Assembly (NCBI RefSeq): GCF_006345805.1
Contig: NC_043018.1
Coordinates: forward strand, 12,214,001-12,278,000
DNA from: Octopus sinensis
Taxonomy: Eukaryota
DNA: 64,000 nt
Direction of reading: 5' to 3'
Part shown: one piece after another, positions 1 through 64,000 of the stretch
Layout: the number at the start of each line of letters is the position of its first letter
Position numbering within the stretch: the stretch's first letter is position 1
Translations under genes and position numbers: made by a program
The notes under the pieces: generated by a model
Told to the model about the DNA's origin: nothing
Seen by the model: the letters and a program-made list of their open reading frames with translations, nothing else
Databases searched by the model: none

Positions 1-21
1 AACGCCAGGCGATACTGCTAG
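1..21 (+). mobile_element. Helitron 3' terminus (element lies before window)
   Basis: AACGCCAGGCGATACTGCTAG|T: half hairpin plus CTAG before T. Confidence 0.5.
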
Positions 22-109
22 TTTAAATACATTTTCTCACAGACCAAAAGTTTTTGAAAGGTTTGTCTTTCAACTATAACATATATGTATGAATAATTAT
101 GTGTAATTT

Positions 110-400
110 TTTTTACAGGTGTGGCTATGGTAATAAGCTGGATCCTGTGCAGGTGGCACATAAAAAGCACTGTTTGAGCGTGGCCGTTGCCAGTACTGCC
201 TGACTGACCCTCATGCCCGTGGCACGTATAAGCACCCACTACACTCTCGGAGTGGCTGGTGTTAGGAAGGGCATCCAGCTGTAGAAACTCTGCCAGATCA
301 GATTGGAGCCTGGTGCAGCCATCTGGTTCACCAGTCCTCAGGTAAATCGTCCAACCCATGCTAGCATGCAAAGCGGATGTTAAACGATGATGATGATGAT
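110..400 (+). mobile_element. SINE family C (internal ~40-bp tandem units, tail ending (GAT)n)
   Basis: gttaggaagggcatccagctgtagaaa...ccaacccatgctagcatg...gatgatgat. Further copies at ~9420-9770(-), 11900-12270(-), 17480-17740(-), 25113-25440(-), 60897-61130(+). Confidence 0.8.
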
Positions 401-525
401 ACCAATAGTTCTTCACTTCAAACAATTGTCCAGAATGCTTCTTGAATTTACAGTAAAGAGTATATTAAATTAAACAACCTCAACAACCTAATGATAAAAA
501 TTAACGAGATCACTTGATTCCTCAC

Positions 526-621
526 CTGTTTTGCAATGAGCAGCTTCAGTAAAGGGCCGGCCTTGTTTGCTGATTTCAACATCTGTTCAACAAATACTTC
601 TTGCTGAGGAGAGTTCAATAT
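526..621 (-). CDS. INTS1: INTS1 exon 32
   Basis: ttttcag acceptor; ILNSPQQEVFVEQMLKSANKAGPLLKLLIAKQ aligns by eye to vertebrate LLSSPHGG...ACPLLRQLCQYQ; donor CAG|GTGAGG. Confidence 0.8.
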
Positions 622-3600
622 CTGAAAAGAAAAAAGAAAAAAGGAAGGAATTTGCAACTGAATGTTTCACTGGCTTTATTCTTTCAATACAAACCTGCCA
701 AAGACCATCTGTAAGTTCCTACTTATCAAAGCACCCACAACTGCCGATATATAAAAATCTTGCGATTGATATAAAGCTATAATGTAAGATCTCAGTCAAT
801 AAACATATATTGTGTTTCAAACATGAATGCGAGCAATAATTTTTTTTTTTTTAAATTATCTATTTTGCTGCTAAACCTATGCAAATTTTTGATTATTTTG
901 AGCTGTGAATTTGGGTTTGAGATGAAAGGTCATGAAAGTGTCAAAACGAACACGTGCACACACACACACACGGTACCTTGAGTGAGCATCTTCTACAACA
1001 GCCTTGTGAGTGGATTTGGTAGAAAACTGAACGCCCATGTATATATTTGTGCATTGTGAAATGAAATTCTTTTGTGGCATAAACTGCGATGCCACTAACC
1101 TGCCAAGTATGATAAACAATAGAATTGGATGGCAACAGAGAATCGCGGGAATCCATGCAAACCACATGAATGAATTATGATGAAGATGATAACCAAAATT
1201 TGAAACCATTGTTGTTATTCTCCGCTGAAGACTGTATATTGCTCAAAAGCAAATACCATCATGAGTGTTATCCAGGCTCCAGTGGAAAAGTGAACCACTG
1301 AATTTGGTTAAAAAGAGACGATGAGCAACAACTAGAAGAATATTGAGTGAAACCAAGAAACCAGATGATCTCACAAATAATTTCACATTGCGTTTGTTGA
1401 ATATTTTATGGTATCTATGTGTACGTAAAAAGAACTTATTGAGGGCCCTAAAGAAGATGTCAGGTATTATCTGTAGCAATGTTCAGTGCAAGGGAGTGGG
1501 GCTAAACCAGAATTTCAGTTTTACTTATGTGTGTTTTCTTTATATGTACAATCATACATAAAAGAATAGCCAAACATTAATTGAAAACTGAATAGATTTG
1601 GGTGAAACATTTTTACAAAGGAAAAATGTTGACAGTGACTTCAAAGTTTGGCCATGGACTAGTTTCTGATAACAGTAGAAGCAACTATCAAATAAAAAAA
1701 ACTCAAGGTGCAAACTCTTAAGATCCTGTTGAAAATTGTCATATTTATAATGGTTTTGTTACAGAAGTGAATGACAGACGAAGGAATTAGAGTTTTTTCC
1801 CTTTATCTTAAGAAGTTCTTCACTTCCTCCAAAAGCAATGTAAACAACTCGAGTGCAATTTATGTAACAACATGTTTCATGAACAGATGAGCAATGTAGA
1901 CCCAGATGACATTGTATCATGTAGAAAGTTAGGAGTTAATCACCGGCTGAATGTTTCAATTTTGTCAGATTTGCTCAGACATGATCGGTAAACACAAACC
2001 ATTCTGTAGGCTATCATCAATCATTATAAAAAAATATATTTTCTTTATCTCCACACACACACACAAACATGTATATACACATCTATATACATACATACAT
2101 ACAACACACACACATGTAGCAATGTAATGCAACAGAACGCTGTCTACAGTATACAATTCCCATATAATTCTATGAGCATTGACCAAACTCTGTAGGAGTC
2201 TGTTTCTGAACTACTACAGAAAATGCTGTTTGGAATCTTTATTTGGCCAGAAAGTACCAGTAATTTTAAGAACTCACTACTTACCAAGCTAAGGGCCTTT
2301 GTGATATTTAATGCCACTTCATTGCTGGATGTCAAACTCTGAAGAGAAATGGAGAATGAGAAGAATGTGACAAAATGTTATACATTGAGAAACTTGCAGA
2401 AATACCACAATTTTTTCAAAGATGAAGAAAATATTTAGAAAACATAAAAAGATCCAAACAAAAACAGGAAATAATGACAAAAGGTCAGTTTTAGAGTTTT
2501 AATGTGAATTCAAGTAAAAAGGTTCCACAAACTTCCTCCACCCCAAATAATGATGATATTTCTTCCAAATATTGGCACAGGGCTAGTAATTCTAGGAGGG
2601 GACAATTAAATACATGCCCAATAAACAAACACAAATTTATATGCAAATGTGAGCCAGCATGGAAAGCGGACATTAAATGATGATGAAGATGATGTGTACA
2701 TGAATGGTCTTATGTGCCCATGAGGTTAGATATGTGTATCTGTATGGATGCACATATAGAACTATAAATGTATGCACGTACACAGACATGTAAGTTTTTA
2801 CAATAATTTGCTTTTGGTTTTAGGAATTTACAACTTATTCTTCTATATTTTCTAAATTTTTAAGGATCTTGTGACACAGTTTTGAATGTTTCTATCATAT
2901 TATTGTATTTTATTCACTATTATTCAACCATTTCTATTTATTTTAATTTATTTTAGTTTACAAAATATCCTTGATTTTTATTTCCTTTTATTTTAATTTA
3001 TAATTTTGTGTGGCCACCTAATTTAGGGAGGAGTCAGCTTACTGCATTTAGCCAAAGAAAGGGTAAGAGGTTGCTGAACAAATGAACAAACAGAACTATA
3101 AATTACGGACAGTGACTTAACAAATTAAAGAAACCACACCTCTTTTTGCAGTTGATCTAAGAGAGACATGTGATTGACAGTTTGAAAAGCGTTTTAACCA
3201 CTCCTACTCAGTTTGTAACTCAGTCATACATTCTTTGTCCTGTAACGGTTGATACACAATACTAAATCTATTTCGATAACAAGCAGTCGTGTACCTGATG
3301 TGAAGGCAGATTAACCCCTGATTTGCTGGATTTTCTACTTCTGAAACACATGTACAGAACTCTGACTATCCATATATCCCATAAGTATAGTCCACCCTTG
3401 AGTATAATACGCAGGGGATTTTTAGGGGGCTGTACCTCTGAAAAACCTAAACCTTGTGTTTAATATGCACCACTTCTCTAACTTGAGTTGTGCATAATTA
3501 AGCCAGCAGCACCTGGTCGAACAAACACTTCCGTGCATCTCTCTATATATAAAAGGCAAAATGTCTGTGTGTGTCCTTTATACAAATCCACAATTTTTCA

Positions 3601-6600
3601 GTTAGAGGGCTCGCACTTTCTATGGTCATTCAAAACCGTCCAAGGGTGGTTGTGCACATCTTTACATTTCCCCAGTCACCCAACAAAGCCATTAAAAAAT
3701 CAATAGAAATGACTTTTTTGTGAATTTTCTATCCAAAACCCAATCAAAATGCCCGAAACCTGATACGCCAATTGAATACCAGCTAGCTGTGTGTGATTGG
3801 TTGGAGATTTGGACAGTACTCACGTGTATGTGCACACACACGCAGCTGTATATGCAAGCACTAGCACTATGACCTGGCGTTGCCGGGTCATAGTGATAGT
3901 ATATGTATATATGATTATATATATATATGACGGGCTTCTTTCAATTTCTGTCTACCAAATCTACTCACAAGGTTTTGGTCGGCTCATGGCTATAGAAGAC
4001 AGTTGTCCAAGGTACCACGCAGTGAGATTGAACCCGGAAGTACGTGGTTGGGAAGCAAGCTCCTTGTGTGTAATACAATAATGGTGATGTTCTCAACTGT
4101 TATATGGGAATGTAAATATGTTTGCAAATTGTTTTTGTTAATATTATTCTGTGTTCTGAATACATTTATTTTAATCAATGTTGCTTACTTCAAGTTATGG
4201 ATGATTCTTTTATGATTTCATTGCTTTCATGTAATCAACTTGCCTTCCCCTCAAAAATACTAGCGCTGTGCCAAAATCTGAAACTGGTATTATTAAGTTC
4301 CCACCAGTTTTTGGAAATTTATAAAAACAAAGATTACCTTTAATATTTTTTGGTACTGTCCAGCAGCCAAAGAGTTACTGTTCACAGGACTTGAAACAAA
4401 TAACTAAAAAATAGAATGAAATGAAAGGCCATTTGTAAGAAGTGGGATAAAAGGTTATGTGGTAAGTGAAGTTGGTGGGGAGAGTAGAAATAGCGAAAAA
4501 AGAAATAAAGTGAAAAAAAAAGGATGTTGAGAAGTAGAAAGGGAAATAGAGGCAATTGAGGTGTTGATGAGGCAAAAGTACAGAGAAATGTAAGGATTAT
4601 TAATCAATGGGTAAGTGGGAATGAAAAGTTGAAACATTAGAAGGCTCCGAATTTAAAATGGTCATAGACATTTCAGAGACAGAGAGATCAATAGATAGAT
4701 CCGTTTCCTTGTCAATATCATCAGCTGACTGACCACTAACACAATCAAGTCTCTCTCTGTGCTTGTCTGACTCTTTTCCACAACTTATTTACTATTCTTT
4801 TTAAAAGCTGTAGTAAGCACACTCAAAGCGTGACTGATTTTCAATCAACAATTTTGGATTCATTTGAATTTTCACTGACATCAGTCAAAGAATATGACTT
4901 GTAGTTGTTGAGCATCGTTGCTTAGGTTTCTCTTGACACCAACACATCTGTGAACTACTTTGATCTGATTCCAAAGATTACTACAAGACCCTTGGTCAGA
5001 CTATTGCTGACATGACAAACTACAGGTTACAACTTTTCATATTAGGAATCCCAAAGAATTCCAAGTTTGAATCACAGCAGAGATCTGCTACAGACTGTTT
5101 TCAGTTGAACTCACAAAATACATTGAGGCAATAAGTACCAAACGGCGGTTCACAGGTTTGTTAAAGCAATGGTGAACTCAAAAAGGAATATTAGAAAAGG
5201 AAGGAAGGCAGAGAAGAGGGAAAGAGTGAAAGCAAGAGGGAAAGGAAAGAAAAGAAAGGAAGAAAGAAAGGAAAGAAGAAAGGATTGAATAAAGGAGGTA
5301 AATAAGAGGTTTATATACTAACTTGTTGCAGATATGTTACCATATCTTTAATCTCGGTAGAAAGTGTTACTTGACCAGTTTTTGGTGGGGGGGTCCATTC
5401 TGATGACTTAGACTCTTCATAATCCATTGCAAAATCTTCTGATCAACGAAAAAAAACAAAAAAACAACAGTTCACCAGATAAAAAAAAGTAACAAAACTC
5501 ACACAACAAATTCTCTAAACAATTACCAGACAATAAATGACAGAAACACAGACATCCATACAAAGCACGTAGTCTTACTTTTATTGATCCCGAAAGGACG
5601 ATAGTCAAAGCGCCCTTACCTTGTGATGACATATAACTGACCCCCAATACTACGACACATACTATACTCCACCAACAATTCATGTAACACGTATACTATA
5701 AAATTACAAGGCACTAAAACACAATAAACCAGCCAGTCGTCTGATCACCTGTCAATCTGGTAGGTACAATAAACAAATGGACTCCATCCTCATCAAAAAC
5801 AGGGACAGGTAGATGCTTGCATATGGGAAGTCCTTCCTTGGTGAAGAATATAAAACCCAAAATAGATTAGTTTCTTCAGAATAAGAACTAGGAAACCCAA
5901 ACACAGAAACTAGTTCAGAAATTGAAGATATGGAAGCTTTAAGAATCATTGAACAGTCAGAGATTAAGAGACGCTCTAATTGAAGAATTGGAGACACGTA
6001 ACAGGAGAAAAGAGAATATTCTTGCAGGACTGGAAAAATGGATGCAGTAGAGAATTATACCAGGTAGCTAGAAGAGAAGCTAGGTGAGAGAAGCAGAAAG
6101 GAAGAGATTTGCCAATGTTCTACAGCACGAGAACCAGAAGCATGAGGTATGCCAGATTGCAAGACAATGAATCAAAGAAGAATGAAGACATCGTGGCAGA
6201 GAAACGTGTAGAGAAAGGATAAAAAGTAGAGTTGCAGTTAGGAAGGAGGCATGGAATTTATACCATTAAATGTGGAGAATAGATGGGTGAAAGAGCAAGT
6301 TCCTAATGTGAAGGATATGAAAACAAGGAAAGCCCTTGATCTACCAGGAATTATCACTAAGATGCTTAAACAATCAGTTGAAATAGGATACAGTAAAGTC
6401 ACCTGTATAATTAATCAGGAAGGTATCATACCTAGCAACTGGTATGGCAGCCGTACAGTCAACTGTTGCAAGGGTAAAGGAGAGAAGTAACCATGGAGGC
6501 ATCAAGCTGCTGGACTGAAGCATGAATGTGACAGAAAGGGTTGCAGAGAGTTAATCTAGATGAGACGTAGTTCGGTTTCGTGCCAGGGAGAAATGCTATT

Positions 6601-7288
6601 GATGCTATCTTTCGAATAAAGAAAAACCAAAAGTATTTAGCCAAAAGCAAACTGCTGACCTGGAGGAAGCAATGAATTTAGTGTGCAGAGAGAGGTTCAC
6701 CAGGGCTCAGTTCTCAGTCCTTCTCTATTTATCATAGTCCTCCAGGCCATAACAGAGCAGCTTAAAAATGGTTACCTATGGCAATACCCCTATGCTGATC
6801 ACCTTGTTATGAAGTAGAATTCAAAGAGACATTCCAAATGTGGAAGCAAATTCTGGAATCAAAGGCCTTAAAGTTAAATTGACACAGACCAAAGTTAGCA
6901 GGAAAACAGACAAATCACTAATCTCTTCAGGATATGTAGAAAAGGTGTTGACAGAAATTCCATTTGGGGTCTCCACTGCAATCTATGAACAGAAGTGCAA
7001 TGGACTGGCAGGAAGTTGACAGAGAAAGCAGACTTCCCATCATCTCACATTTCTTAACTGTCCATGCTTTTATCATACTGTTGCTCACCACCCACCCTCT
7101 TTATGTCCTCTTCCCCGACCCACTCCTATTTCTTCTGATTGGACACCCCTCCACTTGTGTTCACCACTCACTGCATTCGTCTCTATCCCATCTTTAACCA
7201 TCTGTCACTCTTCATACTCTTAACTTACCTACCCACCCACGCTTCTCATTTCTAGTTTATGCAGTCACTGTGGAAAACAGTGGGGGAG

Positions 7289-7332
<44 letters not shown>

Positions 7333-10300
7333 AGGGGTGCATGGGTTGACTGACCTTCTTCATTAGTCGTGGAAGGACTGTTTTCTTTGAGCATCTTCAG
7401 AAATACATGACCTCCCTCGGCCCCGCGAGTGTGTTGGATATCAATGAGCTGGGCTAGGTAACACTTGTCAACACCGGCCTGGTCCAGAACCAAGCAATCC
7501 ATCTTGACAGCATGGTCAAGATACTTGAGCAGTTTTGTCATGCTGGACACAGGGATACCAAATGATTGCACAAACAAGAAGAGCTGAGCAGGGTCGAGGT
7601 CTTGAAGCGCTGCAAAGAGAAAGAGGATGGCAAAATGTTGATGTTTCCACATAGTATTAAGGAGGGAGCAGAGAGACAGACGTGAAGGAGAAAAGAAAGA
7701 GGAGATACAAAAGACAGTAGGGGACAAAAACAAGAAGAGACAAAAGAAAAAGGGAGAGGAGATAAGAGAGTGGGAAGAAAGGAGGAAACACAAACGAAAA
7801 AGGAGGATGAAAAGTAAAAAGAAGAAAAAAAAAATCAAAGGCAGAAAAAGGAAAAAATAATGGAGAAGAGGAGATGGCATGAGACGTGAACGTTAAGAAC
7901 ATCAAACTGAAGATGAACAACTTACCAGCATCAATAAGTCTCTCGATGCTGGACCTAATCATACGTAGTTTCAACCAGTCTGGGAGTAAAAGAGCCTCTT
8001 CTGAAGTGTCAAGGAGGAAGGCATTAGGTGGGCTACCTTCTTCAGGGAACCAAATCTTGAGTAATTCTTCATAATATGTTTCTCCATCTGATAACAAAAT
8101 AGCAACAGGTTAAGATTAATTTTACATTCAAACAAACATAGACACAGCTAGATATTTTGTGCTGAAAACACAGGCTTGTCTGACCATTATTAAAGGCTTG
8201 AATCTTTGATAATCCTTTTGGGGTCAATAAATTAAGTACCAGTTACGCACTGGGGTCAATGTAATCGACTTAATCCCTTTGTTTGTCCCCTCTATGTTTA
8301 GCCCCTTGTGGGCAATAAAGAAATAAAACATATACAACAGGCTTCCATACAGATTCCATCCACCAAGAATTTGAGACCACGAGGCAACAAAAAAAAGAAC
8401 TCTGCCTCTACACAGCCAAGCGTTATTGAGACAAAAACAGTAAATAGGAAGTTAGAAAGGAAAGAGGGAAAGCTATACCTTTAGGTGGCCCATATGTCAG
8501 CAAAATGATCATGGCATGTACCACCAGCACAAGCATTGTTGCCGAGTCCCCAGACTCCCACTGAAGTATGATTTGATCCTGAGTGTTAGACTGTTGGAGG
8601 AAGCAAACAAACATTCCATTAGTTACAGAAACATGCATTGAGATTATGATGAGACGAAAGAAGGAAGGAGTGGGGTGTCAACGATAATCTCCTCCCCTCC
8701 ATACAAGTAATGCTTTTGCAGGATCAGGGCTGACCTGGGGCTAATATTACCACAAAGAAATAAATTTGGAGGTATGAAGATGATTAAAGCAACACCAATA
8801 TACAATCACTACTTATTGTATTGTCTTCAGACAAATGAATGGCATAATTAACTGCCAGGGTTTGAACACAGATCAAAAACATGCGACACCACAAAGTACT
8901 CGTCTCCTTCATTCCCCAAGAGATTTTAAAATATTTTTTTATTTTTACCAACCATTTTAATGCAGCCATGTCAGAGCATTGCATTAAAAATATCTTCGTC
9001 AATTCTATCAACCACAGTAATTTGCCCAGTACTTATTTCATTAACCCTTTAAGCATTCAGATGTAAGGCTCATCCATTCAAATAGCTTTCAGATGGTAGA
9101 GGAACAAACATAGACACAAAGAGACATACACACACACAGCAGGCTTCTTTCAGTTTCCGTCTGCCAGATACATTCACAAGGCTTTGGTTGGTTCAAGGTT
9201 ATAGTAGAAGACACTTGCCCAAAGTGCCATGCAGTGGGACTGAACCCCAAACCATGTGGTGGAGAAACAATCTTCTTACCACACAGTCACGTATATGTGT
9301 GCGTGTGTCATACGAGAAGCTTCTGTACAGTTTCCAGTTACCAGAATGACGAAGATAATAATGGTGGAAATGATAATAACTGAAGAGCTGATGATGGTGA
9401 ATAAAACAATGAGAATAATAATCATCATCATCATTGATGCTGGCATGGGTTGGACGATTTGACTGAGGGCTGGCGAACCAGATGGCTGCACCAGGCCCCA
9501 ATCTTGATCTGGCAGAGTTTCTAAAGCTGGATGCCCTTCCTAACGCCAACCACTCCAAGAGTGTAGTGGGTGCATTTTACGTGCCACCAGCACAGGGGCC
9601 AGTCAGGTGGTACTGGCAACGACCTCACTCGAAAGTTTTTGCACAGGTGCCAGTAAGGCGACGCAGGTAACGATCATGCTCAAATGGTGCCTTTTACACG
9701 CCACCGGCACGGAAGCCAGTTAGCCGCTCTGGCAATGATCACGCTTGGATGGTGCTCTTGGCACCCCAGAAGATGGTAATAAAGAAGATAAATGATGAAG
9801 AAACCAAGACGGCTCTTGTGCGTTCTTACCCAATCGTAAGCCTCTTTATCCGGTTCTTTTGCTCTGCGAATATATTTGGTATAAAGGGAGAGAACTGCAG
9901 TTAAGGTTCGGTTTGCCAGTTCTGGTCTGTCACTTTCAGGAGGCACCACGTGACTCATCACAGTCGTGCGTTCAACAATCAGCTGTGCAACTTCCTACAT
10001 GTACAAAAGTGCAGAGTTAAACACACCAATATCTCCGTAGCAACTTTCTGCTACAACATTACCTGCAATTTGGTTCACACTTGTATTAAAATAAACTAAA
10101 ATTAAAATAAACTGACTGAAATCTGTTTGCAATCAAATGAATAAATCATTAAGGAATCGGATTTACGGATTTTGGGAAACCAATTGAAAGTTGTGACATC
10201 CATGCTATTTTTTTTGCAGGAGTCATGTGTGTTTGTATAACAGAAATAGGTACAGCTGAAAATTTAATCAGGTTTTACAATCATTTTCTACACTTTTTAT

Positions 10301-13300
10301 TTTAATTAAAAAATTTTTTTATTTATTTACTTATTTATTTTTGTTTGTTATTGTAGAAAAACTTCCTAACAAATAAACAACTAAATTCACCTGAAAAAAA
10401 AAAAATAATAATAGAGACTAAACGTTCTCCCTCTATGCGTAGATGATTAAAAATTATTTATAACATTGACCCCTTTTGTGTTCCAATATTTCCTTTGGAA
10501 TGTTCTGCTTTTGTTTCAATTCATTCTTAAAATACAGAAAAATATCGTAAGGTAACTGTCTCGATCAAGATGATGTTAGGAACACAATTCCATAGAATTC
10601 TGATAACAGGTTTTGATTTAGATCACATTAGAACAAGAAGTTTGTATCATAGAATCATGAAGGGTATTAAAAGGGTTTCAGAGAAAGAGAGAGAGAGAGA
10701 GAGAGAGATGGGGGTGGGGAGAAGAAGAGCAATTACTTACAAATGCCAGGTCATCTAAATTCTGTAAACTGACATCTTTAACATGACGGTCTAAGAAGAT
10801 GACATACGCGCTGACCAGAGTTGGGTCAGTTTCAACACGACAGGCCTGGAAATACAGAATTAGTATCGGTCAACAAGTTCAAAACAAGGATTGGTGGTAG
10901 AGTGGTCAATTGATGGTAAGTTAAAAGTGCAGTGACATATTGATTGGAAAAATGTGATGGGCAGCTTTAATATTGATACTTCACTGAATCGACAGAGTTG
11001 TTAGAGCATCCGAGGGAACGTTTTGTGCTATTTGTTCCAACCCTCTGAGGTTCGAGTTCAAACAGTGGGAGACAGAATGAGGTAAAGGGTCGATGGGCTG
11101 CCACTGGTATAAGGGGGAAAGGAGGAGGTGAAAAGGGGCATTCAATGGAAAATAAAGTGGCAAGGGATGACACTCATAATGTGTCAAACAAAGGAAGTAA
11201 TGAGAGGTGGGGGGGATGCAATAGGGGCAGTTCCAGGTTTCCCATTCCTCTTCATCATTTTCCGTTTCTCTAGCATTTGCTTCATCTCCTCTAATTCCAT
11301 CAACTAAAACCCTTTAAGGCAGTGCTCCAGCATAGCCGCAGTCAAATGACTGAAACAAGAAAATGAATATGGTAACCTATCTGTACATGGCCAAAACCAA
11401 CTTGGTGGCCGAGTGCTGGACCGAGCAACGATGGACAACGGTAAACGAGACCAACAAACTGATTGAACAAGATTGGTCCAGTCCAGTGCACTGGACCAAG
11501 CTTGTCCAGTGCACTGGACCAAACCAGTGGAAAGAAAAGTGTGTGGGGGCTCAACAAAATGAGAAGAACACTAAAAGGAGACTTACCTTTCGAATTGCAT
11601 AGCAGGCCTGGGTCCGGAGGGAATCAAACAAAGGTAAACTGGGGAGGTAGAGAAGTAACCATTTGTGTTGTGGAATCAACTTCAGAAACTCTTCTTCTTG
11701 TTCGTCCACTTTGATGGGTTCAATCTCAGATGGAGGAATGTGAGACATAGACACAACAAGTGACAGACCCTGTTAATGAATCAGATAACGAGTGAAATAA
11801 ATAAGCAAACAAACAAAAAAAAAATTCCAAGTAAAAAACTAGAGAAATAAAAAATTTTCAGTTTTTTGTATTTAATCCTCATCAACCATCCTCGTTTAGT
11901 TTCTGCTTTCCTGGCAGGCATGGGTTAGATGGTTTAACTGGAACTGGTAAGCCAGAGAGCTGCACCAGGTTCCCATTTGATCTGACATGGTTTCTATGGT
12001 AGGTACCCTTCCTAGCACCAACCAGTCCAAGAGTGTAATGGGTGCTTTTTATATGGCACCAGCATGAGGGCCTCAGCCTCATCAATGATTCCACTTTGCT
12101 TTGACAAGTCTTCTCAAGCATGGTTCACTGCCAGAGTTCTGAGTCCCTTTATCATTGCCTCTGTGAGGCCCAATGTTCAAAGGGTGCTTTTCACATGCCA
12201 CTAGTATGGGTGCCTGTTATGTGACACCAGCATCAGTCAAGACCATGGTTTCACTTGACGGAGCTTCTCAAGCACAGTGTGTGTGTGTGTGTGTGTGTGT
12301 GTTGACATCACATGATGGTTGTGAATGAGCATCACTGTCATAAATGCAACGTTGTTTGTTTCCAATCCTTTGTGAAAAAAAAAAACAATGTCAGGCCATC
12401 AACGCTGTAGAAATACCTGCTTCAACAAATTCCATCTGGCCCATGGAAGCATGCTAAAATGGTGAATTTGAATGAAAGTTTTCTGTTTAAACTCACCTGA
12501 TTTAACATTATCATTATTGCTTTGATAAGTAACACCTACCTTGATAGCCAGACTTCGACTTGAAGCTTGGCTGGAAGATAGTCTCTTGAAAAAATAGTCC
12601 ATAACTTCAAAAGTGGTGGTGCTATCACTTGATGGACTGTGCACCAGCATTTGCAGTTTGGCCAGCAGCTGTTCTTGTTTCTTCATTTTCTGAAAAACAG
12701 AAAGTAGATGGACATTAGCAATGCGTCCTGGCATTGCCCGGGTGTTATGACCCACAACCACATTGTATTACTTGTTCCTTTCTTATAGGCAGAATCAGCA
12801 CAGCCATTGTATAGTGAATTGGATTACTGGTGTAAGGAAAGGGGGAGGGGTACAATTTGAATGGGTTTTCATGAAAGTGCTTTCCCTTCTTAAGAAGGAT
12901 CACAAATTATGTATGTTGCACTGTTGATCGTACCCCACTTTTCCAGGTAGAGATGATAATGGTGAACCAGCGAGTTATCGATGAAGTAGCTCATTCTCTG
13001 CAGATTAATCATGGTTCTGCCTATCAAATTATCAATGGTGAGCTCGGCTTCCATAAAGTCTGTGCAAGATGGCTTACTGCAGAGCACAAGCACAAACATC
13101 TTGAAGTCTGCTAACGTTTACTCAATTGCTACAAGAATGAGGGTGAGGAATTACTGAGCAGAATAGTCACAGGGGATGAAATGTGGGTCCATCATTATGA
13201 GGTCGAATCCAGGAGAGAGAGTATGGAGTGGAAACATCCTGGCTCGCCAGGGACAAAAAAAGATTCAAGACTCAGTTTTCCATGGGAAAGGTGTTGCTAA

Positions 13301-13843
13301 CCCTTTTTTGGGACTCAAAAGGGTCTAAACTGGAAGACTACCTGGAAAAGGGGTGCACAATCAACAGTGCAAGACACAGTGCTTTGCTGGCCAACAAACG
13401 GAAGCCAGCAGTTTGCACCAAACACCCCAAACGCCTATTGTCGAAGAAAGCTTTGTTGTTGCATGATGATGCATGCCCACACACAGCTGCCCCTTCCCCA
13501 GGCCATTGAAACCCTTAACTAATTGGGTTTTGAGGTGCTGGAACACCCTGCCTACAGCCTAGATCTTGGCCCTTCCGACTATCATGTCTTAGGACTACTC
13601 AAAGATGGTTGATTTCCTATGGATGAAGATGCGAAGGAAGTGGTGCATAAATGGTTGCACAACCAACCAAAAACCTTCTTCTTGGAGGAATACACAAGCT
13701 TGTGGACCGCTGGACCAAGTGCATCGAAAAGGAAGGAGACTATAGTGAAAAATGGTGAGGACATGTCTATCCCCTGCTTTTGTGGAAGTACACTGAGAAA
13801 ACAAGAGGATGCAGAATTTTTTACTTTCCCTCATGTATATATA

Positions 13844-13888
<45 letters not shown>

Positions 13889-15732
13889 TTATTTATTTAT
13901 TTATAGTTGTGGCCAAAAGTTTGGAACATAAGTCTGTAAATTAGAATTTTTATATTAAATGCCTAAATATATACATTGTATATATTCGAATTGAATTGTA
14001 CTTGGATATAACAATTTTAGTTTTTTAAAAATGTTCCAAACTTTTGGCCACAACTGTATATCTGATAAGCTTATTTCAGTTTCCATCTCCCAAATCCGCT
14101 TGGCCAAGGTGCCACTAAACCATGAATCTGTGAAGCAAACTCCTTAATCCTACAGCCATACCTGCACCTATAGAAACAAAATAAAAAAGTATATTCTTAT
14201 AAACACTAAATACTGACCCGCTTCTTCTGTTTCTCAGCTTCGAAATCTGCATCATCATCTTCTGTCGAGTCTTGTGGATCGTGAAGTAGAAACTCACATA
14301 AACACTGCACTGGGAGAACATCCAGGGACCCTTCATTGGATTCGACCAACTCAGCAAGCCATGGCATAGATTGTGTGGTACCCTGCATCAGAATGTGTTA
14401 AAAGAGTCATTAGAGAACATTAAATTATAGTACGTCTACTTCAGCATGGGTTCCACAGTTGGATGCGCTTCATAATGCAAACTGCTTTACAGAGTGCACA
14501 GGATGCTGTGACAATGACACATGGGGTTGCCCAGTAACTCATCCCCAAACAAAGAAAAACACCCCATGACTGAGTGAGGTTGTAGTAGAGAGGGAAGTGG
14601 CTTCACACCAGGTGTTGAGAGGTTAAAGTGTGATAGAGGGACAGGTACAGGTGTCTTGCTATAGAGAGATCCGTGTGTGGGTGGAAGAGACTGGAAAGTA
14701 GACAATGCTGGCGATAAGATGTTATGCATACTGTCAAGATACAAGAAGGTTAGCACAAGAGAGAATGTGGTCAGAGAATCGAAAATTGGGGGAATAAGAG
14801 TTCATTTAGAGTTAGTGTAGAATGGCAAACGGTTGGAGATGGGGTACAGGTGAACATAACGAATGAGACAAGGGCGGAGGTGTGGTCAATGGTAAATATC
14901 AGGTGAAAGAAACAGGAGTGGCTCAGGAAGGAAGAGGTGATAAGTGGTAGTATAGAAAGAGTGGAGTAGTAGTAGTAGTATAATAAATTGGTAGAGAGAT
15001 CGGGTTAGGGAGTCAGAGATAGATGTACAGACAGAAATGGATGTGAAGAGTATGTGAGAGTGACTAGAGTGAGGGGTGAGATGAAAGGTTTGGGGAGGTC
15101 AGCAGTGGCAGATAGAAGATGATGTCAAAAATGATGAGATATTGCAGCATCAGGATGTAGCTCAGAGAAGAGGGACATAACTGAAGGAACAGAATCAGTG
15201 GGAAATAAAGTGGAGAAGGCATAATATTGAGAATGATGGATGGATTTCAAGAGGAAGAGGTTTCAGGGAGATGTGGGAGGAGGCAGATAACTGGTAGCAG
15301 AGGATGGGAACGGAATCTGTGCATATTCTGCTCTCATGATTTCAACAGCTGAATGTTTAGAAGAGTGAAGGGATGAGTGTTGGGAAGATGATAGGGTTGG
15401 AAGGGTTGATAAGGGCAGACTGGGTGCAGGAACAGAGTCTGTACAATGATGTCTTTAGGACCTCACTTTTATCATAAGAGATACAAGTCTTCTCAAGCAC
15501 CTCAGTCCTTCAATTTCAAAATGTTGAGAGCATTACAGAAAAGATGACACTCATACTTTGTCCCTTGTCCCCCTGGGATTCTCTCTTTTTTAGATTCTAT
15601 TCACATATAATGTCAAGAACTTCTTCATACAGCTGTTCCCATCCACAAGCATCATATGGCCAAACCAGGGCATTTTCTTTCTTGCACATTACATTTTTCT
15701 CTCAGTATATTTGCACTTTGTTGTGTGTGTGT

Positions 15733-15778
<46 letters not shown>

Positions 15779-18700
15779 TATATATATGCATACACACACA
15801 CATACACTGATGTTGCACATCCAACAGTGCATACCAACTTCATTCTTGTTTTGTTAATGTATGCCCTTTGTATCTAGGGCCCATATCTTCTAACCCTGTT
15901 ACTGTGCTCTTCATACACAAGTATTATACAATCTGTCTTTCACTCTAAGAGAAAAACCTTTTGTTACTAACAGAGGTGACGGACCTTTGAGCTTTCTCCA
16001 TCCTGTTACTATACTTTCAGAACAGCTTTCTCCACTGCTAATTAGGTCACCTAAGCAACCACTATTAATTAGGTCACCTAAGCAACAGAAAGTCTCTTCT
16101 TGTGGAAAGCCTCCTGGGCATATGTGAAAATCTATTCCCTGAGTGTTCTTTTTATTTACTGCATATATGAATACATAGAAAGAGACAGATTACATATAAG
16201 ACATTTTCAAGCACAGCCTAAGATGGAAAAAAACAAAAGCCCAGTTCGCAGTCTATATATAAAATATTTAGAATTATACCTCTGTAAAAACAATTTAAAA
16301 GACACATGAAAACATAATGTAGAAGTCAAAATAAAAACACTGTTCTGATATTATTTACCTGACGTTGAATTATATCGAGCAGGAAGTCTGGGTTACGACT
16401 TCGGCACAATCGCTGACCAATTTTCAGATTCTGGTTCAAAGTCACGAGCTGCTCAATGACCGTCGAAGGAGGTTTGCGTAAAGACCCTCTGTTGTAGAAG
16501 TAAAGAAAAAAAAAGGGCAAGATTTTCAAATGTACACAATTGAACATAGCTGTAACAGAAAGTAGTAAAGTAGAAAGCTGTGTGGCACCCTGTTGGACAG
16601 ACTGACAGTTTGGATGGGCGAATGGCCAACGTAGCAGACTGTCCTCAGGCTTTCTATTTAATACGATGCATGATAGCAATATAAAACGATCCTCACACTT
16701 GACCAGTACATTTTTCTTATTGATCCAGGAAGGATGAAAAGCAAAGCTGACAACGACACAATTTGAGCTTAGATCATACAGGTACCTAACTTAAACAACC
16801 AAATGGGTTATGTTCATTTATGTTCTAAATTCAAATCCTACCCAGGTCAACTTTGCTCATTTCATCAAGTGACAGTGATAGTTTCTCACACTGGCACAAA
16901 TTCACCACAGAAAGCAAAGTCAAACCACCACTGTAATGTGCTGTGAGATCATGGATGCGGTACGTGATTGATTGAGACTTGCATTATTGATCAGCAGAAA
17001 CGTGCCATCCAGTATTCTGCAAGAATCCTAAGAACAAAAAGACTCTGGAGATCTGAGGAGGCCTGTCATCACCAAACCTCAAGATAACAATCCTGCTAAT
17101 TCTACAGCTCCAGAACAATGACACCAACAATGCCAGTGATGCTGATGAGAATGGTATCAGGTGTAACATGACAGGTAATAACCACAGGATTGGGGATAGG
17201 AATGAGAGTGGAACTAAAACAGGAACTGGACAGGGAATGGAATAGGACACGAAACAGTGTAATGGAAATGAGAACTGGAAATAACCCCTTGCTTTTCCAG
17301 GTATCACCAGGTAATTCAGTTGGTTACATATATGTTTAAATGCACATCGCGTATCCTTCACTGATGTATATCAGCAAAGGATGTAAACCTTAGCAAGAAA
17401 GCCCCAAAGAGAAAGAGAATGCTTTCTGAATGAAGTCAGTGGTGATCTCTGTCTCACATGTTCTCTTGTTATTTATCATCATCATCGTTTAAAGTCTGCC
17501 TTCCATGCTGACACGGGTGGGACAGCATGGCAGGAGCCAGCCAGCCAGCCAGCCAGCCAGAAGGCTACATCAGGCTTCTGTGTCTGTTTTGACATGGGTT
17601 TTACAGCTGGATGCCCTTCCTAACACCAACCACCCCACAGAGTGGACTGAGTGCTTTTTACGTGGTACCGGCACAGTCGAGGTCAGTTTTTGGCATGGTT
17701 TTTACAGCTGGATGCCCTTCCAAATGCCAGCCACTTCACAGAAATATAATGAACTAGTGGTTGGCACATTGAAAACCTATAATCAATGGCATTACTAGTC
17801 ATCGATTGGGATATAAAAGTAGTTAAAATTAACAAACATATCAATAAAAGAACGAATCCAATGATGGGATGAGTCAAAAATGGAAGAAAGGAATAAAATA
17901 AGGGGATGGTTAAGAAGAGAATGAACCCCTGAAGGAATCAATAGATGCAAATAAATAAATGAAGCAAATGAACAAACAAAAGTAGAAAAGAACAAAGGAA
18001 TAAAAATGAAAAGTGGAACTTACGAGACATCCATAGTGGTGAGCTGAGATAACAGCAAACTGTTTGACTCTGTGATTGTAATTTTACTGGTGGCAGCAGC
18101 TAAATGAGACTCAAATTCAAGTATCTCATGTTTCTCTTTTTCATAGAGCTGTAACAACATTAGAACACACATTAGAATACATACACTTGTGTAAGGCGAT
18201 GCTGGTAACGATCACACTCAAATAGTGCTTTTTACGTTTCAGGAAGCCACGCTCCACTTGGCACAGATGCCAGTCATCAAATTTGAAAATTATTTCTATT
18301 TTGAAAATTAATACTCATTTCATAAGTAAATTTGAAAAAGTAAAATATTAATTATTGTACATATGATATATAACCCTGACATTGATCAGAGAGCAAATTC
18401 TATGTCATCATCTGACCAGAGTACATTAGAAACCATAGAATAGAACATGCAAGCTATGACATGCAGACTACAACACACATGTAGAACAAAAGTGGCGGCT
18501 AGTAGTTGCTATTTAGCTCCCAGATCAACCCTGATCAAGCATTTCTTCTTGTAGAAGTTTAGTCCCGAGCCAGTATTGATCCAGCATATCTTTGATCAAT
18601 AACATTTCAGAGGAAAACAAATGTCTGTGTGTCAGTGTTTAGCAATAAGGCCAGCTCTGAGCCAGCATTCTACCCAACTCATCTTTTGGTCAGACACCTT

Positions 18701-21700
18701 ATATCTGAAATTATATAATTAGGCTGTTACTAAAGCAGGATTTGGCTGCTATTTCTAACAGGTCTACAGTTAATGGGTTTATGTGTGAATATATTGTCTG
18801 TACAGTAAGCCTAAGAGTATATGTGTGTGTGTGTGTGTGTGACCATCACTACTGTTTTATTGCCTGCTTTCATGGATCAGAGTTTTCCATGGCTGGATGC
18901 TTTTCCTATTGACAACCATTACCTGTTTCCGAAGAAGAGGTAATATTGCCTCATGGGTGGCATGTTTCTGCAGAATATTGGTAATGAATACTTTTCCTTT
19001 ACAACACTCATGCAACATCAAGACAAGGAGACATCATTACACATACAAATATACTTAAACATGATAGGCTTCAGTCAGTATTTCTTTTTACCAAATCATC
19101 AAATAAGGCTTTGGTCAACCTGAGACTCTAGTAAAAGATACTTGCTCAAGGTGCTATAAAGTAGGACTGAACTCAAAGCCATGTGGTTGGGAAGCAAATT
19201 TCTTACCCAGTCAGCCACTCTCTCTCTCTCTCTTTCTCTCACTCTAGGTTTAGTCACTTTAAATGAAGCATATATTACAGTAAATAATATATAATTATAG
19301 TTATTATTAAAAAGGGCCTATGTGAGTCGCTCTTCTCCGTAATTTACAGCCTCCAGGTTTGTATATATATATATATATATAAATATATGCAAGGGTCAAA
19401 GCTGCCAGAATGAGCAGAGAAGTTGGGGGGGAGGGGAACCATTGCTTCATTGGAAATAGAAGCTGCACAAAGAAGCTACACAGATTACACAAATCCAGAT
19501 GTCAAGTCACCTAACCTCAGACTACAGATCTGGTCCGAATGCTTACAACAGAATGGAACCTACATCAAGTGATGGATCAAGTTTACCACCCAAATTAAGG
19601 GTGTGTGTGTGTGTTTTTATAAAGAAGGGAGCTAAACACCTTCATAAATAAACACGTCAAGAGTAGTTATGCTTCATGGACTCCCTTCCACATTTAGTTT
19701 CTAATGTTCTTAAACAAAAGACAAACACAATTATATCAATCTCCATTATACATAACGAACTCAGCAGATGTCCAAACTGTTCCATTGTTTTTCTGGCTCC
19801 GTGTCACAATCACACATTCTATCCTTTTGTTAGTGGCTCCTTGGCTCCGCTGTCTTCAATTCTCAGCTGATAAAGGCATTTCCAAGCTGCCTCTGGCAGT
19901 AGCTGTTGATATGACATCATTGCCGTTGTTGTTGATAGTGGTAGCCTAGTTTTTTCCCCTCACTTGTTGTGGTGTGAGCTTTAAGGAAGCTTTTCTTGAT
20001 TGCAGGGACATGCCTAGCAGTGTAGTTAGGTTTGTTTTGCAACTATGCAGTTCCATAGGAAAGTGTCTTCTGCCTTTAAACCTTAGGTTAACAAAAGCCT
20101 TGAGAGTGAAATTCAGTAGGGACAAATTTTAGAGACAAACAACCCATGGGGATTGGTTCCTGTTCTTGGATAAGAGAATCTGTTCCTTTAACATCACCAA
20201 CTGGTCTTCAGTTGCTTTTAGGGTTTAGGGATCCATGCTGTTGTAAAGATACGATCCTAGTTTCCAACTTGTGCATAACTACCTAGTTTCTTCTCACCAA
20301 AAACCCCCAACAATGATGGGGTTTTTTGATGATAAATCATAGATTAAACATACCTGCTTTTCATGGTTTTTGATCTCTTCAATATGTTTCTCTTCAGTGG
20401 CTGTTGTTGGAGGTGGAAATTTGTAATTGCTGGAAATGAGTGAACAAAAGTGGAAATATTCAAGACAATATATAACTGTACAAATTGTAATTATTCAATG
20501 ACACTGAATAGATATACATGGAGACACTGGTCCTTAAGTTCCTCTTCACTGCTATAAAGAACCAAATTGCTCTCAACAGTAGCAAAAAAAAAAAAGGAAA
20601 AAAAACACTGGAGAACCCAGCCAAAGATTTCATTACTTTTATGCGTTCAGGATAGCAGATCTGTTTGATGAAGAAACTTTCTCTGAGCAATGAAAAGTGG
20701 AAAGGCTATTGGGAGGTGGTTGTGGATTTACCAGGGTGCTAAGGATTTTCTCCCATTCCAGGTACAAAGAAACTGGATATTATCATATGGTGTGAAAGAA
20801 AGTAGTGAATCTAGCTGAGTTAATGATTCCTCTTGGAGATAACATGGATGCCACTCAGACTTGAAAGTTCAACTGTTATAAAAACCTCCTTACTAATTTT
20901 ATTATAAAATCAAGAAATAGATGAGCTACATCTATGAATAGTAAGAGCTAACGAGAAGAGCTAACGAGCTGGCAGAATCGTTAGCACTCCGGACGATAAT
21001 GCTTAATGGTATTTCGTCTACCGTTCCAAGTTCAAATTCCACCAAGGTCGACTTTGCCTTTCATCCTTTCGGGGTCGATAAATTAAGTACCAGTTACGCA
21101 TTGGGGTCAATGTAATTGACTTAATCCCTCTGTGTTTAGCCGCTTGTGAGCAATAAAGAAATAAGAAGAGGTATGAGAATATATCAACTATAGAGTAAGA
21201 AGAGAATCTGATCTTATGAATAGTAAATATAAAATTTTTTTAAATGCCAAAATAGCCAATGCATCCACTGTCAAGCAGGAGGGGCCACCTGCCCTTTTTA
21301 GGGCAAAGTTAGTTTGTTACTCAAAATTTATGCAAAATAAAAATAAAGCCTGCAATTCAGCTCCTGTTCTTGTCAACTTACCTGAAAATAAAAAATCTGA
21401 ATCCTGCTCCTCTGAAAATCCAATCCTACTATCTGAAAGCCTTGTCAATTTACCCAAAGAAATAATAATCTAAATTCTGCTACACTTAATACTGAATTGA
21501 AGTTTAAAAGCAAACAAAAAACTTATTAAAACTTCAGAAGTTCTTACAACTTTGGTCGTTGGAATGCTTTGCTTTCATTTGTTTAATAAAAATTCCCCCT
21601 CGTCTAATGATTTTGCTTTCATTTTGTGATAGACAACTATTCATGCAGATAGTCTTTTCCTCGGTGAGACCTAAAGTTTGAAGGTCGTGCTTCACCACCT

Positions 21701-23960
21701 CGTCCCAGGTTTTCCTGGGTCTACCTCTTCCACAGGTTGCCTCAACCACTAGGGTGTGGCATTTTTTCACACAACTATCTTCATCCATTCTCGCTACATG
21801 AACATACCAGTGCAAACGTCTCTCTTGCACACCACAACTGATGCTTCTTAGGTCCAACTTTTCTCTCAAGGTACTTACACTCTATCGAGTATGAACACTG
21901 GCATTACACATCCATCGGAGCATACTGGCTTCATTTCTTGCAAGCTTACGCATATCCTCAGCAGTCACGGCCCATGTTTCACTACCATGTAGCATGGCTG
22001 TTCGTACACATGCATCACATACATACATACAAACATACTGCAGAAAAATGTTACTGAGGTTTAAAGTTTAATCATTTTCACCCAATCAGAAAACAGGATT
22101 TAGAAGCTGCCATGTATGTGTGTGTTTGTTTGTTTGTGTTTACGATGGAGAGCAGAAAAGAGTCCACTTGCCATCAATTATCAACTTGCTTCCTCTCTCC
22201 TTAAATCTACGTATTCGTCACACTCCCCTTTGTTTCCCTTCATGGGTACACACACACACACACTCTCACCACAACTACAAACATTTTAAGGCCAAATTGC
22301 CTCTTAATAGATTAGTCTTGTGAGCCAAGACGTATGCTTCCTTCGTTTGAGATGGTGTTTAAGGTCCAGATGCCCTTCTGGTTTTCAACTTTTACCATCA
22401 TGCCTTAAAGCATGCAGATACACAGTGCATCTGTTCTAAAATGGGGCTGCACACACCGCATTTGCTGCGGTTGCTTTCCCTATTCGTGTAAATAAGAACA
22501 ACAAAAGAACTTACTTGGTCATTGCCATTTCCATTAGACATTTCAAAATAGGGTAATTCTCCCAGGCAGTTTGTCCTAAACAGAAAACAAAATTAAAGAT
22601 AAGACACACAACAGGCACAGGAATGGCTGTGTGGTAAGAAGTTTGCTTCCCAACCACATAGTTTCAGGTTCAGTCCCACTGCATGGCAACGAGGCCAAGT
22701 TTTCTACTACAGCCCCTGAAGTTTCCTATTCTTTTTGCTGCCATTTTGATGAATTCTTTTCTTCAAGGACTGCGTAGTCAACAGCTAATTCATCCTGCAG
22801 GATGTCCATCAGTCACCTTCCTCACCAAGCAAGTTTGATGGGGTTGCCAGTTTAGTCGCCAGCAAGAAAAACCATCAATACAAGTGAGGATATAAGAAAA
22901 TCCGTGACTGACAGGCCAGGGTCGAACAAGGTCAATGTGAATAGGATGGAAAGGAGCGTCAGGAGTAGTAAAAGTGCCGAGGGGTGCACGGAATGTGCTT
23001 CTGTCACTTTGATCTCTGGCACTGAATACAAGAACGAGACCAGTTAGTAATTTCACGCTTCATATGAGGCCAGAAGAATCCAGCCGAAATGAGTTTTGCA
23101 GAGGCAGCAGTGCCAGGATGTGACAGAGTCAGGAACTAAAGGATACGTCACAGAATATTTCTTTATCAGCCGTTGATTAACAGCATGTACTTGAACTTAG
23201 ATGCAGCGGAAGCTGCGGATGAAGTGTCCAGCAAATCGAGTGGAGGTTGGTCAGACGATAAAACAGTCAAAGTTGATTCCCAGAGGAGACAACAAAGAAT
23301 TTATAGGCAGATGAGACAATGCATCTGCTGCAGTTTTGCAGGAACTGGAGATATGTTGTATGTCAGTTGAAAATTGAGAAATAAGATCGAGATGTCGAGT
23401 TTCCCTCGATGAATATTTTTCTGACTTCGATCATAAGGCAAAAATTTATGATCAGCATAAGAAGAGGTATGAGAATATATCAACTATACAGTAAGAAGAG
23501 AATCTGATCAGTATCCGGAGCTTACAGACTGCTTCTTTGGAGGTTTTCTATTTCCCAAGTTGACAACCATAGTTCTTTGTGACAAAACTACAGACCAAAG
23601 AATGAAATAAATGACTCACCAAAAGTACTGGGATTGAATGCCACAATGATAAGCAACATATTCCAAGCTTTCCAGTAAAGTGCCGATATAGCCAGGGTTG
23701 GTGGAGTATATCTGTTGAAGAAGGTTGATAGACAAGAAAGGAAGATACAAAATTATGAAATATAGATCTTGGAAATCAACAAATTGGCATAAGAGTGGCT
23801 GTGTGGTAAGTAGCTTGCTTACCAACTACATGGTTCCGGGTTCAGTCACACTGCGTGGCACCTTGGGCAAGTGTCTTCAACTATAGCCTTGGGCCAACCA
23901 AAGCCTTGTGAGTGGATTTGGTAGACGGAAACTGAAAGAAGCCCGTCGTATATATGTATG

Positions 23961-24031
<71 letters not shown>

Positions 24032-27000
24032 TTGTCCCCTCCCAACATCGCTTGACAACCGATGCTGGTGTGTTTATGTCCCCGTTACTTAGCGCTTTGG
24101 GAAAAGAGACTGATAGAATAAGTACTAGGCTTCCAAAGAATAAGTCCTGGGGTCGATTTACTCGACTAAAGCTGGTGCTCCAGCATGGCCACAGTCAAAT
24201 GACTGAAACAAGTAAAAGAATAAATTGAATTTAACAATTTTATCAGTCTTTATTATATTGTTACATTTCTTCTTGAATTTCTCGGTAGTCTGACATACAT
24301 ACGTACATGTATACGTACATACACGTACATGTATAATGCTATAAACAGTTTTTCAGAATATATGCATCCAGCATTAAGAAGCTGATTAGAAAGAAATACA
24401 CAAGGAAGGGAAAATACAGGATTAGTCAAGATTAATAACTGAATTTATTCAGACAAGTGTCAGAGGTGGACATATTTTTGGACTTATTATGATCTCATCA
24501 GTGATGCAGAGATGTTTTCATATTTGCTAAAGTAGTGATAAGAGGAGAATCATTAAGTAAACACACAAAATTATATTAAAAGATATTTTACAAACAAAAC
24601 TGAACAGATTTGCTCCTGTTATTCTCTTAAGCTTACTTGTAGAGCGTGATGCAGTCGTCCGGCACACCAGCTCCTCTCAAACCGTCCAACCCATGTCAGC
24701 ATGAAAAATGGACATTAAATGATGATGCTGGTGAAAATTTATATTAACTTTTCATTTTCCATTTAGCATTATCGGCACCGGGAGCCTTACCAGGAAAAAG
24801 TTCTGAAATGTTTATGGAAGAATGCAAAAGTGGTTCCTTATTTATTTTCTCCATGCTTTTTCATTGACCAAACATCATTTTTTTGGCTGGATACAGACCA
24901 GTTTTTCACGACACCATCTTATAGATTCTAAATATAAATGCCAGAACAAATACTACAAAGTATTTTGTTAAACTTGCTAACAATTACACCAATTGAGAGT
25001 AGTGAATTGGAATGATGAGAAGAAGCCAAGTTGATTTGGTAGAATTTGAACTTAGTGTGTCAGACAAAACAGCTTTCAGTATTTATTCTGGCTCTTGCTA
25101 GTATAACATAATCATCATCATCATTGTTTAACGTCCATTTTCCATGCTAGCATGGGTTGGATGGTTCGACCGGGGTCTGGGAAGCCAGGAGGCTGCACCA
25201 GGCTCCAGTCTGATCTGGCAGTGTTTCTACAGCTGGATGCCCTTCCTAACGCCAACCACTCCATGAGTGAAGTGGGTGCTCTTTATGTGCTACTGGCACA
25301 GGTGCCAGGGGAGGCTGGCTACGGCCACAATCAGTTGGTGCTTTTTACGTGCCACCGGCACAGAAGCCAGTCATGGCAGCGCTGGCATCGGCCACGTACA
25401 GATGGTGCTTTTTACGTGCCACTGGCACAGGTATCACAACTACATTTTCCATAATCCTTAACCAATTAAATTATACAAAGGGTAAAGATCCATTCTGTTA
25501 TGAATGACCATGGGATTGCCTCAAGAAAGTTCCCCTCCAAGGAATAAATCTGGGCAAGGTTGTTTATGGAAGACTAGCAATCACTCATGCATACCAGCCC
25601 CCACTCTCTACGCTATCCTCAACGTTATGAAAGGGAAAGGCCAATACAGCTTGGCACTAGTGACATTGCAACTCATTTCTACAGCCGAGTGAACTGGAGC
25701 AACATGAACTTCAAAAAATTTTTTAGAATCATTTCCTGCTGAACCGCCTACCACGGATGAAAGCAAACTTCGGTGTTTAATAGAGCACACATATAAAGAC
25801 GTATACGAACTCATAAGTGAATGTGAGAACTACTTAGAAGCAATTCAAACTCTGGAGAGATTGTACGCGAAACCTTTTAAGCTTTGATATTTGAGTTTGG
25901 ATTTATAACAATGTTTTCCGTGAAGTTTTCACGGGTCCAGCTAGGGCATGATTAAAAGAAAAAACATAAATGGGCATAACCAGTTAACAAGTGTAACCAA
26001 GTTATAAATAAATCCAAGTCTCACCCTTTTGGCAAAACAATGTTCTCAGGATGTCGATAGGCACAAAGATTCATTAGAGCATCAACAAATTCTAGACGAG
26101 TGACTCGAAGGACTTCAACACCTGGAAAGTGAAAAACAAATGTTCAAAGAACAATAAGATATAACAAAATAAGTAATGACAACACAAAAACAAAAGTGGA
26201 TAAAGTGTTCTTTAGCTCCATGTCTTCTCTGACTGAGCAGACAAATCACTTTTGATCAAAGGCACTCCAGTCATGACAATTCCAAATTTTTGTACATCTA
26301 CGAATACATTTTCCATGTCATTATTTCTTCCTTTTTAAAGACTGTAAGGTTAACTTGCATATTTTTTTGTTTGGAGTGATGGGCAAGGGTTAAATTTAGC
26401 TATTTATACTGGCTAGGGCAGTAACTATGTAGTGTAACTAGGATTGCACAATACAATGTCTCCTTTTAAGACAGCAGAATGTGATTTGGCTGCTATTTCT
26501 AACAGGTGGAGTACCGACATAATGCATCTGAAACAGCATCCAAAATGGCCCTTTATGGTGTGGCTGTTTCACCCCAGGAAAGCACTAATCTAAAAAAGAC
26601 CTGCATATACACACATACAGACACATATACCCATAGCTAAAATGAAAACTGGTTGGAGAAAGTCCAGGGAGCTACTACCACTGTTGACAACAAAGAATGA
26701 AGGGTAGACTATATGATGCTTATATTAGACCTGCAATGCTGCATGGTAGTGAGAGATGGGCCTTAAATACTCATTTTCTCTTTCTTTCTTCTTCCCCTAT
26801 TAGATGCTTCTACAAGAACCCACACTGCGGCCCCCCTCCCCACTGTTCAATTCCCTTTCTCAGGGTTTATAGTTATGTCAGCTGCATGGCAAGCTCCATA
26901 GTGTGGTGGCAAGAATAAAGCACCTAATCCACACTGCAAAATGGTTGCAAGGACGGCATCAAATCCTGTCCTACTGCCAAACCATGGCAGCATGGAGCAG

Positions 27001-30000
27001 GAATGATGATGATGATGATACACACAAACACACACACTCACATGCATCTATGTTTGTGAGTCTTTACTTCTGTGTGTCTTCACACTGATACCTATTTCTT
27101 TACTGCCCACAAGGGGCTAAACACAGAGGGGACGAACAAGGACAGACAAACGGATTAAGTCGATTATATCGACCCCAGTGCATAACTGGTACTTATTTAA
27201 TCGACCCTGAAAGGATGAAAGGCAAAGTCGACCTCGGTGGAATTTGAACTTAGAATGTAACAGCAGACAAAATACCGCTAAGCATTTCGCCTGGCGTGCT
27301 AACGTTTCTGCCAGCTCGCTGCCCTCTGTGTGTCTTCACACTGAGACCATTCGATTGACAGTATCTTCTCAAAACATTATGCTCTGCAGCTCAGTGATTT
27401 CAACTTGTGAAGAATAAAAAATATCTTGCTTGTAAGGCGGACAGGAAGGTCATCCAGCTGCTTACTACGGAGAGAATGAATTTCTTCCCCTCCAAACCAG
27501 CAGAGGAAAAGCAGACAGAAAAGGGATGAGAATCAAAACAATATGCGTAGAGAGACAGAAAGTGAGCAACTTCAATACGGGTTCAAGTTGAGATAAAGGA
27601 AATAATGCAGCGAGCCCCACACGCAAGGATCTGACCACAACACCAACAAACAACCTTTGCCAAATACTGGTCATTTGGCTCAAGTAAAAGAAAAGACAAA
27701 AAATTGAGGGTCAATTGAAATGTCAAAACAAGATTTTAGATTTCCTACCTTCCAGTCGAATCATAGCAGCTCTCTTGATCAATTGGTCAGCTAATTCAAC
27801 AGCATCTGCAGAGCTCAGAGAAAGTTCTCGAGACAAACCTATGACGAGGACACGCATTAGTGTATCTTCAAGAACAGGGACTTCAGAAGCAATGCGGAGC
27901 ATTAAGCTGTGGAAAGAGGGAGAGAGAGAGAGAGATGAGTGTTAAGATAGGAATAATTGAGTACAAAGAAGATGCATAAATGGATGTCTAGTGTTTGAAC
28001 AAATTGTTTCCAAGTGTGAAAGTGAAGAAGCACACATGAGTGAACTAGAGACAGAGAGAGAGTGTGTGTGTGGACCATGCACGCATATGTCTACCTAAAT
28101 CTGACTTTCTATGCTCACAGCCAATTATTAAGAGATAATATATGGTAGATATTAAAACAATGATGATAGTGGTGGTGGTGGTGGTGAGGTTAATGACTAA
28201 AATAACTCAGTTGCCAGATCACAGTTAACACACGAAGCTTTAGAGAGATTTTATCTGGCAAAAAGGATCCTCATTCACTTCCACTGAAGCTCCCCAATCA
28301 AATGGATTTTACGGTGCTTCCAGCAGAAAATTAAACACCACAGACACAGTTGAAATGTTTAATAACAAAAAAGAGAAAAAAAAGACAAAAAAAAACAATC
28401 CAACGGAAAATATATCACAAATCTCTTTAACCCTTTTAATAAAAATCTACCAGAGACTGCCCCAGGTCTCATGGTAACAATTTGTCTTGAAACCACACCT
28501 AATTCTTGGTAACAATCTACCAAAGATCATCCTTCCCCCTGTTTTCAAAGGTCACCCTTTATACCACATTATCAACCTACCTGAGACTACCACCTGCTCT
28601 GTGCTAATAATCTGCAGGAGACTATTCTTGGTTCCATGTTAGTCATCTGTCTGACAGCACTCTTGGTCCCAAACTACCCCAAAAAATCATGCCCTGGTCC
28701 TTTGTTAACAATCTACAGGGTGATTCGAAAGCCTTGTCACCCCCTACTAAAAAGTAATAAGAACAATAGAGGAACAATATAATAATATCAAACACTTGTA
28801 CTAGCCTTAGTGTATTCACTTTCATTGACACTGTCACACATCAAGAAGGTCTATATAAGCACCATGACTTTTGTGGCACAAAATGATGTGACACCATGTT
28901 CTGTGTGATATTTTACGAAGCTGTGCTTTGGTGATTGTTGCAAAGGGGCTGCCGAAGCAGCATCCTTCAACTGTTGGCTATTCTGGTACATGTATTCGAT
29001 ATTATCATATTGTTCCTCTATGGTTCTTATTGCTTTTCGTTAGGGGGGTAGCAAGACTTTAGGACCCCACCCGACACTTGAAAATTCTCAAATTAAAGTG
29101 TTTACATCGAAAAGTTCTTTTACTCTTTTACTTGTTTCAGTCATTTGACTGTGGCCATGCTGGAGCACCGCCTTTAGTCAAGCAAATCAACCCCAGGACT
29201 TATTCTTTGTAAGCCTAGTACTTATTCTATCAGTTTCTTTTGTTGAGCCACTAAGTTACGGGGACGTAAACACACCAGCATCGGTTGTCAAGCGATGCCG
29301 GTGGGGACAAACACACACACGCATATACATACATATACGACGGGCTTCTTTCAGTTTCCGTCTACCAAATCTACTCACAAGGCTTTGGTTGGCCCAAGGC
29401 TATAGTAGAAGACACTTGCCCAAGGTGCCATGCAGTGGGACTGAACCCAGAACCATGCAGTTGGTAAGCAAGTTACTTACCACACAGCCACTCCTGCGCA
29501 TTCCTAAGATAAAATAATAACCGGTAAAAGATTTTGCTATAAAAGAAGCATACTCTTATCAAGAATAGGGGTTAGGTGAGAAAAAAGGGGTTAATCAATA
29601 ATTGCTACTTACGCCCGGTCAGACTCCAGGGGCCAGTTGTCTTTGTTGTGGTAATGCTCGGTACTTTCCATAAACAAGACTTTATGTAAACTGAAAATCA
29701 AAGGAGATCTTTGTAATAATAGGAAAAACAAGACTAAAGAACCCCAGCATGGCCATGCTGGAATGTTAGTGATTCATTACCAAATACATGGCATGCCAAA
29801 AATCTTATTCATGTCCTGCACAGGGAGACAGGGAACCACTTTCATATTTGAAAACCAATTTTTCTCACAAGTAATTATTTAACAGAAAAGTAATTTTGGT
29901 AATCTCAGACACACTAAAAAAGTACCAAAAAGTACCAAAAAGTACCAAAAAGTACCCCTGCCCAATTCACTTTCATATACTTTAGGAGTCAACTTTTTTG

Positions 30001-33000
30001 TTGCATCACTGCAACCTGGACACAGTTGCAATCTCTTCCTTCTCCATTGGAATCTCTTGGCATTTCTTTATGCATTACAGTCTGTACCAGTGCAGCTGTC
30101 ACTTGCACACAGTGCCTCATTCATTCTTACTTACTAAAACTGATCCCTCTTCCATGCAGTTGATCCCTCAACTTGTCTGTACCATGTCACTCATACACTT
30201 TAACATCAAGTGGTTCAGGCTGGTTTCATTTCTTTCCCGCTTTTACATGTTATCTGCATTCAATGCGCATGTTTCACTTTCATACAACTTTATACTTTGT
30301 ACATAAGTAACATGCAGTCTACTCTTTGCTTAACAGAACTCCTTGCTGCAGCGAGCTGGCAGAAACGTTAGCATGCCGGGCGAAATGCTTAGTGGTATTT
30401 CGTCTGCTGTTACGTTCTGGGTTCAAATTCCACCGAGGTCGACTTTGCCTTTCATCCTTTTGGGGTCAATAAATTAAGTACCAGTTATGCACTGGGGTTG
30501 ATCTAATCGACTTAATCCCTTTGTCTGTCCTTGTTTGTCCCCTCGTGGGCAATAAAGAAATAAGAATTCCTTGCTGTACGCAGAGATAATAGCTCCCTAA
30601 CTTTTCCACCCTGTTGTTACTCTTACTATTTTCAGAGCACCTGCTCCACAGCTGATTAAATTGTCCAGTTAAGAAAAGCTATCTGCTACTTCTATGGAGC
30701 CATCCAAACATTGAAAAGAATTTATTTTATTCAGGCTCTGACTGCTAACTACTCCAGTGCATTTGCCACATACAAAGTCTTTGGTCATTGTCAGCCTACC
30801 TGCAATCACAGTACACTCATTTTACACCCATAATTCATACAGTGTACATTGTGCAGAGTTTCGACCGATTCCTTTTCTGCAGACTGACCACAACCATTTC
30901 TCTGATGGCAACAGTCTTGCCTTCCTTCCTCCTTACAAAATCTTGCTGTCAATTTTACTCTGAAGTGCTTCAATTATAAGTTTTGTTTCTAAGTCTTCCA
31001 TTGACTTTGCTATACGTATATAAGGGATCTTATGAACAACCAATCTCAAACTCTTTTGCTATAGTTTGGAGAAATAACATAAACAGGAAGGGATTGAGAA
31101 TCAATCCTTGATGAACACCACACATCTACACTAAATTCCTCATTAAACTTATTGCTAACTCTCACTTTGCTGACTACATCTCTATACATGGCTTGCGCTG
31201 TTCTTACAAACCATTCATCAATACCGAGTTCTCTTAAAGAACCAACAAACTACAGATCATATACTGTGCCAAAAGTCTCCTCAAGACCAACAAATGTTAG
31301 ATATAAAGGCTTACACTTAGCTAAAAACTTCTCGGTTGTGCCCTGACCTGGCACAAAACCAAACTGCATCTTATCTAATCTGATTCTCTTCCTAATTCTG
31401 CTGATACATTTCCTGTTACTTTTACAATCAAATGAATCAGTTTGATATGTCTGTAGTTGGTTCTTTATAAAGCATCCTTAACTGCTGTAGTAGTAGTAGT
31501 TGACTGTTGATGGCTATACCAATCAGTTGGTAGGATACCTTTGTATAACTTGAGAGATTATGTGAGAGATTAGTTTGAGTCTTAATTGCCACATATCTTC
31601 AGGATCTCAATGGAATTGTAACTTTCTCCCATCTTCATATCTTTCACGGCCAGTTTGACCATACAACTGTCCACTCCAATAGCTGGTTCCCTCCATAAGC
31701 TACACTTGAAGTAGTTCCTCCTCTTCTCACATTTTCAAGCCTGAGATGACCAAAGTGGAATTTGATTTCAGAAGGCAAAGCGTCAGAACACAACAACACA
31801 AAGCATTTGTTTGATGCTCTAACAACTCTACTAACAACAACAACAACAGTAATAATAATAGTCTTTTGAGGGGAGAGGATTAGTTGATACCACTGACCCT
31901 AAGACTTGACTGGTATTTAATTTCATCTACCTTGGAGGAATGAAAAACAAAGATGGCTCTGGTAACATTTGAACTCAGAATGTAAAGAACTAGGAGAAAT
32001 ATAAGATATTTTTCAGTTACTCAAACAGTTGTGCAGACAATTACTAATATAGGATAAAGACCCCCCCCCCTCCGATCATGAATGACCTTGGAATTGCACC
32101 TAGAAAGTTACCCTCTGAAGCATAAGTTCGGGCAAGGTTGTTTATGGAAGACCAGCAGTCACCCATGCAATACCAGCCTCCCCTATCCGTGCCACCAATG
32201 TTATCCAAGGGAAAGGCAAAGGGGCGATACAGCTTGGCACCAGTGATGCCATAAGCTCATTTCTACAGATGAATAAACTGGAACAATTTGAAATATAATG
32301 TCTTGCTCAGAAATACAACACACAACCCGGTTCGGGAATTGAACTCACCACCTCATGATTGTGAGCCCAATGCTCTAATCATTGAGCCAGGTACAAGGTA
32401 AAAAAATCTATAGTGAGGTATTAGTTGGTTTAACAACCCCAGTGCTTGACTGTGACCTTGGAAAGATGAAAGACTAAGTGGTGGACCTAAGTTTGAACTC
32501 AGAACTTAAAGTGCTGGAACAGGTAGCGTGTAGGGCCTTTTCACTGATTCTGCCATTCCACCACCCACCACCCACCAATACAATAATACCAACCCACTCC
32601 CATCATCCTAATCCTAATAATCTTTTCTACTATGGACACAAGGCTTAAAATTTGGTGGGAGGGGAGGGGGGGCTACTCAATTACATTGACCCCAGTGTTT
32701 CACTGGTACTTATTTTATCGACCCTGAAAGGATGAAAAGCAAAGTCAACCTCAGTAGAATTTGAACTCAGACGAAATGCCGCCAAGCCTTTTGCTAGCCA
32801 TGCTAATGATTCTGCCACCTGGCTGCCCGTGGTTATAACAACAACAACAGACGAAATCATGCGAGAGCATCGAATTCAAGGAGAAGAAAAAGGCAGTCGT
32901 TACCAGTGAACATATTCATGCGGTTTCATTTCGACTATACTTGGTACAACAGTGTGAAGCCACCACACACTGTCTCGTTGAATAAGTGTTACCTGCTGCT

Positions 33001-36000
33001 GATATTGGTGAAGAATTTCCAAATCTGAAAGTTATAATTGAAAAAAAAAAAAAATAAATAAATACCAAAGACATCATCATCATCATCATCATTCTTATAT
33101 CCACTTTCTGCCACATTCAGTAATTTGGTGTAGATGAATGGCTTGTAACTGGACGATTTTAGCGAAGAATTAAGCATAAATGTAGTTCATCAGGGCTCAG
33201 TCGACAGTCCCCTCCTATTTATCATAGACCTACATACCATCACAGAAGAATTTGAAACTAGATGCCCTTGGGAACACCTATATGCTGATGACCAAGCTCT
33301 CATAGCTGAATCTAGAAGAAATTCTGGGCATGGAAGCCTTAGCAAAGGCTCTAGTCAGGAAGAAAGAAGAGAGGACTCTGATATCTTCAGGGAAATGGTT
33401 TTGTTCAATATGAATTCCATAAACTGTACCCAATGTAACCGAGAGAAATGCAAGAAATGCAGTGGAATCAAAGGAAGACTAGCAGAGAACTTAAAGCTTT
33501 GTATATTAAAGATGCACTGGGGTAGGATGTATTATGAACATACCAGAAATAGATGATTTTGAATTCTAGGGTGGCTCACTAGAAATATGCTGTGTCTAGA
33601 GGGAGTCATGTTGTCCTAATGCCTTATTACCGAACACACTCACCGGTTCAATTTCCACTCATTTATTATTTATAATTTTTCTTCCAAAATTTTTGTTGCT
33701 TTTGCAACTTTGTCAATGGACGTTGACTCTGTCCGTTATTGGAGCTGCATTCTTTTTTTGACTGTTTGTGTGCATGTGTGTTCTGCATATTCATGTTTGT
33801 GTGAGTGTGTGAGTGTGAACCACTGGCCCCTTGTGTATGCATGTTCGAGTGTGTTTATGTGTGTGGGTTTGTGTGACTGTACATATGTCTGTTATGTATG
33901 GATGTGTCTCCATGTGTCTCTGGTCATCTTTTTGTGTGTGTGTGCTTGTCTATCTACTTACCTATGTATCCATCTGTTTACCTACCTATATATTTGTATA
34001 TAATTACCCAGTAATATCCAGAAAAGTAGGGGTTATTTCCAATTCCTGTTCCCATTACACTGTTTCGTGTCTGATACCATTCCCTGTTCAGTTCCCATTC
34101 CTATTCCAGATCTTATGTCAATATATGAATTTTAGAATCCGTTCGGTGTAATTAAGCCATTAAATATTTTATTAACCTTTATGGTAATAGTTTATTGCTA
34201 AAAATAGGTGTTACAAACTATTAATCCAATCAGTGGGCGAAGAAGGAATGACCCTATATTATTTTAACAAACTGAGTACAATAAATTAGACAAAGAGATA
34301 GATTTACAAATACATCGACAAATAGTCCGCATATTGCAGCTGGTGATGTCACATGTCGTAGCTGATGTGTAAACATGCGCTACAGCCCCGATCCCTAAGG
34401 GATCCATTATAGATTTTTATTGAAATCCAATTTGCTTATAATTCAACTGGATGTTAGGAACAAATAAATAACAAAATCGGATTTAATGTGGAAAATTATT
34501 TCAATAAACCAAATTTGAAACATATTGATATAATTTTAAAATCTCACAATATGTGACAGCAACAAGGAAGACCCTACAAAAGTAGAGAGACAGACAGTTA
34601 TAGGACGTGACACACAGACACACAAATTTACAGATGTGCACACAGGTAATTATGAATTTAAAATGGTGTATAGTAGACATGTAGGCGCAGGAGTGGCTGT
34701 GTGGTAAGTAGCTTGCTTACCAACCACATGGTTCTGGGTTCAGTCCCACTGCGTGGCACCTTAGGCAAGTGTCTTCTACTATAGCCTCGGGAGTTAGGCA
34801 TGGCATCCAACCATAGAAACCATACCAAAGCAGGCACTAGTGCATAATGCAGTCCTGTCAAACCATCCAATGCCTGCCAGCACAGAACGCAGACATTGAT
34901 GATGACATATATATCAGTGTAATAACTGTACTAACCTTTACGATCCCCACGTGCCAAATTGCCAAAAGCTTCTCTCACTGAAGGTGTGATTCCAACCAAG
35001 ATGGTCAAAGTGATGAGATCAGTTATTGCCAAAACATACCGCTCCTAAGAAAAAAAATTATATATGTATATATATGAGGTACTTTTGGTGAAGCATTTAA
35101 AGAGATTTGTGTATGGCTGGAACAATGCAAGAATTACAAGGTAAACTACAAAAGGAAAAGAAAGAAACATGATATAGTGATCAGGGCTCTGTGGTAAGTA
35201 GCTTGCTTACCAACAACATGGTTCCGGGTTCAGTCCCACTGCGTGGCACCTTGGGCAAGTGTCTTCAACTATAGCCTCGGGCCGACCAAAGCCTTGTGAG
35301 TGGATTTGGTAGACAGAAACTGAAAGAAGTCCCTCGTATGTGTGTGTGTGTGTATGTATATATGTATGTATATGTTTGTGTGTCTGTGTTTATCCCCCCA
35401 ACCAATGCTGGTGTGTTTACGTCCCTGTAACTCAGCGGTTCGGCAAAAGAGATCGATAGAATAAGTAACAGGCTTACAAAAAATAAGTCCTGGGGTCGAT
35501 TTGCTCGACTAAAGGCGTTGCTCCAGCATGGCCACAGTCAAATGACTGAAACAATTAAAAGAGTAGATATATGTGCTGAACATTAGCTCCCTCCCTCCCT
35601 CCCTCACATCAACATTACCTGGACAGGTGCACAGTGTACCCCAGGTCAGGTGTCAAAGTGATCACAGAGCAATGTGGAATGAAATATTTTGTTCAAGGAC
35701 ACAACGCCCCACCAGGAATTGAAACCCTGATGTCTCAGTTGGCACTGCAACACCCTAACCATCATATATACAGGGTGTCCCGAAAATAAGGCAGCCAAAG
35801 TTTTGGACTTTAATAACTATCAATAAATGTGATAAGATATGAAAATTATACATCATTATAGAAGCATAGTGTGTCTCCTTTTTGTTTCAGACTAAATATA
35901 TTCAGATTTATAAATTAGATAATGGCTATAGAGTAAAACATAATCATAACCTTCCACAAAGGAGGTGAAAGTAAAACAGCTTTAGCAATAAAGGCTTAAG

Positions 36001-38585
36001 ATTAACAGAACAACAGTCTGAAAAACTGTCAATAAATTTCAAGAGACGGGTTTCACTGGCGATTGAACTTGACGTAACTGAAAAACAAGTGCACAGATAC
36101 CTCAGCTTATCAAAAGTAGCAGAGAAAAGATACGGTGATATCCTCATTATTCTGTCAGAAAACTGGCTACCACAGCAAAAAATAAGCTGAACACCAATGC
36201 ACTGAGTGCTGAAGGAGGATCTTAAGACCTACTCCTACAAGATGATCTGTCGTCATGAGCTCACACAAGTTTATAAGGCCATGAGACTGGAAAGAAGTCA
36301 TCTTATCTTGTGTCAGATAGCTGAAGGCATGATGTTCAACCTGGTGTTCACTGATGAAAAGAAATTTGACATCAAATGTCTTTTTTAGTGTATTTTTGGA
36401 TCCATCAAATGTAGAGTTGAAAATCAATGTCAAAATCCAGTCATTTATGGTTTGGGCAGCTGTGACAGCCACTGGAAAGTCTCCCCTCATTTTTGTGCCC
36501 TGGGGTATTAAAATTAACACCCAGCAATACATTAATGACATTTTGGAAGCTGAACTATTTCCATGGACGAATGAGCATTTTCAAAGCACATCTTGGAGCC
36601 TCCAACAGGACTTGGCACCATCCCATAGCTCCAAACAGACACAGCACTGGATTCAGAAAAACATTCCATCGTTCATAGGCAAGGAGGTATGGCCCTCGAG
36701 AAGCCCTAATCTCAACCCATTGGATTTTTCTGTTTGTTCCATTTTGGGGATGAGGGTCTTGAGCACTCCTCATGTTTCCCTTGATACTCTGAAGGCAAAA
36801 CTGTGCCAAGAATGGGCTTCAATTCTGCAAGAACAGCTGGATGCCACATGTGAGGCAATTGCAGCTGGAGTTAAAGCTGTGATTTGAAACCGAGGCAGTC
36901 GTATCAAATAAATGTGGTAGTGTGATAATTGGGTTTCTTTTACCATTGCTCAGACCTCAAATATAACAATATTTTGCTTTGGCTAATTGGAAAAAGGTGG
37001 TTGCCTTAATTTTGGGTGGGTGGGTAGGTAAGGAGAGAGAGAGAGAGAGTTTTAATTAAAAGTTTATTACAAGTTTTATTCAGTTGCTACACCTTATTCT
37101 CCCCATTCTGAAGTTCCATGCCTCCCACAAAATATCCTCCCTCACACAAGTGGAGCATATACCCTTGTTTGAGAAACACTGCAGAGTAGATGGAGACTGT
37201 ACAGAAGCCCATCACATACAAGTACATCTGAGTAAATTGATGCATACAAGGGAGTTAACTACCTAAGAGACATAACTCTTAGTATTGGGCTGTCCGGAAA
37301 GTTCGTGCCAATTTATAGTAGCTTACCTTCCAACTTATTTTAGAACATGGTTGAGTCCATAAAATAGGATTTGACTACACCTCCATTTAGAGCACAGTTT
37401 AAGCTATCTTTTCATGGAAGAAGGTTTATGTTCCTACAACCTGTGCTAATTTTGTAACCCTTTAAAATGGAAGATAAGAAAGTTCATTTTCGGCACTTGA
37501 TGCTTTGGGAACCAGACAAAAATTGCTGCAGCTTGGCTGGGATGTGTTACCCCACCCTCCATATTCACCAGATATTGCTCCTTCGGATTTCCACTTATTC
37601 AGGTCTCTGCAGAATAGTCTTAATGGTAAAAATTTCAATTCCTTGGATGACGTAAAAAGATACCTTGATAAATTCTTTGCCATGAAACCACCTCAATTCT
37701 GGGAAGAGGGTATTTTCAAGTTAAAGGAAAGATGGAGATGCATTGTGCAACAAAACGGTTCATATTTGGTTGATTAAAAAGGTAATGGCAAGTATTTATT
37801 GACCTTTTTCTTTCCTTTAAAAATCGGCACAAACTTTCCGGACAACCTCATAGTTCATAAAATGAGCAGTAGACCAAGAACAGCGGTTAACATAATCAAT
37901 GAATACCATTGAAGGTAGTGCCATACATGACTACTGTCTAAATATTGAAACCAGTAAGAGAATAATGGAATAAAAGAATACTTACTTTAAATGCTTGATC
38001 CATTTCAAGAAATTTAGTCTCAGTCCGTTTTTGCATCAGACCCAAACAGAAAGCCACAAAGTTCAAATCATGCCTCAATGAACGAACGATTTCCCTAAAT
38101 AGAGCCCTTAATGCTCTTAGGTAGTCTTCTTTATTAACCAAAAGGTCCTGGAAGATTTCAGCAAGGATCTGGTAGGTGAGATATGCAAAAGACGTTAGGA
38201 ATATTAGATGAGGAGGAGAAAAAAGAAACAGTGGTATTGGTAATAAAGATGATGATGATGATACTGGTGTTGCTAATGGAAATTGTGGTGATGATGTTGG
38301 CTAGGGTGATGCTAATATTGACTACAGTGGTGACAGTAATGGTGCTGTTGGCTGTGATGGTAATGGTGATGGTGGTGATCATGAAGAAGATAATAGTAAA
38401 GGCCATGGATGAGTTGGGTGTTCAGCTGAGGTCAAACTTGATCAGGCAAACACATCCCATCTTTCTACAGATCAGGGACTATTGTTGTTCTTTTGGAAGT
38501 AATTACAGGTGTCGTTTAATGTAGGTATGGCAACTATTTGATTCAGGCTAAGCAAATGCAGAAGCTCCTGTTGGCAGCGTTAGCA

Positions 38586-38636
<51 letters not shown>

Positions 38637-41600
38637 TTAAAATCAGCCCTGACTGAGCAGACAGAGTCTTGGGTATTGCAACCTTATTTCACCCCCCCCC
38701 TACCTCAGACACAATGCAACCAGCATGGAATACAGACTGATGATGATGATGATACTTACTCTAGCAGATGTTTCTGGAGAACTTTGACAAATGACACCAA
38801 GTAAAGCCATGTTGTTAGGGTTACGAGCACTGGACAACTCATTGTAGATGGTCTGCGTTAATATCATTCGTAAATTTTCAGAGTTTTGTGAAAGAAGTTC
38901 TCTGTAATTATATTTTTAAAAAAAAATTATAATAATTGTTTCAAACATTGGCACAGAATTAGGGAGTGATTACAGTCAGGTAAATTAACCCCAGTGTATT
39001 TTATCCCTATGTTACAGGTCTGTAGTTCCACCTCCTCCTTTCTCAAGTAGGGTGTCCCTAAAATTCCGACCATTTAAAGGATCTTTAAGCTTCCAAATCC
39101 TTCTTTCCCAGATTGGTCTGTTTCTTGGAATCGTTCTTGCCTGAAGTCTTAAGTCACTAATAACTCATCTATGCTGGGGAAACATTATTCACCAGAGATC
39201 TTTGCATTGAAGTGCAACCATGTATCAGCACATCACTGTTTCCATCATTTGTTGGTGGTTCCCTACTTCTGGCAGATGATACCTTGGCACCACTCTAGCA
39301 GCAACCCTCCAATTCATGGCTCTGTTTGGGTAGTTATTGCTGGTGAAGGTTTAACGAGGTCAGAGTGCAAATCCTATCTCAACTTCCTTTAGTCAGCTTT
39401 TATGACACAGAGGTATCATTGGATCTATTCTTTGACATGCCAATCCCCACACAGCACTAGAGCAACATGAAATGGAGTGCTTTATTCAAGAACACAACAC
39501 ACCACCCCAGTCCAGGAATCAAACCCATGATCTAGCTAAATCATGAGTGCAACACTAACCACTAGTCCACACATTTTATCCACTCAGACATGTAATGGGT
39601 AACGGACTGAATTAAGCACAAATTAAAAAAAAAATTGAAATAAATTATTTTCATTTTTGCCACAGAAATTCTCATAAATCAGAAGCTCAAAAAGTGAGGA
39701 CTTCTCCAGAAATTGTTTTAGATTTTACCAAATTCCTTTAAAATCATAAAATTAAAAAGAATTGAAAAACACTGGCAACTGGAGCCTCTACTTGGTCTCT
39801 CAACTTGTAAATAGCAGTCAAGTCTCCCTCAAACCAGACCCAAAGGGCCTGTTGGATAATGTGTTCTTGGGTTTCCTTCATGTAGGAAAAAAGGCAAGTC
39901 ATGGATGGAATATCTCTGAAAGGTCTATAAGTGGGCTCAATCAGAAGTGTCTTAGGGATGTGCCACAAGAACTCATAACAGATATAATCAGGGAATGAGT
40001 TAATGAAAAGAAAAAGGAAAGAAAGAAAAAAAAAACTCTTACCGCAGACTTGAAAGGTAATGGTTAATTAGAGGTTTAGTTTTCAGTCGAATTTTTGTTA
40101 GTTGAACAATGGTCTCCACATCCATGGAAGATGATTGGTCACAATTGAGGCAGACAGAAAGCAGAAGGTCTTGAGCCGATCGAGACAACTGTAATGGGAG
40201 AGAGAAAGTGTAAAAATAGCTTTTAGTCATATTTCACAAAGGATGACAGATTAATTTACAAACTGTTTAAGTTTAGCAAAACCTTTTGGATTCCATCAAG
40301 AGTTATGTCAAAACTCTTGATGGAATCCCATCTCTTGTCTCCTGGGGCTTAGTTTTGTCTTTTTCACAGGAACAACAAACCAGATGTGACAACTCTCATA
40401 ACAGAAAGCTGTTGCCATATTTTTCTTTACCATTCCAGCCACTCTGAAGAGTGCTGTCTTAGATTAATCATCTGATTATTAAGTATACTGATTGGTAAGA
40501 TCAGTTGAAATGGATCTGGAATATTATATGTTTTAATTTAGCCTCTTCCAGCAATCAGCACTTCTTTATACATCTGACCTCATCCATCCACGTGACAATT
40601 CCAGTACAATCTTGCCTGCACACCACATAAGATGCTTCTTATATCCAATTTTTATCAACATATTTGTGCTTTGTCATGTATGCATGCTGACATTTTAATC
40701 TAGCAAAGCAGGCTAGTTTCATTTCTTTCCAGTCTTTGCATTCACAACCCCAGTTTCACTACCATGTAGCACTGCTGTTCAAACATAGGCATTGTACAAT
40801 CTGACTTTCACTATTAGAGGCCTTTTGATACTAACAGTGGTAACAGTTCCCTGAGCATTCTCCAACCAGTCCTTAGTCTAGCAAATATAAGTTCAGTGCA
40901 CCCCAACCACCCACTGCTAATTACATCACCTACTCAACAGAGCTACTTCCCAAGTGTTTTCAACTGCATCTATGCCTCCACCAAAAAGCCTACTTTCACC
41001 ATTAATCTTTCTCGGATTCCCCTGCATCTCTTATGCGTCCATAGTTTGCACTGAGTATAACATATGGAATTTCTACCAAATCGCGGTTTCAATTCCCAGA
41101 CTGGGCGCTGTGTGCGTTTATTGAGCAAAAACACCTAAAAGCTCCATGAGGCTCCGGCAGGGTGGGTGGGTGGCGACCCCTGTTGTACTCTTTTGCCTCA
41201 ACTTTCTCTCACTCTTTCTTCCTGTTTCTTGAGTAATGCTGCGCCCCGGCCAGCTGGGGGGGGGGGGGGGACATATGCCACAGAAACCGGGCCTATGAGC
41301 CTGGCTAGGCTTGAAAAGGGTGCAAAGAACAGCAAGTTATCCTCAAACTAGGGACCTGGTCTTTAATACTTGCTCTGAAGTGTCGGGTGGGGGTGTTCAG
41401 CTAGCTGAGGGAGTAAGTGAAAATTCACACAACCAACCTTTGGATTTTGTAGCCACATTTCTAGACGCTGTGCTGCAGTAAGACGGATCTCCCCAGAACC
41501 ACAAGTGACTGTCATCAGCCGGATTAAGTTGCGTGTTGAACCATCCATTGGCTGACGTTTGTTCAGTTGTTCTCTCACAATTTCAAGGACATCTGATTCT

Positions 41601-42989
41601 ATCATCTCTTGCTGATAAACGTATCTAAGGTAAAAAGCAAAGAAGTTAGAAAATTGAAAGTAAAAAAACTATATCCCAGGGGAACTAATCACAGTCTGCA
41701 TCAACGAAAAATTTAGTAAAATTTTGCAAATTTGAACATGTTTGTATGTGATGGGCAGACAAGAGTTTTAAGATAAGCCTTTCATCAAAGACAGAAAAGA
41801 CAGATTTTCTCTCCAAACAAAAGATTAGCTGGAATTTTCAATGCTCACATTCTGTCTCAGTATATAAACTTAACCAAATTTGAAAACTTTGGAAATATCT
41901 ATGAGAATGTCTTCATCTGTACTACTCATGAGTAATTGACAGATAATTTGCCATTTAATGAAAAGAATACACAAAATGTAGAAATATAACTGCATTTTAA
42001 ACTATCTGAGACGTCTTGCATTCAAACTTCACTAACGACCCTAAACAGAGATGAAACCTTGACATTAGAGTCTAAATTGAAAATAGAATGCACACAAATG
42101 AACACCATGACAAGATCAAAGATCAAGATGAAAATCACACACATCAATAGCCTTAATAAGGTTAAATACTACCACAACAAGGTCAAAGTTTAATGTCTTA
42201 CTAAAGTTGAAACCAATCATATTTCTCACCTGGGAGTTATTGGAGAGTTATCAGCATCCCAAAAGCCAGATTTGAAGCTGTCACTATCAATGCTTTTGTC
42301 TTCTTCTTCACACACACTCAATGATGGACTTGCTGAGGAGGGGGGAAACATTAATAGATTGCTTAATTATTAATTCACATTTGTTTCATGATAATTTATG
42401 GTATTGTGCTGTTGTTTCTGACGAAAAATTGCATCAGATTTATTCTGCATTATTTTACTTTTAAAATTAAGAAATACAAGGAAATACAAAATAAAAAAAA
42501 AACAGAATTAAAGGGGAAATTATGAAACATTAAAAACAATGCTTAAATGCCTCAGGTAAGAACAAGATTACAACTTTGTGTGACCATCACTGATATAAAA
42601 GTGCTGTAGCATGGTCTTAAACCTGATAGCTAAAATAAAGCGAAGAACTAATTAACTTCACTTTTACTGAGGAGAAATACTTCAATATTTAAATTAACAC
42701 TACATATTGATCTGTTTGATCTTCCTTCATTGTCAAATGAGTGATTTAATCTGTCACCCGGTCATCAGGTCCTTGGGTGCAAGCATTTGAAAATACCTTT
42801 CTCTCCTCAACCAGATTTACAGGCCCTGAGGAAGGGCTGGGGGCACTGCCCTTCCTCCTGTTAAAGTTGAAGAAAAAGGTTTTAAATTCTTGAATGCTTC
42901 AAACAAGATTCTTAGATGTTACAGACAAGACTCAAACAAGGAACCAAGTATATAATAACAATCCAAGGATTGTTATTATTACTACTACT

Positions 42990-43043
<54 letters not shown>

Positions 43044-46000
43044 GACAGGTTTCTTTCAGTTTCTGTCTCCTAAATGCACTCACACAGCTGTGGTTAGCCG
43101 AGACCTACAGAAGATGCTTGGCCAAGGTGCCACTCAATGGTACTCCAGAACCATGTGGTTGGGAAGCAAACTTCATACCACTCAGCCATGCCTGACCATT
43201 CTAAAGTCCCCTAAAATTAATCATTTTTTTTTATCTTTGATGCTTACTACGAAGTCAACTTGATATTTTTTTTTGTTTGTAAAGTAACTTACAACTTCCA
43301 GATTGTTCTCCAGATTTTGAACCTTCAATGTTTGACAATAATCTGTTTTTTGTGGGAGTCTTTGTGTTAAACGCTGTGAGTATATTATCAACAAATATTT
43401 TGCACTCTTCTCTGTCCACCCAGTTATGTTCACCGAGGGAGTCTTCCACATAAACCTGAACAGGGAGAAAAAAAAATAAAAATAAATTTAGTGAAAAATG
43501 AGTAAATCTGAGAAGTTAAGATTTTCTTTTAAAGATTTTTTTTTTTTCCGTTTTTGATAAAATGCTATTTGAGTAGTATAGTCTGAGCATTTAGAAAATG
43601 TGATGTGCCTCAACTGGTGTAGATAAACCACTATTTTATTTAGAGAGAAAAACAAAGCATGGAAAAAAATAGAAGTTACGATTTTCAGACAGAAGGATTT
43701 CATTTTTGACACTGTTTGTGAAGGGTCAAAATGAAACTAACTAGGCACATGATAGCCTCTATCTGTACCCTTGACTTGCTAGAAATAGCAATCAAATCTT
43801 CTTCAAATCACACCCTAACATTTTAAAAAATGAAGGACTCATTGGGCAATGAAGTCGTAGACATGAAAATACTAAATGACCACAGCTGAGTGTCTTTGAT
43901 CCTAAGTCTGCATGGCCAGGACTCAGCAACAACAATAACTGATTGGCAATTGACATCGTGAGTCTAGACATTCATCACTAAAGCTTGATAAAACAGTAGT
44001 GAAATGCAGCTGACCAATGTCAGCTATTTTCTGCCAATGTCCCGGTCAACAATAATTTGGTGTATTCGTCTGGACATAGTGAGGTGAAAAATCAATGCTA
44101 CAGAATGAACCATTGAGGCTTTAGCCGGAAGGCCGACACATCATCATCATTGGTCAAAGGTTAGCATATCATAAACTCATCAAGTTATATCACTACCATT
44201 ATAGGAGTGGTCTTCACCTCACCAAACTGTATGTCATCAATGTTGTGGGAGGTCAGTACTTCACTGACCCACCCAGCAGCAGCAGTCACCACCGCCACCA
44301 CCAAACAGTTGTTTCAAGACAATTTAGTTGATTATATTGACACCAGTGCTTTGTTAAGATTTTATAAACCGTCAGAGGTTTACGAAGGCAAAGCTGACCT
44401 GAGTGGAACTGAAATTCAGAATACAGAGAGACATTACCAAATTTTAGAAGATATCTTCTCAGAAGCTCTCTACCAATGCTGCCACCATTATACTATCTGC
44501 TTTTCCATGCTGGGATGGATAGATAAGTGTGCAATACAACGTATTGTCACCCCTCTCGACTGAGCTACCAAGGGAGACATGACATGCTAGAAATAGCAGC
44601 TAAATCTCCTCTAAAAATTACAGCTTAACATCTTTAAAAAAAAAGGGATACTGGGGTAACATAATTCAAGGTATACTACAGCTGAAAAGAAATTGAGATA
44701 ACCATGGCTGGAATAGATTTTGAGCACCAGTCCATTTGGTCAGGGAATAACAAAAGGACTAAACAACAATAATTCCTTTTCCTCTCAATTTTGTAGAATC
44801 TTATCTGGATAATCCAACATCCTCAGTGATTTGACCCAACCACTGCCATAAGTTAAAAAGACTGCCAAAAAATAAATGTTCACAGTCGGAATGTCGGGCC
44901 CACTTTACCTTGACAAAATCATCTGGCCAGTTGTCATCTTCGCTGTAAGCTGCCATCAAAATATTACATGCAAGAACTGAAACCAACGGATTGCCTTTTG
45001 CTTTGAAATTGATGGACACATCACGCTTTAACAAACTGCAGAAAGCCTGAAGATATAAATAAATACAAAAATGAACGTGTAATTTTTCTTTGGGTGTTTT
45101 TTTTCTTTGTTTTTGAAGAAAAAAATTGAAGAGAAAAATACAGAAGACTTTCAACTAAATTCCATCATTCTGTTAACTCACCTCTGTCACAAGTTCACTG
45201 AGAAAGATACTTGGTTTTGCTCTGACCAGGAATATTAAGCTGAGGTAGAGGCATGGATCTGGTTTGGATCGGTTAGCACGGAGAGATTTAACTGCACCAC
45301 AGAGTAGTCCATCCACCCTCTCCATATCACTATCAAAAGCATCTTGAACTTCTGTGAGAAAGTCAGCAGCATCCACTGAAACCAAAGATGAATGTTACAA
45401 AGAATTAAATTAGGCCAAAAGGTTGGTCATAACTACTGCTTGTCACCATCAGCGTCTTCATCGTTTTCTACAGAAATTTTCAGCTCACAGCTAGCATCAC
45501 CATACAGGAGCCTCTATATAGGCACTCAACATACTAGAAACAACAACTAAATCTCCCTCAGCACAAACTTTACTATCTATATCTATAAAATTCACTGTGT
45601 GTGTGTGAGTGTTTCTTCTATGCATGGCCAAACTGCTGGATCAATCTGTACCAAATTTGGCATGAAGGTTTTTCATTACATGACAACACACGTCTTCAAT
45701 CACTCTCTCTCTCTCTCACATACACACACCCGTACAAAAAAAGATGTAGGTATATGTATTTATGTATGTACATGTATATGAAAGATAGTGTGTGAGAGAG
45801 AGAGTGTGTGCCACTTACACATACATGCAATAAATATACATGACAACACACTTCCATTTCATATACATAAACATACATCTTTCACATCAAAGCAAATGTC
45901 GCCTTCCAAACAGCGTAAAGAAATAAAATACTTTTACGGAAATTCACGAACAATCATATGATCCCATATGATCGAGTTTGGCAACTTACACTGTTTGTGA

Positions 46001-47783
46001 CAAAAGAATACCCCCTCCATAAAGGTCTAAAGGTCGTACATGTACATATTAGACATTGGAAAGGGTTACAGGCGATATCACGCACCCTACACGAGCCAAG
46101 CTAACTTAATTTCTCTTGCAAAAGAGAGGGTGGCATTTTCCTCTCTTTTTCAACATTTAATTACAAGAGAGAATATGGTGTTACCAAAAATGTTAAAACT
46201 TTACTGACTTCATCGATCTGTCACTGAACCAGGATTTTAATTTCATTTGATACACACTTTCCTATCATTTGTATGGATAATTGCAACAGCAACACATGTT
46301 ACCCCGTGGTGGGATGGTACCAAGTGTCAATGATCTCAAAATGCATGTTTCAAAACATTGCACAAAACTTTAGCAACAGTCAACTGCTCCATGAGAGAGC
46401 CATCTTAGCTCCATGTAATGATGCTGTCAACAAAATCAGTTGGGATCTCTTGCAGCTGTTGACAGGACAAAGAACAGAATTTCAAATCCATCGACATTGT
46501 CATTGAGCAGGACCAAGCTGTAGCTTTTCCAACTGAGTTCCTGAACTCTTTACAGCCATCTGGGATGCCACCACACAACACTTAAAAAGGGGGGCCCCAA
46601 TCATGCTGCTCAGGAACTTGGATCCACCTTGTCTGTGCAATGGCACCAGACTGGTGGCGAAAGCAATGCAACCCCATATCCTAGAAACAGCAATTATCAC
46701 CGGAAAATCTAAGGGTGAGGATGTCTTCATTCCACGGATCCCGTTAATCCCATCTGACCTCCCCTTTGAATTTAAACAGCTCCAGTTCCCAATGAAACTA
46801 AGTTTTGCTATGTTGATAAACAAATCTCAAGGTTGTTGGACTTAACCTTGTTTCTCCTTGCTTCTCTCATGGGCAATTATATGTAGGATATTCACGAGTT
46901 GGAAGTCCCAAAACACTTTTTAGTTGGACCCCAATTACAGGACACACTGAAAACATTGTATATTTAGAAGTTCTACAAAACTAAACTGTGATTTCAGGAT
47001 TTGTTTTAATAACTGTTTCTACCCATGTCATCTGATAGAATTTATTCTGAAAATATATTTTTTGATCAGAATAAATATATTTATTTCATTTAACATTCTT
47101 TCAACTTCTGAGCAATGCATGGAAGATGGACGTTAAACAACGCTGATGATGACAATGAAAGAGGAAAAGGAAATGTCTAAAAGGTACTGACCTTCAATGG
47201 CAGATTCTTCATATAATGGCACTTGGACAATGGAAGAAGTTTTTTTATCCAAATCTGAAGGGCGTCCAAGAGGTGTGAAAGTAGCACCAAGGAGTTTTGG
47301 TTTTTTAGCCAGGCTAACTGGCACCGCTGGACCAGGTTCACGCTTCCGGTCTGGATTTGACAAGCTTGATTTCTTTCCAGCACTGCTGGAACACACCCTG
47401 AGCTCAGTTTCCGATGAAGACTTGCTCTGCTTACCTAAAGCTATGAAATCTCCTGGTGGAGGGAGGGCTGCAAATAGATAAATAAAATGTTTGTCATTTA
47501 ATAAACAATGATATTTTGTAAAAGAATGTCATATATATATATATAATATATGGTTTTCAATGTCTGTGTATGCAACATAACCTGTATTATTGTGATCACC
47601 TTGGGAAAGAATTTTTCTTAGATAACACTAATTGGCTGATAACATGCAGAAAATATAGTAATATACAGAACTTAAGCATTTCCCACATCTCTTCTCTCTA
47701 CCTACCCCTTACCCCAAGAACCATTCTTCCTCAATACATATTACTTTTTAGCACCCCCTCATGCATGCATTCATATATGTATG

Positions 47784-47830
<47 letters not shown>

Positions 47831-49092
47831 ACACACACACACACACATACATACACATGAGGGGGGGGTGCTGAAAAGTTCATGGCTTTAGAGGTATCGT
47901 GAAAGACCTGGCTGGAGGCAGAACCTTCCAAGTTCTTTAACAGGGCTTAGAAAAACTGAAAGACCACTGCAATAAGTGTGTGGATCCGAAAGAATTTGTT
48001 GAATAAAATCAACAGATTTTCAGATATATAATAAGACATTAAAAGGATTTGAAAAAGAAAAGTAAATATTGTTTCTAAGGGGGTAACACAGTATATCTGT
48101 AATAATAATATTAATAATTGAATTAAACACTGAAAAAAATCTGAACGAATTGTCATGAGGATTAGAAGAAAAAAGAAGCAATCTAAAACCACCACAGGAG
48201 TAGAATAGAGAAGCCAGTCTAAACTATTTAAAATTTATATGGAAAATTTTATATGAAGAATACATAAGCCTCCTCTCTCACACACACACACTGTTTCTCA
48301 CCCCCTATCAACACATACACACGTCCATTTCCTCTGTCATTTTATGCTGCCTTTAAAGAAAATGTACATTTCCAGCCTCAAAAATAAATTTAAAAATTTT
48401 ACGAAATTTACCTAACGCTGTATTTTAATTTATGACTTTTCCGTGGTTATATCGAAGGACTGCCATCGCTGGCAATCTTTCTGTGGGGGACAGAGACCGT
48501 AAAATATTAAAAGTAGGAATTAGAATAGCAAAAGACGAAAGAAAATAGAAAACCCTGTTCTTTCATTCATATATCAAGGCGCGCGCATGCATCGCACTTG
48601 CCGTGCAATGTGTAATATTAAATATAAAAATGCATGTCAACTTCCACAGCAATACAAAATCACATGTGGACTCATGTTTACATGTATAACTATAAATATG
48701 GAAGTAATAACTGCAAGTATCAATAAAGCAGAATGAAAGAGTCCCCTCGAATATTCTGCGATAAAGTTGATGATAAGATTTTAACATTCGGAGCTTGAGA
48801 CATTCGTTGTCATAAAAAGAAGAGCTTTTTGAAGCTTACAAGTTGAAATGTCTGCAATATGCGACCCTAACACTTTGGTTTATGAACGATAGTTTGACAC
48901 CCATTAAATGTTGGGAACTCATTAGGATAGGGACGGAGGGGGGGGAGGGAATAGTGGAAACCACAGAAACGAATAAAGTTATGTGTGTATATATTGCAGA
49001 TTTCAAGATAAGTGTCGCAGAAAAACAAACGGAATGAAGAATTTCGGGAGAATACCTTTGCTTTTGCCCCTTTTGCCGCTGCCGGGCTTCAT
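526..49092 (-). CDS. INTS1: Integrator complex subunit 1, spliced CDS of 32 exons in window, 3' part beyond window start
   Basis: Manual exon assembly gives a 1415-codon open frame with GT-AG introns and consistent phases. Peptides match INTS1 as I recall it: PPPGDFIALG, SINFKAKGNPLVSVLACN, LEMWLQNPKL, NELSSARNPNNM, WWLHTVVPS, LCRSRNPDFLLDIIQRQ, SMPWLAELVES, LLLPDWLKLRMIRS, FVQSFGIPVSSM. Confidence 0.95.
2285..2338 (-). CDS. INTS1: INTS1 exon 31
   Basis: cttcag acceptor; SLTSSNEVALNITKALSL; donor TTG|GTAAGT. Confidence 0.72.
3538..3899 (+). mobile_element. Non-autonomous Helitron
   Basis: A|TC..TCTATATATAAAA 5' end, (GT)-rich subterminal segment, 3' hairpin ending (C>A)TAG|T. Confidence 0.7.
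3918..4078 (-). mobile_element. SINE family B, head half (tRNA-like head plus CORE-like domain)
   Basis: Reverse complement of head ...gcttgcttcccaaccacgtacttccgggttcaatctcactgcgtggtaccttggacaactgtcttct. Other partial copies at ~9139-9290, 22620-22720, 43045-43190. Confidence 0.75.
4338..4403 (-). CDS. INTS1: INTS1 exon 30
   Basis: ttttag acceptor; LFVSSPVNSNSLAAGQYQKILK; donor AAG|GTAATC; weak homology. Confidence 0.7.
5323..5438 (-). CDS. INTS1: INTS1 exon 29 (divergent linker)
   Basis: Polypyrimidine tract then cag acceptor; EDFAMDYEESKSSEWTPPPKTGQVTLSTEIKDMVTYLQQ; phase 1 to 0 bridges exons 28 and 30; weak homology. Confidence 0.75.
6040..6960 (+). mobile_element. Degenerate RTE-clade LINE reverse transcriptase
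   Basis: Frameshifted FGFVPGR..DAIF, VHQGSVLSP.LFIIVLQAI and YAD(D)L-like motifs. Confidence 0.75.
7355..7609 (-). CDS. INTS1: INTS1 exon 28
   Basis: LQDLDPAQLFLFVQSFGIPVSSMTKLLKYLDHAV...QHTRGAEGGHVF...NEE; donor G|GTCAGT. Confidence 0.95.
7926..8087 (-). CDS. INTS1: INTS1 exon 27
   Basis: GETYYEELLKIWFPEEGSPPNAFLLDTSEEALLLPDWLKLRMIRSSIERLIDA; donor G|GTAAGT. Confidence 0.95.
8479..8590 (-). CDS. INTS1: INTS1 exon 26
   Basis: SNTQDQIILQWESGDSATMLVLVVHAMIILLTYGPPK; donor G|GTATAG. Confidence 0.93.
9830..9994 (-). CDS. INTS1: INTS1 exon 25
   Basis: EVAQLIVERTTVMSHVVPP...LSLYTKYIRRAKEPDKEAYDW; donor GTAAGA. Confidence 0.92.
10741..10845 (-). CDS. INTS1: INTS1 exon 24
   Basis: ACRVETDPTLVSAYVIFLDRHVKDVSLQNLDDLAF; donor GTAAGT. 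Confidence 0.92.
11587..11769 (-). CDS. INTS1: INTS1 exon 23
   Basis: GLSLVVSMSH...HKWLLLYLPSLPLFDSLRTQACYAIRK; donor AAG|GTAAGT. Confidence 0.92.
12540..12689 (-). CDS. INTS1: INTS1 exon 22
   Basis: KMKKQEQLLAKLQMLV...FEVMDYFFKRLSSSQASSRSLAIK; donor AAG|GTAGGT. Confidence 0.93.
12900..13835 (+). mobile_element. Mariner (DD34D-type) transposase pseudogene with right TIR
   Basis: GFHKVCARW, RIVTGDEMWVHHY, KVLLTLFWDSKG, LLHDDACPH, EHPAYSLDLGPSDYH; stops and frameshifts; ends ...ttactttccctcatg|TA. Confidence 0.9.
13904..14056. mobile_element. Tc1/mariner MITE, 153 bp
   Basis: 26-bp TIRs (T/C)AGTTGTGGCCAAAAGTTTGGAACAT, 1 mismatch, flanked by TA. Confidence 0.9.
14218..14382 (-). CDS. INTS1: INTS1 exon 21
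   Basis: GTTQSMPWLAELVESNEGSLDVLPVQCLCEFLLHD...KQKKR; donor GTCAGT. Confidence 0.95.
16359..16488 (-). CDS. INTS1: INTS1 exon 20
   Basis: GSLRKPPSTVIEQLVTLNQNLKIGQRLCRSRNPDFLLDIIQRQ; donor CAG|GTAAAT. Confidence 0.95.
18024..18148 (-). CDS. INTS1: INTS1 exon 19
   Basis: LYEKEKHEILEFESHLAAATSKITITESNSLLLSQLTTMD; donor GTAAGT. Confidence 0.93.
20354..20429 (-). CDS. INTS1: INTS1 exon 18
   Basis: NYKFPPPTTATEEKHIEEIKNHEKQ; donor CAG|GTATGT. Confidence 0.88.
20945..21165 (+). mobile_element. SINE family A (tRNA-like head, GCCTTTCATCCTTTCGGGGTCGATAAA domain)
   Basis: A-box/B-box-like TGGCAGAATCGTTAG / GTTCAAATTCC. Copies at 27089-27324(-, 20-bp TSD TCTGTGTGTCTTCACACTGA), 30347-30562(+), 49968-50234(+), 63110-63545(+, dimeric), partial 8200-8330. 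Confidence 0.85.
21630..22030 (-). mobile_element. RTE LINE 3' fragment
   Basis: QERRLHWYVHVARMDEDSCVKKC...GRGRPRKTWDEVVKHDL. Confidence 0.85.
22515..22575 (-). CDS. INTS1: INTS1 exon 17
   Basis: QTAWENYPILKCLMEMAMT; donor AA|GTAAGT. Confidence 0.92.
22740..23456 (-). mobile_element. Gypsy LTR retrotransposon pol fragment (RNase H end to integrase)
   Basis: RHLDLISQFSTDIQH...ADALS; HIDLVRPWPVSHGFSYILTCIDGFS; same family as 51140-53523. Confidence 0.85.
23620..23711 (-). CDS. INTS1: INTS1 exon 16
   Basis: YTPPTLAISALYWKAWNMLLIIVAFNPSTFG; donor G|GTGAGT. Confidence 0.93.
23792..24224 (+). mobile_element. SINE family B, full length with internal (TA)n
   Basis: tRNA-like head, GGCACCTTGGGCAAGTGTC CORE-like motif, microsatellite, second domain, tail ...ggccacagtcaaatgactgaaac. 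Full copies also at 29116-29495(-), 35183-35563(+), 61870-62251(-). Confidence 0.85.
25493..25710 (-). mobile_element. SINE family F fragment
   Basis: Aligns by eye with 32070-32390, which retains a minus-strand tRNA-like head. Confidence 0.7.
25710..25875 (+). mobile_element. LTR retrotransposon gag N-terminal fragment
   Basis: FLESFPAEPPTTDESKLRCLIEHTYKDVYELISECENYLEAIQTLERLYAKP resembles Gypsy gag starts. Confidence 0.6.
26025..26121 (-). CDS. INTS1: INTS1 exon 15
   Basis: VEVLRVTRLEFVDALMNLCAYRHPENIVLPKG; donor GG|GTGAGA. Confidence 0.93.
27749..27906 (-). CDS. INTS1: INTS1 exon 14
   Basis: LMLRIASEVPVLEDTLMRVLVIGLSRELSLSSADAVELADQLIKRAA; donor G|GTAGGA. Confidence 0.95.
28716..29073. 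mobile_element. Tc1/mariner-like MITE with ~88-bp imperfect TIRs
   Basis: TA|CAGGGTGATTCGAAAG...; 28716-28803 is reverse complement of 28984-29073 at roughly 80% by eye. Confidence 0.75.
29613..29690 (-). CDS. INTS1: INTS1 exon 13
   Basis: LHKVLFMESTEHYHNKDNWPLESDR; donor GC|GTAAGT. Confidence 0.92.
30950..31780 (-). mobile_element. Degenerate RTE LINE RT fragment
   Basis: Reverse complement has MQFGFVPG-like motif and GVHQG.ILNP motif. Confidence 0.7.
32070..32390 (-). mobile_element. SINE family F
   Basis: Minus head tggctcaatgattagagc...gagttcaattcccgaacc followed by CORE-like segment. Confidence 0.75.
32904..33024 (-). CDS. INTS1: INTS1 exon 12
   Basis: LEILHQYQQQVTLIQRDSVWWLHTVVPSIVEMKPHEYVHC; AG/GT borders. 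Confidence 0.93.
33180..33600 (+). mobile_element. Degenerate RTE LINE RT fragment
   Basis: VHQGS..SPLLFII, ITEEFETRCPWEHLYADD. Confidence 0.75.
34688..34910 (+). mobile_element. Chimeric SINE: family B head joined to family C tail
   Basis: B head to ...ctatagcctcggg, then gttaggcatggcatccaacc...acattgatgatgac. Confidence 0.7.
34936..35044 (-). CDS. INTS1: INTS1 exon 11
   Basis: ERYVLAITDLITLTILVGITPSVREAFGNLARGDRK; donor G|GTTAGT. Confidence 0.92.
35771..37016 (+). mobile_element. Tc1/mariner superfamily DD37D (maT-type) transposon, degenerate
   Basis: TA|CAGGGTGTCCCGAAAATAAGGCAGCC left TIR; partial right TIR ~36998-37016; VFTDEKKF, MVWAAVT, QQD-x37-D in NPLDFSV; frameshifted. Confidence 0.85.
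37285..37850 (+). mobile_element. Internally deleted mariner with both TIRs
   Basis: TIRs TTGGGCTGTCCGGAAAGTTCGTGCCAATTT / rc TGAGGTTGTCCGGAAAGTTTGTGCCGATTT, TA flanks; MEDKKVHFRH start abutting HPPYSPDIAPSDFHLF...WRCIVQQNGSY C-terminus. Confidence 0.9.
37986..38168 (-). CDS. INTS1: INTS1 exon 10
   Basis: ILAEIFQDLLVNKEDYLRALRALFREIVRSLRHDLNFVAFCLGLMQ...QAFK; donor GTAAGT. Confidence 0.95.
38760..38901 (-). CDS. INTS1: INTS1 exon 9
   Basis: ELLSQNSENLRMILTQTIYNELSSARNPNNMALLGVICQSSPETSAR; donor GTAAGT. Confidence 0.93.
40043..40188 (-). CDS. INTS1: INTS1 exon 8
   Basis: LSRSAQDLLLSVCLNC...IRLKTKPLINHYLSSLR; donor CG|GTAAGA. Confidence 0.93.
40580..41075 (-). mobile_element. RTE LINE 3' remnant
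   Basis: Similar to 21630-22030 (catgctacatggtagtgaaac motif on minus strand). Confidence 0.6.
41085..41345 (+). mobile_element. SINE family E
   Basis: B-box-like ggtttcaattcccagac; shares tttattgagcaaaaa..cctaaa..gctccatgaggctc with 61486-61847. Confidence 0.7.
41438..41624 (-). CDS. INTS1: INTS1 exon 7
   Basis: YVYQQEMIESDVLEIVREQLNKRQP...RLEMWLQNPK; AG/GT borders. Confidence 0.95.
42230..42332 (-). CDS. INTS1: INTS1 exon 6
   Basis: cctcag acceptor; SSPSLSVCEEEDK...SPITPR; donor AG|GTGAGA; phase 1 to 2 fits neighbours. Confidence 0.85.
43293..43455 (-). CDS. INTS1: INTS1 exon 5
   Basis: VYVEDSLGEHNWVDREECKIFVDNILTAFNTKTP...; donor T|GTAAGT. Confidence 0.93.
44909..45046 (-). CDS. INTS1: INTS1 exon 4
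   Basis: AFCSLLKRDVSINFKAKGNPLVSVLACNILMAAYSEDDNWPDDFVK; AG/GT borders. Confidence 0.95.
45182..45375 (-). CDS. INTS1: INTS1 exon 3
   Basis: ttcag acceptor; DAADFLTEVQ...GLLCGAVKSLRANRSKPDPCLYLSL...LVTE; donor GTGAGT. Confidence 0.93.
45576..46984 (+). mobile_element. Helitron remnant with Pif1-family helicase C-terminus (INTS1 intron 2)
   Basis: A|TCTATATCTATAAAA 5' end; RAILAPCN, FPTEFLNSL.PSGMPPH, IMLLRNLDPPCLCNGTRL, FIPRIPLIPSDLPFEFKQLQFP.KLSFAM.INKSQG, SHGQLYV; frameshifts. Confidence 0.9.
47192..47467 (-). CDS. INTS1: INTS1 exon 2
   Basis: tttgcag acceptor; LPPPGDFIALGKQ...EESAIE; donor G|GTCAGT. Confidence 0.9.
47856..48010 (+). mobile_element. Mariner MITE fragment
   Basis: TIR-like catgaggggggggtgctgaaaagttc followed by transposase C-terminal LEKLKDHCNKCV remnant. 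Confidence 0.6.
49056..49092 (-). CDS. INTS1: INTS1 exon 1 (start codon; MKPGSGKRGKSK)
   Basis: ATG at 49092-49090; donor G|GTATT; phase 1 joins exon 2 to give ...KSKALPPPGDFIALG. Confidence 0.75.
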
Positions 49093-49429
49093 TGTCTGTT
49101 ATTAAAGTTATTTTCACAAGAAGAAACAAAAAAACTACTTGCTATATATGTATAATATATATATATATATATATACGGAGGGAGAAAGAGAGAAGGAAAG
49201 AGATTAAATAATTAATGCTGCATCAACAATTCTGTGTTTAAGGAAGAAATCGATTTTTCCGACTTTTGAAACATTTTCCAGAATTGGATCAAATGAGAAA
49301 TAAGAGTTTCCTTCTAAGGGACATAACTCTTGTCACGGCTAAACACCGGTGAAGCACCAAAATAGTTGAACACCAAAATCTAATGTCGGAATTTAATTTC
49401 AGTATTTGGAAATAATTTAATTGTTGCTC

Positions 49430-49920
49430 TTGTTTAGCCGGAAGTTAAAGTAAACGTTAACCATTTTGGGCGTAACTTCGGTATACGTACCGGAAGTACC
49501 AGATACATTTCAAGAAAGTGTTTTTTTTTTTATATATATGGAGGGGTTAGGGTTAGGGTTAGGATTAGGGGCGGGAGAAAAGGGTTTCTGTTATCTTCAG
49601 AAGTGTAAACAAAGGCACTTCCGGTACAAAGGTACCTATACCGAAGGATTGAACAAGCTATGATCAAAAACGTTCTGTCCGTGACTTTCTATTTACCCCC
49701 GTATGAAGTCTATAGGATTTACATTAAGACCGTGGACCGTACATATTTGATCGACTACGCTGAGGTTATCTCGTGTATTTCCAAGTTTATTGTTGTGGTT
49801 AACATGCAGTTTGCAGTCATAAATCAGGGAAAGTAAATTGTCTTCAAAAAATGAAATTATATTGCGATAGAAATCGGAAGTGACAACTGTGACTCGCCGT
49901 CATTTTGTGTAAACAATGAA
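49430..49920 (-). promoter_or_regulatory. Probable INTS1 promoter/TSS region
   Basis: CpG-enriched island 0.35-0.8 kb upstream of the ATG. CCGGAAGT ETS motifs at 49438 and 49490, ACTTCCGG at 49617, CGGAAGTG near 49876; YY1-like CAAAATGG/CAAAATGACGGCG on the minus strand. Confidence 0.6.
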
Positions 49921-50234
49921 TGTGACAGACTCAATATTTATAATTATGTATATTTAATAACGAATGAAGGCGGCGAACTGGCAGAATCGTTAGCACACCG
50001 GGAGAAACGCTACGCGGTATTTCGTCTGCTGCTACGTTCTGAGTTCAAATTCCGCCGAGGTCGACTTTAGCTTTCATCCTTTGGACGTCGATAAATTAAG
50101 TACCAGTTACGCACTGGGGTCGATGTAATCGACTTAATACCTATGTCTGTCCTTGTTTGTCCCCTCTGTGTTTAGCCCCTTGTGGGTAGTAAAGAAATAG
50201 GTATTTCGTCTGCTGCTACGTTCTGAGTTCAAAT

Positions 50235-51135
50235 GCTGTGTGCGTTCCTTTTCTTTCCGATCGTCTTCTAGGAATCGTTTTAGGCATCGTTCTTCTTCTC
50301 GCCAGCGTGCCATTACTTCGCTCGACACACCGTGTTGGTACTGTCGACGATTTGGGGATAAGGCACATCAGTGTAGACAGCCTTGCTCTTACTCTCCGCA
50401 GGGAAACTAGACGGGGGGGGGGACCCTGAGCACGTCAGCCGTCCCCCTTGCTTCGTTCTACTCCTCATCGTTTATTTTTTTTTTAGAGACGTCAACTCCT
50501 CTAAGCTTTTCGTGGTCGACACAGGAGCCGGCGTCAGTATTTGGCCCTTATGTTTCACCTCGACTAGGCCTATGTTGTTAACCACTCTACTATCCGGACC
50601 TACGGACAGATTTCTATATCTCTGGATTTATCTCTATGTAGAGATTTTAAATGGATTTTCGTCATCGCGGATTTGCCTTATCCAATATTGGGTGCGTTCT
50701 TTCTACACCATTACTCATTATTTGGTTGATGTGAGAATGCAGCGGCTTCTCGACGATACCACCTCCTTATCAATTCCTACGAAGATCTCGACTGTCGCTC
50801 CTGTGGGTCCCTCTTTCTTCGTTGCCTCTTCAAGATACCCGTACCACGCATTGCTTGCTTCTTTTCCAGAGCTTACTGATTTGTTATTTAAACCAACCGA
50901 GCCTGTTCATTCAACGAGATACTTCCCCTCCACGAAAAGACCTCTTGTTTTTTCTCATCCGCGACAGTTGGCACCGGACAAGCTTAAGGCAGCTCGAGTT
51001 GAATTTGAACAAATGCTCCAAGTTGGTCTTATTTCACCATCCACAAGCCCATGGGCGTCACCTTCACACATGGCAAGCAAAAAAGGTTCCGCAGAACTTC
51101 CGAGCAGTTGTGGGATTTCAGACGCCTCAATGCTG
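50235..51135 (+). mobile_element. Gypsy element: LTR-like segment, protease, start of RT
   Basis: FVVDTGAGVSI protease motif; RQLAPDKLKAARVEFEQML...SPWASP; truncated. Confidence 0.85.
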
Positions 51136-51139
51136 GAAC

Positions 51140-53523
51140 AACAGAAGAAATAGACTGGTCACTAGGGGCCATGGATGGCAGACCCGAGAAGTAAGAACGA
51201 AGTCTGGTGATGTACGACGTAGGACCGGGTGCGGTGAGTCGACTGGTGCCAACATTTAGCCAGGAAGTGCCAAAGTGGTATCGTACAAGAGTTCAGCAAC
51301 CTAGAATGATAGGAAGAAATTCGGTCCATCATTGTGGATCTGGGGTAACGCGAAGTGCAGCTTTCAACTGCTTATGTAATCTTTCCACCATTCCATTCGA
51401 AGCTGGGTAGTAACTAGTCGTATTAATGACAATTCACGGAAAAGGCTTCGAACTGGCGCCCACGATCAGTGGTGATTCTGGAAGGGACGCCAAATCGAGC
51501 AATCCACCCTGAGATGAGAGCTCGAGCGACAAGTTTGGCGGTAATATCTATCAGGGGTATGACCTCTAGTCATCGGAAGAACCGATCAATACAGGTCAAA
51601 ATGTATGTGAAACCGGAACTGATGGGCCAAGGACCAACGAGATCAACATGGATGTGCCGGAAGCGAGTGACCGGCGGATTGAACTGTCCCAATGGAGCAC
51701 AGACGTGCCTATGCACCTTGGAGTGCTGGCACTGCAAACAAGAACGCGCCCAAGTGGTGATTGTACGACGCCAGAAGAATCGGGATGTGACAACGAATGC
51801 AGAGCGTCGAAGATGGTGTGGCGATGACGATCAGGAACGAGCGGTCTGGGTGAATCGGTGGAAACATCGCAGGGATGTTCTCCTCAGCGGACGGTAGTGG
51901 CGGGTACTCAAACTTGTAGCAGGAAAACTGAGCAGAAGAAATGTCGAGCGAATTCAAGAAAGGCGGGTCTGAAGCATTGGCAACCAGATCAATCGTAGCA
52001 GGAGACAAAAGGGAACACAGAGGAAGCCTAGACAAAGCATCAGTAGATATATTGGCAGATCCAGCAATATGGCGTATATCACTGGTGAACTGAAAAATGA
52101 AGTACAGGTTTCTGTATGTCCTCGGTGAGTTATTCTCCGACTTAGATTGTAGCGCGAATGTGAGCGGTTTATGGTCCGTGAATAACCTGAACTTCCGACC
52201 TTCAAGGAGATGGTGGAAGTGCCTCACAGCAAGATAATCAGCTAACAGCTCTCTATCAAAAGTGCTATACTGTTGTTCGTCTGATCTCAGTTGGCGTAAG
52301 AAAAACGCTAGTTGTTGAGTCTGGTGGTTGATCGGTTGATCGTCTGTTGCAATACAGCGCCAACAGCACAATTTGAGGCAGCAACGGTTAAGGATAGTTC
52401 TGCGTTCGCAATAGGATGAGAGGCGAGCAAGGAAACTTGAGCAAGATGAGATTTGACGGATTCAAAAGACTGCAATGCGTCGGAAGAAAGAGAAATCGGA
52501 GAATCTTTCTGATTCTTGTTCTTCAAATGCTGAGTCAAGGGAAACAACTCGTTCGCACAGTTAAGAATGAAGCGACAATAGAAGTTGATTAACCCAAGGA
52601 AATGACATAACTGTTTCAATGAAGTGTGGGGGGGGGGGTGAAACTTGCTGAATCGCTTCCTACTTCGCCGACAGAGGCCGAATGCCTTCAGATTCTATAA
52701 GATGTCCCAGGAACTCCAACGAAGTTGTACCAAACACACATTTTGCAGGGTTGACCGTAAAATTGTACCACCGGAGACGCTGGAACAACTGTGATATGTG
52801 TTGATGATGTTCAGCTGTATCAGTGGATATGAGAAGGTTGTCCACGTAAGCAAAAACGAAATCCATTCCATGAACGACTTCATTCATAAACCGCTGGAAA
52901 CCGGCATTGCGCAATCCAAATGACATGGATAAGAACTCGAACGAGTCAAATTGAGTGGTCACGACTGTTTTTGGGATGTCTGCTGGGTTCACTGGTATTT
53001 GGTGGTATTTACGTATCAGGTCAATATCGGAAAAGACGGTGCATCCATGTAAAGCAGATGAAAAATCCTGAAGATGAGGTAAAGGATATCTGTCAGGGGT
53101 AGTGACGGCATTGAAGCGTCTGAAATCATCAACCAGTCGGAAGTCTCCAGTACCCTTTTTTGCCATGTGTAAAGGAGACGCCCATAGGTTCGTGGATGGT
53201 CGAATAAGTCCAAGCTGGAGCATATGTTCAAATTCAGTTCGAGCTGCCTTAAGCTTGTCCGGTGCCAACCGTCGTGGACGGGAAAAACAGGATGTCCCTT
53301 TGTGGAGATGAAATGTCTCGTTGAGTGAATAGGATCGGTTGGTTTAAACGACAAATCAGTAAGCTCCGGAATAAGAAGCAAGCAATGCGTGATACGGCAA
53401 CGAAGAAAGAGGGACTCATAGGAGCGACAGTAGAAATCTTCGTAGGAATTGATAAGGAGATGGTATCGTCGAGAAGCTGCTGCAGTCTCACATCAACCAA
53501 ATAATGAGTAATGGTGTAGAAAG
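51140..53523 (-). mobile_element. Gypsy pol pseudogene (RT, RNase H, integrase), CsRn1-like by recall
   Basis: WASPLHM, DRYPLPHLQDF, FAYVDNLLI, FLGLINFY, YSTFDRELLA, TDHKPL, SADALSR, HVDLVGP; stops and frameshifts. Confidence 0.92.
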
Positions 53524-53874
53524 TCAGCTCCCAACATTAGCAGTCAATACAGCTCCTAGCAGAATGTATCTGGTTTTTGACATGCATAATGAAAATGCAG
53601 ACACGTTTCACTATTATTAAACTTCCGCGGTGAAGAGTTCAGCTACTGTCTATATTTCGCTGAGAAGCTCTAATAAACCTGAAACATGTCAGCATCCGCC
53701 ACCGTTCTTGCCAAAGTTAATGTTGACATATTTAATATAGTGAACATCAAAAATCTAATCGGAAATATTTATGGAGTGAAGAAAAAGCGACATTAGTTTT
53801 TCACTTTCTCCCCTCGGACTCAGAAGCCCTAAAAATGGTCAAAGGTGCAGCTTTCCCTTTTATGACTAAGCCAT

Positions 53875-54401
53875 TTAAAAAAAAAAACAACCTTTTCTAC
53901 GTTGATAGATTCAGCCATCACGTCCCTACCAAAGCATGTAGAATCTTATTCGTATGTATTTGTCGCATTAGTGTGTCAGATGAAATAAATATTTAGAAAT
54001 TTAATTACATCACACAATTAAACGGATTAAAATGAGCACAAAATTATCTTCATAAAATAAAATTGATAAGATACTTTTTAATTAACATCAGAAACAGGAA
54101 TTGTTTATAAAGGTGCGTTATTTAATTTTTCTTTTTTGAAGTCGAGAATCCATAGAAAAAACAAAAGAGAGAGAGAGAGAAGGAGTGTTATGTGACGCTA
54201 TTTGAGGTTGAATCGATCAGCTTTTCCTCTTCGAAAGGCTATCATAGAATAGTGAGTTGGTGCCGAGAATGCAGATAAAGAGTAGAAGATAAAAGGTGTA
54301 AAAAGAAGTGAAGGAAAAGGAAGGATAAAAAACTCGGAGATAAAGAAAGAGATTTGGCAGAACGAGGTTAAAAAGGAAATATTAAGGTCTTGTGAGATAT
54401 T

Positions 54402-54462
<61 letters not shown>

Positions 54463-55296
54463 AGAGAGAGATTGAGAGAGAGAGAGAGACTAATGTCGAG
54501 TATGCTGGAGAGATCGCGATTAATATTATGAGGAGAAAGAAGGATTAAAAGGAAAGTGGTTAAAAAAAGGGGGGGGAGGCAGATTTAAGAGAAAATGGAA
54601 AGAAGAGGAGGAGGAAGAATTGAATAAGAAAACCAGAAAAGGAATATAAGAAAAAGGAGTGAACGAGTTAAATAAAAGAATAATTATCAGATGTATAGAG
54701 AATGAGGGAGGGAGAGAGAGAGAGAGAGAGAGAGTCATAGAGAGGGAGGCGCAGAAAGAGAGAGAAAAGTTAAAAAAAAAAACAACCTTTTCTACGTTGA
54801 TAGATTCAGCCATCACGTCCCTACCAAAGCATGTAGAATCTTATTCGTATGTATTTGTCGCATTAGTGTGTCAGATGAAATAAATATTTAGAAATTTAAT
54901 TACATCACACAATTAAACGGATTAAAATGAGCACAAAATTATCTTCATAAAATAAAATTGATAAAATACTTTTTAATTAACATCAGAAACAGGAATTGTT
55001 TATAAAGGTGCGTTATTTAATTTTTCTTTTTTGAAGTCGAGAATCCATAGAAAAAACAAAAGAGAGGGAGAGAGAAGGAGTGTTATGTGACGCTATTTGA
55101 GGTTGAATCGATCAGCTTTTCCTCTTCGAAAGGCTATCATAGAATAGTGAGTTGGTGCCGAGAATGCAGATAAAGAGTAGAAGATAAAAAGTGTAAAAAG
55201 AAGTGAAGGAAAAGGAAGGATAAAAAACTCGGAGATAAAGAAAGAGATTTGGCAGAACGAGGTTAAAAAGGAAATATTAAGGTCTTGTGAGATATT

Positions 55297-55361
<65 letters not shown>

Positions 55362-55688
55362 AGAGAGAGATTGAGAGAGAGAGAGAGACTAATGTCGAGT
55401 ATGCTGGAGAGATCGCGATTAATATTATGAGGAGAAAGAAGGATTAAAAGGAAAGTGGTTAAAAAAAAGGGGGGGGGGGCAGATTTAAGAGAAAATGGAA
55501 AGAAGAGGAGGAGGAAGAATTGAATAAGAAAACCAGAAAAGGAATATAAGAAAAAGGAGTGAACGAGTTAAATAAAAGAATAATTATCAGATGTATAGAG
55601 AATGAGGGAGGGAGAGAGAGAGAGAGAGAGAGAGAGTCATAGAGAGGGAGGCGCAGAAAGAGAGAGAAAAGTTTAAAAAAAAAAAACA
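53875..55688. repeat. Tandem duplication of ~895-900 bp unit
   Basis: 53875-54769 and 54770-55672 differ by only a few substitutions and by (GA)n/homopolymer lengths; TTAAAAAAAAAAACA at all three junctions. Confidence 0.95.
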
Positions 55689-56354
55689 GGACGAGTTGTT
55701 TGATAAACACCATAAAATGGAGATTAAACAATTAAAAAAGAAATTCATATGAAATGCATAAGAGAGGAGGTGTTTTAAAAAAGGAGGGAAGATTGCTTTT
55801 TGATAGAAAGAGCTAATGTTACTGTTTTGTCCGAAGTCGGACTGAACAAACAGGTTTTGATTAGAATCTCTAATCAAATATGATCGTTTTCTTTTCTAGG
55901 CCAAAATATTTAACGTATCCTTCTCTTTTAAGGCAACAGGGTGTGACCCGAGGGTGGTTTTTATTGGCATTTCTCGGAGGTTAGACGACCACACAATGAA
56001 TCCGACTGTTATAAGGAAAGGTATGACGAAGATAAGAAATGGTGTAAACAAAAAAGAGGACACATCAGAGAGAAAGAGTAAGTACGAGAGGAAGAAGCAT
56101 TGGAGAGAAAGAAGCTATATTAAGAGAAGATGGTAACGCACTTGAGTGCGTGTGTGTTGTGCATGGAGGAGAAGAGATTTCAAGCGGAACAGGAGAGGGA
56201 GAAAGAGTGAGAGAAAGAGTTGGGTAAAAAGGGAGAGGGTGAAAAAGAGAGAGTGAAGAAGAACTGTTCCGAAGCAGAGTAGTAGTCGGAGGAAGGGTAG
56301 GAGTAAGGAGTTTTAGAGAGAATAGGTAAAGTAAAGAGGAGAGACATAAAGAGC

Positions 56355-56387
<33 letters not shown>

Positions 56388-58099
56388 TGTAAAGAAAAGG
56401 GAAAGTGTGAAGAGGCTTGAGAGAGGGTGGCAGCTCAGTTTAATCTTGATTAAATCGGAAATCAGCCCAGTTTGCAAAATGTCAACAATTGCGACCACTC
56501 TAGCTGTGGTTGGCTTCACAACAAACGTTTGAAAGGAAGGAAAAGCCAGCAACCATCCTACCTTTCCTTGCTCTAGACTCACACAAAAAACAAAATATAT
56601 TACATCAGGGATCTTTACATACCTTGCAGTTCAATTATTTATCTGATTGACTTATTTTTTCAGCTTGCCCACCCGGACTATTTATTATATTAAAAAATAA
56701 ATAATACAATTATTTGATGTTAGAACCCCGATCGCGGGATTTAATAATACTATCAGTCATAATAAATGATTTGTTTAAATTGATTACCTGTGGGAGAGAA
56801 AATAAGATATTCTCGAAACCACCTGAAAGGCAATTCTTACTTAATTGGGACCATTCAACCGCTTCGCCTTATTTTCATTAAATATATTTTTATCAACATT
56901 ACCCACCAAAAAGTATAATTTAACGTTGTTGTTGTTACTTTTATACTTAATATATAAATCGCTAACTTTACAAAAGAAGCAACAAGGAAATCATAAAAAA
57001 AATCTACAAACATTTTTTCTATTACTTAATACGTTTGTCTATTTCCCACTCAATATATTTAATTGATATAAAAGTCGGAAATTACTCCAAGGTAAGTGCC
57101 AAAGCCCTTCTCTCTCAGTCTTCATTGCGGTTGTTTATAGAAATTTATAAAATTGCTCAATATTTAATTACATATTGTTTTTAAAAATTAATCAGCGATC
57201 TGATTGTATTATTTTGTTTTATTTCTGCACCGTTGCCAAACTAGTTGTTTATCTCACTTTGATACAGATCAAATGCTTGCCAACTATGACCATCTCATCT
57301 ATTTTTATTTTTAAGTAATATCTTCCTCAGGCTACAATAGGCAACATGTCTTATTCGTTTTAAGACCTGAGAGTGTGATATGGGCAGTTTTGCTGTTGTC
57401 GACAGCAGGTCGAGTAGTCACGTAGAGAAAGGACGGCTCTGATTGAGCAAACCGATGAGGTCATATGATTAAAGACATTCCAGCTATGACCTTCCTGTCA
57501 TACAATTGGTATGACATTGTTGAATGTATTTTAAGACACAAGAGTGATGCAATTTCTAGCTGATTGAACGACCACCTAGACTCTAGGTCCTAGAGGCTTC
57601 CTCGTTGGTTCATTAACTTAGTTTCTGTCCTGCTCGGTTGGTCAAAGAAAAGGGAGTAGAAATATATTCCTGGTCGATGGTTTGTTTCATCGGCTCAGCA
57701 GGGGTGCTAACACCCACCCTTCACCTGACAAAAAGAAAAGAAAACCCCTTAAATATAAGCCCTGTCCCAAATGGTTAGCAATGGGACGGGGTGACCTTAT
57801 CACTTTGTTTTTGCTATTCGAAAACATTGTGATCGTTAGATAAAAAAAACTGGAAAAAATGGGTGTGTGTGCATATCAAACGCGGAAGGAAATACGTACA
57901 GGTGTGTTGTGATAAGATGGCATTTTCTGTTATAGTGAAGGTGTGGTGCGTGTGTGTGTGTGCATATATATATATATATACAGAATTAAGAGATAGAACC
58001 TCAATAAAATAATTCAATTAATACTGAAGGATATTATATAAATTTACATATATTATTATTAACGTTGTACTAAAAATTTCTACACATTAGAACGACTTT

Positions 58100-58128
58100 A
58101 TTATTACTGTATATATGCACACACACAG

Positions 58129-58172
<44 letters not shown>

Positions 58173-58175
58173 GTA

Positions 58176-58248
<73 letters not shown>

Positions 58249-58334
58249 ATCTAACTATATGTATATATATATATATATACACACACACACAAACACACAC
58301 ACATATATATACACATGTATATGTAGTATATATA

Positions 58335-58378
<44 letters not shown>

Positions 58379-58449
58379 ACACACACACACACACACATAT
58401 ATACTATATATATATACTACATATATATATATTACATATATATATATAT

Positions 58450-58498
<49 letters not shown>

Positions 58499-58565
58499 CA
58501 GGTGGTGCTATTAAGTTAGACATGGCCTGGGCCAACAATGGCCGAAACCTATCAAAGTATCAAAG

Positions 58566-58597
<32 letters not shown>

Positions 58598-58830
58598 CAC
58601 ATATATATATATATATACTACATATATATATATATACTACATATATATATATATATACACATATATATATATATACTACATATATATATATATATATATA
58701 CTACATACATATATATATATATATATACTACATATATATACATACATATATATATATACACACATATATATACTACATATATGTATGTATATATATATAT
58801 ATTTATAAAACATATAACTAATAACTAGAT
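58100..58830. repeat. Compound microsatellite array (CA)n/(TA)n/(TCTA)n/(TCTG)n
   Basis: Direct reading. Many smaller arrays elsewhere, e.g. (GA)n 7294-7327, (GAT)n 38586-38635, (AAAAAGTACC)x4 29917-29957. Confidence 0.95.
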
Positions 58831-58956
58831 CTCAAAAAGTACAGAATGAATGATAAATATATAATATAATAAATAAAAACACTATGTACGTTTCATGACT
58901 ACAATTAAGTTTAAATTCAATTGCAATAAATTCGGTTTAAAATTATAGTCAATCTT

Positions 58957-59005
<49 letters not shown>

Positions 59006-59039
59006 ATGGGAAGCTTTATGAAAATAGACAAAAGATGAA

Positions 59040-59069
<30 letters not shown>

Positions 59070-59078
<9 letters not shown>

Positions 59079-59680
59079 GCATCCTTTTTGTCTCTGGAGA
59101 CAATGGAGTTGCGCATAAAATAATCTAGTCCGGCTTTTACATTCCATGTCCTAATACATCTCCTGCTGTGGCTGTGTAGTCCTATCCTGGATAAACACTC
59201 CCTCTGGTGCCGCAAATGTTGCGAAGACTGTTCCTGGCTGGTTGTAATGTCATAGTTTCTTGTTGATGTATTTTCTTGTCTTTCCATTTCTCCTCTCTCT
59301 CTCTCTGTCACTCCTTTGTGTTCCCTCTTTTACGGTATGTCACCAATCTCCACGGTTACTGGCAACTGCTTCCCAGTTGGTAATATTGATGTTGCAGGCA
59401 TTCATGTCCCTTTTGCAAACATCCTTGTATCGTAAGAATGGTCTTCCCACAGACCTAGTGCCCCTAGCAAACTCTCCGTAGAGTATTCCTTGGGGATTCT
59501 GCCATCTTCCATACGGCTAACATGTCCAAGCCATCACGTACGACATTGTGTGAGGAGTGCAAACATGCTTGGTATTCCTGCTTGCTTGAGGACATCTTTG
59601 TTGGGGACATGATTCTGCCATTTGATGCGAAGGGTCTTCCGGAGGCAGCGCAGGTGAAAGATATTTAGGTGACATGTAAT
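59070..59680 (-). mobile_element. RTE-BovB-like LINE 3' end
   Basis: FHLRCLRKTLRIKWQNHVPNKDVL, WLGHVSRMEDGRIPK, CLSRIGLHSHSRRC, tail ...gagacaaaaaggatgccaacaac. Confidence 0.85.
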
Positions 59681-59685
59681 ATAAA

Positions 59686-59900
59686 TATATATATATATAA
59701 AGTTAATCCAAACATGAAAACACAAAAATGCAAGGACGTGGAACAAGTATAGTGTTATTGAACGCTCAGGAAAGGAAAGAAAGAAGGAGGATTTAATGTT
59801 TCGAGCAGAGCTCTTTGTCAGAAACATAGGAAAGGGAAAGATCCAAGGAAGGGAAGACAGAGGAAAAAAATCGCCAATAATACACACGTGGTGTGTGTGT
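59686..59900 (-). mobile_element. Penelope-like element LTR fragment with degenerate hammerhead motif
   Basis: Minus strand ...cctatgtttCTGACAAAGAGCTCTGCTCGAAACATTAAAt..., ending in (TA)n. Confidence 0.6.
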
Positions 59901-59902
59901 AT

Positions 59903-59951
<49 letters not shown>

Positions 59952-60719
59952 CATTATTACCTTATTAATATAATTAATAACAGTAATAATGTATCTTTAT
60001 TTAAAATTTATTCTTGCTCATGATAGTTTTCTCTTAAATGGTGGGGGGGGGGACATATAAAGTGAGGAACGCACACGAGGTAATGTACTGAATATTTGAG
60101 AAGTAGGTGTTAAAATGTTATTTTCAACTGAAGATCCCAGAGTATGTTGGTCATACAGAGGGTGAAATCAATTGGTATTGAAATATACATTACTTACTGA
60201 TGCATTCAATGCAAAGATAAGCCTATTTCTGATGTGTTCATTGCATTGCCCATGTGTGTTTTTATTGTGAGTTTCTGGTGGGTTTTGAGCCTTGGCACTG
60301 ATTTTAGCAACTGGTATTTATACCCTGCTGTATCTATTTATACATACACACAAACACACATATACACATACACATACACACAAACATATATATATACACA
60401 CAAATATATATATATACACACACACACACATATATACACATATACATATACACATTCATATACACACACACACACACACACACGCGCAAATAAACAGAAA
60501 ATGGAGAAATATTGATCAACAAAAATTGACTATCATCAGTTATTACTTTTTAATTCAATACAGACAGACTACATCCCGTCTAACAGCTGTTTCTGCTTCC
60601 AATGTCCTATGGTATTGCCATTGAAAGTTCTGAAAATATTATTCATTATATTTTGTAATACATTGGATCTAAAACATGAAGGTTCATCAAAGTGAAGGAA
60701 AATACATCAAAGAACAAAA

Positions 60720-60894
60720 AAGAAAAGAAAAGAAAAGAAAAGAAGAGCCTCGAGAAGAAGGTGAAAGGCTTAATACATTTAAATCATACCATTTTGCTTT
60801 TTTTTTTACTCAACGTTCCGATAAGTAAAATGGTATGATTTAAATGTATTAAGCCTTTCACCTTCTTCTCGAGGTTCTTCTTCTTTTCTTTTCT
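60720..60894. repeat. Long inverted repeat (hairpin)
   Basis: 60748-60795 is the exact reverse complement of 60827-60874 (48 bp), extended by (AAAAG)n/(CTTTT)n flanks. Confidence 0.95.
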
Positions 60895-61485
60895 GTCTGA
60901 CTGGCTCTCCATGCCAGTGGAATGTAAAAAGCAGCATCCAAATGTGGTTGATGCCAGCCACCCCCTGCTCCATCTGGCTCCTGTGCTGGTAGCATGTAAA
61001 AAGCACCATCTGAACGTGGTCGATGCCATTGTCACCTGATTGCCTCTCTTGCTGGTGGCATGTAAAAAGCACCCACTACACTCTTGGGGTGGTTGGCGAA
61101 GGGCATCCAGCTGTAGAAACTTTGCCAGCTCCTTGTTGGCAGTAGATAAAATGTCGGTTTTTCGATTTGAAAATTATCCAGAAAAATTATCAATAATTAA
61201 TAATATCAAAAGGTAATCAGAAATATTTGAAATTTCCATTACCAGTGGCCTAGCTTGTAAGTAATCGAAGGTGTACCTGCTGAAGAAGACTTCCCCTAGC
61301 AAATTACTTTATTCGCTAAAAAAATCTGAAACCATTGGTCCAGGAGTTAGATGGTAAATGGTTTTATTTTTCATTCCTTTGAAAATTTTATCCCTAAAAG
61401 TGGTTTAACTGTCCTCTCTAACAATGATAGCTGCTTCTTATGTGTTTAAATGTATACTGTATTTATATATATATAAATATATATA

Positions 61486-61847
61486 CGTGGTTAGGGCAGC
61501 GAATTCATGGTCATAGGATCATGGTTTCGATTCCCAGACCGGGCGTTGTGAGTGTTTATTGAGCAAAAATACCTAAAGCTTCATGAGGCTCTGGCAGGGT
61601 TGGTGGCGAACCCTGCTGTACTCTTTCACCACATCTTTCTCTCACTCTTTCTTCCTGTTTCTGTTGTATCTATATTTCAAAGAGTCAGCCTTGTCACACT
61701 CTGTGTCATGCTGAATCTCCCTGAGAACTATGTTAAGGGCACACGTGTCTGTGGAGTGCTCTACCAGTTGCAGGTTAATTTCATGAGCAGGCTGTTCCGT
61801 TGATCGGATCAACTGGAACCCTCGTCGTTGTAACCGACGGAGTGCCA
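61486..61847 (+). mobile_element. SINE family E, near full length
   Basis: tRNA-like head gtggttagggc...ggtttcgattcccagacc; shared body with 41085-41345. Confidence 0.75.
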
Positions 61848-64000
61848 CGAGATATATATATATATATATTCTTTTTTCTTTTATTTGTTTAAGTCATTTC
61901 ACTGCATCCATGCTGGAGCACCACCTTTAATCAAACATATTAACCCCAGGACTTATTCTTTGTAAGCCTAGTACTTATTCTGTCGGTCTGTTTTGCCAAA
62001 CTGCTAAGTTACGGGGACGTAGACATACCACCATTGGTTGTCAAGTGGTGGTGGTGGGGGACAAACACACACACACACACACAGACATATGTATACGAGG
62101 GGCTTCTTTCAGTATCAATCTATCAAATCCACTCACAAGGCTTTGGTTGGCCCGAGGCTATAGTAGAAGACACTTGCCTAAGGTGCCACGCAGTGGGACT
62201 GAACCCAGAACCATGTGGTTGGTAAGCAAACTACTTACCACACAGCCACTCACATGTTTATATATATTATATATATTATGTATATTATGTATATTATACA
62301 TATGTATATATGTGATGCACACACATGCGTGTGTAGATATATTTGTGTGTGTGTGTGTGTGTGTGTCTATGTATATATATGATATATATATATATATTGT
62401 TTTTAGTTAGGCTATCAGGCTGTCAAGTGCCTGAGTAGAAATGTCTGCTGGAGCTCAGCCTATCAGCGAGAGACAACCATGAGTAGAACTGTGTGGACCC
62501 AATAACCTAATTGTTTGTTACCTTTTTGACACCTTAGTAGATGAAATAAGGTTGAATCTAATCAATAAAAGATAAATAATAAAAGAATGTAAGTTACTAT
62601 TCCCAGTGTTAGGATGGAAGACGATCAAAGAAAACCAGGAACATTAAGGCAAGAATCAACAAATCTTGGCCTTACACGGGGCATTCTCAATTTCATTATC
62701 AGTAAACTGTCCTAGCTTGTGTTTAAAATTATTGATGTTTTGTGTGTGGCCTTGATATCTTCAGGCAACCCATGTATGCAGAACATGCAACAAAATTCAA
62801 TAAGTTCTCCAATCTATTTAGACTAATCCTTTTGATGAATATTCTATTCTGATTTCTGTTTTCTCCACCGTTTAATTCGAAGTTGGTAATTTCCAGGGAT
62901 AAGAACGGCATATACATATCAAGATGGCGTTTATGAGAAAATAATGATAGCCTTTTTGCATTGATTTGAAAGGTGTGTGAGAGAGAGAGAGAGAAAACTG
63001 GCGGAAAGATGTGTGGACTCCAGCCCCTTATTCAACACGTTCTTGGGATAAACCGTCATCAGTGCTTAATGGGAAATACCGTACTATTCTTTTGTATAAT
63101 TAGTAGTCGTGTAAGGTGGCAAGCTGGCAGAAACGTTAGCGTGCTGGGGAAATGCTTAACAGTATTTCATCTGCCGCTACGTTCTAAGTTCAAATTCCGC
63201 CAAAGTCAACTTTGCCTTTCATCCTTTTGGGGTAGACTAAATAAATACCAGTTATGCACTAGGGTTGATATAATCAACTTAATCCGTTTGTCTGTCCTTG
63301 TTTGTCCCTTCTGTGTGTAGCCCCTTGTGGGCAGTAAAGGAATAAGAAACATTAGTGCACTGGACGAAATGCTTAGCGGTATTTCATCTATCACTATGTT
63401 CTGAGTTCAAATTCCGCTGAGGTCGATTTTGCCTTTCATCCTTTCGAGGTTGATAAAGTAAGTACCAGTTGTGTACTGGGGTCAATCTTATCGACTGGCT
63501 CCCTCCCCCAAAATTTTGGGCCTTGTGCCTAGAGTTGGAAAGAATTATTAGTAGTCATGTTTACTTTGCAACTATTATTATTCTGAAATACTGACAGTAA
63601 CAGTCGCAGTTTCGATTCTTGGTTGAGTAGTCAGGTAACTCATGTACTGCTTTTACTGGAAAATGCATGAAAGGGTTCATATTTTTCAAGGTGATAAGAG
63701 GGTGATTTGAAGGGGATTATAGAGAAATTAAAATTTTAAAGGGCCGTTTTTTCTTTTTCTTTTTTTTGCAGAATCAGAATCTCTGTACTCGAAAATGGAG
63801 GATTCTGTAAAAAACAAAAAAATAAAGGGGATGTGGTCCACATTCTTTACATCTGGCGCGGTATTTAGTCACGGTCCTTTACGTTTTGAGTTCAAATCCT
63901 TTCAAAGTTTACTTTGTCTATATTCCTTCTGGAGGTCAATATAATAAAATACAAGTGAAGTAATGCCTTATATAAAGAATCCAAGATATAAATAGAACTG

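What the first reader, a model, noticed from the sequence alone, without database searches (positions are those of the whole stretch)
49430..49650. INTS1 promoter built around a MITE-like inverted repeat enclosing a telomeric TTAGGG tract and donating ETS sites
Seen: left arm CTTCGGTATAC-GTACCGGAAGTACC (49476-49500) and right arm (49614-49646; rc CTTCGGTATAGGTACCTTT-GTACCGGAAGTGCC) are inverted copies. Each arm carries a perfect ETS motif CCGGAAGT, with a third at 49438. Between them lies GGGG-TTA-GGG-TTA-GGG-TTA-GGA-TTA-GGGG-C-GGG (49543-49575), a telomere-type G-quadruplex-competent tract. A YY1-like CAAAATGG follows the left arm on the minus strand. Established: ETS plus YY1 motifs typify housekeeping promoters. 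Inference: a ~170-bp foldback element was exapted as core promoter of an essential gene, combining ETS sites with a G4/telomere-binding-protein site.
Basis: partly seen in the sequence, partly recalled or inferred. Interest (0 to 1): 0.7.

Follow-up and report, generated by a model that had tools for sequence, protein, structure and literature searches.

The report
Species-specific palindromic insert upstream of INTS1
A 178-base palindromic DNA piece carrying two ETS binding sites and a short telomere-type repeat lies upstream of the octopus INTS1 gene, but a sister species lacks it, so it is a recent add-on to an older promoter, not its core.

Summary
The window is Octopus sinensis. INTS1 is on the minus strand, with its ATG at 49092.

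**What is there**
- Inverted arms at 49476-49500 and 49614-49646 match at 23 of 25 bases, with one 8-nt indel.
- Each arm holds a CCGGAAGT site.
- Between them lie T11, (TA)4 and 4.5 TTAGGG units, the only such tract in 64 kb.

**New evidence**
- O. vulgaris carries the same unit, with one hexamer fewer.
- O. bimaculoides lacks exactly 178 bp (49469-49646), with clean flanks. One end of this indel is the tip of an arm.
- The piece therefore behaves as one discrete insert.

**What is not supported**
- MITE membership is not shown. There is no target-site duplication, 7 extra bases lie outside one arm, and no second copy was found in about 390 kb.
- "Core promoter built around it" is not supported. 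O. bimaculoides keeps two ETS sites outside the unit (49438, 49875). Argonauta has its own ETS/CRE cluster. No relative has the telomeric tract.
- A G-quadruplex needs a 9-nt loop.
- The YY1-like motif is weak and belongs to the ancestral flank.
- The transcription start site is unknown.

The unit is most likely an accessory or neutral addition to an existing ETS-type promoter. Interest is modest.

The parts
49469..49646 (.). 178-bp lineage-specific unit. Present in O. sinensis and O. vulgaris, absent from O. bimaculoides. The junction is ambiguous by 1 nt.
   Evidence: Alignments of the orthologous upstream regions. L001 9447-9624 has no counterpart in L002, and both flanks abut at L002 9496.
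49476..49500 (+). Left inverted-repeat arm, CTTCGGTATACGTACCGGAAGTACC. It is preceded by 7 inserted bases (GGCGTAA) that are not part of the repeat.
49614..49646 (-). Right inverted-repeat arm (reverse complement CTTCGGTATAGGTACCTTTGTACCGGAAGTGCC). Its tip coincides with the end of the indel.
49490..49497 (+). ETS core CCGGAAGT (ACCGGAAGTA) inside the left arm, antisense to INTS1.
49617..49624 (-). ETS core CCGGAAGT (ACCGGAAGTG, a full class-I consensus) inside the right arm, in INTS1 sense orientation.
49521..49539 (+). T11 followed by (AT)4. It reads TATATATA-A11 on the INTS1 strand. It is TATA-like and a poly(dA:dT) tract.
   Evidence: Read from the sequence.
49544..49570 (+). Short interstitial telomeric tract: 4.5 GGGTTA units with one TTAGGA variant. 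G-runs continue to 49584. The G-rich strand is the template strand for INTS1.
   Evidence: O. vulgaris has one unit fewer.
49438..49445 (+). Ancestral ETS site CCGGAAGT outside the unit, conserved in O. bimaculoides. There it is the only CCGGAAGT in 72.9 kb.
49875..49882 (+). Ancestral ETS-like site CGGAAGTG outside the unit, conserved in O. bimaculoides.
49462..49469 (-). CAAAATGG (YY1-like, weak). It is ancestral flank that abuts the insertion junction and is also present in O. bimaculoides.
49056..49092 (-). INTS1 first coding exon (MKPGSGKRGKSK, then a GT donor).
   Evidence: The same N-terminus occurs in all cephalopod INTS1 proteins examined.

Best explanation
The finding is a 178-bp palindromic unit (49469-49646) that entered an already working INTS1 upstream region in the lineage leading to O. 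sinensis and O. vulgaris, after the split from O. bimaculoides.

**The older promoter.** It is CpG-rich and ETS-driven. Two ETS sites at 49438 and 49875 lie outside the unit and are shared with O. bimaculoides.

**What the unit adds.** It adds two more high-affinity ETS sites in opposite orientation, about 127 bp apart. These flank a T11/(TA)4 tract and about four TTAGGG repeats.

**Most likely effect (inferred).** The effect is quantitative or neutral. More ETS-factor input (GABP/ELK type) is plausible, and the centre disfavours nucleosomes and would keep the region open. The unit does not make the core promoter and is not required for INTS1 expression.

**Most likely origin (inferred).** One-step insertion of a short foldback DNA. 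This was either a non-autonomous transposon or a DNA fragment captured during break repair. Which of the two could not be decided here.

**Shown:** the anatomy, the presence/absence pattern, the ancestral flanking sites, and the absence of the tract in other INTS1 upstream regions.

**Inferred:** the direction of the event (insertion rather than deletion), factor binding, and any effect on transcription.
For: - The window is 100% identical to O. sinensis CM016880.1.
- INTS1 identity and its start codon are established.
- There is a clean 178-bp indel with abutting flanks, and one end lies exactly at an arm tip.
- O. vulgaris carries the unit with no substitutions. It differs only by one hexamer fewer and one base fewer in the A/T run.
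- The unit is therefore seen in two independent assemblies.
- The O. bimaculoides region has no Ns.
- The ETS sites at 49438 and 49875 are conserved in O. bimaculoides.
- Argonauta has an ETS palindrome, two CRE sites and a CCAAT box 580-710 bp upstream of its ATG.
- No telomeric tract lies upstream of INTS1 in six other molluscs.
- CpG observed/expected is 1.1-1.3 across 49000-50400, against 0.43 for the window.
- Sepia RNA contigs show a 5'UTR of at least 190 nt that is contiguous with the ATG exon. A start site a few hundred bases upstream of the ATG is therefore plausible.
Against: - No outgroup inside Octopodidae could be reached, so deletion in the O. bimaculoides lineage is not excluded.
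- No transcription start site, chromatin or binding data exist here. "Accessory or neutral" is an inference from dispensability in a sister species.
- O. sinensis and O. vulgaris are too close (98.8% identity over the 2 kb upstream) to show constraint on the unit.
- The origin is unresolved. There is no target-site duplication and no second copy, which argues against a transposon. The telomeric repeats lie 74 and about 76 nt inside the insert rather than at a junction, which argues against simple telomerase healing.
Confidence: 0.55

Rival explanations
1. One reading: a member of a dispersed MITE or foldback transposon family that was exapted as the core promoter of INTS1.
For: - The unit is bounded by inverted repeats, is small and is non-coding.
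- A related species has an empty site.
- It carries consensus ETS sites and a TATA-like tract.
Against: - There is no target-site duplication, and 7 inserted bases lie outside the left arm.
- No second copy of the unit or of either arm occurs in about 390 kb of octopod loci plus 118 kb of Sepia. This excludes only very high copy numbers, above roughly 85,000 per genome (my estimate from the amount of O. sinensis sequence held).
- Searches with translated reading frames of the unit found nothing related.
- O. bimaculoides has the gene and the flanking ETS sites without the unit, so the unit is not the ancestral core.
Confidence: 0.12
2. A short interstitial telomeric sequence inserted during repair of a double-strand break, together with filler DNA. 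This is the class described in primates, rodents and horse. Part of the filler could have been reverse-transcribed from telomerase RNA.
For: - The insertion is one-step, has an empty orthologous site and has no target-site duplication.
- It has at least 4 TTAGGG units with one mismatch.
- The literature reports such insertions with added 'apparently random' sequence, with inverted duplications, and with TERC-derived flanks (PMC7215372 read; PMC8537989 read; PMC2246262 seen only as title and abstract).
Against: - The repeats lie in the middle of the insert, not at a break end.
- The arms are not duplicates of the local flanks.
- The filler would have to be long on both sides (74 and about 76 nt) and also palindromic.
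Confidence: 0.18
3. The palindromic segment is ancestral to Octopus and was deleted as a unit in the O. bimaculoides lineage, for example by hairpin-mediated deletion or by excision.
For: - Only two states are known and no outgroup is available. Argonauta non-coding DNA does not align.
- Deletion of a palindrome at the base of its stem would also put the end points at the arm tips.
- The region is prone to indels: O. bimaculoides has its own 38-bp and roughly 146-bp extra segments.
Against: - Arms of 25-33 nt separated by 113 nt form a weak hairpin. The folding z-score is only -2.5.
- The outer arms differ by about 8% plus one indel, which is no more than the divergence between species.
- The deletion would have to be exact on one side and 7 nt off on the other.
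Confidence: 0.25

Closest known systems
Short interstitial telomeric sequences inserted at double-strand-break sites (Nergadze, Giulotto and colleagues; PMC7215372, PMC8537989, PMC2246262)
   Same: - A few TTAGGG units at an internal site.
- Present in one lineage, with a clean empty site in a relative.
- No target-site duplication.
- Repeat number varies between close relatives.
- Sometimes accompanied by extra sequence and inverted duplications.
   Different: - Here the repeats lie in the centre of a 178-bp insert, not at a break end.
- The accompanying arms are not copies of the flanks.
- The class was described in vertebrates, not molluscs.
MITE / foldback transposons that donate transcription-factor sites to promoters
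   Same: - Small, non-coding and bounded by inverted repeats.
- Presence/absence between species.
- Carries factor-binding motifs into a promoter region.
   Different: - No target-site duplication.
- One arm is not terminal.
- No family was demonstrated.
ETS (GABP/ELK-type) CpG-rich housekeeping promoters
   Same: - Clustered ACCGGAAGT sites in both orientations.
- Local relief of CpG depletion.
- An essential, broadly needed gene.
   Different: - The transcription start site was not mapped.
- Half of the ETS sites are a recent addition.
- Sepia and three non-cephalopod molluscs show no such sites within 1.5 kb of the ATG.
Telomere-repeat promoter elements (plant telo-box with TRB proteins; yeast Tbf1 sites; vertebrate TRF2 or ZBTB48 at promoter TTAGGG). 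Named from my own knowledge, plus abstracts listed.
   Same: TTAGGG-type repeats lie in a promoter-proximal position.
   Different: - Those elements recur across many promoters and are conserved.
- Here the tract is lineage-specific and absent from every other INTS1 upstream region examined.
- No binding factor is known in cephalopods.

Membership tests
MITE (miniature inverted-repeat transposable element) | Terminal inverted repeats at both ends of the inserted unit | tested here: inconclusive
   The right arm tip coincides with the indel end. The left arm tip lies 7 nt inside it, after the extra bases GGCGTAA.
MITE (miniature inverted-repeat transposable element) | Target-site duplication flanking the unit | tested here: not met
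   The empty site in O. bimaculoides reads CAAT-C-AAAATGG. Only one ambiguous C is shared, and no duplication of 2 nt or more is present.
MITE (miniature inverted-repeat transposable element) | Multiple dispersed copies in the genome | tested here: inconclusive
   There is no other copy in about 390 kb of octopod loci. Translated-frame searches were negative, as were pattern scans of metagenomes. The host genome itself could not be searched. The test has power only for families above roughly 85,000 copies (my estimate).
MITE (miniature inverted-repeat transposable element) | Small, non-coding, with presence/absence between related genomes | tested here: met
   The unit is 178 bp. It is present in O. 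sinensis and O. vulgaris and absent from O. bimaculoides.
Short interstitial telomeric sequence inserted at a double-strand break | [quoted passage not shown] | tested here: met
   O. sinensis has 4.5 units with one variant unit, TTAGGA. O. vulgaris has 3.5 units.
Short interstitial telomeric sequence inserted at a double-strand break | Orthologous empty locus in a related species (one-step insertion) | tested here: met
   O. bimaculoides is empty at the site. The direction of the event is not proven.
Short interstitial telomeric sequence inserted at a double-strand break | Telomeric repeats joined to a break end, often in register with bases at the break | tested here: not met
   The repeats lie 74 nt and about 76 nt from the two junctions.
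Short interstitial telomeric sequence inserted at a double-strand break | Flank derived from telomerase RNA (TERC-ITS subclass) | not testable with these tools
   No octopus telomerase RNA sequence was available. A paper search found none, and Rfam gave no match in 49200-50200.
ETS-type housekeeping core promoter | Consensus ETS sites clustered in a region where CpG is not depleted | tested here: met
   Three of the four CCGGAAGT copies in the window lie within 190 bp. CpG observed/expected is 1.1-1.3 against 0.43.
ETS-type housekeeping core promoter | Transcription start site within a few tens of bases of the sites | not testable with these tools
   No octopus INTS1 transcript with a 5' end was recovered. 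The gene record gives only the coding range.
Canonical G-quadruplex motif | Four G-runs of 3 or more with loops of 1-7 nt | tested here: not met
   The TTAGGA variant makes one loop 9 nt long. The tract matches only when loops up to 12 nt are allowed.
Conserved telomere-repeat promoter element (telo-box type) | Recurrence at orthologous promoters | tested here: not met
   The tract is absent upstream of INTS1 in O. bimaculoides, Argonauta, Sepia, Haliotis, Crassostrea and Pecten.

The most novel reading that the evidence does not exclude
The 178-bp unit is one copy of a dispersed family of foldback elements in the O. vulgaris species complex. Each copy would carry an ETS - (TTAGGG)n - ETS cassette, and the family would spread ready-made, bidirectional housekeeping-type promoter modules with a telomere-protein or G4 site. 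It would be a mobile promoter cassette.
Probability: 0.08. Interest if true: 0.7.

Novelty: new member of a known kind. Interest (0 to 1): 0.3.

Why it matters
If the unit changes INTS1 output, it is a natural case of a young insertion adding factor sites and a telomere-type repeat to the promoter of an essential gene. O. bimaculoides supplies a ready-made natural "deletion allele" for comparison.

It would also extend the class of one-step telomeric-repeat insertions, so far documented in vertebrates, to a mollusc.

As things stand it is a lineage-specific indel in a promoter region that is prone to indels. It has no evidence of function and does not bear on a long-standing question.

Tried and rejected
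- **Known RNA families and tRNAs.** An Rfam scan of 49200-50200 at a permissive threshold gave no match. ARAGORN found no tRNA in 48000-51000.
- **Inward extension of the arms.** A possible extension (TACATTTC..AAGA) is not above chance (489 of 2000 shuffles).
- **The 58-aa ATG ORF next to the unit (49660-49836, plus strand).** I rejected it as a gene because O. bimaculoides has a 38-bp, frame-breaking indel inside it.
- **Searches for other copies using translated frames of the unit.**
  - The 69-aa plus-strand frame gave no hit at E <= 10.
  - The 52-aa minus-strand frame gave one hit, to a 5418-aa protein with 15 matched stretches. I take this to be low-complexity LTLT-type matching; I did not inspect that protein.
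- **Exact-pattern scans of JGI metagenomes.** One scan gave 0 hits. The other gave 10 hits, none of which resembles the unit beyond the specified bases and telomeric repeats.
- **Octopod contigs through the exon 1-2 peptide.** This was meant to find an outgroup or a 5'UTR. It returned only distant hits of 42-52% identity.
- **O. bimaculoides-specific ~146-bp segment, 65 bp away.** It has no similarity to the unit and no other copy.
- **The CCGGAAGT site at 4034.** It sits between two adjacent stretches (cttctttcaatttctgtctaccaaatctactcacaagg… and …ccacgcagtgagattgaacc…) whose translations recur in ORFs elsewhere in the window, so it looks like part of a dispersed repeat. It is not a copy of the unit.
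- **A TMEM184-like divergent gene.** This gene is the head-to-head neighbour of INTS1 in Sepia. tblastn found no exon of it in the window or in any octopod locus.
- **Special conservation of the flanks.** It was not seen. Ordinary non-coding identity between O. sinensis and O. bimaculoides is 81-94%.

Full report
**Where we are.** The window is 100% identical over 5 kb to Octopus sinensis chromosome record CM016880.1. Minus-strand exons spread from about 7.3 kb to 49.1 kb encode Integrator subunit 1. A 148-residue concatenate of three exons matches human INTS1 residues 131-264 at E = 2e-56. A spliced query returns O. sinensis INTS1 as the top hit. The first coding exon is 49092..49056 (MKPGSGKRGKSK, then a GT donor). 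The gene record starts at exactly this ATG, and the same N-terminus is found in all cephalopod orthologues. The finding therefore lies 377-554 bp upstream of the INTS1 start codon. No other gene is listed in the 10 kb further upstream.

**The observation.** All the listed features are present.
- The arms at 49476-49500 and 49614-49646 match at 23 of 25 positions, with one 8-nt indel.
- The outer 16-nt block alone is reached by 6 of 1000 local dinucleotide shuffles.
- In a whole-window scan the pair ranks 11th. Most of the higher-ranked windows lie on microsatellites listed, and one holds a 70-nt inverted repeat.
- Each arm is itself nearly palindromic (CTTCGGTA..TACCGGAAG). A proposed inward extension of the arms is not above chance.
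- CCGGAAGT occurs four times in 64 kb against 0.55 expected. Three copies lie at 49438, 49490 and 49617(-). A further CGGAAGTG lies at 49875.
- The 4.5-unit TTAGGG array at 49544-49570 is the only such tract in the window.
- CpG observed/expected is 1.1-1.3 across 49000-50400, against 0.43 for the window. This fits an unmethylated promoter region, although the young repeats further upstream are also CpG-rich.

Two details need correcting. The tract fits a G-quadruplex pattern only if a 9-nt loop is allowed. CAAAATGG is a common heptamer-level match.

**The decisive comparison.** I fetched the orthologous loci of O. bimaculoides, O. vulgaris and Argonauta hians through their annotated INTS1 proteins.
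- O. vulgaris is 98.8% identical to O. sinensis over the 2 kb upstream. It carries the unit with no substitutions. It has one telomeric hexamer fewer and one base fewer in the A/T run.
- O. bimaculoides aligns on both sides but lacks exactly 178 bp. L001 9447-9624 (window 49469-49646) has no counterpart, and the flanks abut at a single ambiguous C. There are no Ns in that region.
- One end of the indel is the tip of the right arm. The other end lies 7 nt outside the tip of the left arm (GGCGTAA).
- There is no target-site duplication.

The repeat-bounded segment is therefore a discrete unit that was gained or lost as a whole.

**What belongs to the older promoter.** The ETS site at 49438, the ETS-like site at 49875 and the CAAAATGG motif all lie outside the unit. 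All three are conserved in O. bimaculoides. In that species the 49438 homologue is the only CCGGAAGT in 72.9 kb.

Argonauta non-coding DNA does not align. It nevertheless has its own cluster 580-710 bp upstream of the ATG: an ETS palindrome (CTTCCGGAAGT), a second ETS site, a CCAAT box and two TGACGTCA sites.

Sepia, Haliotis, Crassostrea and Pecten show no ETS consensus within 1.5 kb of the ATG. None of the six relatives has a telomeric tract there.

The unit therefore adds to an existing octopod ETS-type upstream region. The promoter is not built around it, and an intact INTS1 exists without it.

**Start site.** I could not map it.
- No octopus INTS1 transcript contig is in the searchable collections.
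- The genome record gives only the coding range.
- In Sepia, RNA contigs aligned to the genome show a 5'UTR of at least 190 nt, contiguous with the ATG exon.
- One 10.7-kb Sepia contig joins INTS1 head-to-head with a TMEM184-like mRNA. The first, non-coding exon of that mRNA lies within about 0.9 kb of the INTS1 ATG.

By analogy, the octopus start site plausibly lies a few hundred bases upstream of the ATG. That is near the unit, and the region may be bidirectional. This is inference only.

**Origin.** Three readings remain.
1. *A non-autonomous foldback transposon.* The shape fits. However, there is no target-site duplication, one arm is sub-terminal, and no second copy was found in about 390 kb of octopod DNA, in translated-frame searches or in metagenome pattern scans. 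By my estimate from the roughly 95 kb of O. sinensis sequence held, these tests would detect only a family above roughly 85,000 copies. The host genome could not be searched with these tools.
2. *A telomeric-repeat insertion during break repair.* This is a documented vertebrate class with empty orthologous sites, no duplication, added "random" sequence, inverted duplications and sometimes telomerase-RNA-derived flanks (PMC7215372; PMC8537989). Here, however, the repeats lie in the middle of the insert and the arms are not copies of the flanks.
3. *An ancestral palindrome deleted in O. bimaculoides.* No outgroup was available to exclude this. The region is prone to indels: O. bimaculoides has its own 38-bp and roughly 146-bp extra segments. 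The hairpin is weak, with a folding z-score of -2.5.

I favour insertion, by reading 1 or 2, over deletion at roughly 2:1.

**How it most likely works.**
- *Shown:* the unit places ACCGGAAGTG (INTS1 sense) and ACCGGAAGTA (antisense) 127 bp apart. They flank T11, (TA)4 and about four TTAGGG units, and the whole sits between two older ETS sites.
- *Inferred:* extra ETS-factor input, and a stiff centre that disfavours nucleosomes and helps keep the region open. Telomere-repeat-binding proteins might also be recruited. The G-rich strand is the template strand for INTS1.

Because the sister species does without the unit, the expected effect is a modest quantitative change or none. The repeat number already differs between O. 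sinensis and O. vulgaris, as expected for an unconstrained microsatellite-like tract.

**Verdict.**
INTS1 upstream region: yes. Insert-like unit carrying ETS sites: yes. MITE: not shown. Exapted core promoter: not supported. G4: weak.
- It is a new instance of known kinds of event, namely a lineage-specific insertion that delivers factor sites and a short interstitial telomeric sequence.
- Interest is modest (0.3). It would rise sharply only if a dispersed family of such cassettes at start sites were found.

Noticed in passing
L002 9561-9706, and a 38-bp segment near L002 9345-9382 (O. bimaculoides): O. bimaculoides has two extra segments of its own in the same INTS1 upstream region, of about 146 bp and 38 bp. 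The larger one lies 65 bp from the empty site. It is unrelated to the 178-bp unit and has no other copy in the loci held. This promoter region is an indel hot spot between species.
   Followed up: partly
window 49143-49175: A (TA)n microsatellite lies between the unit and the INTS1 ATG. Its length differs among O. sinensis, O. vulgaris (longer) and O. bimaculoides. It could act as a TATA-like element if the start site is close to the ATG.
   Followed up: no
L005 1-4190, versus L009 9081-10037 (Sepia): A 10.7-kb cuttlefish RNA contig joins INTS1 head-to-head with a TMEM184-like (PF03619) mRNA. This suggests overlapping divergent transcripts from a shared promoter. TMEM184A is also near INTS1 in human (from memory). 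No exon of this gene was found within about 15 kb upstream in O. sinensis.
   Followed up: partly
L004 9285-9425 (Argonauta hians): A compact cluster lies 580-710 bp upstream of the INTS1 ATG: an ETS palindrome (CTTCCGGAAGT), a second ETS site, a CCAAT box and two TGACGTCA sites 10 bp apart. It is followed by a GT donor-like site, which suggests a non-coding first exon.
   Followed up: no
window 49960-50150: A SINE-like repeat lies directly upstream of the unique promoter segment. Several copies at 83-88% identity occur elsewhere in the INTS1 locus, mostly in introns.
   Followed up: partly
window 50383-51153 (+) and 52660-53536 (-): Two retroelement fragments lie in opposite orientation. Their translations are closely similar (LAPDKLKAAR.EFE.MLQ.GLI...). 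Long open frames lie between them (51.7-52.7 kb); I did not identify any domains in them. The region is the most GC-rich in the window (up to 0.50).
   Followed up: no
window 54166-55700: There is a tandem duplication of about 895 bp. Each copy carries long GA microsatellites (54404-54489 / 55299-55388 and 54704-54765 / 55604-55667), and GC skew is strong (up to +0.56).
   Followed up: no
window 58256-58807: A 552-bp imperfect (TA)n array lowers GC to 0.19 in that kilobase.
   Followed up: no
window 60730-60799 / 60823-60892: This is the strongest non-microsatellite inverted repeat in the window: 70-nt arms, 91% complementary, 23 nt apart. It is a better foldback or MITE candidate than the finding itself.
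   Followed up: no
L019 1-190 (metagenome contig Ga0209144_1000975): An unidentified eukaryotic contig ends in degenerate TTAGGG repeats. Immediately before them lie two tandem copies of AACCGGAACCGGAAGTAC, so an ETS-like ACCGGAAGTAC motif sits next to a telomere. This is probably coincidence.
   Followed up: no
window 49660-49836 (+): A 58-aa ATG ORF abuts the unit. It is interrupted by a 38-bp indel in O. bimaculoides, so it is not a conserved coding sequence.
   Followed up: yes
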